64,000 bases of DNA from Mantamonas sphyraenae STR306. Lineage: Eukaryota; Protista; CRuMs. The first letter of the stretch is position 1; each line of letters opens with the position of its first letter. Shown in pieces: positions 1-64,000 of the stretch. A program made the translations under genes and the position numbers. The stretch covers positions 1 to 64,000 of the forward strand of contig JAPMXV010000021.1 of the NCBI GenBank assembly GCA_026936335.1, in the 5' to 3' direction. The notes below the pieces were generated by a model. That model was not told the origin of the DNA and did no database searches. It saw only the letters and a list, made by a program, of their open reading frames with translations.

Positions 1-222
1 TAACCCTAACCCTAACCCTAACCCTAACCCTAACCCTAACCCTAACCCTAACCCTAACCCTAACCCTAACCCTAACCCTAACCCTAACCCTAACCCTAAC
101 CTAACCCTAACCCTAACCCTAACCCTAACCCTAACCCTAACCCTAACCCTAACCCTAACCCTAACCCTAACCCTAACCCTAACCCTAACCCTAACCCTAC
201 CCTAACCCTAACCCTAACCCTA
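1..222 (+). repeat. Telomeric repeat (CCCTAA)n / TTAGGG, left chromosome end
   Basis: Tandem TAACCC array from base 1, with two single-base variant units (~101 and ~199), ending at taacgctatg. Confidence 0.98.
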
Positions 223-501
223 ACGCTATGCTAGTTAAGGTTGTTTATAGTTGTGTGATGATTCCGGTCTAGGTCATGTGAGTTGTGCTTGTGTCCGCTG
301 GCGGGGTGGCTGAGTTGGGTGGTGACTTGGGGCAGTTGGCAATGGGTGGGAGTGGAAATGTTGCTGGTGAATGGCCGTCGCCCTGCAACGCCGCGCAGTC
401 AGCACTGCCCATCCGCCTTCAACCAAAATATCACCAACACCCACAACTCCCTCCACCAGTCCAATACAATCCACTTGCACTCTCGTACCACCACCACCAT
501 C

Positions 502-3500
502 ATGGACAAGGACTACTCAAGCACTCCGAAGCAACAACACACACCCAACACCTACCCAGCGTGCGTTCTGCCTTCCACTCCGTTTTCTGACTGCCCGCTT
601 CTCCCGCTTCCTTGCCCCCTCCATGCCTCCGTCGCTTTCCTGCACTTCTCCCCTGCATCACCACTTCCCCATCATCACCGTCGCTGCCTTCTCCGCTCTT
701 CTCCGTTCCCCTCTCCCCTGTCACTGCCCTCCCCGTCGCCAGTTTCCCGGTCTGCCAATCTCCTCCGTTTTTTCGTCTCTGCTCGTTCCAGCCTCCCTTC
801 ACCCCGCTTCTGCCCTGACGGCGTCCATTCCGTCTTCCGCTCACCGTTCCTACCCCACCATGCCCCTGCCCGTCTCCCCACAGCTACGCGTACATGGTCC
901 CTCCCATGGCTGCCCAGCCGTTTCCGAACATGCTGCCCGCCTCTGGCGTACAAAACCCGTACCAGCACCCACAACCACCCATCATCTGGGTCCCTGTCAA
1001 CACCCATTCCCAGCAGTACCACGCATATGCTCATCAGGGCCACCCATACTATGCCTACCCTCCTCCGCCGCCTCCTCAGCCGCGACAAACCGGCCAGATG
1101 CACTTCGCTCAGCCTCCGTTGCACCCCCCGCCTGCTCAACCCACCACTAACCACAACCGCGTCCCCAAACGCATCAGTCCTGCCTTTGTCGGCATCACAC
1201 GGACCACATCCACCACCACATCGTCGTCCAGTTCTCACCAGGCCACACGGCAGACTGGAGACTGCGTCGACGACGACGCAGACCAGGACACACAAGACAC
1301 CGGCGACGTGGAGGACCTGATGTTCCTGAACTTTGGCCATCGTGAACCACGACCGTTCCCCGGCAACTCAGAATGGATGTCCAGCTCAGGGATGGAGGCG
1401 TACGAAGAAGACGGCGAGGCAAACGACATAACCCAGCAGCATGTGGACGACGAGTTGCAAATTCAGGGCTCACTCAGCATTGCAGACACTGGTGATATCA
1501 TGGATGAGGAGTACGTGCCGCAAGGCGACAGTGACGACGACGCAGACCACATAGAGCAGGAGGACACGGTCGAATGGCAACCGAGACGCACAAGAAGAGG
1601 CCACGCCCGGTGTCGCAGAGTCCACAGTAGCCGACAGACTGTTCCACAAAAGATGAAAGGCAGCGGACAGCGCAGGCGCAGGGTCACGGCTGGCAGTGGC
1701 ACAGAGACAGGAACGTCGAGCACACGAGCAAGGAGGGCCAAGAACGGAGACAACAGCGCACGGAAGAAAGCAGGCGTGAACAAGACAAGGAGGTTGCCAG
1801 ATGGTGTCGTGCGCAAAGGGTGGACAATTGGATACTGTGACGAGCGCAGCCACGGCAACAAGAAGGAGCACACGGCACTGCTGAACCACATGCACACTCT
1901 GGCCAATGAGCATCCCATTGACGACATCCCAGACCTCATGATTCTCCAGGCGCGTGTTGTGGTCTGCCATGGCACCCTGTTGACGCTGGTCCAACAGATT
2001 CAGCTCGCTCTGGGCAACATTCCCCTTTCCCAAGGCGACATGGCCTTCTGCCTCACTCTTCTCGGCCGTGAGCTGGATCAATTGGCGTGCAGTGCAGCCA
2101 TCCCCCACGCTGGTCTGGCCATGGGTGTGACAAAGGCTGGGTTGAAGGTGTGCTGGTTGGAGGAGCCACACGACCGCGGTGACCCCAACTACGCCCTTCT
2201 CCACCTGCTCATGACCGCGATGGACACTTTCGGCAACAGGTCCCTTCCCACCACATGGAAGGAGCACGAGCAGACTCAACTGTGGCTGCAGAAAGCACGA
2301 CGCCCTGCTGACAACGACAGCGACCCACATTGGACAAAATGCGACTACGACCACCACCTCACCACCATCAAGATGTACAAGTGGCAATCTGAGTCTGCGC
2401 GCAGTGGCTGGAGCACACACCCGCACAACGACGAGCGTGGCAGCTGCACGCCGCGGGAGTTCCAGACGCTGCTGGCACACATGAAGGCACGCGCAGCCAA
2501 GCACCCTCGCCATCAGCACACACACGAGCACCAGGCACTGCGTGGGCTGATCAACAACGGCAGCCTGCGGTCCCTGCTGCGACACATCGTCCTGGCGCTG
2601 GGCAACGTTGGCGTACCGCCCGTCGACCTGGCCTTCTTTGTCCGCCTCCTCCGGCCACGCCTCACCTACAAGCATGTGCAAATTGCCATCAGCCACACCC
2701 TCAGCCGCGGTGTCACCTCCCTCTCCCTCAAGATCGCCTGGCTCGACAACCCCCAACCCAGCGACGCCACACTGCACACCCTCCTCCACACCCTCATCGA
2801 CCGCATCACACCCCACATCACCAATCGACCCACCACCGTCCACGCCGTCAACGCCATCCGCATCCCCGAACTTGTTCTTCCCGAGTCAACAGAGGAGGAG
2901 ATGGTGGCCGAGGATGGCCTGCCAGATGGCGTTGTGCGCAGTGGCTGGACGTACTGGCGTAAGAGCGAGCGCATGCACAGCAACAAGAAGGAGCACACGG
3001 CACTGCTGAAGCACATGCACACTCTGGCCAACGAGCATCCCATCGACAACATCCCTGACCTCATGACCCTGCAGGCGCGTGTTGTGGTCTGCCATGGCAC
3101 CCTATTGACACTGGTCCGACAGATTCAGCTCACTCTGGGCAACATTCCCCTCTCCCAGGGCGACATGGCCCTCTGCCTCACCCTTCTCGGCCGAGATGTG
3201 GATCAAGTGGCGTGCAGAAAAGCCATCCCCCACGCTGGTCTGGCCATGGGTGTGACAAAGGCTGGTTTGAAGGTGTGCTGGCTGGAGGAGCCACACGACC
3301 ACGGCGACCCCAACTACGCCCTCCTCCACCTGATCATGACAGAGATGGACACTCTCGGCAACAGACCCCATCCCACCACCTGGAAGGAGCATGAGCAGAC
3401 CCAGCTGTGGCTGCAGGAAGCACGACGCCCTGTTGCCAACGACAGCGACCCACACTGGACTCAATGCGACTACGACCACCACCTCACAACCACCAATGTG

Positions 3501-4457
3501 GAAAAGTGGCATCCCGAGTCTGTGCGCAATAGCTGGAGCACAAACCTGCACAACGACGAGCGGAGCAGCTGCGCGGCGCGGGAGTTCCAGACGCTGCTGG
3601 CACACATGAAGGCACGCGCAGCCAAACACCCTCGCCATCGGCACGCACACGAGCAACATGCTCTGCGTGAGCTGATCAACAACGGCAGCAAGCTGTCTCT
3701 GGTGCGACACATCATCCTGGCGCTGGGCAACGTTGGCGTGCCGCCTGTCGATCTGGCCTTCTTTGTCCGCCTCCTCAGACCACACCTCACCTACAAGCAG
3801 GTGGTTGGTGCCATCAGCAACACCCTCACCCGCGGTGTCACCTCCCTCTCCCTCAAGATCGCCTGGCTCGCCAAACCCAAACCCAGCGACGCCACACTGC
3901 ACACCCTCCTCCACACCCTCATCGACCGCATCACACCCCACATCACCACCCGTCCCACCACAGTCGCACTCGTCAACGCCTACCCCATCCCCCCCTTTCA
4001 CCCTGCCCAAGCGCAAAGACCCTTCCTCCTCCTCCTCCTCCTCGAAACGGCAACGCCTCGAATGAACCACTCTTCATTCCCTCTCCCTCCCACTCACCCT
4101 CACCTCCCCACCCACCCAACCACCCTCTCCAGCACCTCATCCGGCAGTGTCACCCACCCTTCCCACCCTCTCTCCTCCACATACTCCTCCATCCCCCCCA
4201 CACCCAAACATCACCTCCCTCTCTTCCCCATTCATAACCAACCCCGTCTCTTTAGCCTCGTACACCTGTGCACCCCACCCATCCGCCTTCAACCAAAACA
4301 TCACCAACACTCACAACACCCTCCACCAGTCCAATACAATCCACTTACACTCCAGTACCACCACCACCATGGACAAGGACTACTCAAGCACTCCGAAACA
4401 ACAACACACACCCAACACCTACCCAGCGTGCGTTGTGCCTTCCACTACGTTTTCTGA
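502..4457 (+). CDS. Unknown modular repeat protein, copy 1 (2 x 375-aa repeats = 4 modules); exons 502-560, 884-4457; +1 frameshift near 3990 relative to copy 2 (homologous stop at 4065)
   Basis: ATG 502, donor GTGCGT 561, CTGAC branch ~814, CAG acceptor 883; phase matches ORF 894..4457. P/Q/Y-rich N-terminus, acidic then basic region, repeats starting at 1794 and 2919. Confidence 0.85.
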
Positions 4458-7400
4458 CTGCCCGCTTCTCCCGCTTCCGTGCTTCCTCCATGCCTCCCTC
4501 GCTTCCCTGCACTCCTCCCCTGCATCACCACTTCCCCATCATCACCGTCGCTGCCATCCGCGCTCTTCTCCGATCCCCTCTCCTCTGTCACTGCCCTCCC
4601 CGTTGCCAGTTTCCCGGTCAGCCAATCTCCTCCGTTTCCCTCTCTGCTCGTTCCAGCCTCCCTTCACCCCTGCTTCTGCCCTGACGGCGTCCCTTGCGCC
4701 TTCCGCTCACCGGTACCACCCCGCCCTGCCCCTCCCCTTCTTCCCAAAGCTACGGGTACATGGTCCCCCCCATGGCTGCCCAGCCGTTTCCGAACATGCT
4801 GCCCGTCCAAGGCGTACAAACCCCGTACCAGCACCCACAGCCACCCATCATCTGGGTCCCTGTCAACACCCATCCCCAGCAGCACTACTCATATGCTCAC
4901 CAGGGCCACCCATACTACGCCTACCCTCCTCCGCCGCCTCCTCAGCCGCGACAAACCGCCCAGATGCACTTCGCTCGGCCTCCGTCGCACCCTCCGCCTG
5001 CTCAAGCCACCAAAAACCACAACCGCGTCCCCAAACGCGTCAGCCCTGCCTTTGTCGGCCTCACACGGACTACATCCACCACCACATCGTCGCCCTCCTG
5101 CCACCAGGCCCCACGGCAGACTGGAGACAGCGACGACGACGACGCAGATCAGGACGCACACACACATGACACCGGCGACGTGGTGGACCTGATGTTCCTG
5201 AACTTTGGCCACCGTGAACCACGGTCAATCTCCAGCAACTCAGAGTGGATGACCAGCTCAGGGATGGAGGCGTATGAAGAAGACGGCGTGGCAAACGACA
5301 CACCCCAGCAGCACGTGGACGATGAGTTGGAAACTCAGGGCGCACTCAGCTTCGCAGACACTGGCGATGCCATGGATGAGGAGTACATGCCGCAAGACGA
5401 CGGTGACAACGACGCGGACGACACGGAGCAGGAGAACACGGTTGAATGGCAGCCGAGACGCACAAGTAGAGGCCTCACACAACAACGCAGAAGCCACAAC
5501 AGCCGTCTTGCTGGTCCACAGAAGATGAAAGGCATCGGGCAGCGCAGGCTCAGGGTCACGGCTGGCAGTGGCACAGAGACAGGAACGTCGAGCACACGGG
5601 CAAGGAGGGCCAAGAACGGAGACACCGGCGCACGGAAGAAAACAGGCGAAGACAAGACGAACAAGTTGCCAGTTGGCGTTGTGCGCAAAGGGTGGTCGAT
5701 GAACTGGCGCAGTGACGAGCGCAGCCACAGCAACAAGAAGGAGCACACGGCACTGCTGAAGCACATGCACACCCTGGCCAACGAGCATCCCATCGACGAC
5801 ATCCCTGACCTCACGAACCTGCAGGCGCGTGTTGTGGTCTGCCATGGCACTCTGTTGACGCTGGTCCGACAGATCCTGCTCGCTATGGGCAACATTCCCC
5901 TCTCCCAGGGCGACATGGCCTCCTGCCTCACCCTTCTCGGCCGTTGTATGGATCAACATGCGTGCAGATTTGCCATCCGCGACGCTGGTCTGGCCATGGG
6001 TGTGACCAAGGCTGGTTTGAAGGTGTGCTGGCTGGAGGAGCCACACGACCACGGCGACCCCAACTACGCCCTCCTCCGCCTGCTGATCACAGAGATGGAC
6101 AATCGCGGCGACAGGCCCCATCCCACCACCTGGAAGGAGCACCAGCAGACCCAGCTGTGGCTGCAGAAAGCACGACGCCCTGCTGACAACGACAGCGTCC
6201 CACACTGGACACAATGCGACTACGACCACCACCTCACCACAACCAATGTGGAAAAGTGGCATCCTGTGTCTGTGCGCAGTGGCTGGAGCAGGGGAACTGG
6301 CAGCGACGAGCGTGGCAGCTGCACAGCGCGGGAGTTCCAGACGTTGCTGGCACACATGAAGGCACGTGCAGCCAAGCACCCTCGCCATCGATACGCACAC
6401 GAGAACAATGCACTGCGTGAACTGATCAACAACGGCAACCTGCAGTCCCTGATGCGACACATCATCCTGGCGCTGGGCAACGTTGGCGTGCCGCCTGTCG
6501 ACCTGGCCTTCTTTATCCGCCTCCTCAGGCCACACCTCACCTATAAGCAGGTACGCGATGTCATCAGCCACACCCTCACCCGCGGCGTCACCTCCCTCTC
6601 CCTCAAGATCGCCTGGCTCGACAACCCCCAACCCAGCGACGCCACACTGCACACCCTCCTCCACACCCTCATCGACCGCATCACACCCCACATCACCATC
6701 CGTCCCACCACCGTCCACGCCGTCAACGCCATCCGCATCCCCGAACTTGTTCTTCCCGAGTCAACAGAGGAGGAGATGGTGGCCGAGGATGGCCTGCCAG
6801 ATGGCGTTGTGCGCAGTGGCTGGACGTACTGGCGCAAGAGCGAGCGCATGCACAGCAACAAGAAGGAGCACACGGCACTGCTGAAGCACATGCACACTCT
6901 GGCCAACGAGCATCCCATCGACAACATCCCTGACCTCATGACCCTGCAGGCGCGTGTTGTGGTCTGCCATGGCACCCTATTGACACTGGTCCGACAGATT
7001 CAGCTCACTCTGGGCAACATTCCCCTCTCCCAGGGCGACATGGCCCTCTGCCTCACCCTTCTCGGCCGTGACATGGATCAAAATGCGTGCGGCAGTGCCA
7101 TCTTCCACGCTGGTCTGGCCACGGGTGTGACCAAGGCTGGGTTGAAGGTGTGCTGGCTGGAGGAGCCACACGACTACGGCGACCCCAACTACGCCCTCTT
7201 CCACCTGCTCATGACAGAGATGGACACTCTCGGCGACAGGCCCCATCCCACCACCTGGAAGGAGCACAAGCAGACCCAGCTGTGGCTGCAGAAAGCACGA
7301 CGCCCTGCTGACAACGACAGCGACCCACACTGGACGCAATGCGACTTCGACCACCACCTCACCACCACCAAGGTGGACAAGTGGCATCCTGAGTCTGTGC

Positions 7401-9073
7401 GCACTGGCTGGAGCAAGACCGCAGACGAGCGTGGCAGCTGCACGGCGCGGGAGTTCCAGACGCTGCTGGTACACATGAAGGCACGCGCAGCCAAGCATCC
7501 TCACCATCAGCATGCACACGAGCACCAGGCACTGCGTGAGCTGATCAACAACGGCAGCCTGAGGTCCTTGTTGCGACACGTCATCCTGGCGCTGGGCAAC
7601 GTTGGCGTGCCGCCTGTCGACCTGGCCTTCTTTGTCCGCCTCCTCAGGCCACACCTCACCTACCAGCATGTGCAACTTGCCATCAGCAACACCCTCTCGC
7701 GTGGTGTCACCTCGCTCTCCCTCAAGATCGCCTGGCTTGACAACCCCCAACCCAGCGACGCCACACTGCACACCCTCCTCCACACCCTCATCGACCGCAT
7801 CACACCCCACATCACCACCCGCCCCACCACCATCGACGCCGTCATCACCCTCGACATCCCCGAGCTTGTTCTGCCCGAGCCCACAGAGGAGGAGAAGCTG
7901 GCCGTGGACGATGGATTGCCAGATGGCGTTGTGCGCAGTGGCTGGACACAGTGGCGCACGAGCGAGCGCATGCACAGCAACAAGAAGGAGCACACGGCAC
8001 TGCTGAAGCACATGCACACTCTGGCCAAAGAGCATCCCATCGACGCCATCCCCGACATCATGACCCTGCAGGCGCGTGTTATGGTCTGCCATGGCACCAC
8101 GACCACACTGGTCCGACAGATTCAGCTCGCTTTGGGCAACATTCCCCTCTCCAAGGGCGGCATGGCCTTCTGCCTCACCCTCCTCGGCTGTGACATGTGT
8201 CAACAGGCGTGCAGCCGTGCCATCAACGGCGCTGGTCTGGCCATGGGTGTGACAAAGGCTGGGTTGAAGGTGTGCTGGCTGGAGGAGCCACACGACCACG
8301 GCGACCCCAACTACGCCCTCCTCCACCTGCTCATGACAGAGATGGACACTCTCGGCAACAGGCCCCATCCCACCAGCTGGAAGGAGCACAAGCAGACCCA
8401 GCTGTGGCTGCAGGAAGCACGACGCCCTGCTGACAACGACAGCGACCCACACTGGACACAATGCGACTACGACCACCACCTCACCACCACCAAGGTGGAA
8501 AAGTGGGAACCAGAGTCTGTGCGCAATAGCTGGAGCACCAACCGGCACAACGACGAGCGGAGCAGCTGCACGGCGCGGGAGTTCCAGACGCTGCTGGCAC
8601 ACATGAAGGCACGCGCAGCCAAGCACCCTCGCCATCAGCACGCACACGAGCACCATGCACTGCGTGAGCTGATCAACAACGGCAGCAAGATGTCCCTGGT
8701 GCGACACATCATCCTGGCGCTGGGCAACGTTGGCGTGCCGCCTGTTGACCTGGCCTTCTTTGTCCGTCTCCTCAGGCCACAACTCACCTACAAGCAGGTG
8801 CAACCTGTCATCAGCGACACCCTCACCCGCGGTGTCACATCCCTCTCCCTCAAGATCGCCTGGCTTGACAACCACCAACCCAGCGACGCCACACTGCACA
8901 CCCTCCTGCATACCCTCATCGACCGCATCACACCCCACATCACCACCCGCCCCACCACCGTCACACTCGTCAACGCCTACCCCATCCCCTCCTTCACCCT
9001 GCCCAAGCGCAAAGACCCTTCCTCCTCCTCCTCCTCCTCCTCCTCCTCCTCCAAACGCCAACGCCTCGAATGA
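4369..9073 (+). CDS. Unknown modular repeat protein, copy 2 (3 x ~375-aa repeats = 6 modules), ~1460 aa; exons 4369-4427, 4750-9073
   Basis: Same 59-nt exon 1 and intron as copy 1; repeats start at 5666, 6794, 7916; C-terminal PKRK-(D/P/S)n-KRQR bipartite NLS-like end. Confidence 0.9.
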
Positions 9074-9133
9074 ACCACCCTTTCATTCCCACACCCTCCC
9101 GGCCCCTCACTCACCCCTCCCCCACCTATCCAA

Positions 9134-10693
9134 TCACCCAACGTGGCTGCTCGCCAACGTCCTCGCCGTCAACGGCTCACCGCCCACCGTCATCACCTTG
9201 CCGTTAAACTCCACCTGGCGCTCTGCGTTCGTCTTCAGATACACCCCCATCTTCTCAAAATGCTTCTTGTTCATCTGTGCGTCGGGCTCCCCTGCAAACC
9301 CGTCCACCACGACCTTGTCGCCTGCGTTTGCATCTGCCGGCACGTCCACAAGCTCCACCTGCGTGTGTTCCTCGTTGCTCGCAGCGAGCACCATCCCTGC
9401 GCTCTCCACTCCCACCATCTTGCTGGGTTTCAGGTTGCACACAACCACCACCAGCCGGTCCTGCAGGTCCTCCAGTTCCACAAACCCGTACAGGCCCGAG
9501 CACACCAGCCTCGGCGACTCTTCTCCCACATCAATCTCCTCGCAGTACAGCTTGTCTGCCTTTGGGTGCTTCCAGCACTTCAGCACCTTGCCCACGCGCA
9601 GGTCCAGCCTCGAAAAGTCCTCCGGATCCTTTGCCTTGTTCTTCCCGCCGCCTTTGCCCTTTGCCTTGCCCCCACCTTCCTCCACCTCCTTCTTCCCGCC
9701 CTCCTTCTTCCCGCCCTCCTTCTTCCCGCCCTCCTTCTTCCCGCCCTCCTTCTTCCCGCCCTCCTTCTTCCCACCCTCCTTCTTCCCGCCCTCCTTCTTC
9801 CCGCCCTTCTCCTTCCCACCCTTCTTCTTCTTTGCCTCCTCCTTCGCCTCCTCCGCCGCCTGCTCCTCCGGCTCCATCAAGATGTGCACCTGCTTGAAAA
9901 AAGGGCACAGACTGCTTGTTCCCAGCGTTGTCTGCAGGTAGTCAAACCACCGCGTCACTGCCGCCAGCTCCTCGCGCTCAGCCACGCTCAGCTGCCCAAC
10001 CACCTCATACACAGCGCCAAACAGCACAAAGTCGGCCAACGTCAGCACGTCGTCCACCATGTACATGCGGCTCAGCAGGTGCTCGTTCAGCACGGCCAGC
10101 CCGCCCTTCACCGCGTCGTCCAGTGCCGCCTCCTCCAGGTCACTGTTGCGGAAGGTCAGCCACTCTTCAATCTGTGTGTACGCCCCATCCTGCCCGTGTC
10201 AGCCCTCACCACTCCTTCCCCTGCAGCTTTTCCCGTGAAATGCACCCACCTCCATCATCTGCTCCTGCGACGACCCCATCAGCGACATCGCCTCGCCACC
10301 CTTGATCCTGCACAGCTGCTTGCATGTCGTGTTCACACCGCACAGAAACTCAGGGAACCCGCTCTCCGATGGGATGGCCGGCAACTGCGGCCCCCAAGCG
10401 AATCCCGCACGCATGTTTCACCCCACCCGCGTCAGTTCCCGGCCTTGCCCCTGCCAACCCTACCCCCGTAAACTCGACCGCCTAACCACATCCTCTCGCC
10501 AACCCATCCGTGTCCCCCACCCGCCCCTCGTTCCTCTGGCCTGACCCCTCCCATTTCCACGAATCCATCCTACCTTGATCTCCTTGTTGTTGTTCGTCTT
10601 TGTCGGCAACCCAAGGTATGCGGCAAGCAACACTGCCGTCTGAGCCGCAGGGCTCTGATCCACATACAGCTGAATCTTGGCGTTCTTGGACAT
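9134..10693 (-). CDS. Arc1p/AIMP1-like aminoacyl-tRNA synthetase cofactor (GST-like domain + Lys-rich linker + EMAPII tRNA-binding OB fold); exons 10693-10574, 10384-10250, 10171-9134
   Basis: LDLRVGKVLKCWKHPKADKLYCEEIDVGE...NLKPSKMVGVESAGMVL motif; GST-C-like LNEHL...TLADFVLF...VTRWFDYLQ; two phase-0 GT-AG introns with CTGAC. Confidence 0.9.
9687..9830 (-). repeat. 15-nt coding minisatellite encoding (KKEGG)n linker
   Basis: About 8-9 tandem copies of ccgccctccttcttc on the + strand. Confidence 0.9.
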
Positions 10694-10767
10694 CGGTTTT
10701 TTTTCTTTCTTTCTCCGTGCCTCTATTGGCGCACTCGCCACATGGGACGCTTCATCGCGATCAGTCA

Positions 10768-11928
10768 TCAATGCGCATGGCCCGCTTCCCCAGCTTCGGC
10801 CTCAATCAGCGTCAGCAGGCCGATCACGGTCACGCCCAGGGCAAACGCCGCGTACGAGCGGAACTGCTTGCCGCCGCGCGACATTTCAGAGTTCATGATC
10901 GGGACCAGGATCGACAGTGCCACGTACAGGAAGTTGCCAGCGGTGAACGCCACCACGTATCGGTTAAAGTCGGCAATCGACGACCCAACTCCCAGCGAGA
11001 TGAACACGCCCACCAGCGCCGTCAGCGATGACGCAAGGTTGGCGAGCAGAGCACGCCTGTGGCTATATCCAGAGCGAACCAGCACGCCGTAGTCTCCCAG
11101 CTCCTGCGGGATCTCGTGCAGAGCCACCGCAAGAGTCGTCGTCCAGCCGAGCACTTGGCTCACCAGCATTGCGCTGCCGATGGCCATGCCGTCCACAAGG
11201 TTGTGCACGCTCTGTAACACAAACACCGCCCGCCATGTCAGCAAATCCCTCTTCACATCCATCTGCTTACACGCCGCGCAGCCGCATCGCGGACCTGCCG
11301 GAAAAAAAAACCCTCCATCCACACGAAAAAAAACCCTCCGACCACTTAAACTCACCTCGGCCGTCAGATTGACCCATGCGGTGGCATTGTCCACTTGCCT
11401 GGTCTCTGCAGACTCATCGTCGCCTTCGGCGCCCTCCTTGTCCTTGACAGGCTGTTCCTCAGACGGCGTAATCGTCGCCATGTGGTTGTGCGAATGGCCT
11501 GCATGGGTGTGGCCTGTATTCCCGGTTGCGTTCTGCACAATGCGCTCCATCACCATCAGCGAGAACGCACCAAAGAATGCAGTCAACCCCAGCAGCACCA
11601 TTTGGTCGTGCTTTGCATCTTCAAAAGCGTGCGGAATCAGGTGAAGGAACGAGTCGGACATCATCGTGCCCGCTGCAATGGCTACAAATGCGCTCAACAC
11701 AGAATCCCAAGATTCCTTGTTCATGCACGGCAGCGCGGTCATACCCACCAGCGAAAGCACACACACAATCACCACTGCACCAATGGCTGAGCCCCAAGCA
11801 AGCTGCAGCTCCTCTGCCTCGTGGCCAGCCTCGTTCGCGTGGTCGTCGTGGCCCTCTTCACCGAGGACGCCACCCGCAAGCACCATCATGCACATAAGCA
11901 CAGCAAGGATCCATACACGCACAGACAT
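10768..11928 (-). CDS. ZIP (SLC39, LIV-1 type) zinc transporter; intron 11355-11212
   Basis: DSFLHLIP, His-rich loop, HNLVDGMAIG, HEIPQELGD; 144-nt in-frame GTGAGT..CAG intron with GCTGAC. Confidence 0.93.
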   Translation of the reverse strand: MSVRVWILAVLMCMMVLAGGVLGEEGHDDHANEAGHEAEELQLAWGSAIGAVVIVCVLSLVGMTALPCMNKESWDSVLSAFVAIAAGTMMSDSFLHLIPHAFEDAKHDQMVLLGLTAFFGAFSLMVMERIVQNATGNTGHTHAGHSHNHMATITPSEEQPVKDKEGAEGDDESAETRQVDNATAWVNLTAEVSLSGRRVFFRVDGGFFFPAGPRCGCAACKQMDVKRDLLTWRAVFVLQSVHNLVDGMAIGSAMLVSQVLGWTTTLAVALHEIPQELGDYGVLVRSGYSHRRALLANLASSLTALVGVFISLGVGSSIADFNRYVVAFTAGNFLYVALSILVPIMNSEMSRGGKQFRSYAAFALGVTVIGLLTLIEAEAGEAGHAH

Positions 11929-12006
11929 GATCACAACAGGGCGAATGAAAACGAAAAAAACCGATCAAAAAAAAAGGTGCTTTGCCTCGCGCATCCACTC
12001 TCTCGC

Positions 12007-15000
12007 TCAATTGACCTTCATCTTCCTCTTCCTTCCACGGAACACAACCATCACCAGCGCCAACAGCACGTTCACCGTCCACACAATCGCCACCATGATG
12101 CTCATCTCTCCGTCGTCGTCCCCTCCGGCTGCACGCGCCAACCGCCCGCTTTCCCCGGCCTCCACACACTCCAGCCCACGCAGCCTGTTCTCCACATACC
12201 TGCACATCTTTACAAACCTCCGCGACTTGCCCAGAAGTTGCGTCACGCGCGCCAGCGACGTCTTAAAGTCCAGTTCTCCCGCAAACCCCACCGCCTCCTC
12301 CTGCAGCTGCCTCACCTCCCGATACACCGCCGTCACGTTGCCCAGTTCCAGAGCCCCGGCCATCCCGTAGTTTTCCTGCGCCGTCTTTAGACCCTCCAGC
12401 ACCTGCAGTCCTTCGTTCACAAGCTGCGCCGCCGTGTCCAGCCCATTCACCACAAAGTGCCTGTGCGCCGTGTCCACCTGAATCTTTGAAAACTCGTGGT
12501 ACGAGCTCGTGTACGCCAGCGGATTGTCTCCCACGCTCCACGACCACTCCTGCACCGTCCGCTTGTGCGCATCACTGTACGCTATGTGTGTTGGCAGAAG
12601 CCCAGCGTAGTGCAGCGCAGCCGCCGCTGCCGTCGCCTTCACAGGGTTCCGCAGGTTCCAATAGATCGGCTTCCCGTTGCAAAACGTGTGCGACTCCCAC
12701 TCCGTGTGTTCACTCTGCACCGCAATCACCATGTCCCGCAGCGCCTTTGCCTGGAAGTACTTGTCAATAAACACCGGCAGCTTGTGGTTCAGATACATGC
12801 TAAACACAAAGATGGGCACCTCTCTGTGCGTCGCCGAACTCCGTGCTGCGTGCTTGTCCAGCTTCCGCGCATGCCGGTGCCTCGTCATCCGCGAAAGTTG
12901 CGCCTCAAGCACTCCGCTGTCCACATACAGCCGCTTCTTTGTCTTGAAACGCCCCTGTAGATCCATCGTCGGCACCACTGCACTCTTCAGCGACGACGTA
13001 AACGCCATGCTCAGCGCATGGTCCTTTGTCATCGGGATCCGGTGAACCACAAACGCAAAGTGCTGGCCCGGCAGCTTAAACTTGCTCATTTGCCGCTTGA
13101 ACGCCTTCAGATTGAAGTTCTTGCGATGCGTCGCCTTGTATCGAGTGTGGTCCACAATCATGTAGATGTTGAACGTCACCCGCTCCGCAAAGAAGGTCCG
13201 GAACGACGGCGTCGACGGCGTCACCACATGCCGCAGCGCAGACGACACGCTTGTGCCCACATGTGCCAGAAAGTTGTCCAGCCCATACTTGGCTCCCTTC
13301 CCTTCCCCTTCGCTTCCTCCCAGCAGAGTGCTGTCCTTCAGATGCGCCTGCACCTGCGTCATCGCCGCGCTTGCTCCCGTGCTCTCCAGCTCCAGTTGCT
13401 TCAGCCGCTCCTGGATCTCCCTGCAAAACTCTGGCACCGCGTTGCTCGCGTAGTGGCTGCAAAACTTGCTCCAGAACGACTGGATCACCTCCATCTCCGC
13501 CGCCATCTCACGCGCTTTCGGCTGCATCGCCGCATACCGCCTTTCCTCCGCTTCACGGTGCTGCTCAAACGCATGTGTCAGGTTCGGCATCGATGACACC
13601 GACCGCACACCCTCCCCTCCAATCACGGGGCCCCACGCAAACGGTCCCGCGCTCAAATCCAGCACCACAAACCGGTGCTTCGAGATCCACGTGTCCACCA
13701 GGCAGTTTTCACGCATCGTCTCCACTGTGTTCACCTTGCGCACATACCCACGCTGTCGTCGCGTCCCTGCAACCACCCACCGGTGCGCCAGTGCCTTGAT
13801 GTCCACATTCCGCGTCCCGGCTCCATGCCGCAAGCAGCTCTGTGTCGACGACGGCTGCTTCGTCGCCGCGTCCGACGCTTCTGCAAGCTGTGACTGCTGT
13901 TCAATGTGCTTCTTTGCCCACGCCTCGCTCACCGCCTCGTAATCCACCTCTTCGCTTCCGCTTCCGGCTCCTGTCCGCTGGCTGCACAGCCCAATGTACC
14001 CTGGCGACGCCCCTTTGCTCTTTCGCGGATGCATCTTCAACACCTTGGCCAGCATTCGGTCTTCAAACAGCTCGCTGATCTCCCCGTCCGCAAACCCTGT
14101 GCGGTACCCGTACACGTGCGACCCCTGTGCTCCGTTGCCCTTTAGGTGCACCTCCGGATTCAGCACAACCACCGTGTACTCGTCCTGCAGGCCCAACTCC
14201 TCCAGCAGACACGCCGTCGTGTCCTCAAGAAGGCTCGCGTCCACGTAGTACCGCCGATCCAGCGTGCTCTTCTGCAGCCGCCTGTTCTGCACCGTCATCG
14301 GCTCCTCCCGCAGGTTCGCCATGATCAGGTTGTTGTACACCTTGGTCACAAGTGGGTGCACCTGCACCACATTCAGCGCATACGCGTATCGCACGTGCGA
14401 GAACGCCTCCGACGAGTCCCCCACGTTGACGTCACCTTTCCGGAAAGGCACCGTTGTGTGGTGTACCAAGTGCTCGATGTGTTCAAACCACGGTTGCAGT
14501 CGCTCCTTGCTCAGGTGCAGCTCTGCACACGTCCCCAACATCCCATCACCACCACAGTCCGCACACACACAAACGCCGCGTCAGCCCTCTCGCGCATTCT
14601 CCACCCAAACCCCTCGTCCTTCTTCTCCTCCTCCCACTCCCCTCTCACAACACCCTCCCCCTCCTCTTTACCCACCACTCCCCAAACCTACTGTCCTTTC
14701 CCTTCTCGTTGAACCCGATAAACACCAGGTTCACCTTTACCGGCACGTCCACTCGTCCCACACGGCCCAGCCCGGCATACCGCCGCACAGAGTCTGCATG
14801 CCCTGTGTAAGCAACCTTGCCCCTCCTTCCCTATCCTGTGCCCGTCTCACCTGCCCTCCCCCCTTCCCCCCACCCCTTCCAATCTCCTCCCCTCTCCACT
14901 CACCCGCGCGAATCCACTCTTCCACCCCTGGCAAACCTTTGCCAAAGTCCACCGGCTCCTGCACGCGGTCCCCGTCCAGATTCATGTCCAGATGGTGGTG

Positions 15001-15081
15001 CGTCAAGTCCCCAAGCACACTGCTCACAGCCACCAACACACACAGCACCACCGCTGCCATCCGCACACTCGCCCAAGTCAT
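12007..15081 (-). CDS. Conserved uncharacterised single-pass membrane protein (Arabidopsis At5g58100-like); exons 15081-14904, 14802-14692, 14522-12007
   Basis: Signal peptide, VPVKVNLVFIGF, DLSAGPFAWGP..GEG, GLLPTHIAYS..H motifs, C-terminal TM plus basic tail; intron phases consistent. Confidence 0.75.
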
Positions 15082-15112
15082 CGCGTTTTCGGCCGCTTTT
15101 CCCGTTGCCCCC

Positions 15113-16024
15113 ATGTTCGCACGCTCTGCCCTCTCCACGGCCTGCACGTCCACGGCGCGCTCCCCCATCACCCTTCCTCCCTCTGCTTCCTCCCTCCTCC
15201 CCAGGCTATCCTCCTCCTCCGCCTCGGCCCATCCCGAGGCTCTATCTCCCCGCCGCGCCGCCGGAGGCCTCCTCGTCTTTCTCCTGCCCATCTTTACCAC
15301 CGCAGGCCTCGGTGCCTGGCAGTATAAGCGCCTCCACTGGAAGGAGCAGCTCATTGCAGAGCGTGAAGCTGGCCTCCAGCGTGACCCAGTCCGCATTCCC
15401 GTTCCCTTTGATCAGCAAGCCCAGGATCACCTCGAACACACCCCCGTCCGCCTTACCGGATCCTTCATCCACGACGCAGAGATGCACGTCGTTTCTCGCA
15501 CACGTGAAGGTGCACATGGCGTCCTCGTCGTCACTCCCTTTCTCGAGGCCTGCCAAGACGGATCCCAGCGCGTCGTCCTCGTCAAGCGAGGCTGGACCCC
15601 GCTTCGTGCCCAACTCCCACAATCTCGCCCAGAGCGTCTTGTCGACGGCACTGTTGCCATCAAGGCCATCAGCCGCAAGCCCGAAACCACAGGCTCCTTC
15701 ACACCCCCCAACGAACCACACACAAACACCTGGTTCTGGGTCGAGCCCCAGCGCATGCTCTCCCACGCGCTCGACTCCCTTTCCCAACAACCCCACCTGC
15801 ACAAGCTCATTGCCACGCAGCTCTCCTCCTCCGACGCCGTTGTCGCCATCGTCGACGAGCTCCAAGACGACTCCTACCAGCCGGGCACCTTTCCCATCCC
15901 CTACACTCCGTCCGTCGATCTGCCCAACAATCATCTCGAATACGTCATCACGTGGTGGTCTCTCACCGCTTGCTTTACTGCCCTCACTCTCTACCGATTC
16001 CGTCGCGGCATCAAGCTCACTTGA
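15113..16024 (+). CDS. SURF1: SURF1/Shy1 cytochrome c oxidase assembly factor
   Basis: Mitochondrial presequence-like N-terminus, GLGAWQYKRLHWK, VKRGW, PNNHLEYVITWWSL. Confidence 0.93.
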   Translation: MFARSALSTACTSTARSPITLPPSASSLLPRLSSSSASAHPEALSPRRAAGGLLVFLLPIFTTAGLGAWQYKRLHWKEQLIAEREAGLQRDPVRIPVPFDQQAQDHLEHTPVRLTGSFIHDAEMHVVSRTREGAHGVLVVTPFLEACQDGSQRVVLVKRGWTPLRAQLPQSRPERLVDGTVAIKAISRKPETTGSFTPPNEPHTNTWFWVEPQRMLSHALDSLSQQPHLHKLIATQLSSSDAVVAIVDELQDDSYQPGTFPIPYTPSVDLPNNHLEYVITWWSLTACFTALTLYRFRRGIKLT

Positions 16025-19000
16025 CCTGCTTCTGGTGGCCACTCAACGGCGTCACCGGCACCTCAAATGCATCCACGCCTTCCACACGCAACAGTCGCTT
16101 TTCGTGTGCAAACGCGCAGTACACCACGCACTGGCACTTGTCTCCGTTGGTGCACTCGCTCACACGGAACCGATACGGATGATAAAACGTTTCCGTGCGC
16201 GTGTGCGCCTCCGAACACACCTCCCGTGCGCTGCACTCAAAGTTGTCCTTGAATTTGCCCCGGTCGTTGTACTTGTTTTCGCACAGCACCAGCGTGTGAA
16301 AGTACAGAAACGGGTTGCGTCGACGCTCCGTCTTGTTGTGCGCGTGGAAGCAGCCCTTCTTCACCTTGCTTGCCAGCCTGCAACTCTCGCTCTTGTAGCT
16401 GCCCATGATGTGCAGATTCTCCGCCTCCTCCTGTCCCACAAGCTCGCTGTACCGCTCCACAACCTCGCTCGTCCGCCCTTCCACCTCTCCGCACACCCTC
16501 ACCACACTCTCCAGCGCCTCACCCATCCCCAGCGGCTCATCGTACAGCTTCAACACCACATCGCCCACTGCTTGCACCTTTTCGCTCACCGGTCCCAGCG
16601 ACTCGCTTGCCCCAAGCAGCGCAAACACGTCCTCCGGCGTCAGCCAACCAAGGTCCATCTTGTTCTGGTCCAGCAGCGCCACAAGCGACGGCGACAAATC
16701 CTCACGTAGCTTCGGCTCCCGTCCCAGCAGCAGCGTCATGTCCACCTCCACCCCACCTGCACTTGTGCTCTCGTCCAACTCGCCGTCTGCATACCACCTC
16801 TCCTTTACCGCTCCCTGCAGCACAAACGGCACCACATCCTTCAGTACAAATGTCCACAGCGTCACCTCTGGCTCGCTCGCACGCCCCAGCATCAACACGT
16901 CCAGCACCTCCATCTGACGCGCCACGTACGCGCGCACGACAGCAACGTACGCATGCTCCGCCGCCACACGCCTGTGCTCGTACAACTTCTCATCCATCAG
17001 CAGCTCCACAGCCTCCACATGGCCCCGCTCCGCCGCATAGGCGAGTGCTCCTCGGCCCTTCACGTCGCTCCGGTTCACGTTTGCGTTGTTGCTGTGCACA
17101 AGTAGCTCCAACAGCGCCACGTCGCCGTACTCCGCCGCCGCCATTACGCTCGTGCACCCGTGCTCGTCTGCCCACTCCACGTCTCCACCATGGTTCAGCA
17201 GCAGTTGTACCATCGTCGCGTTCCCTGCACGCGCCGCGTCCAGCAGACCCTTGCCCACCGTGGCTCCCACAGTCAGCAGCAGCTCCACCACCTTTTTGTG
17301 TCCCTTTGCCACCGCCACACCCACCGCGTCTTCATCCACACGCACCTGACGCGCAAGCAGCATCCGCACCATCTCTTCGTTTCCGCTCGCACACGCCGCC
17401 TGAAGCACTCCCGACCCTTCAATCTTGCCGCCTGCTTGAACCAGACGCAGCACAAGCTCGCTGTGGCCCGCTTCCGCCGCTGCCATCACTGCACTGCGTC
17501 CGTTTGCGTCCACACTCTCTGCATCGCACCCGTTCTCCAGCAGAATCTCCACAGCCTCGGCGTTTCCGGCCTCTGCCGCCCACACCAGCGCCTCTCGGAT
17601 ATTCACCTTGCGTTCCAGCAGCAGATGCAGCATCGGTTGCCCGCTTCCCTCTTGCTCGGTTGCCAACGCTGTGTGCAGCACATTTTCGTGCCGCCTGTCC
17701 TCGCTCTCCGGGTTCCCGCCTGCCTCCAACAGGTCCCGCAACACCTCTATGTGTTGTTCACGGCACGCCATGATTGCTGCCGTCGCCCCGTCGTTTGCCT
17801 TTGCCTGCACGTTTGCTCCTCGTCGCAGCAGCGCACGCACGCATTCCAGGTGCCCCTCCGCGCTCGCCAACATCAGCGCTGTCCGCCCGTGGCCATCGCG
17901 CTCCTCCACGTTGCTGTTCCAGTCCAGCAGCACGTCGATGCATACTGCGCTGCCTCCGTTTGCTGCGTGATGCAGAGCACACAGTCCCCCTTGGTCCCGC
18001 AGCCTCGGATTCGCTCCCGACTCCAGCAGCACATTCGCTGCCTCCACCGCTCCTGCCTTGTTGCTCATGCACGCCACAACCAGTGCGCTGTGCCCCATCT
18101 TGTCGCACGTGTCCACGTTGCTTCCGGCCTCCAGCAGCTCTCGCACAACCTCTGCGTGTCCTTCCCGTGCCGCTGCCATCAGCGGCGTCCGTCCAGCCTC
18201 GTCGCTACGATTCACGCTCACTCCGCCTGCCTCCAACAGCAACTTTACAACGCCCACACTCCCTGTGTGCGCAGCCCACCACAGCGCGTTGCGTCCTCGC
18301 CGGTCGTTGTTCCTTGCCTGCAATCCCGCACGCAAAAGCACGCGCACCACCTCTTCACGCCCGTGAGCACACGCAATCGCAAGCGCGTTCATCCCGTTGC
18401 GATTGCTGGCACGTGTGTCTGCACGCTCGCTCAGCAGCAGTTCCACCACGTCCACGTGTCCGTTCTCCACTGCCAGCAGCAGCGGCGTCATCCCGTTGTA
18501 GTTGGCCACATTCATGTCCCGTGCCTGGCTCAAAAGCATACGCACAACCTCTTCGTGCCCATGCGCTGCGGCCATGTGCAACGCCGTGTCCCCGGCGTCG
18601 TCCGCCACCCACAACTTGGCTCGCCCTCGTGCCAGACGCTGCAGAATCTCCACATTCCCTACACTCGCCGCACTCATCACTGCGTTTTTGTCCTTCTTTG
18701 CTCGCCTCACATCAACGTCTGCGCCATGCTTCAGCAGCGCCTCCACCATCGCCACGTCGTGGTTCCGGCACGCCACAATCAGCGGCGTCAAACCGCTCGT
18801 ACTCACCTCGTTTGCATCCGCTCCCATCTCCAACAGCGTCTGTGCAACCTGCACGTTGCATTCCGCCACCGCTTGGAACAGCGCAGGCACCTCACGTCCT
18901 CCAAAGTCGTTCCGCGCGTCCAGCACCGTGCTCTGCTGCGCCACACTTGACCATCCTCGCATCCCGCTACTACTGCTGCTACCGCTGCTGCTTCCACTCC

Positions 19001-22000
19001 CGTCCACCTCCACTCCCGTCCCTGCCGCCACACTGCTCCACAGGAACCCACTCGACGTCGACAAGCTCCCATTCCCGCCTCCACCTCCGCCTCCACCTCC
19101 ACTCTCCAGATTCATCGGCGCCACTCCACGACCAGACCCTGAGCCCAGTGTTGACGTCGTCGGCGACGCCGCAAACAATGAACTGCCCGTCCCGCCAACC
19201 CCACCAAACGAATTCACACCCACACTCATGCTCTCCGCCGCCACGCTTGGCGCTTGGCCATTTGCCTGAACCGCACTGCTGCTGCTGTTGCTGCTGCCAC
19301 TCTCCTCGTCCTGCACCACAGCACGCACATGCTCCGCCAGCTCCTCCGGAAACTGGTCTGTGCGCAGGCCCGCAAGCACACCGTGCCGTACAAACTCCAT
19401 CACCATACGCATGTCCATCGCCTTGTTCGCCCCGCCCGCCTTCAGCTTGCGCCCCACTCGCGGCTTGCCAATGGTCTTGCCCTGCTGCACCGCCACAAAG
19501 CTGTGCAGCAGCAGTTGATGCCCGTGCACAATGTCCAGCGCAAACGTGGCCTCCTCTGCACGTGCAAGCTCCGTGCGCATGTACTGCACAAGCGACCCGT
19601 GCATGAGCTCGTAGCATCCATCCCTGCGTCGCCGCACAAGCGGCTCCAACCGCTCCAGCATCTCTGCAAACTCATCTCGCGAAACAACCTCAATTGCCGT
19701 CTCCTTGTACATCTCGCTTGGCGATGCACGCTCGCATTGGCTGTACGCAAGCAGCAGCTGCTCTTCGCTCAGCGGCTGGAACGACGCAAGCATCACCTCC
19801 AGAATCGGACGGAAGTACACAAAGCCCAACCCGTCCGGAAACTCCTGTTCCAAGATGAAGCGGTACACCGTGTCAAACAGCTCCTCCTCACTCGTCGCCA
19901 CGGGGATGTCGTCCACAGACAGCTGGTACTTGTGGATCAGGTCGCAAAGCATCGAACAGCACAAAAAGTTCCCGTGTCCACAGCTGTACAGCTGGTTCAC
20001 AAGCCAGTCAAAGTACCGGCTCTGCCCGCGGTCCGACGGGTCGTATTGCTTTGCCATCGCCAGCCGCTGCCGCAAAAACACCTTGACGTCCTTCAACGCT
20101 CCTTTGTCCAAGTCCAGGTCCACCCGCCTGCGCACGTGCGTCGGAAACTGGGTTTCCCACCCGTGCCCTCCTCGTCCTCCTGTCCGGCCCGTCAGCACCA
20201 CCTTCAACCACTCCGGCAGCTTGCCCAGCGCACGCGCAATCGACGCAGACACCTCTATGTGTGCTTCGTCCAGCCCGTCCACCACAATCAGACGCGTCTG
20301 CGCCTCCCCCAGCTCTTCCAGCTTGATTGCACTCAGCGGCCCAACCACATACTTCTCAAACGCATCCTCCGCCTCCTTCCGCGACCGCATCGAGTACCTC
20401 GCAACTCCGATGGCCTCACGCCGTGCAAACGCATGCACCTGCCGCGCATACGCTGGCAGCGATCGCATCAGCTGCCCACTCAGCGTCTGCACGAAATGGT
20501 CCAGCTGCAGCGTCTCCACACGTCGCGAGTCACACAGATAGCATGCCACCACACGCGAGTAGCTCATCAGCTGGTCGTTCGACACAAGCTCCGCACACAG
20601 CGCCGTTTTCCCCGATCCTGCTGCACCCGTCACAAGAAACACAGGCTTGGGGTCTCCCGACGACGCAAACAGCTCCAGCTGCTTCAGGATTGCCGCACGG
20701 CCCGAAAACGTCTCTCGCAGCTGTTGCAGCTGCTCCAAATACTCCCGCTCTGCAAAGTGCCTGCTCCACGTCACGTACAGCAGGTACAGCGATCGCGGGT
20801 GCATGTGTTCCCAGTGGTACAGCTCAATCTTCGTTTGCGACTCAATCGACCGCATATGGCGCCTGCCCATTTGAAACGCCGTCTTTACAGACCGCCCATT
20901 GCCCAGCGCCCTGTAGAAGCCCTCTGCAAACTCTTTGCACGCCGGCGACTCGATCGCCACCGGGTGACACACCACAACTGGCACGTACTCCACCAGCGAC
21001 TGTGCATACATCGGCGACACGCCACCATTCAACACCACACACAGAATACCGTGGTGCCGCGCCGCAAGCAGGTCCACAAGCGTGCGGAAAAAGTGCTCGT
21101 GCGGCGACTCGGACCCCGATCCGCCCGATCCCGAGCTGTTTGACGACCTGATACGAGGCCGCCCCGTCGCCGTCTCTCCGTGATCGGTGTCATCAGACGA
21201 CAGCGACGACACCGACGACGAGTCGCTGTGGTCATCCTCCCCCTGGGCCGTCGCCTCAAACGTCGCAAAGTGCAGAATCGTCACGTCATCCCGCGAGCTC
21301 AACAGCGCCTCCAGAGCCTCCACCCCAAACGAATCGTGTCCGTTTAGTTTAAACTGGCTTTGGTACGAGCTGTCTGCCAGCTCCGAGCTGATGCACGAAA
21401 ACTCCTTGTCTGCCAGTGCCGCTTGGTCGCCTGCGTTCGGCTGGCAAAACTCCACGTGCACAACACGCGGTTCTCCTTCCACCGCACACGAAAGACGCAG
21501 ATCCGATGTGCTCTCTGCCGCCGCGTGTTCCACAAGCTGCTCATTGTCTGCCTTCAATGAAAACGACGCAGTGCGCGTCAAGTTCGCCTTCAGCAGCGGC
21601 TTGCCACGCTGGTGGCTTCGAACCGCACGCAGAAGATGCCGCCTGTCGTTGGCCGATGTAATCTCATAGTCCCGCAGCAGGATATTCTCTGTAGCATTCA
21701 GCAGCGCCACGCCAGGCACGTTCTCGAACCGTTCCGCGTACATAGACAGGCCGATCGACGTCAGAAACTCGCTCACCTCGGCCGCATTCCACCGTGCCAT
21801 GTTGCTGTTGCTGCTTGTTGCGCTCGCGCCCTGGTGGCTGGCCCCCATACCGCTCACGCCGGAAGCTCCGTTTGCCCCGCCCCGACGCGCGGCCGCTGCC
21901 TTGGCAAACGGCGACGGTGCAAACGTATCCTGTGCCACAGCATCTGTCGGCTGCGCGGCTGCAACCACTTCCTTCTCTGGCGACGCCGGCTCCGTGCTCG

Positions 22001-22351
22001 TCGGCGCCGTAGCCGTCCCTGAACAAAATGCGCGTCAGCAATTCGACCTCCCTCTTCCCCACTTTGTCCTTCCGCCTCGCTCCAGCCTGCAATCCCCTCC
22101 ACTCCACCCGCACACTCACCTGCCACCTCCGTCCCGCTTCCACTCCCTTCCTGCTCCACTTTCTTGCCCAGCCGCGGGCTTCCCGACAACGAGTCCGCCT
22201 GCGACGACTGCCGCCGCAGAACCTCTCTGATCGGTGTCATTTTCGGCTGCTGCGCATGGATGCGCTGTGACAGCACATGCCGGTCGTACAGCAGCTTGAT
22301 CACCATCAAAACCAGCACCACAACCAACACCAACGTCATGTCCACGACCAT
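16017..22351 (-). CDS. NLR/STAND-like multidomain protein: TM - SAM - degenerate CHAT - TANC/ANKRD50-type NACHT - ~20 ankyrin repeats - Unkempt-type CCCH fingers, ~2077 aa; exons 22351-22120, 22018-16017
   Basis: SAM WNAAEVSEFLTSIGL; Walker A GAAGSGKT, Walker B LIVVDGLDEA; TPL/TAL ankyrin motifs; CFHAH..ERRRNP...AHTRTETFYHP...CAFAH; intron GTGAGT..GCTGAC..CAG restores frame. Confidence 0.85.
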
Positions 22352-22408
22352 GGCTGCACGAGATCCGCTTTTGTTGCTTCCACACCCGCAAAGACCTGCG
22401 CATCACCC

Positions 22409-24274
22409 TCACCCGCTTCCTCTCTTTTCCAAAATCGTCCTCACCTTGGCAATCCCGTGTTCAGCAATCAATTGCTTCAACTGCTCATTGATCAGCGCCT
22501 CGCTTCCTTCACGCTGCTGCGTCAGCTGCGACGACCCTTGCACCCCACCGCCGCTCCCACCAGCTCCGGCCCCTCGTCCGCCCTGACCACCTGCGTTTGC
22601 ATACAAAAGTGCAGAAGTTCCGGTCTCACGTGGCTCTGTCTTTTTGTACAGAAGCGCTGAGCCCTGCATCGTCGTGGCTTCACCCGACAAAGACGACGAA
22701 GACGCCGCCGCTGCTGCTCGCTGAGCCTCCTTCTGTTTCCACAGCATCTGGTTCGCCTGTTGCGATTGTAATCGAGCATTCCCTGCCGCCTGTGCCTGCG
22801 CATGTCTGCTCTGCGCAACGCGCAGCTTTGTCTGCTTTGCTTCCGCTGGCGTGCTCACCACCCCGACTGTGTTTGCGTTCCCATTCTTTGCCACCGTCAC
22901 AAAAAACACCACCGGCGACTCTTCCGTCGGTTGTGGCGAGCTGCAAAACATATACACCAGGTTCGGCGACTCCTGGAAGCTCTGTCTCCACAACTTTCTG
23001 TTCATGGTGTTTGCGTCGCCATCACTCAGAACCTGAGGAAACAGCCTGTACACCCATGCTCGCTGTTGCACCAGAGGCACCAAGTCCGCCGTCTCAAACT
23101 TTTCCAGCTGCGTCAGGATCATCGTCGATTTGTTCCGCCCGATTTCAAGCATCGCCGCCAGATCGAGCTCCCGCTTGATGCCCCTGTTCACTGTGGCGTT
23201 TGCGCGCCGTGCACACGTCAACTCTGCGTCGATGTCCACCACAGGGTGGTCGCGTCGCCTCATCCTCAGCTTGCCCTGCCACACCGTCTTGTTTTGGTAC
23301 TTCATCTCCTGCTCGTCTTGGCTGACGCGTCCGCCCACGCTCCCACCTTCCTCCACCGCCATCGCTTCGTGTGACCGCTTCCTCGGGTTTCCTGCTGCCG
23401 CCGCCATCGACGACCCTGCTGCGCCGCGCTTGCTGTTGTGCAGCTTCTGCGCCTCCGCCGGAAAAGGCCTCTGCGCACGGCCGCTCTGACGTTGCCACGC
23501 CATGTCTTTGTGGATCCACAGCTGATGCTGCGCATCCACTTTTAATCCGTGTGCATCTTGCGCAGACAGCATCGTGCCTTGTGACCCCAGAGCTCCCAAC
23601 GCGGGTACAATCCTCGGAGAAACCACGCTCACACGCACCCCGCTCTGCTGCATCTCTGTACACAGGTGTGCCCACGTCGGCTGCGGCCCTCCATACCCAT
23701 TTGTGTCGCCCACCCCCTGTCCTGCAGACACAGACGACGACGATGACGATGACGACGCCGACGACGACGACGAGCCGCTCACCGACGACGATGAAGTCAC
23801 CCTCCCCAGCCGTGTTTGCAGCGCCTGTGTCACGCATGGCGTCCCACTCTGCACACCCAGGCCCGTGCACAACACCACGTATGTGTTCTTTGCCCCCAGC
23901 GACTTGAACCGTTCCAACGCCACGTACATGGCTTCCACCACGCTGCTGGGCGCTGCGCTGCAGTGTTTGCCCTTCTTCACCCCCGCCAGCACCTCCAGCA
24001 CCTGACTCGCAGACCCACACTGCACGTAGCGCACTCGACGCGCTCCGTGACCAAACAGCACCACATCCCACCGCCTGCTGGTGTCTTCCAGCTTCGACAC
24101 ACGCGCCCGCTTCAAGTCCGGCTGCACAGCCGACGACGCCTCTCCAGACCGCAACCGCGCTGCCAGTTGCGTCAGCATTGGCTTCACGTATGCATCCAGC
24201 ACCTGTCCACGGTACGCCTGCATGTACACACTCGCGTCAAACACCACCGTCACGTGCGACTCTAGTTTTTGCAT
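22409..24274 (-). CDS. MED25: Mediator subunit 25-like (N-terminal vWA domain, possible ACID domain)
   Basis: VTVVFDAS..M..Y.....AYVKPML resembles the Med25 vWA start; VRVSVVSPR..PAL; VWQGKL; Q/A-rich tail. Confidence 0.55.
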   Translation of the reverse strand: MQKLESHVTVVFDASVYMQAYRGQVLDAYVKPMLTQLAARLRSGEASSAVQPDLKRARVSKLEDTSRRWDVVLFGHGARRVRYVQCGSASQVLEVLAGVKKGKHCSAAPSSVVEAMYVALERFKSLGAKNTYVVLCTGLGVQSGTPCVTQALQTRLGRVTSSSSVSGSSSSSASSSSSSSSVSAGQGVGDTNGYGGPQPTWAHLCTEMQQSGVRVSVVSPRIVPALGALGSQGTMLSAQDAHGLKVDAQHQLWIHKDMAWQRQSGRAQRPFPAEAQKLHNSKRGAAGSSMAAAAGNPRKRSHEAMAVEEGGSVGGRVSQDEQEMKYQNKTVWQGKLRMRRRDHPVVDIDAELTCARRANATVNRGIKRELDLAAMLEIGRNKSTMILTQLEKFETADLVPLVQQRAWVYRLFPQVLSDGDANTMNRKLWRQSFQESPNLVYMFCSSPQPTEESPVVFFVTVAKNGNANTVGVVSTPAEAKQTKLRVAQSRHAQAQAAGNARLQSQQANQMLWKQKEAQRAAAAASSSSLSGEATTMQGSALLYKKTEPRETGTSALLYANAGGQGGRGAGAGGSGGGVQGSSQLTQQREGSEALINEQLKQLIAEHGIAKVRTILEKRGSG

Positions 24275-24317
24275 CTCTCTCGACTTCCTTGCCTGCCCCG
24301 ACGCACACACACAAACC

Positions 24318-25445
24318 ATGTCCTCAAATTCCCCTCTCACCTCACAAGACACACACACAGACCAATCTGTGCCCTCACACATTCGCGACATCACCCTCCT
24401 CGAGCGCTTTCCCCACTCGGCAGACACCGTCGCCGAATCGCTCGCCTACTACCGCAACAGAGCCATCCAGCTCCTCAAGTACGGCATCGCATGGGACGGC
24501 TCCTACGAGGAGCTGGTTGACGACGACGGTGCCGTCTGGGGCGTCTGGGTCGCCTTTGACGTCCTCGGAATCGACGTGGTGTCTCGCAAGCGCCTGCCCA
24601 ATCTCTCTGACCCCGAGCACGACGACACCATCTTTGTGACGTCGGCCACAGAGTACACGCACGACCCCACGCTTCAGGAAGCTCTCCAGCACAAGGGTGA
24701 GCGCCTCCACTCCGTTTTTGTCCTCAGCCACCAATGCAACAAGGGCCACTACGGACGCTTCCTCCATGCGCACAAAGACCTCACCTACATCACCATGGAC
24801 GAGTGCCACCTCGAGTCCTTCTTTGCCAAGCACGGCATCAACGCCGTCCTCGTCAACCCACAGCCCTCCCTTCCCGAACGACTCATCACAGACACCTACG
24901 GTTCCCAGATCACAGCACGCAGCAAGGCGCACATGATCAACCACGTCGACGAAGGCATCTACATTCTGCGCCGCCTCGGCGTCTCATGCGCTGCCCAGGA
25001 AGCCTTTGCTCTGCATCCGCTGATGCAGATGGCTCCCGAGCTCGTCCCGTTCCGCTTCAGCCATGACGACTCCAAGAAACAACTCGACACAGACGCTATC
25101 ATGCTCTCCATGGAATACCGCTGGGTTGCCAACGGCTACCTCAGCAAGCACGACAGCCGCGACGACATCACCCTTTCCCCTCTCCAAGAGGTCAACCTCA
25201 TGCTCGTTGCCGACAAGATTCAGAACAGGAAAGACTTTGACGAGTACACACGTGTGGTCAAACACTCAAATGCGGATCGTCTCCACGAGTACTTTGCCCA
25301 GTGGCTCGACGCCCTCGGCATCGACGACACGCTGTACCAGGAGATCGTTGACGAGCTGTGGGAACGCACTGGAGGTCTAAAGATGGCCCACATCAACCGC
25401 ACTGTCCTCGAAGAGCGTCTTGCCACCCAGTCCACCGAGGAATAG
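24318..25445 (+). CDS. Intronless bacterial/phage-like protein with degenerate HD-fold (SpoT/Mesh1-like) C-terminal domain
   Basis: YG...ARSKAHMINHVDEG, AFALHPLMQ, MEYRWVANGYLS, LSPLQEVNLMLVADKIQNRKDF, YFAQWL; A-rich ATG context. Confidence 0.65.
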   Translation: MSSNSPLTSQDTHTDQSVPSHIRDITLLERFPHSADTVAESLAYYRNRAIQLLKYGIAWDGSYEELVDDDGAVWGVWVAFDVLGIDVVSRKRLPNLSDPEHDDTIFVTSATEYTHDPTLQEALQHKGERLHSVFVLSHQCNKGHYGRFLHAHKDLTYITMDECHLESFFAKHGINAVLVNPQPSLPERLITDTYGSQITARSKAHMINHVDEGIYILRRLGVSCAAQEAFALHPLMQMAPELVPFRFSHDDSKKQLDTDAIMLSMEYRWVANGYLSKHDSRDDITLSPLQEVNLMLVADKIQNRKDFDEYTRVVKHSNADRLHEYFAQWLDALGIDDTLYQEIVDELWERTGGLKMAHINRTVLEERLATQSTEE

Positions 25446-25490
25446 AACGGCACGTTCCCTCCATCGCCTCCAACCCATCTCCACTCCACC

Positions 25491-27594
25491 ATGGACCACA
25501 ACCACCCCCACCTCTCCATTTCAGAGCCACCTGCACTCGACTGGCTCCACACAGACTCTCCCACACACTCCACCACCGCTGCTCCCGTTGCAGTTCCCGA
25601 CAACCCCGACGACCAGGACCTCTTTGCCGCCATAGACGAAGACCAAGACGACAACCAACACTCCAATCAGGACAATCAAGACACACAAACACCATCTCCC
25701 GCACGCAATGCAACACACGTCTCCAACACCCGCAGGAAACGCACACTCGCCACCCCTGAAGACGACGACGCCTTTGAGGACCACGACAAACACGAAAAGC
25801 GGCAACGCATCGAGTCTCCCGCCTCTCCCTCCTCTCCCTCCACAACCTCTGCCTCCTCTTCTGCGCGCCACCAGGTACGCCCGTGCCCCTCTGCCCTCGT
25901 TCCCACCCACTTCCTCCGATGATGATTGCCCGCCACCGCAAAACCCCGCGCTCACCCCACATCCACAGGATTGCCCCATCTGCACTCTCCCATTTGCCAC
26001 TGTGGGAGAACATCGCACAGTGTGTCCCCCCTGTGGCCATCTCTTTGGCAACTCCTGCCTCAAGCGATGGGGCGCCGAAAAGGCCGCCCAGGCCAAGCAA
26101 GGCCGCACAAAGCGCAAAAAGGCAATGTGGACATGCCCTCTGTGCAATCTTCGGTTCAAGCGCACAGACGTACGTGCCATCATTATGGATCCTCGCACAC
26201 GTGTCGTCGATACCTCCCAGCAAGACCAACTCCGCCGCGAGAAGGACCAGCTCCGCCAAGAGCTCCAGGACGTAAGCATGCGTCTCGTAAACACACGTGC
26301 CAACTACGAGAAACTCTTGGCCGAACATAGACGCGTATGCGATGAACACACTCGTCTCCAGGCAAAGCTCAAGCGATTCACGCACCTCGACAGCAGCTCT
26401 GCTTCCGCTGCTGCCACCCACTCGCCACGCTCCAACACGCAACACCTCGCCTGCCCCCTCACCTTTTCTCCGCTTGCATCCCTCACCCTCACCGGATGTC
26501 GCGTCATGGACACAAACGTCGAGCATGGCCTTGCTGCCCTTCCCTGTCTCCCGTCTGCCTCCTCCTCCTCCTCAGCCTACATGCTCCAGCTCATTGACAT
26601 CAACACAGGTCAACACCAAAGCATTGTCCGCAACATCCACACCGCCATGGTCCGCGACGTCCGCTTTGCCCCTCGCCATCAGGATTGCCTCATCGCATCC
26701 GTCTCTCTCGACCGCACCCTGGCTGTACATACCATCCACGGCGACGCCCTTGTCCTGCGCACAAAGCTTTCCCACCCGGGCTGGTCCTGCGCCTGGAATC
26801 ACGCAGATCCCAACCAGCTCTTTGTCGGCCTTGTCACAGGCGACGTCCTCCTCTACGACATGCGCAAGACCTCATCCCACCTCTCACGCTGGCACACCGC
26901 ACGTGCAGGCATCCATAGCCTCTGCTACGTCGAGCAACCCATTGTGGGCACCAGTGGACGCGACCTCCTCCTCAACTTTGACACCTACGAAGCCAAGCTC
27001 CGCAACAGGTGCTTCTCAGACGGCCTTCTCCTCTGCGGAAGCACACGTGGCGTCTTTGCAATCGATATGGCCGATCTCCCACAAGAACACGACCATTCCT
27101 CCACGCCCATCCACCTTCTCGACGACGCTTGTGTCTCCCTCGACGCCTGCGTCGACACAAACCTCCGCACCACCCTCATGATTGCCACGCGAGACGCACA
27201 CAACCATGTCACATCCACCCTCCACCATCTCGACGCCTCAGCATCTCTGACCCGAGTCGGTCCAGACATACACTGCAGCGTCAGCAGCGCCCTCCAGCGC
27301 ATGCCTCTCCTTTCCATCGACGAGCGCATCCACATGGCCATCACCAGACTTGACCTAGACCTCTCGCCACACCCGTCCATTCAGCTCATCCCCTCGGGCA
27401 AAGACCAAGTCGTCGCCCAACTGCCTCTCCGCCCAACATCCTCCTCTCACCACGACCAGCCTCATCCCATGCCCACACATGTCCACCACACCTCCTGGCA
27501 GAATGGTTCCCGCCACCTCTTTGGCATCGTCCATCCCGACGGCGTCTCCCTTGTCTCGGCGACTGCCCACACAACAAAAACCGCCCATGTTTGA
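25491..27594 (+). CDS. RFWD3: RING + coiled-coil + WD40 E3 ligase, RFWD3-like; exons 25491-25874, 25969-27594
   Basis: CPIC...GEHR...CGHLFGNSCLKRW...CPLC; WD40 WSCAWN, VLLYDMR. Confidence 0.88.
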
Positions 27595-30500
27595 CTCCTT
27601 CAAAAAGAAAGTGCTCCACCACGAGTCTGTCTATGACTCGGGTGTCCAGCAGGATGCATTTGACCCGCGCATCACCCACCATGCAGGCGCCGCCGCAGTC
27701 TCCTGTGCCGCCTACGACCCGGTCCAGCGTCTCCTCGCCGTTGGCTCCGAGTCTGGCTGCGTAAAGGTGTACGTTGTGCTCCAAAGCTCGTCATCTTGAA
27801 TGTGTTCCCGCGTACATCGGTGTTGTCCACCCATCACTCACGTCATCCCTCCCGCGGCTCGACGACCCCCCTTTCCTTTTTCATTCCGGCAGCTTTGGCA
27901 ACGCCAACTCTGAACTCTGGCTCAAGGGCCGTACGCGCAGCCCCATCCGCTTCCTTCACTGGGCCATCAACGAGGGCATGCTCGTGTCCATCTCAGAAGA
28001 CAACACCTTTCAAATCTTCCAGATGGAAGCCCGCCGCGCCATTTGCAACCTTCAGCTCACCTGTGACGTCTCGTGTACCCTTATGCCCATGGAATCACGC
28101 TTCCTCTTTGTCGGCACCCAGCAGGGCGACCTCGTCGTCGTCAATGTCGAGCAGATGCGCCTCTCCCTGTATGCCGTCCCTGCAGCATCCGCCCTCAAGG
28201 GAACCAAGCTTGCCACAGCCGCTCCCGAACTTCAAGCCCTCGTCGCCCTTGACCTCATCCCGGACAACGAGGGAATGCTGGCCATGGCCTATCGCGGAGG
28301 CGTCGTCGTCCACTGGGATCTGGCCAAGATGAAGCCTGAGCGCGTCTTTAACATTGGCGAACCCATCACCGCCCTCGCCCACCGTTTTGACGCAAAGCAC
28401 TTTGCCGTCGCACACGCTCAGTCCGGCCGCATCTCCATCTGGCACACCAAGGATGACGACAAGCCCAGCGTCGGCTTCATTTCCACCAAAGCCACTGGCA
28501 TGGACGTAGCCACCCTTCGTTGGGTCGAAAACATGCTCTACATCCACGTCCTCGACTATGCCCTCATGCGCGCCGACGAGCCCATGCAATTGGCACGAGA
28601 CTCGCAAAAGAGTGCCAACAAGGCTCAGTCTCCTCTGGACATGCTCGTCATGGGCGACGTCGCATCAGTCGCCTTTGTCCTCCCGTCCCCCTGGCCTCTC
28701 GAACAAGACTCTGCTTCTGCCGTCTTTGCCATCAACCGCCGTGGACATATCGACACCCTCGACCTCTCTGGTCCACAGACGCGCTACCTCCAGCAAAACC
28801 ACAGCCTGCTCCTCGACCGCACCCCTGAACTTGGCGCAGACCTTGGTGCCGAGGTCCTCCTCGCTCGTCTCGTCCTCCACGCCTCTGAAGATCTCAAGGC
28901 TGACCTCGAAATGGCCGAGATCTCTCGCGGTTCCGACATTGCCGACGAGGGCAACGCATGGCCTGTTGTCGGCGGCAGCTGGACCGGCGAACGCGAAGAT
29001 TTTGCAAGCACTTTCCGCATGCTCATCACGGCACACAGCGACGATACTGTGCGGTTCTGGGACATGAGCACCGCTGCCACACGTCTCATCCACGTCCATG
29101 CATGCAAACGGCCAGAAAATGACCTCGCCTGCATATCTGCCCTCCACTTTTGCGACACAGGCCGCGTCCTCTGGGTCGGCTGGTCCGACGGCATGGCTGC
29201 TCTCTACCGCTTCACTTCCATGCCCTTTGAACTCGTCCACACCACTGTCGACCGGGACGGAAACATACACACAGACAACGATGCCGAACCCGCACACATG
29301 AATCCGGGCTTCGAGCAGATCCTCCGTGTCGCTGCACAGGGCGAAACCTGCCCGGTTGTCGACATGCATGTCCTCACCAAACCCAAACTGGCTGTCCTCG
29401 CATGGGCGGACGGCTCTCTCTTTATCCTCCGCTACGCTCGCCAGGCTGCCGAATCCTCTTTCGTCGCCTGCGTCGACGTCCCCGCGCTCAAGGAGCTCAA
29501 GAAGAACCGCAAGGCAGCTGTGACCGACGACCGTCCACGCATTGCTGCCATGCGTTGTGCCTACACCCATGCCCTGGCCCAGGACAAAGACGACGACGAC
29601 ACAGGCTCCGGCAGCAGCGCCAAATACGATCGACCTTGTGTCCTTGTGGCAGATGCTTGGGCACGTGTCTTTCAAATAGACCTCTCGGACGGCTCCTGCA
29701 TGGCCATCCTCGACACAGACAACGGCGTCGATCATGTGCGCTCGCTGCTCCTTGTCGACGGCGAAGGCGCGCCCACATCTCCCTGGCAGCTCGCCAAGGA
29801 GTGGCAAGAAATGGACTTTGGCTTGGATGATGACGACAATGACGACGACACAGGCGACAAGACACCCGCCGGTGACAACGACGACTCGGACGGCGACGAC
29901 GACGCAGCAGCCTCATCCTATGTTGTCCTCGTACTGCGATCACGCGTGGATGTCATAAGCGGCAAGACAGGCAAGCGTGTGGCAAGCAACGATAGCGTGG
30001 GAACCGCCGTGTCCGCCGATGTCGTTTGCAGCGAGGGCCAGAACGCTCTCGTGCTCATGGACGAAAGCGGCAGCATGGCCGCCCTGAGCATGCTCCAACT
30101 CAAAAACGTGTTTGACTTTGGCATCCGTGCCCTGCGCTTGTTTATGGACCCTCACGCACGCCTGCTGCGCCAAGGTCCCATTGTCACCCGAGACGGCGCC
30201 ATGCTCCTTGCCACGGCACAGGGCGAGCTCAGCGTCGTTCGCCTCCTCCTCATCGACCCCGAAGAGCTCACCCTTCACAGCAGCCACTACGGAGGCGTCG
30301 CCTCTGTCGACACCCTCCACGAAACGGGCCTTTCCCTGTACAAAGCAAGCATCCAACATCCCAAGCGACCCAAGGGCTTCTTCTCCTCCCTCTTTGGCTC
30401 CTCCTCCTCGGTCACCTCCTCCACCTTTCACGAACTGTTTGAAGGTGCCGAGGAGCCCCAGGACGATGCACACGGCAGCAGCAGCAGCAGCAGCAAGAGC

Positions 30501-30701
30501 GCCATCTCGTCTGCCTCGTACGAAGCCAGCGAAACACACCAAAAGGCTCTCGAAGCCATCCAGAAGCTTAACGAGCGAGGTCAAAAGATCTCCATGATCG
30601 AACAGCAGACAGCCGAGATGGAGGACGAGGCACGTGAGTTTGCTGAAGCCGTCGACGAGTTGGTGCGCCAGCAGCAGAACAAAAAGTGGTGGGAGCTGTG
30701 A
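27587..30701 (+). CDS. Tomosyn/Lgl (STXBP5-like) WD40 protein with C-terminal R-SNARE; exons 27587-27768, 27893-30701
   Basis: AYDPVQRLLAVG..SG.VKVFG, WPVVGG, LITAHSDDTVRFWD, LNERGQKI...KKWWEL. Confidence 0.9.
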
Positions 30702-30716
30702 AATTGGAATTCCAGA

Positions 30717-33314
30717 ATGCAGAGCATTGATCAACCCGTGCACCAGGAAACTATGGTGCATTGGATCAACTCTCTGGACGTGTGCCAACACGACACACGA
30801 CTGGAGGAAAGCAACCTCCTCGTCGACGAGTTGTCAACAGACCTCGCCGACGGCCTTGTCCTCCACCTCATCATGCGCCGCCTGTTTTCACACACACAAC
30901 CCGTCGTGGACGTTGACGTCAGCAGCTCATCCGTCGTGTGGAGCCTGTCCCTGGACGACGTCGACCGCATCGTGGCGCACAGCCTCGGCACACACGACCG
31001 CGACCACGACCTGCACCACAACCTCCTCTCCCTGGCCTCGGAACAGGCCTCACGTGACACCGAATTGTGTTCCTCTCCCATGAGTGTCAGCAGCGACGAT
31101 GGCCATTCGCCGACACACGCCCACCGTTTCGTGGCCGCTGCCCATCTCTTCTGTGCCCTCCATGCCGTCCAGATCCCAGACTCGCTCACCGATGTCAATT
31201 CCGCCGCTCATTCCATCCTCATGGGGGACGAATCCGTCATCTATGACGCCGTGCTCCTCCTCATGCGCCTGTACAAAGACGCCAATCTGCGTCCGTCTGC
31301 AAAAGCGCGCCAACGCTCTTCCACCCGCCGCCGTGTGCCAACCCGCACCACAAGCCCCGAGAAACCCTCGCCACGCGCCCGCGTTGTACAGGTTGCGCGT
31401 GGGGAACGTCCCATGCGCACCACAAACACGCCCATGCGACGCAAGCGCACAAAGAAGGAATGGGCAAAGCGGCAGCAACACCTCACCAACGTCTCTGTGC
31501 GCCAGTCGCAACTAGGCGGTGGTTGTGCACGTGTGGAGACACAGACCACAGTGTACCTTGACCCCTGTTGGCATGGCGACGAGGATGAAGTTGCCTCTCT
31601 CGCAGACGGCGCCAGCCCAAGCAGTCCCCAGCCATCCTCTTACCCCACCCTGGTCCTCATGGATGACCAACAGCAGCACACACCACCATGCCCCGACACA
31701 TCCAACGACGACCAGCCCGCCAAACATGAAAATCCAACCCCGAGCCGACCCGACCCTGAACCCAAAGTCGATCCAGAACCCGTGCGCATGGTCCGCTGGT
31801 GGGACGAAATCCCATCCAGCTCCTCTTCCTCGTCGGCTTCCTCATCCTCTTCTTCTTCTTCTTCTTCTTCTCACCAAGTGCAGGCCCTGGACGTTCCCAT
31901 CAAAGAGGCACAGGCAGAAACATACTTTGCCACCAGCACCACCACGGCCACACCCAAAGAAGCACCCGAATACGTCGATGCGCACACAAGAAAGGCTGTC
32001 GTCTACTGGCTGGCCCACCAGATTGGCTTTTGGGGCATTGAGCGCGCTTGGAAAGCCGTACGCCAACTTCAAGACGAGTGTGACGACTCCGCCCCCAGTA
32101 CATGGACCCTTCTGGGCGCCGACGCACACGCTGTAGCCAACCCATTCCTCAACGGTGTCCTCCTATGCGAACTTGTGGCTGTCCTTCTCGGCGTCCGCGT
32201 GCCAGGCGTCTTCTTCCATCCAAACCGCGCCGCCGATGTCCAGCGCAACCTCCAGGCCGCCCTCAATGTCCTGGTCCTGCACCACAAGCGTCACTCTGTC
32301 CCGTTGGCCTACCTCGAAGCACGCCATGACCTCCTCGATGCCTCGCACGAGTGGCAGTGGGGCATCCTGTTCAATCTGTGGCGCACCTGGCAGGCCATGG
32401 AGCCTCCACAACGCAGACGCTGTCGCTACCAGCCCCTCCTCCACCGATCTCGTCTCTACACGCGCCAACAAGACATCCAGTTGCGTGCTTGCGTGGTCTC
32501 CTTCCTCGACAACCTGCCTCTGTCCTGTGCCGGCGCCGTGGACGACATCGACTCCCTTGTCTCCTGGATCCGCGGCGGCACCGTCCTCTGTGAACTCGCC
32601 TCTCTCGTCACACACACCAACGTCGTGGCCACTTTTACAAACCCCACCTCCCGCTCAGCCGCCCTTGCAAACGTCCAGCTTGCTCTCCAGGCCCTCCGCC
32701 AATGTGCCAAGGTCAGCGGCCGATTCCTCCGCTGCGAACAAGCCGTTGTCGACGGCCACACCACCCTCATCATCGCCCTCGTCCACGACTGCTGGGTGGC
32801 CATGAGCCACGCCTTTCCTCGCTCCAGCCTTCCGTTCTGCCCCGAGGATGCACGGCCCTTTCTCGGCCACACAGAACACGACGCTCACTCCGTCTCCGTC
32901 TCCTCATCTGCCTCCTCTGCCTCTTCAACGTACACCTCCTCCCCGGATCCCGATCTTGACGAATGGCTCCTCGAGCTCCAACTGCACATGGGCATCGACC
33001 GCAACGACGCCGTTCAACTTGCTTGGGAGCGCAAGAACACCGTCGCCCTCATGGACGGTCTCCTTCTCTGCCGCCTTGTTGAGCACCTGTTTGACGCACG
33101 CGTCTCCAACACAGTCTCGTCGCCGACCACGCGTGCACACAGGATCCACAACATCGACGAGGCCATGCTGGTGCTGCGCCATCAGACCTCGGTCCCTCTC
33201 CACGTCCTCTGGCAAACAGACGCCCTGTGCATGGGACACACAGCCGCATGGGTATCTCTCCTTTCGGCCATTCGTCGTGGTGTCCAACGCGGGACCAAGA
33301 AGACCGGCAAATGA
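30717..33314 (+). CDS. Multi calponin-homology-like domain protein
   Basis: Four D/N/G-G-x-x-L-(C/H)-x-L motifs (DGLVLHL, NGVLLCEL, GGTVLCEL, DGLLLCRL), the last three followed by N-x-x-x-A-L/M. Confidence 0.65.
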   Translation: MQSIDQPVHQETMVHWINSLDVCQHDTRLEESNLLVDELSTDLADGLVLHLIMRRLFSHTQPVVDVDVSSSSVVWSLSLDDVDRIVAHSLGTHDRDHDLHHNLLSLASEQASRDTELCSSPMSVSSDDGHSPTHAHRFVAAAHLFCALHAVQIPDSLTDVNSAAHSILMGDESVIYDAVLLLMRLYKDANLRPSAKARQRSSTRRRVPTRTTSPEKPSPRARVVQVARGERPMRTTNTPMRRKRTKKEWAKRQQHLTNVSVRQSQLGGGCARVETQTTVYLDPCWHGDEDEVASLADGASPSSPQPSSYPTLVLMDDQQQHTPPCPDTSNDDQPAKHENPTPSRPDPEPKVDPEPVRMVRWWDEIPSSSSSSSASSSSSSSSSSSHQVQALDVPIKEAQAETYFATSTTTATPKEAPEYVDAHTRKAVVYWLAHQIGFWGIERAWKAVRQLQDECDDSAPSTWTLLGADAHAVANPFLNGVLLCELVAVLLGVRVPGVFFHPNRAADVQRNLQAALNVLVLHHKRHSVPLAYLEARHDLLDASHEWQWGILFNLWRTWQAMEPPQRRRCRYQPLLHRSRLYTRQQDIQLRACVVSFLDNLPLSCAGAVDDIDSLVSWIRGGTVLCELASLVTHTNVVATFTNPTSRSAALANVQLALQALRQCAKVSGRFLRCEQAVVDGHTTLIIALVHDCWVAMSHAFPRSSLPFCPEDARPFLGHTEHDAHSVSVSSSASSASSTYTSSPDPDLDEWLLELQLHMGIDRNDAVQLAWERKNTVALMDGLLLCRLVEHLFDARVSNTVSSPTTRAHRIHNIDEAMLVLRHQTSVPLHVLWQTDALCMGHTAAWVSLLSAIRRGVQRGTKKTGK

Positions 33315-33335
33315 ACAGAACAGAACAGCCAAGGA

Positions 33336-33998
33336 TCATTTCAATTTCCTCGCCTCTGTCGAGCCCTTGGGCGCCCTGTCCAAAACATTGTATGCCCACC
33401 ACAAGCGCTGCACAATGTTCACCGTCACACCCAACGAAAACACCCAATACATCGCTTGCAGATGCGCAGGAAACAGCAGAAACGCGCTGAAGCCCAGCAC
33501 CGTTTCTGTGCCCTCCACCAGTGCAGGCGGCATGGTGACCGTCGTCAGCTCCTTGTTTGCGGCCGCAGACAGGTTCATCTTCTCCAGGATGGCTGCGAGG
33601 AAAAACACAGACGCTGCGTTGACAAAGAACGTGCCAAGCATCACAGCGAGCGCAAGCCACACTTCGGCTTCCGCCCCGTCCTCGGCCAACACCAGGCCAA
33701 GGGGTATCAGCGTGTAAACCACAAAGTCGGTGATGATGTCCAAGTACCCTCCAAAGTCGGACTGTGTGCCTGTCAGACGTGCCACGGTCCCATCAAACCC
33801 GTCAGCAACGCGGTTTGCAGCCCAAAGGCCCAGCGCCAACCTGTGATCTCTACGCAGCACCAGCGCAAGGAACGACCCCACACCAAACATGAACCCAATC
33901 ACTGTGATCATGTTTGCACTCAACACGCGTGCAAGCAGCCGTGTCGGCCATGCCAGCAGCGACTCCTTCAGCTGCCGCGTGACCAAGTCCAGCGCCAT
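33336..33998 (-). CDS. CDP-alcohol phosphatidyltransferase family protein (YnjF-like)
   Basis: DGFDGTVAR...SDFGGYLDIITD signature; LVEGTET. Confidence 0.9.
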   Translation of the reverse strand: MALDLVTRQLKESLLAWPTRLLARVLSANMITVIGFMFGVGSFLALVLRRDHRLALGLWAANRVADGFDGTVARLTGTQSDFGGYLDIITDFVVYTLIPLGLVLAEDGAEAEVWLALAVMLGTFFVNAASVFFLAAILEKMNLSAAANKELTTVTMPPALVEGTETVLGFSAFLLFPAHLQAMYWVFSLGVTVNIVQRLWWAYNVLDRAPKGSTEARKLK

Positions 33999-34069
33999 TC
34001 TTTCAATGTTGCCACGCACGCGCGCATGACCATCATTCATTTTCCGTGCTCCTGCCCACACCCCATCCA

Positions 34070-34461
34070 TCACGCATCCTCGTCGTCGTTCTGTGGCCGC
34101 ATGTTCTTTGCTGCTGGCGTGTGCACACGTGTGCTCACCACCACCGCCTCCGCCTTCTTCTCCGGCGCCTTTTCCGTCGTCTCCACGCTCGCCTCAATGC
34201 CCTGGCTCGACTGTCCCTTGGTCGCCGTGCTCCCCACAGGACCTTGTCCACCAAGCACTTCCTTCAACACAAAGCCAATCCCTGCTGAGCCAACCACGGC
34301 CAGCGCCTGCCGTGTGCATTGACCCGCGTCAGCCGCCCTCTTCTTCCGCCCGCCTTTCCTCCCCCACGACCATCCCACACCCTCTCAAAAACCACACATG
34401 CAGCCCCTCCCACACGCACGCACACCCCATGGTCACAACTCACAAGCTTGTTCTGCGACAT
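34070..34461 (-). CDS. Small (~84 aa) protein with N-terminal hydrophobic segment; exons 34461-34444, 34306-34070
   Basis: ATG TCG CAG AAC AAG CTT|GTGAGT...GCTGAC...CAG|GCG CTG, in frame to TGA 34070. Confidence 0.55.
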
Positions 34462-34570
34462 TCTACTGTACCAACAAACAAGAAACAATGAACTGCGTGC
34501 GCCCTCGCACTCACACATTCACACAACCCACCCCACATCCCGTCACCCTCCCATCCCCCCATCTGCTATC

Positions 34571-37525
34571 ATGTCCACTCTGGACGAAGAGCTGCCTCCT
34601 CATCTACAACGACGCCGCTCGTCCAAGCGTTCCAACCCGCTCCAGCGCCGTCGCATCTCGGTCATCGACCACCTCGGCTCAGCCAGTGAAGATGTGCAGC
34701 ACGCCCTGGAAAGCGTACTTTCAGAGGACACTCAGTCGCCGCACGCAAAGTCCAATCTTTCCGTCGTGGACAGCGCCAGTTCCCAATCAGGCAAAGCCAA
34801 CAGCCACCGCCACCGCCACAAGGACCACGGCTACCCACGGCCCATTTCCAGCACCGCTGCTGCCCTTGACCGCCGCTTCCGCCGCAACGACTCTTCCATC
34901 GACATGCGTGCAGCCAAGCTTGCCGAGCGTCGCAAACGCCTTCTCGAATCCACCTCCCACTCCGCCATGCACTCCGAGGGCTCCCTGCCCAGCGTTTCCT
35001 CCCTTCCTTCCCGCGCCACACGTCCCAAGGAAGAACTCAAGAGCATGGGCAGTGATGCAGACGCACGAGGTCGTATCCTGACCCACCAGCGACGCCTGAG
35101 CACCACTGGCCACGACGCACACCCCTCTCCGCTCCCGGCATCCCTCCTTGCGCCCACCCAGTCCCTCCAACACGACGCAGTCACTGCTTCCTTGCGTGAT
35201 GATCCCTTTGCTGACCTTGACGACGACAGCGACGACGATTCCGGCCCAGCGCGTGGCCCTTTGGCCAAACGCAACGCAAACGGCACCAAACCCAAGCCTA
35301 AAGGATGGGCCAAACTCAAGCTCATGCGTCAGGACTCGGGTCTCCTCTTCAAACGACATGCCAGCGACATCATCAGTGCCTTTCAATGCACTCCCAGCAA
35401 CAACGACGTCCTGGCACACCGCATCCTCAAGAAACGGTCGGTTTGCTGCTGCGGCTTCCACTGCCCTCATCCTGCCCCCATCGACTCACAACCCTTCCCA
35501 CCGCACACGCACAGCCCCATCTATCGCAGCAACAACGACATCGACTTTCTCGTCCGATACACTCGTCACGTGCCCTTCCTACAGTACTTTGCCAGCGACG
35601 AACGACGTCTCCTCTGCCAGAACCTCGTCTACCAGAGTGTCCGCCAGGGGAAGCGCATTTTCCAGGAGGACGACGCACCCGACGGCTTTTACATTGTCCT
35701 CTTTGGTGTCGTCTCCATCCACCAGCGCATGCCCGACGATGAAGACACCCGCCGTCTTGTTTACCGCAACCAGCTCAGTGCACTCGTCCAGAAGCAGCAG
35801 CAACGCTACCAAGACTCGCTGCGCAACGACGGACCACCATCGACCTCCGCACCCAGCAACGCCAACAGCAACGTCAGCCCAAGCACAATCTCAGGCAATG
35901 CTGCCTCATCCTCCTCCTCCTCGTCCATAGCCGCTGCCACAAACACAACGTCCACCGTCCAGACGCTCTCCCCCGCAGTGTCCAGCGCCCTCGAGTCGTC
36001 GGGCATCGAGGGTGACCTGCACCACGGCCATGCAAACATGAGCGAGAAGCAACGCAAGCTCACCCTGGACGCCTACCTACAGGCCGAGTCGCACGCACGC
36101 CTGTCCGACGCAGACCGTGCCATCCTCCACCGCTTCATCTCGGATCACAATCTCGAACAGCTGGAAAGCACGTACGGCCATGTCCTTGCTGTGGCGGGCC
36201 CCTCCAGCAGCTTTGGCGAGCTTGCCCTTGCTCGGGTTGCTCCGCGCTCTGCCACCGCCGTCGCCCTGACCGACGTCGAGCTCATGTGTGTGCCCATCGA
36301 ACACTACCAAAACACATTCACCACCGGCACCCAGGCCACTCTCCACGACAAGATCGACGTCCTGCGAGGCCTGGACTTTTTCGCCCGCTGGTCCACAAAC
36401 GACCTCATGCGCCTGTGCTGGAACGTCATCGAACGCCAGTACACACGCCACGAAGTCGTACATCACACGGGCGAAGACGCACATCACCTGTTCTTCATCA
36501 AGAAGGGCGAGTGCAAAGTCACATACAGCATCGACCAATCGGCCCTGGACAAGTCCGGCCACAACGCCCTCGACTACGAAAACGAAAGCAAGGTCGCACG
36601 CAGACGTGCTCTCATGAAACACCCAAAAGTGCACATTCCACGCAAAAAGCAGACCATCGAACTTGCCATGCTCTACCAGGGCGAAATGTTTGGTGAGGAT
36701 GCTCTCCTCACAAACGCAAACGGCAAGTACTGTGTCACTGTCACCACCACCAAAGACTGCACCCTCCTCCTCATGCCCATCCACGACCTCCAACGCAAGC
36801 TCGACTCCCAAACCATGCGCACCATCCTCCAAGTCGCTCGCACAAAGCGCAACCACCGTGAGGACAAGATCGAGCTCTTTGCGCAACATCAACTCCACGA
36901 TCTCGAGCGTTGGGACGCAGATTCCTTCGAATCCCCCGTCTTTCTGCCAAACATCGACACTTCGGGTGCCTCTGTGCGCCAGACCATGGACACCAGCACT
37001 TCCTCCGCCACGTCCACCTCTTCGCCGGCACACGCAGATATCGAACGAGCCGCACGCCAGCAGCAACGCGAGCGCCAACGCATGGACGAGCAGACAAAAG
37101 CTGACGAACACGCACGGGCTCAGCATTTGCACACTCTCATCCAGCAGGTCGTCCAGGAACGTGAACACGAGGACACACAGGACACACGCCACCCGCATCT
37201 CCAGGACCCAGAGGTGCTCACACGCAAGCGACTGCGACGCGCAAACAAAAAGGTGGCTTCCATGAGCCGCCTGAAGAAGCTGGCGCGCCCTCGCGTCCAA
37301 GTCCGTGACCGACGCCTCATGCAAGAGATGCAGCGCAATTTGCTCAACCCGGAGCTCACCCTCGACCAGGTCATGGACGCCTTTATGGTTGCCACCCAAG
37401 AACGCCAGCGTTCTCGCATGCGTCGCCGTCCCAAACGGAGTGATGCATCCGGCACCGGCACAAACGCTGCCTCCTCCTCGGGCTCCAAAAGCCTCACCAT
37501 GAGTCGCAGCCGATCCAATCGATGA
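34571..37525 (+). CDS. Cyclic-nucleotide-binding domain protein (two CNB domains); intron 35437-35514
   Basis: IFQEDD..DGFYIVLFG, SFGELAL...PRSATA, LFFIKKG, MFGEDAL. Confidence 0.85.
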   Translation: MSTLDEELPPHLQRRRSSKRSNPLQRRRISVIDHLGSASEDVQHALESVLSEDTQSPHAKSNLSVVDSASSQSGKANSHRHRHKDHGYPRPISSTAAALDRRFRRNDSSIDMRAAKLAERRKRLLESTSHSAMHSEGSLPSVSSLPSRATRPKEELKSMGSDADARGRILTHQRRLSTTGHDAHPSPLPASLLAPTQSLQHDAVTASLRDDPFADLDDDSDDDSGPARGPLAKRNANGTKPKPKGWAKLKLMRQDSGLLFKRHASDIISAFQCTPSNNDVLAHRILKKRSVCCCGFHCPHPAPIDSQPFPPHTHSPIYRSNNDIDFLVRYTRHVPFLQYFASDERRLLCQNLVYQSVRQGKRIFQEDDAPDGFYIVLFGVVSIHQRMPDDEDTRRLVYRNQLSALVQKQQQRYQDSLRNDGPPSTSAPSNANSNVSPSTISGNAASSSSSSSIAAATNTTSTVQTLSPAVSSALESSGIEGDLHHGHANMSEKQRKLTLDAYLQAESHARLSDADRAILHRFISDHNLEQLESTYGHVLAVAGPSSSFGELALARVAPRSATAVALTDVELMCVPIEHYQNTFTTGTQATLHDKIDVLRGLDFFARWSTNDLMRLCWNVIERQYTRHEVVHHTGEDAHHLFFIKKGECKVTYSIDQSALDKSGHNALDYENESKVARRRALMKHPKVHIPRKKQTIELAMLYQGEMFGEDALLTNANGKYCVTVTTTKDCTLLLMPIHDLQRKLDSQTMRTILQVARTKRNHREDKIELFAQHQLHDLERWDADSFESPVFLPNIDTSGASVRQTMDTSTSSATSTSSPAHADIERAARQQQRERQRMDEQTKADEHARAQHLHTLIQQVVQEREHEDTQDTRHPHLQDPEVLTRKRLRRANKKVASMSRLKKLARPRVQVRDRRLMQEMQRNLLNPELTLDQVMDAFMVATQERQRSRMRRRPKRSDASGTGTNAASSSGSKSLTMSRSRSNR

Positions 37526-37555
37526 CCAAAAACACCAATGTATTTAGTCCCTCCC

Positions 37556-40500
37556 TCAAAAAATCATGCTCGTGTCGTCGTCAAAATGGATGGCCGGCAC
37601 GTCGTTCTGGAACGAAATGCTTCCGTTCACATCGCCGTGCACCGACCCACTGTCGTTGCCTGCACTGCCACCCATCCCCGACATATTCAGCCCGCTGCTG
37701 TTGGCGCCGCCTGTGCTGGAACGCTCGTTCACGCGCCGCCTCATGGGCGAAAACAGCTTCTCGCGGCGCGCACGCACATTCTGCGGCGCCAAGCGCGCAC
37801 CCACGCACCACCGCATCAGCCACACGCCCGCCAGACCCATCACAGATACAAGTACCACCGTCGACCAGCTTGCGCCCGCCATGCCTTCGCTGTACACCAC
37901 CTGCACCTGCTCGGCGCCCCCGGCCTCCTCCGCCTCTTCGGCCGCCCTGCGTGCCTCCTCCGCACGCCACAGCTCCTCCTGTGTGGCCTTGGTCTTGTAC
38001 ACCACTGGCACGCGCTGCTTCTGGCCCGTCACTGTGTTGCTCACCAGCACATACACACCTTCGAACGAACGGCGTGTCTTGACCACACGCACCTCAAACA
38101 CAGCGCTGCCTCGCGTCGACTCCATGCGCACCATGCGCACCTGCACACGTCCACTGTCCGTGCTCACTGCCTCCAGTTGAGAAGGTTTGCCAAACACACG
38201 CACGTTCTCCGAACGCACCTCCTGCGTCAGCTCAATCGCACGCCCGCGGTTCTCCAACACAAACGCAGGCACAAATGGCACCACCGCGTGTGCAGCCACC
38301 GCACTGTTGCCCACAAGTGTGGCACGCACATCCAGCTGCTCCACCGTCTCCTGCGTGAAATTCTGTGCGCTCGCAGCCACAGGGTGCACCATGCAGTACA
38401 CCGCGCCCGTGCCACGCTCCAACTGCACTGCTGTCGACGCCCACTCGCTCTGGTCCACGCTACACGCCACCTGCACGCGGTGCTGCACACGCGCGCCTCC
38501 CTCTTCGCCCGAATCCACCAGCTCGTGGCCTGCCGCGTCAAACACATTGACACGCAGGGCATACGACGGCGGCCGCTCCACAGGCACGTTGGTGGCAAAA
38601 CTCAGCTTGCCCATTTCGATGCTCAGCTTCGATACCGTCACCACACGCACGGGCGTCGACGACTTGGAGTCGCCGTGCGCACTCGACACGACCGCCGTCC
38701 CCGCCTTCAGCGCATGCGCCAGACCCGTACTCTCGTCCACAGCCACCACCTCGCTGTCCGACGACTGCCACGCTCCGCTTTCGATGCTGCTTTCCAGCTG
38801 CACCACGCCGCCCACAAGCACACGCGGCGACGCAGGCGCAATCGCGCTCCCCACCGTCAGCCGCACATAGTCTGCAATGTGATCGCCGCCCATTACAAAC
38901 ACACGCACCACAACCTGGCCCTGGCGCAACGCCGTGAAGCTCGCGGTGCGGTTCTCGTTCGACAGGCGCATGTCGCCAACCACATCCCTGCGGTTCACCT
39001 GCACTCCAAAGTCCACCCCCTGGTGCGAGTCAAACGCCACGCCCAGTTCGTCGCGCAGCACAAGCTCAAAGTTGGCCTGCGAGTGGATGGGCACATCCAC
39101 GCGGAATGGCTGTGCTGCGTGCAGCGACAACTGGTGCACTGCCTTGATCTGTACACGCAACACCACACTCTGACCCGTGCTGCGGTCGCTCACCGTGACA
39201 AACGCCGTGCCCGTCTGCTCGCCCGTGTGTCGCACGTTGCCCTTGCTGTCCACAGACACCAGCGGCTCCGAGCAGCCCTCGCTGCCAAACACAGCATACC
39301 TCAACTTTGTCTTGGTGTCCAGGTTGGTGCGCACAACATACTCGCTGCCCGGCGGCAGCAACACACTCGATGGTCCCTCCAGTGCCAGCGGAGGCACAAC
39401 CGACATGCTCATCGAGTCCACCAGTTGCGGCAGAGGCATGTCTGTAAAGTTGCGCAAATCCAGCCCGCTGCCAGGCACCACACGCACACTCAGCGTCGCC
39501 GTGCCCACCTGCAGCGCCTCCACCTCCATCGAAAACTGCGAGTGCATCTCCGCAGGCATCCCTGCACGGTGATACACAGGGCGCAACTCTGCAAGCTCAC
39601 CGTTGCTGATCTGCCAACGGAAAGGGATCTGCGCGAGTCCAAAGCTGAACGGCGTCTCGCCGCTCACGCCGTGCACGCGCACCGTCATGCGCTGGCCCAC
39701 CGTCAGCGTGTTGCTCGACGCATGAATCGCCAGGCCCGTGATCTTCTTCACCGTCACGCTCACCGTGTCCTTGCCATACGTGATCAACTTGCCCGTCAAC
39801 GAGTCGTACCCCTGCGCACGCACCTGCACCGTCGTGCTGCCCACACGCAGGCCCGTCACCAGACCGTCCGCACTCACAGCCACCACGTCGCCGTTGTCGC
39901 TTGCGTACGTCATGCGCGCGTTGTGCGGTCCACCCGAGTACGTCAGCTGGTGAACTGCGCCGGGGATCAAGATCATGCGGCTTGGCTCCACACGCAGTGG
40001 CGAGTACACAACCACCTGCTGCTTGCCACTGCTCACCACCACGCCGTCCTCCTCGCCGCGTGCGCTGAAGCTAATGCGCGTCGTGCCCAGATGTGCGCCA
40101 AACACAGTGTACACCGCCTCTGTGGCGTTCTCACCACCCTCTTCCACACCACGCTCCACAGGTGTCAACACAACTGCGCTTGTGTCTGTGTGCATTTCGA
40201 TGCGCATCAGCTCAAACTGCTCCACCGTGAACGGCATGCCGTTGGTGTCCAAAACGCGCAAGCGCAGCTCGTTGCTTGCGCCCAGCAGCAGCTTGTCCTG
40301 CACGCTCACCTCCAGACGCAGCACACGTGAAATGCTCAGCGACGATGACACAAGGTCCGACTGCTGCAGGCACTCGTCCTGCACCTGCAGCTGCACCTGC
40401 GAGCCCAGCTGCAGAGGGCGCAGCTCCACCCAGCGTGAGTCGTCACCGGGTCGAACAGCAACGTGTTGTCCGGGCAGGGCCGCGTACGTAAACACTCCCG

Positions 40501-43500
40501 AGCCACCGGTCGCCCGCAGCCGCACCACGTTGTCACGATGGTGGAAGATCGACACGCGCGAAGGCGACAGATGCACGTTGGCCACAAGCTCCATCTCCAC
40601 AGTGTGTTCCACCGCCGCTTTGAGCGTGAACGACGCGCGCAGGCCAACCGAGCGCAGCACACGTGCAGAGAACGCGGAAATGCGCGCTCCAATCTTCACC
40701 TTGCCCGTCCAGTCGCCCACGGGCATGGTGCGCCACGACGACGCATCGCCCTCCAACTTTGCCTGCTCCTCGTTGCTGCTCGTCCACGCCACGGGCGTCG
40801 ACGAAAAGTTGTCGAAGCGGTTGCCTTTGTCATCCAGCACATGCGCATCCACACGGATTCGCTGGCTGTTGCGGTACACAAAGCGGTCCGAGCTCTGAGA
40901 GCAGCGCTCGCTCACGTTGCGTGTGCGTTCAGGCACAATCAGCAGCACGTGCGGCTGCTTGCATGCAAACCACAACGTAGCCGTCGCGTTGCCCGGCACC
41001 GTGTTTGTGTGCGACGGCGTGTTGCCAACAAACACACGCAGCTCCTGCTCACCGTACGCCAGACAAGTCAGAACATATGCACCATCTGCCTGCCTCTCGA
41101 TGCGCACTTCTTGCGCCTTGCTCGGCGTCAGTGTCTCCTCGTGCGCAGTCGGATCAAATGGCCACGGCGACGGTCCACCCTGCACCTGCACACGCACAGA
41201 CGACCCGGGCGTAAGCAGCACCTGCGGCGCACCCGACGGCGTGCGTGCCTGCAGCGCTTCGTACGCACCAATCGTAGCCTCTGCACTCACGCCACCGTGG
41301 CTTGCCTCCACGCTCGTGTGGCCCTTGCGCAGCGCCACAAGCGTCAGGCGTCCGCACAGGTGTGCCGCCTGCGACGCCTGTGCGCTGTCACGTGCTGCCG
41401 CTGCTCCTGCGCTCTCAAACACGCTTGTGTCGTGGATGACCCACGCAAGATCCAGGTTGGAGCAGGCCGAGAACACGTTTCCTTCGCCGTCCAGAGCCAC
41501 CACGCTCATGTTCAGCCGCTGCACACTGCCAATCTCCGCCTCTCGCAGTGCTTGCACAAATTCCAGCGCCTTGACCGGCGCCACGTGCACCTCCATGCTG
41601 TCTGCGTTGCTCGGGTTGCGTCTGTCCGCCACACGCACGACCGTGCTGCCCTGTGTTGCCGCAAGCAGCAGTGCTGCCTGATCCACACTCGCCACAGCCG
41701 CATCTGCAACCTCCCAGTAGTACTCCCGGCTGCCACCCTCGGCCGCAAGCTGCAAGCTCTGCTGGCTCCCCTTTTGCGGCGTCGGCAGACGGATGGCGTC
41801 CTGCATGGCCTCGCCACGCACAATGCGCACAGGCGACGTCATCACAATGCGCTGGGCCGCCTTGATGCCTTGCGTACGCAGCTGTACGCGTCCGCGGCCC
41901 ACACGGTTGGTGAACCCCATCAGCTCCACCTCCAGCTTTGTGTCCTTGCTCACCTGAAGCGTGTATCGCCCGTTGCTCTTCAGTTTGGGCGTCTGTGCTG
42001 CCCCCAAGAAGCGCAGGTCCAACGCCACGCTGCTCGTGTTGTACCGGTCGCCTGCAAATGTGTAGCACTGCACGTCCAGCTCATACGTCACTCCGTGCAC
42101 CAGGTGCCACGTGTCCACCGTGCTGCTGTTGCTTTGCAGCGACCCGGGCGCCTGCTCGGCGTACACCGTCATCTCCAGGAATCCCGTGTCGGCCACACGC
42201 ACCAGCGCGCGTGCGTCGTTTTCCGGCATGTCGGCGTCGCTCACGGTCACCTCGGTGGCGCCCAACTGCTTACCCTGCACCTGCGCCAGGTTGTTCACCT
42301 GTGCCACTTTGGCGTCGCCTGTCGACCAGCGAAAGTGGGCGTCCGGCAGCTTGATCTCGGCACGCGCGTTGCCCTTCTTTGTCAGCAACGCGTACGGAAA
42401 CGTCTGGCCACGAAAGATCGTTGTGGCTGAGTAGGGCATCAGCAGCAAGGGTTGGAACACGCTCAGGTCCACGCGAGCAGGTTGCACGTCGGCATAAGCC
42501 TTTTCCTGCAGCACCGCCTGAACGGTCGCCACTCCCGTCTTGATCCCTTTCACCAGAGTTGCAGAGGACAGTTGGCCCTGTGATTCGACCCATTGCCATG
42601 CGATGGCCATGCGTGTCAGTGGCTGTCTCCATGCCTCCATCCCCCTCTCTCTCTCGTCCACTCACAAGCTCTTCCATGGAGCGACGGACCGTAGACACCT
42701 TGATCGAGGCATCCTTGTACGGCACCAACTGCAAGATGCTGTGGGATGGTGCATGAGTGCATGGGTGCAGAGTGTACTGTGTCAGAGTGTGCTCCGCATG
42801 CCTGCCACGTGTCGTAGGCTCCCTGCCGGAAAACACGCCTGGCGCGTGATGCCCTTACCTTGCCGCATTCTTGTACTTGGTGTGGTTCTTGCTCGGCACA
42901 ATGCTCCATTCCACACGCAGACCCTCCACGGTGGAAAACAGGTTGTCTGCGGGTGCATGTCCCGTGTCAGTGTGTGCTCCACCCTCCTCCATCTGCTCGC
43001 CAAGGGTGTTCCACTCACCGTCCGCGTCGAACGCATGAACACCGATCTCCTCCAAATCGTCCACATAGATGCTGCGCGTCGTGTGCGTCACTTCGATGCG
43101 CTGGATACGGTCCACGTGCACTTCACAGCGCAGTAGCTTGCCCGACGCTGAGTGTGTGTGTGTTTGTCATTGCCCTTGCCCTGTCAGTCGCCCGGACCCG
43201 CCAACTATGCGCGCCAAACCTGATCCGCCGCCGCTCAACCGCCTCCCCCCCCGCCCGCTCGCGCTCTCCACCTACCCAGGTGCTCTGCAAACACAATGGT
43301 CTTTTGGCGCCCGCTTTGCGTTGATGTCACACGGATGATTGCACTCTGTGAGCAGCTCGGCTGCGCAGCGTTCTCGAACAGCGGCTTCACCTGCGCCACC
43401 TGCTCGTTTGTCGACGTCCAGCGGTAGCAGCCGTTGTACGCCTCCAAACGATACTCCGTGTCTGTGTTCCGGTCACAATACGGCAGAAGCACGTTCAGCG

Positions 43501-43594
43501 TGCTGATTTCCGGAGCCCCTCCACTGCCCCAAGCCACTGCCGTCAGCATGGCCAGCAGCACAGCCAGCACAGGAACAGCCCCCAGTCTCGTCAT
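37556..43594 (-). CDS. NUP210: Nuclear pore membrane glycoprotein Nup210/gp210; exons 43594-43276, 43147-42859, 42738-42666, 42577-37556
   Basis: Signal peptide, LNVLLP..GCYRW.S, LRCEVHVD.I..IE...TTR, AFDADGE, repeated Ig-like units (GGS..Y, GGP.PW, FDNFSS, ETPFSFG), C-terminal TM. Confidence 0.92.
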
Positions 43595-43760
43595 CTCTCT
43601 CCCGCTTGATTGCGTTGGGTCTCGCTTCGCATGCACGGCCACACACATCTGTGCAGATGCCACACACACACATGCATATGCATCCATGCTGACATCCACA
43701 TCCATGCACAACCCAATGTCCCCACCCCCATGCCTCCTCCCACCCAGGAAAATCACTCCG

Positions 43761-44499
43761 ATGCGCGTTCCACTCTGCCTCGCTGCCCTCCTCATCCTGG
43801 TTGCGGCCGTGTCCGCCCTGACCCCGAGCCCCGAAAATTGTGAAGGTATGCGTGTGTGTGTGCATGTTGTGGCTTTGTGCGCCCCTGTGTGTGCCTGTGT
43901 GCCCCTACCCAGCCCGTCCGCCTCACCTTTCGTTTCCGCCGCTGACGTCAACTCTCTACGCCGCTCCTTGACCCTCCTCTCCGCTTCCATACGGCCCCAC
44001 AGCCTGTCGGGCCACCATTCTCGAAATCAAAAAGGAGCTGCCCAAGCTCGAACGTCGCTTTGGCAAGCGTGGTACGTGTATAATCGTCCCTGATGCCTCA
44101 CCCCAACCGAGCAGACTTTCCGCTGACTCTTTCCCGCCCCCAGAAATCGCCGTGGTCGAGGCCATGGAGAACATTTGCACCATGGAGCACTTTCGCTCGT
44201 ACGGCTACGCCCCTCCCAAGATGATTGAAGGCTGCACCAACCTCATCGGCGAATTTGACGAGGTCATGGAGCAGCTCCTTGTTGCCAACCAGCCCGACAT
44301 CACGCACCGTCTCTGCGACGTCGTCTCCAAGGCCTGTGAGTACGACGAGGCCAACGTCAAGGAGGAGGGTCCCTCCATCATGATGGACGGCAAGGAGATC
44401 CCAATGCAGGGCAAGGGACCCAGCCAGGGCACCCCGACTCTCACCAGCAGCGAGCAGGTCGACCAGGAGGCCCAAGACAACACCAAAACCGAGCTGTAA
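43761..44499 (+). CDS. Canopy/saposin-like ER lumenal protein; exons 43761-43845, 44003-44071, 44144-44499
   Basis: Signal peptide, CEAC, six-Cys saposin spacing, C-terminal KTEL. Confidence 0.75.
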
Positions 44500-44557
44500 A
44501 TCGCACGCATGATCGCAACCACAATCACTGAAGCTGCATTCCCTTCTGTCACCTCCT

Positions 44558-47500
44558 TCACAGCGCGTTGTCTTCCTCCTCCTCTGTGTCGTCGTCCGAA
44601 AAATCTTCATCCGAGTCGTCCAGCAGTTCTGTGGTGTGGAATGTCGACAGGTCCACCGCATGAATCGATGGGTTGCTCTCTGCGTTCCCTGTTGCTTCCG
44701 CCTCCTTTTCTTTCTGTGCCTTTTCCGCACGCTTGCGCTTCTGTTCCTCCAGCTTGCGCACAGTGGCCGCCGACGGCGCACGCTTTGTCGTTTTGCGTGT
44801 TTTGATCGTTCGTGTCGCTGCCACGGGTTTCACTGTCGGCGACATCTTCACGCCGCCCTCGCTGTACCCAAGGATTTCGTTCAGCTCCTCGTGGCTCTGC
44901 AGCACATCCTCGTTCTCCAGCTGCTCCTGTCCCAGCACCTCATCCTCCAGAGCATTGATTTCGTACGTCTGATCCTCCTCGGCGGGCTCCGTCATCGTGC
45001 TGCCCGTGCGGCCAGCAGGCGAAATCGTCACAGACGGTCCACGCTGCGGCTCAGGGGTTCCGTTGTGGTGCGAGTGGTGCCTTGCGTTGGTGCGCATGTG
45101 CTGATGATGCGATCCCATGCGTGACTGCGACAACGTCGGTGTGCTCGTGCGCTCAGACTCGTTGGGCGAATCCCCGTCTGCCAACCCGACCCCACCGCTG
45201 CCACCAGCACCCACTCCACCCAAGTGTGCTGCGTGCGTGTGTTGCAAGTCCTTTAGACTCTGACGTTGGCCGTGCATGTTCAGTGCACGCATCGACGTGC
45301 GCAGTCGACGCAGTACCTGCGACGACGCGTCCTCCGGGTGCATCACGTGGTCCACATCGTATCGGTTGCGTCCGGTCCAGTCGCGATGGCTTGGATGGTA
45401 CGCATGCGTCTCGTGGCCCATGTCCTCGTCGTCCGAAATCGCATCCATCATGCCCATCAGATCCACCGTGCGTTCCTGCACCAACCCTCCGCTGTCCTCC
45501 GACACATCTTCCAGATTGCTGTACGAATGCTCCCCATTGCGGTTGGGTCGGCGACGCACACTCGAAGGTACCTGCAGCAGCGCGGGGCCAGGGTGCGAGT
45601 CCATCGTGTGCTGCACAGCGTACGGCCCGTGCTTCGGTCCTTGCAGACCCTTCGCGTGCAGGTGCTGGTCCAACGACATGGGCAGCTTCTGCTCCACGTC
45701 CACCCTGCCTTCCTCCATCGTGGACGGCGACGGTCCCAAAAACTTGGAACGGTGCTGAGCCTTGCCCTCAATCAGCAACTGCCGCAGCTTCTCCTTTGCC
45801 TCCTTCTTCTCGTCGTGCAACAGCGCACGCACGAGCGCGCTCTCCTGGCCACGCTGCGTCAGCACCAGCGGACCGATGTACTTTGTGTCAAACTCCTTCC
45901 AACGCATCCTCCACCCGTCCTCGTCCGACGCAATCACGTCCATGCCGTGGCGCAGCTGCTTGATGCCTCGCATAAACACCTTTTTCGCAAGCGTGTCGTC
46001 CGGTGCAGCCTTGGCCAGCGACACGTGCAGAGATCCGATGATCGGCTTGACCGTCGAGCCCTGCACAAACACCGTGAAGAAGACGTTGAACAGGCACGCA
46101 AACAGCATGGCAGGACGCGCCTGCAGCGACTCCGGAAGCACAAACGCAAGCGCAAATGCAATTGCTCCGCGCAACCCACCGTACGCCATAATCAGCTGAT
46201 CCACCACAGGGATCGGCTTGATGCGCTTGCGGTTTGCCAGCGCCGTCAGCGAAAAGATGCCCACAAAGCGCCACAAGAGACAAAACACAAGCGTCAGCAC
46301 AGCAAGCGACCAGTCCAGCACATACGAATCCAGAGCTGTCGCCACACCCAGAAACATAAACACAATTGTCTCGGCCGTGGTCGACAACATCTTCAGCACG
46401 TACTTGACCACTGCGTGCGTCTGACGCGTCATGTTTGCGTCGGTCCAGTGAGCCATGCCGACACCACAGAACAGGATGGCCATGATACCCGACAGTGACA
46501 GGATCTCTGCCACCACGTAGCTGAGCAGCGAGCACACAATCACAATCACAGGCACAAGCACCTGCAGATGGTGCGTGTGCTTGCACATCATGGCACTCAG
46601 CAGCGCAAACACAATTCCCACCAGCACTCCGCCCAGCGACACCACAAAGAACTTGGCAATGGCCAAGAACGGCGTCCCCGCATCAATCGTCTCCACCGTA
46701 CGCAGACTTTCAAACAGCCGATACAGCACAATCGACACCGCGTCGTTCAACATGCTCTCTCCAAACACAAGCATGTTCAGTGTTTCGTTCACGTGCACCG
46801 CGTCGAAAATCGCAAGCACAGCCACAGGGTCCACCGCGCTCATCAGCGACGCAAACAACATGGCATCCACAAACGTCAGGCTCACCGTGAACCCGCCCGC
46901 AGCCGCTACTCCGTACAGACACGAGCCTGGAGAAGCAGGCCAGGCACGTCCAAGTGTGCGCGCGTGTCAGTGTGGTCATTTGCCGACGTGTGTGCGCGTG
47001 TGTGTGATTGCCTTGCGTCAGCCTTTGTTGCTTCGCGTTGTTGCTTTTCCTTCACCGCCCGATTTCTGCGCATGCTGCAAACGCAGCCCACCTACCAATC
47101 ATCAGGGTGTTGAACAGAGTGTTGACCACAGCAAAAAGAGAAATCGTGCCCAGGTTCACAAAGAACGCCTTTTGAACACCCAAGTAGCCCGCCTCGACGA
47201 TGATTCTGCGTGCAGAGAAAACGCACCCGCGCGTCAGCGAACATTCCACACGCAAGCAATTTCCCAACTGACCGTCGTATATTCTGCGGTTCGACGCCAC
47301 GCATGCAACACACACACACACACACAGACAGACACGTACGTGTGTGCAACTTACGGTGGAATGAGAATCAGGAAAAACACCTCGGGGTCAAACGTGAGGG
47401 GCAGGCCGTCGCTGCCAGTGCCCATCTGGAACAGGCGCAGCACGCCGCCAAACGCGGCGCCCACAAGGATCAGCAACGCACTCTCGGGCACGCGCTTGGT

Positions 47501-47749
47501 CAGCGCCGGGTAGTTGTGGAACAGCATGACGCAGGAGATGGCCACCAACACAAAGACACAGATGGTAAACAGCTCCTCGCCCAGGCCGGCAAAGTGCACT
47601 TGCACAACCTTTACGGGCGCGCCGTCGCTTGCCCCATGCCCTGCATCTGCCTCTCCGCTTGCCAACACACCGGGGCTGATACACAAAGCCAACATACACA
47701 GCACCAGCAGTGCCCTCAACGACACTGTGTGCGCAGGAAACGACGACAT
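44558..47749 (-). CDS. Na+/H+ exchanger (SLC9A/CPA1); exons 47749-47355, 47205-47096, 46926-44558
   Basis: VPESALLI, FFLILIPPII.EAGY, SAVDPVAVLA, FGESMLND, YGGLRGA. Confidence 0.95.
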
Positions 47750-47807
47750 TTTCGTGCTCAGCTCTTCGCGCGTTTCTGTTGGCTCGGCGACCGCGCCATC
47801 ACTTCAT

Positions 47808-50180
47808 TCACATCGTCCTCGTCTCACTGCGTCCCCCACTCGTGCTGGTAGAACTGGTGCTGTCGTCCCCATTGTCCACGGCATTCTTGTGAGCCTGCAC
47901 CATGCTGGCCTGGCGCACCATCTCCGTCACGGTTGCCTGGTCGTACGTGGGGTCGTCGTCATCGTCCATGGTCATCATGGTCAGCATGACAGACACCTGC
48001 GCAGAAACCTGGTTCACCTTTTCCTGCAACAAGAACAGACGGTCGGCCTCGCGCTTCTGCGGGCTGTCCTCGTCCGCCACACCCATCACCGACTTGCGCC
48101 TGTTCTTCTTCTCATCCTTGCTCGTGTCTTTGCCCAGCAGCTTGTTGGCCACCTTGGTGATGATGTTGTCCAGCTTCTCCTCGGGCGAGCGCTTCACCGC
48201 ACCCATCTTGGATTCCCTGTCCCGATTCTTCACCTTGTTGTACGCGTCGCTGATGATGGCCAGGAACATGTTCAGCAGGAAGAAGAACACCAGGATGATA
48301 AACACGAAAAAGAAGAGTGGGCCCATGATGCGAGACTCGTATTGCAGCTCAAAGAAGCCCGACGTGTCGCCCAGCATCATCTGCAGCAACACCCAGAACG
48401 TGTCGCCTGTGTTGTCAAAGTGGTTCACGTTGCGTCCAAACAGCAGCGAGCCTGCAGACGCAAAGCCATACATCACAATCAACACAATGAGCGTATGGTA
48501 CAGCAGATTCAGCGAGCTTGTGCCCAGCACACGGTACAGCAGCGACAGCCGCTTGTTCGTCTCAAAGTAGCGGAACAGCAGGAACCAGAACAGGAAGATG
48601 GTAATGGCCAGCAGCGTCACCTCCTGGTCCATGCGCTGCACATACGGACTGAACGAGACAAACGTCTCGCTGTCGATGTCCAGTTTCAAGTTGGCCACCT
48701 CCGACGCAAACGCAATGCGGTTCAGAATCACAATGAGAAACAGGGTGAGGTTGAACAGCTCCACAAGGCCCCAAAAGTCCACCAGGAAGCGCCAGCGCAG
48801 GCGGTGGATGGTGAACGCAATGCGGACAACAAAGTACAAGAAGAACGCAAGCACAAATCCCTCTGCCACCGCGTTGGCCTGTCCGCTGGCATACTGGTAG
48901 CGGAACACGGGCAGGATGTTGATGTTGAACGAGGGATAAACGCCGCCGTCGGCCAGGAACTCAAACAGCAGACGAACCACAGCAAACTCTTGCAGGTTGG
49001 CGTTGTACATCGTCCAGTCCAGAAACACCGCGCGTGTGTGCCTGTCCACAAAGCCCGACGTTTTGGCTTTTTGCAGCCAATCCGCCGTAATGGAGCGGTT
49101 GCGCGAAAAGTTGATGGAGAAGCCAGAGCCCGGCAGCAGCGGGTGGATGCGTCCCCACGTGTCGTACTCGGCGTTCTCTTCGTTCGACTTCCACTTGAAC
49201 GTCATGTTGCCCACGCCAAACGTATCCTGCAGGTCGTACTGTGGCTGCCACTGCGGGTAGCACTGTGTGGGCGAGCCCTTCAGCGCAGGGAACGTTTCGC
49301 ACGCCACGCTCTTTACACGCACCTGGCGCATGCGCACCACGCCCACAACCTTGGCGTACGTCATGAGCACATTGTCACGTGCATAGTCGCCCAGCTGAAG
49401 ATTGTTGGCTGGAAACAGGTTTTCCAACAGGGTGCCTTGCACATACGCCCAGAAATCAAACACTGTGGAGATGCCCAGCATGTCCTTGCGGAATGGAACC
49501 AGGTCTTTGGGCAGTTCGTTGGCCACAAACGCTGTTCGGATGTGCTCATTCCACTGCGCGGCCATGAATGGGTTGTGCTCAGTCGAAACAACTACGCGCC
49601 AAGAAACGTTATGCGGGCGCCCAACGCACACCCACACAGACACACACACACAGCGGTGTCAGCACATACACACGTCTCGCCACCCAATGTCCCTTGTGCC
49701 CACGTCATCGCCTCGTCACGTGCGTCGTACGTGCAGGCGCGGGGCGACTACCACGACGCACGGATGCGCAAAATCGCGAAAATCGAGGGTGAACCCGCAC
49801 ACCGGCAGCATGGACGCCATGTCTGTGTGGCTCCTGGCTGACAGAGAAAGAGAGAGAGAGAGAAAGAGAGAGAACGTACTGGCTGTGAGAAGCAGCAGAA
49901 AGGTGACATAGGCCACGACCTCAAACCAATAGGTCATGGAATGGAGCTTGCGGAGGCGTTCCTTGTCCTCCTCCTGTACGGCCTTGGCTTCTTCCGTGAG
50001 GTCATCGTCCACGCTCTTGTGTCTGTTGTGCATCTTGAGCAGTTGCATGGAGCGATGGCGCTTCGAGCGAGCGCTCTTGCTTTCGGCTGCACCCAGTGAG
50101 TCCATGTCGATGGACACCTCCTTCTTCTTTGGCTCCTCCGCCTTGTTGCGTCGGAAAATCGACGCACGTCTCGTGGACAT
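47808..50180 (-). CDS. PKD2: Polycystin-2-like TRP channel; exons 50180-49880, 49591-47808
   Basis: RMRQVRVK..C, DRHTRAVFLDWTMYNAN, six TM helices, LNMFLAIISDAY. Confidence 0.9.
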
Positions 50181-50260
50181 TGTATAAGGGTGGTGCAAGA
50201 GAAGGACTGTGTGGTTAGAAACCGGATGGGTGTTGTGGGGATGGTTTTGATTGGGATGGA

Positions 50261-53035
50261 TCACGCGTCTGAAAGCGATGCAATCGAAGACGCAGTCGAG
50301 AGCGACGGAACCACAATCGAACCGCGCGGTGTACGTGCCACGCTGTCCTCTTCGTCGTCCATGTCCTTCTCGTCCTTGTGCTCCACCTTTCTGGCAGGGC
50401 TCATGGCGGCACTCGGCGTCCCGTTTGCCGGCTCCTCCTCTTCGGCATCGCTGCTTTCAACACGCTCCACCGAGCCCGTTGTTGACGCCGTCGTTTGTTC
50501 ACCCACCTGCACACTGAGTGCCCTCTTTGCTTTGTTGCCGCCAGCACTACTGCCGCCGCCTCCGCCGCCGCTGGCATCTTTGCCTGCGTCGGCGTGCGCG
50601 TCGTCGCTTCGCTTGGGAGGTGTTGGGCTCGGTACCTGCCCAGCCACGCGACCGCGGTAAAAGTCACGAACGCGCGGGCTTGCCTTTGCCGACTTCTTGG
50701 TCTCTTTGACCCCTGACGAGTCTTTTCTGCGCCTGTCCTCGTCCGAAACCTCCACGTCCAGATGGGCCATGCTGCTCACCCGCGTCTCTGATGTCGCCTC
50801 TTTTGTGCTGGCAGCGTTGGAAGTAGCACGCGTGGGTGCACCGGATAGCAGTGCCGCCCCCTGTTTCGCCTTGCCGTTTGCTGGCGACGATTCGCTCGCT
50901 TCCGTGCGCTTCCGCACAACCATCGGCGATCGCTTGCTCCTCTTCTTGCCCGACTCGCTGCTTACATTCGCCGTCGTCTTGTTGCTCGGACCTTCTGTGC
51001 TGCTCTTGCCTTCATCTGTCTTGGACTCCTCCTTGGCCTTTTGCGTCTGCGTCTTTGCGTCGGCCTTCAACTGGGGCTTCTCGCTGTCCACGGGTTGGGT
51101 CACTGCGCCTCGGCCCGGAGACGGAAGGGACGATGTCGAGGCGACCAAAGGCGTGGCTTCCTCTGCCGCATTCTCGGGTTCCTCGTTCGTCGTCTGCTGT
51201 TGCCCCTTGTCCGTGTGCACGTCATCGTCCGCACTGCCACCCAGTTCACCACGCAACAATCCCATGCGCTTCTCCACCTTGCGTGTTGTGGCCCCGCTGC
51301 TGCTCTCCAGCGCACGCAGCTCCTGTTTCAGCTTCAGATTCGTCGTCTGCTCCTTGTGGATGCGTGTCTTGAGCTCACTGATTTCGTGTTTCAGCTCCCC
51401 AATCTGAGCTTCCATGCGCTTGTTGTTGCGCACCTGCTGGTTCAGCCTGTGCTTCAGGTTTGTCTCGTGTTCCTTCTGCTGCGCATCCATACTGCTGATC
51501 TTGCTTCTCAGCCGCTGCATCTGGTCCTCCTTCTGTGTGGCCAGCTTGGCCGTCAGCTCTGCATTCTGTGCCTTGGCTGCCTGCAGTTCCTTTTCCAGCA
51601 CCGTCACCTTGCGCGACAACCGCGTCTTGCCCTCCACCGCCGCCTTGATCTTTCGATTCTCCGCATGCACCGCCTTCTTCAGCAGCTGCGCCTCCTCCGC
51701 CAGTTTCTTGCGTGCTTGCTCTGCCTCTTGAAGTCGCTTGTTCTCCACATCCAGCTTGGCTTCCAGCTCCTTCATGTCGCTCTCCTGACTGCGCTTTGTG
51801 CGTTGCAACGCCTTGACCTTCTTTCGCATTTCAAACATCTCCTTCGCTTGCATGTCAAATGTGTTGCGAAAGTGGTCCATGCCCTCGCCGCTGGTCAGCT
51901 CCTCAATCTTCCCGCTGAGCTTGTTGTTCTGCCGCTGAATCTTCAGCTTCATCTGCAGTTCCCGTTCGTACTTGAAGCGATAGATTTGAAACAGCTCCTC
52001 GTTCTCCTGAGACCGCACCTGCTCCGCCGCAAGTAGCTCGGCGTACTCTCGGTTTGCCCGTTGCAGGTCCCTCTGGATGGCTGCCTGCCCTGCCCCCTGT
52101 GCGGTGTCCACAGGGCCACGTGCAAGCTGCATGTGCAGATCGCTCAGCATGCCATTGATCTGTTTCACATTGATCACATAGCGCTCATACACAGACGTCA
52201 CGTCAACCAGCTCCTGCACACGCATGGTGTCGTGCAGCGCTTCGCCCAATTTGGCATTGGCCGTTTTCAGCTTGTGCAGCTCCGGCAGCACCGATCCCGC
52301 CAGTTTCATGTCCAGCGTCTCGTAGAAGCCCCACCTCTTGCGTCTTTCTGCCAGCCCCGCGGTCATTTCATCCATCTGCTTCTTCCGTGGGCTGCTGTCG
52401 CCCTTGGAAGGCGATGTTGCCGTTGACGTTTCGTCCAAACTCTCCTCGTCCTGGCCTCCCTGCGCCGCGTCGTCGCCTTGTGTCTCTGTATTCTGTTCCG
52501 CCTCGGCAGCTGCCGTCTGCAGCTGGCTGCTCATGTCAGCGCTGATCACGTCGTGCAACTCGTGCTCCTCGAGCAGCTCCTTTTGCAGCTTGCCGTCGAC
52601 GGCTCGGCTGATCTTCCCCCGCAGCCGTTCCACGTGTGCCTCTGTCTCCACGATCTCTTCGTCAAGCAGGGCAATTTTGGCACGTGCGTCCTCCACATCG
52701 TCCTTGGCCGCCGTTTGGTTCATCTTTTTCCACTGAAGCACCTCGTGAAGCGAAGATTCCAGCGCCTGCTTCTCACGCTGCTCCTTTGTCAGCATCGAAC
52801 GCAGTTGCTTCACTTCTGCGTCCAACTCTGCCTCGTCCCGTGTCTTTTCCTTTTCTTTGTTCATCTTCCATGCACGCAGCTCCTCCAGCTCCTGCTGCTC
52901 CTCCGCCGTCAGTGTTTGTTCCCCTTCCTGGCCCTCATCCCGCTCCTGCTCGTTGTCACCATCCACCTTTCCCGTTGGTGTGCCCTGGTCTGCTTTGGGC
53001 TGTTGCGCCTCATCGTCGTCGTGGGCACTGGACAT
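50261..53035 (-). CDS. Long coiled-coil protein with disordered C-terminus, unknown function (alternative ATG at 53083)
   Basis: Intronless ORF, E/K/Q/L heptad-rich. Confidence 0.7.
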   Translation of the reverse strand: MSSAHDDDEAQQPKADQGTPTGKVDGDNEQERDEGQEGEQTLTAEEQQELEELRAWKMNKEKEKTRDEAELDAEVKQLRSMLTKEQREKQALESSLHEVLQWKKMNQTAAKDDVEDARAKIALLDEEIVETEAHVERLRGKISRAVDGKLQKELLEEHELHDVISADMSSQLQTAAAEAEQNTETQGDDAAQGGQDEESLDETSTATSPSKGDSSPRKKQMDEMTAGLAERRKRWGFYETLDMKLAGSVLPELHKLKTANAKLGEALHDTMRVQELVDVTSVYERYVINVKQINGMLSDLHMQLARGPVDTAQGAGQAAIQRDLQRANREYAELLAAEQVRSQENEELFQIYRFKYERELQMKLKIQRQNNKLSGKIEELTSGEGMDHFRNTFDMQAKEMFEMRKKVKALQRTKRSQESDMKELEAKLDVENKRLQEAEQARKKLAEEAQLLKKAVHAENRKIKAAVEGKTRLSRKVTVLEKELQAAKAQNAELTAKLATQKEDQMQRLRSKISSMDAQQKEHETNLKHRLNQQVRNNKRMEAQIGELKHEISELKTRIHKEQTTNLKLKQELRALESSSGATTRKVEKRMGLLRGELGGSADDDVHTDKGQQQTTNEEPENAAEEATPLVASTSSLPSPGRGAVTQPVDSEKPQLKADAKTQTQKAKEESKTDEGKSSTEGPSNKTTANVSSESGKKRSKRSPMVVRKRTEASESSPANGKAKQGAALLSGAPTRATSNAASTKEATSETRVSSMAHLDVEVSDEDRRRKDSSGVKETKKSAKASPRVRDFYRGRVAGQVPSPTPPKRSDDAHADAGKDASGGGGGGSSAGGNKAKRALSVQVGEQTTASTTGSVERVESSDAEEEEPANGTPSAAMSPARKVEHKDEKDMDDEEDSVARTPRGSIVVPSLSTASSIASLSDA

Positions 53036-53081
53036 GTGGGGCTGCCTGCAGGTTTGCGCTGGGTTGCGCAAGTCAAACGCC

Positions 53082-54862
53082 ATGGATCGTACGTGATGCC
53101 CGCCCTCTTGCACATGTCGTTACCTTGTCCGTGAACGACTGACACCTGCTGTTGTTGTGCCCCCAGCCGAACAAGCTCAGTTCCTCGGCGCTCGTTCGGA
53201 GCAGGAGTTCCGTGCAGTGCAGCAGGCTCTGCACGAGACCATGGCCGCGTATGCAGCGGCTCGGGGCAAGCCTGAAGGCTTCAGTGAGGACGATGACGTG
53301 GACATGGAGGTGAGTGCATGAGTGCAATGTGCCGTGCAGCTGCAAAGAGGAGGTTCAAACGCAACCGTTTTCGCGCCAACGGCCCGCTTGCTGATCAACA
53401 CCCACCGCCCCACACACAGGACTTTTACAACTTTCTCAACCAGATGGCTGACAAGGAGGCGGCGGCAGCAGAGGTGCAGAGCAACTCGGACGTGGATATC
53501 ATGTACCCGGACCCGGGATTCGTGGTCAAGGTGCGCGAGGAGAGCACGCAGCAAAAGGTGTTTCTCAACGTGTGCCAAAGCGCCAAGGTGGGCCAGCCAC
53601 GTGCATACAACCCCAACACGGGTGCCATCGACGAATCCTCCGTGCTCAACATCGGCAAAGCCCTGGAGCAGTCAAACAGCAGCGCAAACATCCGTGTACC
53701 CATCAGCCTGGGCCAACCCAAGCGCGAAACAGACAAGGGTAGGTGTGTGTGTGTGTGCCGCTTCCGGACGCGAGGTTGCATGGGCGAGGTGCTGGTGTGG
53801 TTTGGGAAAGTCCATGGGTGTGCCTGATGGACGATACGGTGGGATCAACTGACACGGGGCATCTCGGGTGCAGCTGGCAATCCCAGCACGGTGTTTGACG
53901 TGGTGTTCCACCCGGACACGTTGGCACAAGCCAACGAGAACCTGGACACCAAGTACTTTATCATGGAAATGGCGCTGGAGTGGATTGAGGAGAAGCACAA
54001 GATGAAACTGGGTCGCGATGCAAAGTTCCCGCACATGCGTTACAAGGGCAAGGGCGACCCTGAGCCACACCACATCCGCGTGCCCAAGCAGGCCAAGGTG
54101 CAGCTTGTGGACGAAGCACCCAAGGTGCAGGCTGTGCCAGGCCAGAGCAAAATCATGGAGATCTCCATGAACAACGGCGTGGCGAGCAGCAGCTCAAGCA
54201 GCAGCGGCAGCAGCGGCAGCAGCGGCAGCAGTGGGAGCAACATCTCCAACAACGACAAGGATGCAAAGGAGGCGGCCAGGCAGGTGGAGGAAGGCGACGA
54301 CAAGGACATGTTTGACGCCGAGTTTGTACAAAATCTGCAAGAACTGATGAGTGGAGGCGACGAGCAGCTGAGTGAGAGCGAACGTGCAGTGAGAGAGGCG
54401 GCCCAGGCTGCACAGGAGGCACGCAGGAAGCAGCGGGAGGAGGCAGAGGCGGTGAGACGTGCGCGAGAGCAGGCCGTGCGGCCACAGGTGCTTGTATTCG
54501 GGCAGAAGGAGGGAAGCAAGTATGTACAGGTGACGGATGAGCAGTTGACGGCACTACGGGAAGCTGGAGAGCAAGCGGTGGAGCAAGCGCGTCCGGAGCA
54601 GCTTCTTGTGCGCATCTCTGTGCCAGACATGGCCAGTGCAACCAGCATGGAGTTGAACATGTCGTCGGACGAGCTGGAGCTGGAGACAGATGCACAGGCG
54701 GGCAACTACTACCTGAAGATGACGTTGCCCTTTGCTGTGGACGAGAGCAAGGGTCGCGCAAAGTTTGACAAGCGCAAGCGACATGTGGACGTGTTTCTGC
54801 CCACCGTAGACAGGGCCACACTGTTGCACTTTACGAATGAGTACATGTGGGAGCTGGAGTGA
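53082..54862 (+). CDS. PIH1-family protein (PIH1D1/kintoun-like, PIH + CS domains); exons 53082-53088, 53167-53309, 53420-53738, 53874-54862
   Basis: PDPGFVVK, KVFLNVCQS, RVPISLG, VFDVVFHP, LPFAVD...AKFDK; all intron phases consistent. Confidence 0.85.
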
Positions 54863-54949
54863 CAGTGTGCGAGGGTGTGTTGCGAGTCGGACTGGGCGCC
54901 GAGTCGGCCATCCGAATCGGGAAAAAAACCACTCTCCAACCCAAGAAAC

Positions 54950-56919
54950 ATGTTTAGCCGAATCGCAAACAAGTCGCGTGGTGTCGTGTCATCGCAGAGT
55001 GCACTCGTGGGCATGTCCTCATCGGTGGTGCTGGACCCTCGTGGCCAGGTGAGTGGAGGGAAGGAAACCACAGCGCAAACACACGTTCCTGGTCCGATCC
55101 CAGACTCCCGCATTCGCCCATAGTCATCCCCATTCGTGTGAGGGATGGGCATGGGTGGACACAGCAGAGGCGACGCCGTTGCAGAGTGTGCGCAGTCTGC
55201 CAACTCGGACGCTGACATTGAACACGGGAAAATTAATTCTCCGGACGACACACGCCGTGTGCGCAGACGCGGGACCTCAACATCCACGAGTACCAGTCGC
55301 AGAACCTGATGAAGTCGTTTGGCGTCAATGTACCGCGAGGCAAGGCGGCCAAGACGCCCCAGGAGGCCAGGCAGGCTGCTGAGGAGCTTGCTGCTGAAGG
55401 TGAGCTTCCCCTCTCGAGGAGCGAGTCGGCGTGTTTGGGCCACGTGTGGTCCTGTGTTGCCCCTGTGCACGGCACACTGTTCCTTGCACCGTGTTTGTGA
55501 GCCGGAGTTTGGTTGGGTTCATTTGCCAGGCCAACATCCTTGTGCGAGTCCCCTCGTACTTGTGCGACGCGTGTGGTCCACTCGGGCCTGGTCCGTTGTC
55601 ATCGTCCGAATTTGCCGCGACGACCACAGCACGCAAACACACGTCATACTCACACACAGAGAGTGCACACACACGCACACACACACAGGCGTCCAGGATT
55701 TTGTCGTCAAGGCACAGGTGCTTGCAGGCGGCCGCGGCCTGGGCAAGTTCACGTCCGGGCTCGTGGGCGGAGTGCACATCACTCACGAGTAGGTTGCCCA
55801 AACCAAAGGACAAAGGACCCGCCGCCGGTCCTTTGTCATTACACACACCACACACACACACGCTGACGCATCACACTGCACCCTTTCCCATGTTGCAGCT
55901 TGGACGAGGTCGAGAGCCTGGCTGGACAGATGCTGGGCCAGACGCTTGTGACGAAGCAGACGGGAGCTGACGGCAAGCCGTGCAACGAGGTGTACCTGTG
56001 TGAGCGAAAGTACCTGCGCAAGGAGATGTACCTGTCGATGCTGCTGGACCGATCGCACTCGGGACCCGTGGTGGTTGCGTCGCCCAAGGGTGGTGTGGAC
56101 ATTGAGAACGTGGCGGCGACGACCCCGGAGCACATCCACACGTTTGCACTGGACATCAACGAGGGTCTGACGGACGCAGTGGCAGCAGACATTGCCAAGG
56201 TGCTGGGATTTGAGGACAAGATGGTGTCCAAGGCGTCCGAGCAGTTGCACGCTCTGTACACGATGTTTGAAAAGACGGACTGCACCATGTTGGAAATCAA
56301 CCCGTTTGCAGAGACCCCCGAGGGCGAAGTGCTGTGCATGGACGCCAAACTCAACTTTGACGACAACGCCGACTTCCGCCACAAGGACATCTTTGCCCTG
56401 CGTGACCGCTCGCAGGAGGACCCGCGTGAGGTCAAGGCCGCCGAGTTTGACCTGAACTACATCGGTTTGGACGGCAACATCGGATGCCTGGTCAACGGTG
56501 CCGGCCTGGCCATGGCCACCATGGACATCATCACCCACCATGGCGGCTCGCCGGCCAACTTTTTGGATGTGGGTGGAGGTGCCACGGACGAGCAGGTGAC
56601 CGAGGCGTTCCGCATCCTCAACGACGACCCCAACGTGCGTGCCATCTTTATCAACATCTTTGGAGGCATCATGCGCTGCGACATCATTGCCTTGGGCATC
56701 ATCAACGCGGCCACGGGCCTGGACCTGAAGAAGCCCATTGTGGCGCGTCTGCAGGGCACCAACTCGGACGAGGCAGCACGCCTCCTCGACGAGTCGGGCA
56801 TGCGCATCATTGCTGACAACGACCTCGACAGTGCCGCTAGCAAGGCTGTCAAGATCTCGGAAATCATCCAGAGCGCACAGACGTTGGAGATGGACGTCAG
56901 CTTCCAATTGCCGCTCTAA
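54950..56919 (+). CDS. Mitochondrial succinyl-CoA ligase beta subunit; exons 54950-55048, 55267-55399, 55689-55788, 55899-56919
   Basis: LNIHEYQS, KAQVLAGGRG, EINP, GNIGCLVNGAGLAMATMD, NIFGGIMRCD. Confidence 0.96.
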
Positions 56920-56970
56920 TCCGCGATGATGGGTGTTCGTCAATGCAATTTTTCTCACTCCCCTATTCGC

Positions 56971-58989
56971 TCACAGCTCACCAATCATCTCCAGCAGGCT
57001 CTCCAGCACGTAGGCCTGCGCCACCGTCTTGTTGGCCAAGGAGCGCCGTTGAGAGTCGCTGAGCTCTGGGGTGGCGCCATCACCGAGTTCAAACTCCACC
57101 AAACCCTCGCCACGTTCCGTCACATGCACGTGGTCGTCGTGCTCGTGATCGTGCGCGTGATCATGCGACTCTGGCTCCTCTGCTTGCGGCAGCTGCGAAA
57201 GGGTGCTCTCGTTGGCGTCGATGACCCGTCGCACAAGGCGTGCAAGTGGACGCAGAAAGGCCTCGTTGAGTTGGGAGCTGAAGCGAGCGTCGCGCAAGTG
57301 GGTGAGGTTTGTGTCTGCGTCACGCAGGGCGAGGTAGCGGATGACGTTGAGGGCGCAGGCGTACAGATCGGCATTCTCGAGGAGGAGAGCATTGTCTGCG
57401 TCGTCGGCGACCTGGAGAGTGTCCACCAGGAGGGTGGCCACGCGTTGGTTGTTGTGAAAGACGGCAGCGGCATTGTCGTCGCCGCGAAATGCTGCATCGA
57501 TGCCCTGCATGCACTTTTGCAGCATGAGAGCCTGCACACCCTGGAAGGGACAGTGTTGCACGAGGTGACTGGCACACGAGAGCACACTGGACCAGGTCAT
57601 GGCGGAAAACAGGGCTTCCAGGTGGCTGTATGCCTGCATGCGTGTGTCCTCGTCGCCATGCAGGCACATGAGATTGACCAGACCCTGCAAGAGGGAGAGC
57701 CACTCGGCTGCCCACGTGTCGATGCATCGACGTGTGTCCAACCCATGGCTGGCCAGATGCAACAGAGTGTTTGCCGATGCCTGTTGGCCCAGGGGGCCGT
57801 TGAACAGATGGGACACCAGCGGCATGAGCAGACGCAGCTTGTGGCTGGCCGTCAACATGGAGGGAAGCACAAGGCCGCCACGTCCACACTCGACCAGCAC
57901 AAAGGCACACATGCCTGCCATGTTCCAACCCGAACGACCGACACCACGCTGCGCTTGCTTCTCTGTGCGCCAATCGCTGCCTCCTTGTTGTTGCTGCTGT
58001 TGCTGCTGTTTGCCTGTGTCATTGCTGTCATCGTCATCGTCCGCAAGCACGAGTTCGCTGCCTGCCTCGCCGTAGAAGAAGCGTGGTGTGCGTTCCGCGT
58101 GCAGGACGTCAATCACACGCACTCCTGCCACGTGCAGGGCATCCACAATGGCTTCGCTCTGCTCCTGCAACACAGCGGCGGGTCCATTCGATTGGGCCGC
58201 CTCCGGTGCTACCAGCAGACACGCATCCAGCATGGCAAAGGCCAAACTTGCCACCGTGTGCACCTCCAACTGCACCAGCTCGTCTGTACGCCGTGCATCG
58301 GCCTCATATGCACCCGCCGTTGCCGCCACACTCTGCAACACACCCATGCCACATCCAAGCAACCAGCCACGTCGTTGTTGTGCGGTCAGCGTGCGACGCA
58401 CCTCGTCCTCTTCCTCCTTGGCAAAGCGCAACTCAAAGGCAGCGTCGTCGTCATTGTCCTCGTCATCATGCTCGTCTTCCACCTCGTCGTATTCGTTGTC
58501 CAGACTGCGGCTGTCTGCGAGTTGGTCCAGAGGCATGCACACGAGGCCTTGCACAGCCTGAAGGATGTCTGCCAGGAAGCGGGCACGCTTGCGCTGCACC
58601 TTGGCCAAGGCGCCGGCCACAGCGTCCAGTACAGCGCGCACCGTGCGTTTCTGACCCGACAGTGTGTCCCATGTCAGACCATGGAACAGGCGCAGCTGTG
58701 TTTCCAGCTGCAGCAGAGCCTCACGCGCGCTAATGCTGCTGCAGATGCGTGCCAGCAGGGTTGCTGCCGCCTCAAACAGGGCCTCGTCCTCCCCTGCGTC
58801 GTCGACGCCACTCAGAGCCGTTTCCAACTCGCCCATGAAGCCCACACAAGGCAGAATGAGCTCAAATCCAATGGCATCCATCACCGTGTCGTTGTCCAAC
58901 GTCGTCGAAACCTGCTCCAGGTACTTCCGACCCATCTCCCCGCCGTCCATTGCCTTTTCCAGCATTTCTGTCAGCGATTCCACACTCAT
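56971..58989 (-). CDS. Glomulin/ALF4/Ybp1-like HEAT-repeat protein
   Basis: DAIGFELI, SAREALL, C-terminal NADLYACALNVIRYLALRD resemble glomulin conserved blocks. Confidence 0.7.
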   Translation of the reverse strand: MSVESLTEMLEKAMDGGEMGRKYLEQVSTTLDNDTVMDAIGFELILPCVGFMGELETALSGVDDAGEDEALFEAAATLLARICSSISAREALLQLETQLRLFHGLTWDTLSGQKRTVRAVLDAVAGALAKVQRKRARFLADILQAVQGLVCMPLDQLADSRSLDNEYDEVEDEHDDEDNDDDAAFELRFAKEEEDEVRRTLTAQQRRGWLLGCGMGVLQSVAATAGAYEADARRTDELVQLEVHTVASLAFAMLDACLLVAPEAAQSNGPAAVLQEQSEAIVDALHVAGVRVIDVLHAERTPRFFYGEAGSELVLADDDDDSNDTGKQQQQQQQQGGSDWRTEKQAQRGVGRSGWNMAGMCAFVLVECGRGGLVLPSMLTASHKLRLLMPLVSHLFNGPLGQQASANTLLHLASHGLDTRRCIDTWAAEWLSLLQGLVNLMCLHGDEDTRMQAYSHLEALFSAMTWSSVLSCASHLVQHCPFQGVQALMLQKCMQGIDAAFRGDDNAAAVFHNNQRVATLLVDTLQVADDADNALLLENADLYACALNVIRYLALRDADTNLTHLRDARFSSQLNEAFLRPLARLVRRVIDANESTLSQLPQAEEPESHDHAHDHEHDDHVHVTERGEGLVEFELGDGATPELSDSQRRSLANKTVAQAYVLESLLEMIGEL

Positions 58990-59075
58990 TGTCACACGGT
59001 GTGCTGTGTGTGTGCTCTGTGGGGTATGGGTTGGCACAGCGTTCGCCGGTGCGTCCACGTCAATCTCACCTCCGC

Positions 59076-60086
59076 ATGCCACTCCTCGACTTTCTAGGCA
59101 ATCTCATGATTGCCTTTTCACCCGTGTTGGTGCCTTTCTTTCTGTTTGTGCGCAAGGAAAGCCACCTGGTGATCCAGATGGTCGTCAGTGCCTTCCTCTG
59201 GCTGCTGGGCTTCTTTCTCGCCGCTCTCTTCTGGGTCCTCATTCCAGACGCAGGTTCCGTGCCGGCCATCCTCTTTGCTGTCTTTTTCCAGGAGCTCTTT
59301 CGCTACTTTCTCTTTCGCATCTTCCTCCGTGCCCAGCGAGGCTTTGTCGAAGTCAGCGGTGCCCCCGGTGCTTCCATCGCTCGTTTCCGTCCCTACATGG
59401 ATCTCCACGTCACTCTGGGTACGTTGTGTCCTCCCCACGCATCGTTTCTATGCACCGCACACCCTCCCACCTGTGCGTGTGTGATTTTTCTCACCGAGTG
59501 CGCTGACACCCGTCTTGCCACACACAGCGTCCGGTTTGGGCATCGGCGGCGCCAGCGCGCTGATCAACTTTGCCGCCCCAGCTGCCTCTGTGTTTGGCCC
59601 TGGCGTTGCCTTTGCAGCTGGCTGTCCCATGTCCTTCATCCTCCTCTCTGGTATGTGATAGAACGTGTGTGTGTATGTGTGTGTGCGTATGTTTGCCACA
59701 GAGCTAACTCTGCGCACCCCTTGCACTCCTCATCTCAGCCTTGTGGACGTATCTCCTGGTGGTGATGCATGTGGCATGGACAACCATTGCTTATTCGTCA
59801 TCCTATGCACACACCCGCCAGGGTGCCCTTCGTATCTCGGTGGTGGCTGTCTCCCACCTGCTCTTTTCGTTCCTGGTAGGTTTCCACGGGTTTCTCCTCC
59901 CCGTCTGCGCATGCACTCACTCCCCGCTTGCCTCCCTTCCAATCTCAGTCTATGATGAACGATGACCCGACCATTCATTGTTCGGTAGGCATTTCCCTGG
60001 CCTTGGTGCTCACCCTGGTCACCTGCGCCGTCACCGTGCTCTTTCTGCGCCACCCCATGCGCATGGCCGTCCAAGCACGCCCGTAA
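59076..60086 (+). CDS. APH1: Gamma-secretase subunit APH-1; exons 59076-59418, 59528-59650, 59739-59875, 59949-60086
   Basis: G..MIAFSP, SAFLWLL, QELFRY, SGLG.G, GPG, MHVAW, SHLLFS. Confidence 0.9.
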
Positions 60087-60134
60087 TCTCTCCTTTGTAC
60101 ATATCCATAAACACCCCTCCCCGAATCCGTGTCA

Positions 60135-61043
60135 CTACAGCGCATCCAGTGCCTGCAAGTCGGCTTCCAGGTCGTCAAAGTCGCTGAGGTCGCCATCGCT
60201 GAGGTCGCCCTCGTCCAGTTCGTCAAAGTCGGCAAACAGATCCAGATCCACGGGAGCAATCCCACCCTGGGTTGACTCCTGTGTGTCTTTCGTCACCTCC
60301 TCACGTGTGTGTCCTGCCGCCGGTTGTGTGTCCTGTGGTTGCGCCAAGCCCAGATTGGCTTCGAGCTCCTCCAGGCTCAACTCGTCTGTGGGTTCTGCAA
60401 ACTCACCCCACTCGTCATCTGCCACCTCCGTGAGCTTTGTGGCTCGTTCTCCCACCTGTGCACCTGGCAACTTGTCCTTGGCCGCCTCCATGGCGTGTGC
60501 AGCACGCACGTACTTTCGTTTGCGTCGCGCGAGGACAAACGCTTCTGCTTCTGCCTCCTCTTCCGCACGCAGCCGCTCCTCTTCGGCCTCCTGCGCCGCC
60601 TCCAGGTCTTTATCCACCTGTTGTTGCTCCTTCAACAGCGTGTGCATGTCCTCACTCGTCAGCTGCTGCGACGACAGCAGCTGTTTCCTGCGCTCGTGGT
60701 CCTTGATCACCTGCAACGCCGCAAGCGTCACTCGATGGCTGTCCTCATCCCCATACTCCCCGTCTCCTGTTGTATCTGTGTCACTTCCCGTCCCTTCCGT
60801 CTCCTTTTGTGCCGACAAAAGCGACACCGTGTCCTCAGGCCTCCTGCGTTTGCCAACACCACCCCTACCAGCCTCCTGGTCCTCCCCGGCCTCCTCGTCG
60901 TCGATCACAAACGCATCGTCGTCCTCGTCGTCCTCGGCTTGGATGCTGGTGTTGTGAAGATTGTGTTCGTCCAGTTTGGTGTGCCTGGGGCCTCTGGAGG
61001 CTGTGGCAGAGCCACGTAAGCACGAGCAGCAACACCCACCCAT
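60135..61043 (-). CDS. Gadkin/AP1AR-like acidic acylated protein
   Basis: MGGCCC myristoyl/palmitoyl start; EQQQVDK...EEERLRAEEEA coiled segment; DEWGEF AP-1 ear-binding-type motif. Confidence 0.6.
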   Translation of the reverse strand: MGGCCCSCLRGSATASRGPRHTKLDEHNLHNTSIQAEDDEDDDAFVIDDEEAGEDQEAGRGGVGKRRRPEDTVSLLSAQKETEGTGSDTDTTGDGEYGDEDSHRVTLAALQVIKDHERRKQLLSSQQLTSEDMHTLLKEQQQVDKDLEAAQEAEEERLRAEEEAEAEAFVLARRKRKYVRAAHAMEAAKDKLPGAQVGERATKLTEVADDEWGEFAEPTDELSLEELEANLGLAQPQDTQPAAGHTREEVTKDTQESTQGGIAPVDLDLFADFDELDEGDLSDGDLSDFDDLEADLQALDAL

Positions 61044-61123
61044 CGCTCTGCGCTTTCGCCTGCCTGCCCCCACGCGCTGCGCATGCACCACCACCGCAAC
61101 CCATTCACACCGACCCCACAAAG

Positions 61124-61803
61124 ATGACCGCCATCAGCATCGAGGCTGCCCTGTATGTGATGGGTGTGACTATCCTGGCCGTATGCGCCGCCGAGCTGGG
61201 CTCGTATCTGCTCGTCTACCGCCGCGAGTCGTACCAGCGCGCCAAGAAGCGTCTGGAACGTGACCAGAAGAAGCTGGACCAGCTCAAGGAAAAGCAGGAA
61301 CTGAGCAACAAAGGCGCCAAGAAACGCATCACTGCCCTGGAGACCAGCATCCAGGAGCAGAGCACAGAGATGAGCATGTACAATCTCGGAAGCACCCTCC
61401 CGCTCGTCGTCACATCCATCGGCGTCGTCCAGTACCTCAGCTATACGTACGTGTGTGTCCATTGCCTCCCGCATGTGTGTGTGCATGCCATCGCGTCACC
61501 GTCCCGTCTTGGAAAACGCAAGGAGGGGTGCCACGTCGCCGCTGTGCTGACACCCGTCGCCTTGTGTTCTTTGCCCCCCACAGCTTTGACAACCAGCTTG
61601 TGGTGCGACTGCCCTTCCAGCCCTTTTCCATCTTTGCCGGTCTGCTTCAGCGTGGTCTCATCGACGCAGCAGCCACCGATGGCTCGTACTTTGCCGTGTT
61701 CTTCATGACCAACATGCTCATCCGTGGCAACATCCGCCGCTTCTTCAACCTCAACCCGCCCAAGACCAAGTCCATGTTTGAGGTGCCCGAAGACGCCAGA
61801 TGA
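61124..61803 (+). CDS. TMCO1: TMCO1/EMC3-like ER membrane protein; exons 61124-61446, 61584-61803
   Basis: ELGSYLLVYR..Y, FD..VVRLPF.P, RGL....TD.S, IR.NI. Confidence 0.9.
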
Positions 61804-61929
61804 GCGTCATTTCGCAGCCCATCCGTTGGGTTCGTGCAAGCGAGACGGATGGGGACGAGGGATGACTCGCAGCGACGTCGGGCACAAACCAAAAAAGAAC
61901 ATCCGTCACACATCCATCCACACCATCCA

Positions 61930-62704
61930 ATGAGCATCCGTACGTTGTGCACGGGGCTTCCCCACGGGAGCCTCCACCCCACCCACCCACCCATACATGC
62001 TCATTCCCTCTTGCTGACACTGAACGGAACGGATGCGCGTAGTGGGCGAAAAGAGCACGACGACAACAAGCACGGGCTTCAGCACGGCTGACGAACTGCT
62101 GGCCAAGCTGCTGGCCGAGGAGCAGCAGATGTTGGAACGCAATGAGCAAATGGACGAGGCCATTGCTCGCAAGCTGGCTGCCGAGGCCGAGGCCGAGCGC
62201 GCCATTGCTCAGCGCAAGGAAGCACAGGCGCGCCTGCAGAAGCTGCGCGCCCAGGCGGACGAAGCACTGGCCCAGTCTCTTTACCAGCAGGAGAAGGAGG
62301 CTGTGGAGCAGCACGAGGCTGCAGGACTCAAGTACGTGGCGTGTGTGCATGTGTGAATGGCGAGAACAGAAGGGCAAACGGGTAGGGTGCGCGCCAAAAT
62401 CGGATCAACGGTCACTGACACGCTCCTTGTTTGAATTCGTGTCCATCTCACCGCGTGCGTACGCATGCTGTGTGTGCACAGGCATGCCCAGCAGCTGGAG
62501 GAGGCCATGCGCGAGTGGGAAGAGGTGGAGAAGAAGCAGATGGAGGAGGCTGACCTTGCCTTGGCGCGCAAGCTGGAGAAGGAATTGGGTTGCGAGGCCA
62601 GTGTCGAGGACGAGGCCAACGACAAGGAAAACGGCTCCGGTTCCACCTCCAGCAAGACTGTGGGTCGCCTTAAGCGACTGTTCTCCCGTGGGAAGCTTGT
62701 GTAA
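61930..62704 (+). CDS. Coiled-coil protein with four MIU/inverted-UIM-like motifs (CCDC50-like); exons 61930-61939, 62043-62331, 62482-62704
   Basis: DELLAKLLAEE, DEAIARKLAAE, DEALAQSLYQQE, DLALARKLEKE; two GTACGT introns with CTGAC and matching phases. Confidence 0.6.
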
Positions 62705-62833
62705 GCACAGCACACCCGGAATCTGGCATCGTGTGGACGGACGAGGGGCTTGACGCCCAAATTTTGTTCGTTCAGCGCATCCCACCGCATTTGCAAATCA
62801 ATGTACAATCGTCACCTGTCCTCCTTTTCATCC

Positions 62834-63913
62834 CTACTTACTCTCTTCATGTGTGTGTTCCTGTGTGGCCAGGGCGTCGTGCAGGGTCGCCAACTGTTCG
62901 GCGAGTGCGTCGTTGTGTGGATCAAGTTCCAGTGCACGCGTCATGCGTTGCAAGGCTGCTTGTTCGCACGCCTGTGCATCCTGCTGGCCCACAAGTTCAT
63001 GCTGGCCGCGTGAACACAGGGCAAGCATGGCACGTGCACACACATACTCTGTCTCTGCGTCGTCCGAGTTCTGTGGCACACACGAGGCCCAGTGTGCGGC
63101 TGCAGAGGCCCATGACCCGTGCTTTGGTTCGCACTCATCATCAGCGGTGCGTTGAAGCATTTGCACACAGGCGTCCAATGCCTGCACAGCAAAGGCTGTG
63201 TGTGAACTGGCAACGTCGTCGTCGTCGGGTACGAGTTCCAACCACGCAGCCAGCGTGGTTGCATCCACCACGTCCTGTACACTGCACTGACGGGTGTTGT
63301 ACACACGCAGACACAGGGTGGCGTATTCTACAGCCACCTCGGCGTCGTTCTGAAGGTCGCCCACTTCTTCCCAGCTCGCCTGGGCGTCCTGAAGCAAGTC
63401 CACAAACTCGTCGTCATGGCCATGGTCTTGCACAACCCCGTCAAGGTGCAGGTGCAACGCCACAGCCTGTTCCAAGATGATACGAGTGGTGCAGCGAGCC
63501 AACAAGCACCCGAGCTCCTTGAGTTGCCTCGTGTGCTCCTCCGTGTCGGCCACAGCCAGCATGTCGTCACACACGTCCTGAGCACGCTGGTTCAAGCCAC
63601 GTGCCTGGTGGAACAATGCTGGTTCCTCCTCCTCCATCCGTGCCAGCAGTTCGTACACACACGCGTGCCTGTGCCACGCCAGTACGGTGTCCACATCCAC
63701 CTTGGTCACCTTGACCCCATCCACCTGCGACGCATGCGCCCTGTCAAACCCGTCCTTGGCCTCCAGCAACATCACCATGGCCTCCACACCCTCCTCTCGC
63801 TCCGGATGTGCGTCAAGATACGCCACTGCCTGCTCCAACAACACCTGTGCCTCCTCCACCGTCCGACATGATGTGTCACCATGGCCCTCTCCACCCTTCC
63901 CCTCCACACTCAT
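62834..63913 (-). CDS. Alpha-helical/TPR-like hypothetical protein
   Basis: Open frame with C-terminal RALELDPHN TPR-like end; start codon uncertain. Confidence 0.6.
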   Translation of the reverse strand: MSVEGKGGEGHGDTSCRTVEEAQVLLEQAVAYLDAHPEREEGVEAMVMLLEAKDGFDRAHASQVDGVKVTKVDVDTVLAWHRHACVYELLARMEEEEPALFHQARGLNQRAQDVCDDMLAVADTEEHTRQLKELGCLLARCTTRIILEQAVALHLHLDGVVQDHGHDDEFVDLLQDAQASWEEVGDLQNDAEVAVEYATLCLRVYNTRQCSVQDVVDATTLAAWLELVPDDDDVASSHTAFAVQALDACVQMLQRTADDECEPKHGSWASAAAHWASCVPQNSDDAETEYVCARAMLALCSRGQHELVGQQDAQACEQAALQRMTRALELDPHNDALAEQLATLHDALATQEHTHEESK

Positions 63914-64000
63914 GATCCTTGCGAAACCTTCTTGGGTGCCGACGCGCGGCCGGGCTCCGATGGGACCAAAGCAACACCTCCGTCTCACATGAGTGCCTCC

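Follow-up and report, generated by a model that had tools for sequence, protein, structure and literature searches.

Subtelomeric tandem-module proteins of Mantamonas sphyraenae with one hypervariable helix face: a candidate repertoire of DNA readers

The chromosome ends of Mantamonas sphyraenae carry a gene family in which strong positive selection acts on one exposed face of helix 5, the same in both domains of the protein module, a result that also holds without reliance on one tree. By a modest lean, the favoured reading is that the family is a host repertoire of nuclear proteins that read specific DNA sequences and whose genes recombine; it would resemble KRAB zinc-finger proteins (KRAB-ZFPs) and PRDM9 in its working and be built on another scaffold. 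The family comprises ~200 intron-bearing genes, located at most chromosome ends and all oriented inward, and ~400 modules in this one cultured species. As far as sequence can tell, some 200 copies at the chromosome tips of a deep-branching marine protist form the pattern that would be expected of a re-targetable DNA-reading system. Each gene features a P/Q-rich, acidic and basic N-terminus, 1–3 or more modules of ~375 aa that each contain two homologous helical domains of ~140 aa (A and B), and a conserved bipartite-NLS-like tail. The paralogue analysis is based on 30 loci picked by similarity to module 3 of the locus described below, from which 54 modules were compared; genome searches beyond those loci were used for positions only. 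Exons were joined solely for reading-frame and dN/dS checks.

Two genes beside a telomere

The window analysed is a 64,000-nucleotide stretch, positions 1 to 64,000 of contig JAPMXV010000021.1, and it begins with a telomere followed by two family genes (Table 1). An earlier note on this DNA had claimed five modules, and all five are found; the N-terminal region and the NLS-like tail that it described are seen as well. Both genes are predicted to have an upstream 59-nt coding exon (19 codons) and an intron of ~323 nt, and family transcripts are present in a spliced RNA run. A +1 shift of the reading frame within a run of C puts the NLS-like tail of gene 1 out of frame as assembled: the tail that resembles those of paralogues is read in a different frame, up to 4065, and the assembled frame continues to 4457. 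This frameshift is either an assembly error or a real break. Frameshifts are seen in several family copies.

Table 1. Features of the two-gene locus (positions in the window; variable helices in brackets where they belong to a module)
Feature	Position	Strand	Remarks
Telomeric repeat array (TAACCC)n, ~38 copies	1–228	+	
Telomere-proximal cap	229–407		80–93% conserved at other chromosome ends; missing from tandem internal copies
Gene 1 predicted coding exon 1, 59 nt	502–560	+	Inferred, not sighted in RNA; equal length in 26/26 copies
Gene 1 predicted GT-AG intron	561–883	+	Paralogues 318–330 nt, all with donor GTGCGT
Gene 1 N-terminal region	884–1793	+	P/Q/H/Y-rich, then acidic, then basic
Module 1 (A+B domains)	1794–2915	+	(2079–2111, 2667–2699)
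Module 2	2919–3998	+	(3204–3236, 3792–3824)
Gene 1 tail with +1 frameshift	3983–4065	+	Frameshift near 3983–3995
Gene 2 predicted coding exon 1	4369–4427	+	
Gene 2 predicted intron	4428–4749	+	
Gene 2 N-terminal region	4750–5665	+	
Module 3	5666–6790	+	(5954–5986, 6542–6574)
Module 4	6794–7909	+	Reference numbering
Module 4, A half, variable loop	6824–6841		
Module 4, A half, variable site 62	6980		
Module 4, winged-helix-like core A	6971–7159		(7079–7111)
Module 4, B half, variable loop	7412–7423		
Module 4, B half, variable site 256	7562		
Module 4, core B	7553–7738		(7661–7693)
Module 5	7916–9007	+	(8201–8233, 8789–8821)
Gene 2 bipartite-NLS-like tail, KRK-polySer-K[RH]QR	9005–9064	+	Stop 9071–9073

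The NLS-like tail is present in 24/24 terminal modules. The N-terminus is hydrophilic and neither a signal peptide nor a clear membrane segment was found; the maximum 19-residue hydropathy is 1.88 and lies within helical cores. The proteins are predicted to be nuclear. A variant surface antigen, which would have a signal peptide and a membrane or GPI anchor, was considered and set aside on these grounds and because the C-terminus is NLS-like.

Variable positions and selection

The A and B halves share 30% identity over 138 aa (E 3e-13), which bears out the earlier claim of two homologous halves per repeat. The variable columns coincide in the two halves (Spearman 0.50, permutation p<1e-5), again as the note had it. 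Each domain has seven helices, of which helix 5 alone is hypervariable in both halves. Its variable face lies opposite its hydrophobic face (163 and 175 degrees apart), in agreement with the single helix face that had been proposed. A third variable spot, besides helix 5 and the loop, is located at module positions 62/256. The variable strings listed earlier recur in the five local copies, and the helix codes are nearly all distinct: the 54 modules carry 49 different A codes and 48 different B codes. All four bases vary, and the genome has one RT; a diversity-generating retroelement (DGR) target, where variation would be adenine-specific and accompanied by a template repeat and an RT, was rejected.

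The scaffold is under purifying selection in the 54 modules, and positive selection acts on three spots per domain. Model M2a is preferred over M1a with an LRT of 592 and an omega of 5.0 on 5.6% of sites (54 modules). When variable sites were picked from the other half and the synonymous rate was left free per site, omega was ≥20 on a tree as well as on a star (2dL 79–127); the same test gave an omega of 0.1 for buried helix-5 sites. The diversifying selection suggested earlier is thus seen in site-wise dN/dS on paralogues. The accompanying claim of no synonymous change at invariant codons holds for the five local copies, but these codons vary at the background rate across 54 paralogues.

These data bear directly on the scarcely credible reading that the variability arose neutrally, in a subtelomeric repeat that is kept homogeneous and has mutational hot spots or has been misassembled in places. 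By count alone, a null model on a star tree, in which every site is neutral and rates differ strongly among sites, can yield 7–13 equally variable sites, and several copies carry frameshifts. However, synonymous rates per site are not elevated at most variable codons and omega is far above 1; only 1/119 four-fold sites reaches a pi of 0.5, and the first and second positions of variable codons reach 0.5–0.74. A and B also vary at the same positions with helical periodicity, and Illumina DNA and RNA contigs carry alternative variable-helix sequences. The neutral reading is largely refuted.

Predicted fold and the candidate partner of helix 5

The single-domain model is of moderate quality (pLDDT 71, reached by one of five models only), good for the B half only and with a wing pLDDT <50, and the whole-module model (pLDDT 52) matches generic helical structures only. 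Winged-helix domains make up ~45 of the best 50 structural matches, by our reading of titles and ranges, and Atlas structural matches include FUR and Rrf2. The best match has a Z of 4.9, which is below significance; this Z and the TM values of 0.36–0.42 are no higher than helical structures can reach by chance. The cores superpose with an rmsd of 2.3–3.5 over ~60 residues. The winged-helix matches align to model residues ~55–119, so that the variable helix (92–102) falls at the recognition helix. In FOXO1, Asn211, His215 and Ser218 of helix 3 contact DNA and H1 N-terminal residues also make contacts (PMC8034652). The variable-helix spacing of i, i+4, i+7 equals that of the helix 3 contacts. 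The models (Z ≤4.9) thus weakly suggest that the variable helix is equivalent to a winged-helix DNA-recognition helix, in line with the helix-turn-helix-like arrangement of the earlier note. The variable residues of the helix are 72% R/K/H/Q/N/D/S, 2.6% aromatic and 0.6% Glu, where the exclusion of Glu has p=0.011 in a post hoc test. The mean core charge is +5.4 for the basic B domain and +1.6 for the nearly neutral A domain.

An unlikely alternative is that the proteins are intracellular immune receptors that work as LRR or TPR arrays do, with the variable helix binding foreign proteins of viruses or symbionts inside the nucleus. The selection signature would be identical, the A core is nearly neutral, the winged-helix fold match is not significant and many of the winged-helix matches are protein-binding (cullin, Stn1, RPA), with NLRs also among the matches. 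However, typical protein-binding surfaces are not nearly free of aromatics and Glu, as the variable residues are here, no NTPase or death-type signalling domain was found, and in the models the helix that varies is specifically the recognition-helix equivalent. It is highly unlikely that the proteins are RNA-binding or structure-specific nucleic-acid readers of the SelB/Z-alpha winged-helix type rather than readers of dsDNA. The residue composition points only to a polyanion partner and SelB is among the structural matches, but the variation is on major-groove helix positions and none of it is on the wing.

Sequence searches

Searches of Pfam, PHROGs (named), NCBIfam and PDB sequences, of 5.8 billion proteins and, by profile, of 1.84 billion representatives brought up no homologue, and ESM Atlas features, JGI metagenomes and IMG/VR gave no match; the earlier note had likewise recognised no known family. 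Not even a weak match to an HTH family came up against Pfam, NCBIfam or PDB sequences, no effector domain could be recognised, and no paper describing the family was found. These searches used exon 2, as exon 1 is too short as a query. Weak Pfam scores for GemA/DUF3349 are summed repeats under the cut-off. An Fv1-like origin from a retroviral capsid was rejected: the fold of the capsid N-terminal domain gave one match (E 0.9) with a poor model and none with the better model, whose structure matches also led a by-eye capsid likeness to be dropped. The blank searches say little on other Mantamonas species, because the family splits into ~100–150-nt contigs in short-read assemblies and its own genome is missing from the libraries. 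The genome paper masked repeats prior to gene calling, which may be why the family is missing from protein databases.

Chromosome ends and proposed mechanism

A family gene lies at a fixed distance and orientation at ≥52 left ends by our count, recombination between copies is heavy, and at one end (L010) telomere repeats were added within exon 1, which healed it. Together with the one tandem junction common to copies and a polarity that HeT-A shares, this fits a selfish chromosome-end element, or a drive or self-recognition system, that would have reached every end through recombination and whose variable surfaces would tell self from non-self copies. This reading is distinctly unlikely, however: the spliceosomal intron is conserved, poly(A), terminal repeats and internal telomere repeats are all absent, the 3' boundaries are ragged and the genome has one RT, which argues for ordinary subtelomeric exchange and not transposition. 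Telomeric retroelements (HeT-A/TART, Athena) were rejected: an RT partner was not found, and the junctions carry neither poly(A) nor telomere repeats.

In the favoured DNA-reader repertoire, each ~140-aa domain would contain a core resembling a winged helix. Its helix 5 would lie in the major groove, an N-terminal arm and the beginning of the first core helix would make extra contacts, and four to six domains per protein would read a long composite site. The tail would import the protein into the nucleus, the P/Q-rich acidic N-terminus may recruit chromatin or transcription machinery, and ectopic recombination among chromosome ends would shuffle specificities. If the proteins are DNA readers, their opponent is somewhat more probably fast-changing mobile or viral DNA than anything else, and the remainder falls to a Red Queen of the PRDM9 type, played out on sites of the host itself, or to ordinary regulation. 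Retroelements are no obvious target, because a single RT, no integrase and one weak match to a protein-primed polymerase were found in the whole genome.

Programmable protein–DNA codes rest on few scaffolds, C2H2 fingers and TALEs (PPR/PUF for RNA). We tentatively propose, as a possibility short of even, a natural modular and re-targetable DNA code on tandem winged-helix-like domains that arose independently of zinc fingers and TALEs and serves, diversified as chromosome ends recombine, as a genome-defence repertoire in a unicellular eukaryote. If true, a KRAB-ZFP-like strategy would exist near the base of Amorphea, and the ~400 modules, whose helix codes nearly all differ, would be a natural library for reading a code by SELEX. 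Should the ligand be a protein, the family would still be a large orphan one on which strong diversifying selection acts.

Comparison with known systems

Kinship with TALE or zinc-finger proteins, which had been proposed, is unsupported because the repeat length and motifs do not fit. TAL effectors also have near-identical repeats with focal variable residues; however, their repeats are 33–35 aa with a two-residue variable site, whereas the M. sphyraenae repeats are ~375 aa with 6–10 variable residues per domain and no Pfam match. The subtelomeric multigene families var, Y' and TLO and the telomeric retroelements HeT-A and Athena likewise occupy most ends with fixed polarity and ectopic recombination, but the M. 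sphyraenae genes have no signal peptide, helicase or RT, feature a spliceosomal intron and are predicted to encode nuclear proteins. Winged-helix domains (forkhead, HARE-HTH/RNAP delta, linker histone, SAMD1-WH, Fur) have a three-helix core and short wing of the kind tentatively predicted here, whereas the modelled M. sphyraenae domain adds two N-terminal helices and one C-terminal helix and has no sequence-level match. To our knowledge, the recognition helix in known winged-helix families is conserved and not hypervariable. The KRAB-ZFPs combine positive selection on the specificity residues of one helix with a conserved scaffold (PMC4592553). The likeness to KRAB-ZFPs and PRDM9 is one of working and not of membership: clustered, lineage-specific tandem domains, focal positive selection on one helix face, an N-terminal effector-like region and a nuclear location, which is predicted here. 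The M. sphyraenae proteins differ in having no C2H2 (Cys2-His2) motif, KRAB or SET domain, and their unit is a ~140-aa all-helical domain arranged in A–B pairs, with 4–6 domains per protein, encoded at chromosome tips and predicted to bind DNA.

Gene structure and transcription

Sequence comparison bore out the earlier note's description of five modules, of the homology between the A and B halves of each module and of their variable strings; however, the accompanying gene models were amended by an upstream coding exon, an intron and a frameshift in gene 1. In all 26 of the 26 copies that span the region, the long exon is preceded by a 59-nt coding exon and a GT-AG intron of 318-330 nt; the two exons join in frame, and the lengths of the introns do not keep to multiples of three. 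This intron is predicted from comparison among the copies rather than from family RNA. Gene 1 carries one extra base in a C-run, which puts its tail out of frame; since the assembly was made from early PacBio reads, this base may be an error.

Sequencing run X3 is RNA, because it contains two spliced joints in a neighbouring gene and leaves an intron bin with zero coverage. The run has 1,911 contigs on the stretch, and its summed depth over the family module is similar to that of DNA runs, contig depth being a poor gauge of expression level. DNA contamination on the scale needed for this depth would have covered the intron too, and the family is therefore transcribed, a statement that applies to the family rather than to gene 1 or gene 2.

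Selection and recombination

Thirty family loci were read, giving an alignment (A1) of 54 modules. Framework codons have a pN of 0.047 and a pS of 0.143, and the hypervariable codons (module 4 numbering) are 11, 62, 96, 99, 100, 103 and 104 in the A half and 206-209, 256, 290, 293, 294 and 298 in the B half. Comparison of M1a with M2a in our own implementation gave an LRT of 592 and an omega of 5.0 for the 54 modules. This test is unsafe alone because recombination is heavy, with four gametes at 64-79% of site pairs and linkage decaying within 60 nt. Strong rate variation under a count-only neutral null can also reproduce the number of variable sites. However, when the synonymous rate was left free per site and sites were picked from the opposite half, omega was at least 20 with a tree and with a star alike (2dL 79-127), compared with 0.1 for buried neighbours and 2 for 19 other polymorphic sites, figures that multi-base changes possibly inflate. 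Variability is correlated between the two halves, and the variable positions form the face of helix 5 opposite its hydrophobic face in both halves, with no other helix alike. These three results hold up beyond M1a/M2a and leave a neutral artefact very improbable; they agree with the diversifying selection and single helix face that had been proposed. DGR mutagenesis is ruled out, since all four bases vary.

Predicted fold

The earlier note recognised no known family, and no relative was found in Pfam, PHROGs (named), NCBIfam, PDB sequences, a 5.8-billion-protein search, 1.84-billion-representative profiles, ESM Atlas, JGI metagenomes or IMG/VR; a search of the published literature found no description of the family. 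The whole-module model is poor (pLDDT 52); of five models of a B domain built with the A+B alignment, one had a pLDDT of 71 and a pTM of 0.68. The helix-turn-helix-like module that had been suggested is favoured in part: the variable helix occupies the recognition helix position of winged-helix domains in the structural alignment, but Foldseek with the domain model returned nothing significant and a wide structural search gave no Z ≥5. About 45 of the best 50 rows of that search are winged-helix domains, aligned to residues ~55-119 and including Fur, CRP, RNAP delta, MecI, SAMD1-WH, forkhead, E2F, linker histone, Stn1 and cullin WHB; Atlas rows include FUR and Rrf2 (TM 0.36-0.42).

FOXO1 contacts DNA with Asn211, His215 and Ser218 of its recognition helix, and the start of its core helix 1 touches DNA (PMC8034652). 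The family's variable positions share this i, i+4, i+7 spacing, which is found on any exposed helix face, and site 62/256 lies where core helix 1 begins. What counts is the choice of helix 5 out of seven helices, in both halves, rather than the spacing. At the variable positions the residues are of polar types suited to reading bases; aromatics are few and Glu is almost absent. The models are consistent with a winged-helix fold, which is a weak lead rather than a membership. As to the role of the family, protein-sensing receptors are a possible but rather doubtful alternative to DNA readers, and RNA readers are quite improbable.

Chromosome ends and family spread

The window opens with 38 telomeric hexamers, and directly beyond the family genes lie ordinary genes for an Arc1p-like tRNA-binding protein and a ZIP transporter. 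The genome searched has 25,061,354 bases in 78 contigs; the published assembly is described as 25.06 Mb in 78 contigs with 59% GC and TTAGGG telomeres (PMC10492846). Searches with the module, the N-terminus and a half-domain profile gave 403, 201 and 744 candidates, respectively, which puts the family at about 200 genes and about 400 modules, with protein identities of 79-86%. In the N-terminus search all + strand matches begin <9 kb from the left contig end, at least 52 of them, by our count, <1.3 kb from it, and all - strand matches lie beyond 130 kb, a measure taken from left ends.

Family 3' boundaries are ragged and without poly(A), one junction is common to tandem copies, one end is capped by telomere repeats inside exon 1, and the genome holds a single RT match, presumably TERT. 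Because of these features, the spread of the family fits exchange between chromosome ends and not retrotransposition. The genome search gave no match to a packaging ATPase or an integrase. A selfish or self-recognition chromosome-end element is an unlikely reading of the family.

Features of the window and of other contigs (G000:Cn, contig n of the genome)
Feature	Location	Strand	Observation
GC skew	window 1-53000		Persistently negative (C-rich + strand), inward from telomere, ~50 kb
Gene 1 C-run	window near 3983-3995		One extra base
Sampled words	window 4760-9073		5-8% present in three 2024 biofilm metagenome runs, possibly from a related strain
Arc1p/AIMP-like gene	window 9134-10771	-	15-bp repeat at 9685-9830; two introns with RNA support; stop codon ~60 nt from that of gene 2
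Spliced joints	window 10171-10250, 10384-10574		Run X3
1943-aa protein	window 16017-21848	-	SAM, NACHT-like NTPase (NPHP3_N/AAA_16), TANC1-like winged helix, ankyrin repeats; STAND/NLR-like layout
RVT_1 match	G000:C3:7371-7718	-	Just inside subtelomeric family copy
Internal cluster	G000:C29:75634-101917	both	Open frames up to 3224 codons; unusual internal or inverted cluster, or misjoin
Protein-primed DNA polymerase B	G000:C42:660604-661026	+	One weak match (E 2.4e-5), 1048-codon frame
Family locus L010	L010:1-200 (G000:C76)		Telomere repeats join directly within exon 1; healed terminal truncation

Proposed role

The likeliest reading, to which we give somewhat better than an even chance, is that the genes encode a nuclear repertoire of proteins that read DNA sequence-specifically. 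Selection would drive the specificities of the readers apart and exchange between chromosome ends would reshuffle them. The sequence data establish the gene structure, family transcription, selection and recombination; the fold class, import into the nucleus, binding to DNA, an effector role for the N-terminus and the target are inferred. The proposed mode of working is like that of KRAB-ZFPs and PRDM9 (PMC4592553); however, the scaffold of the family is different.
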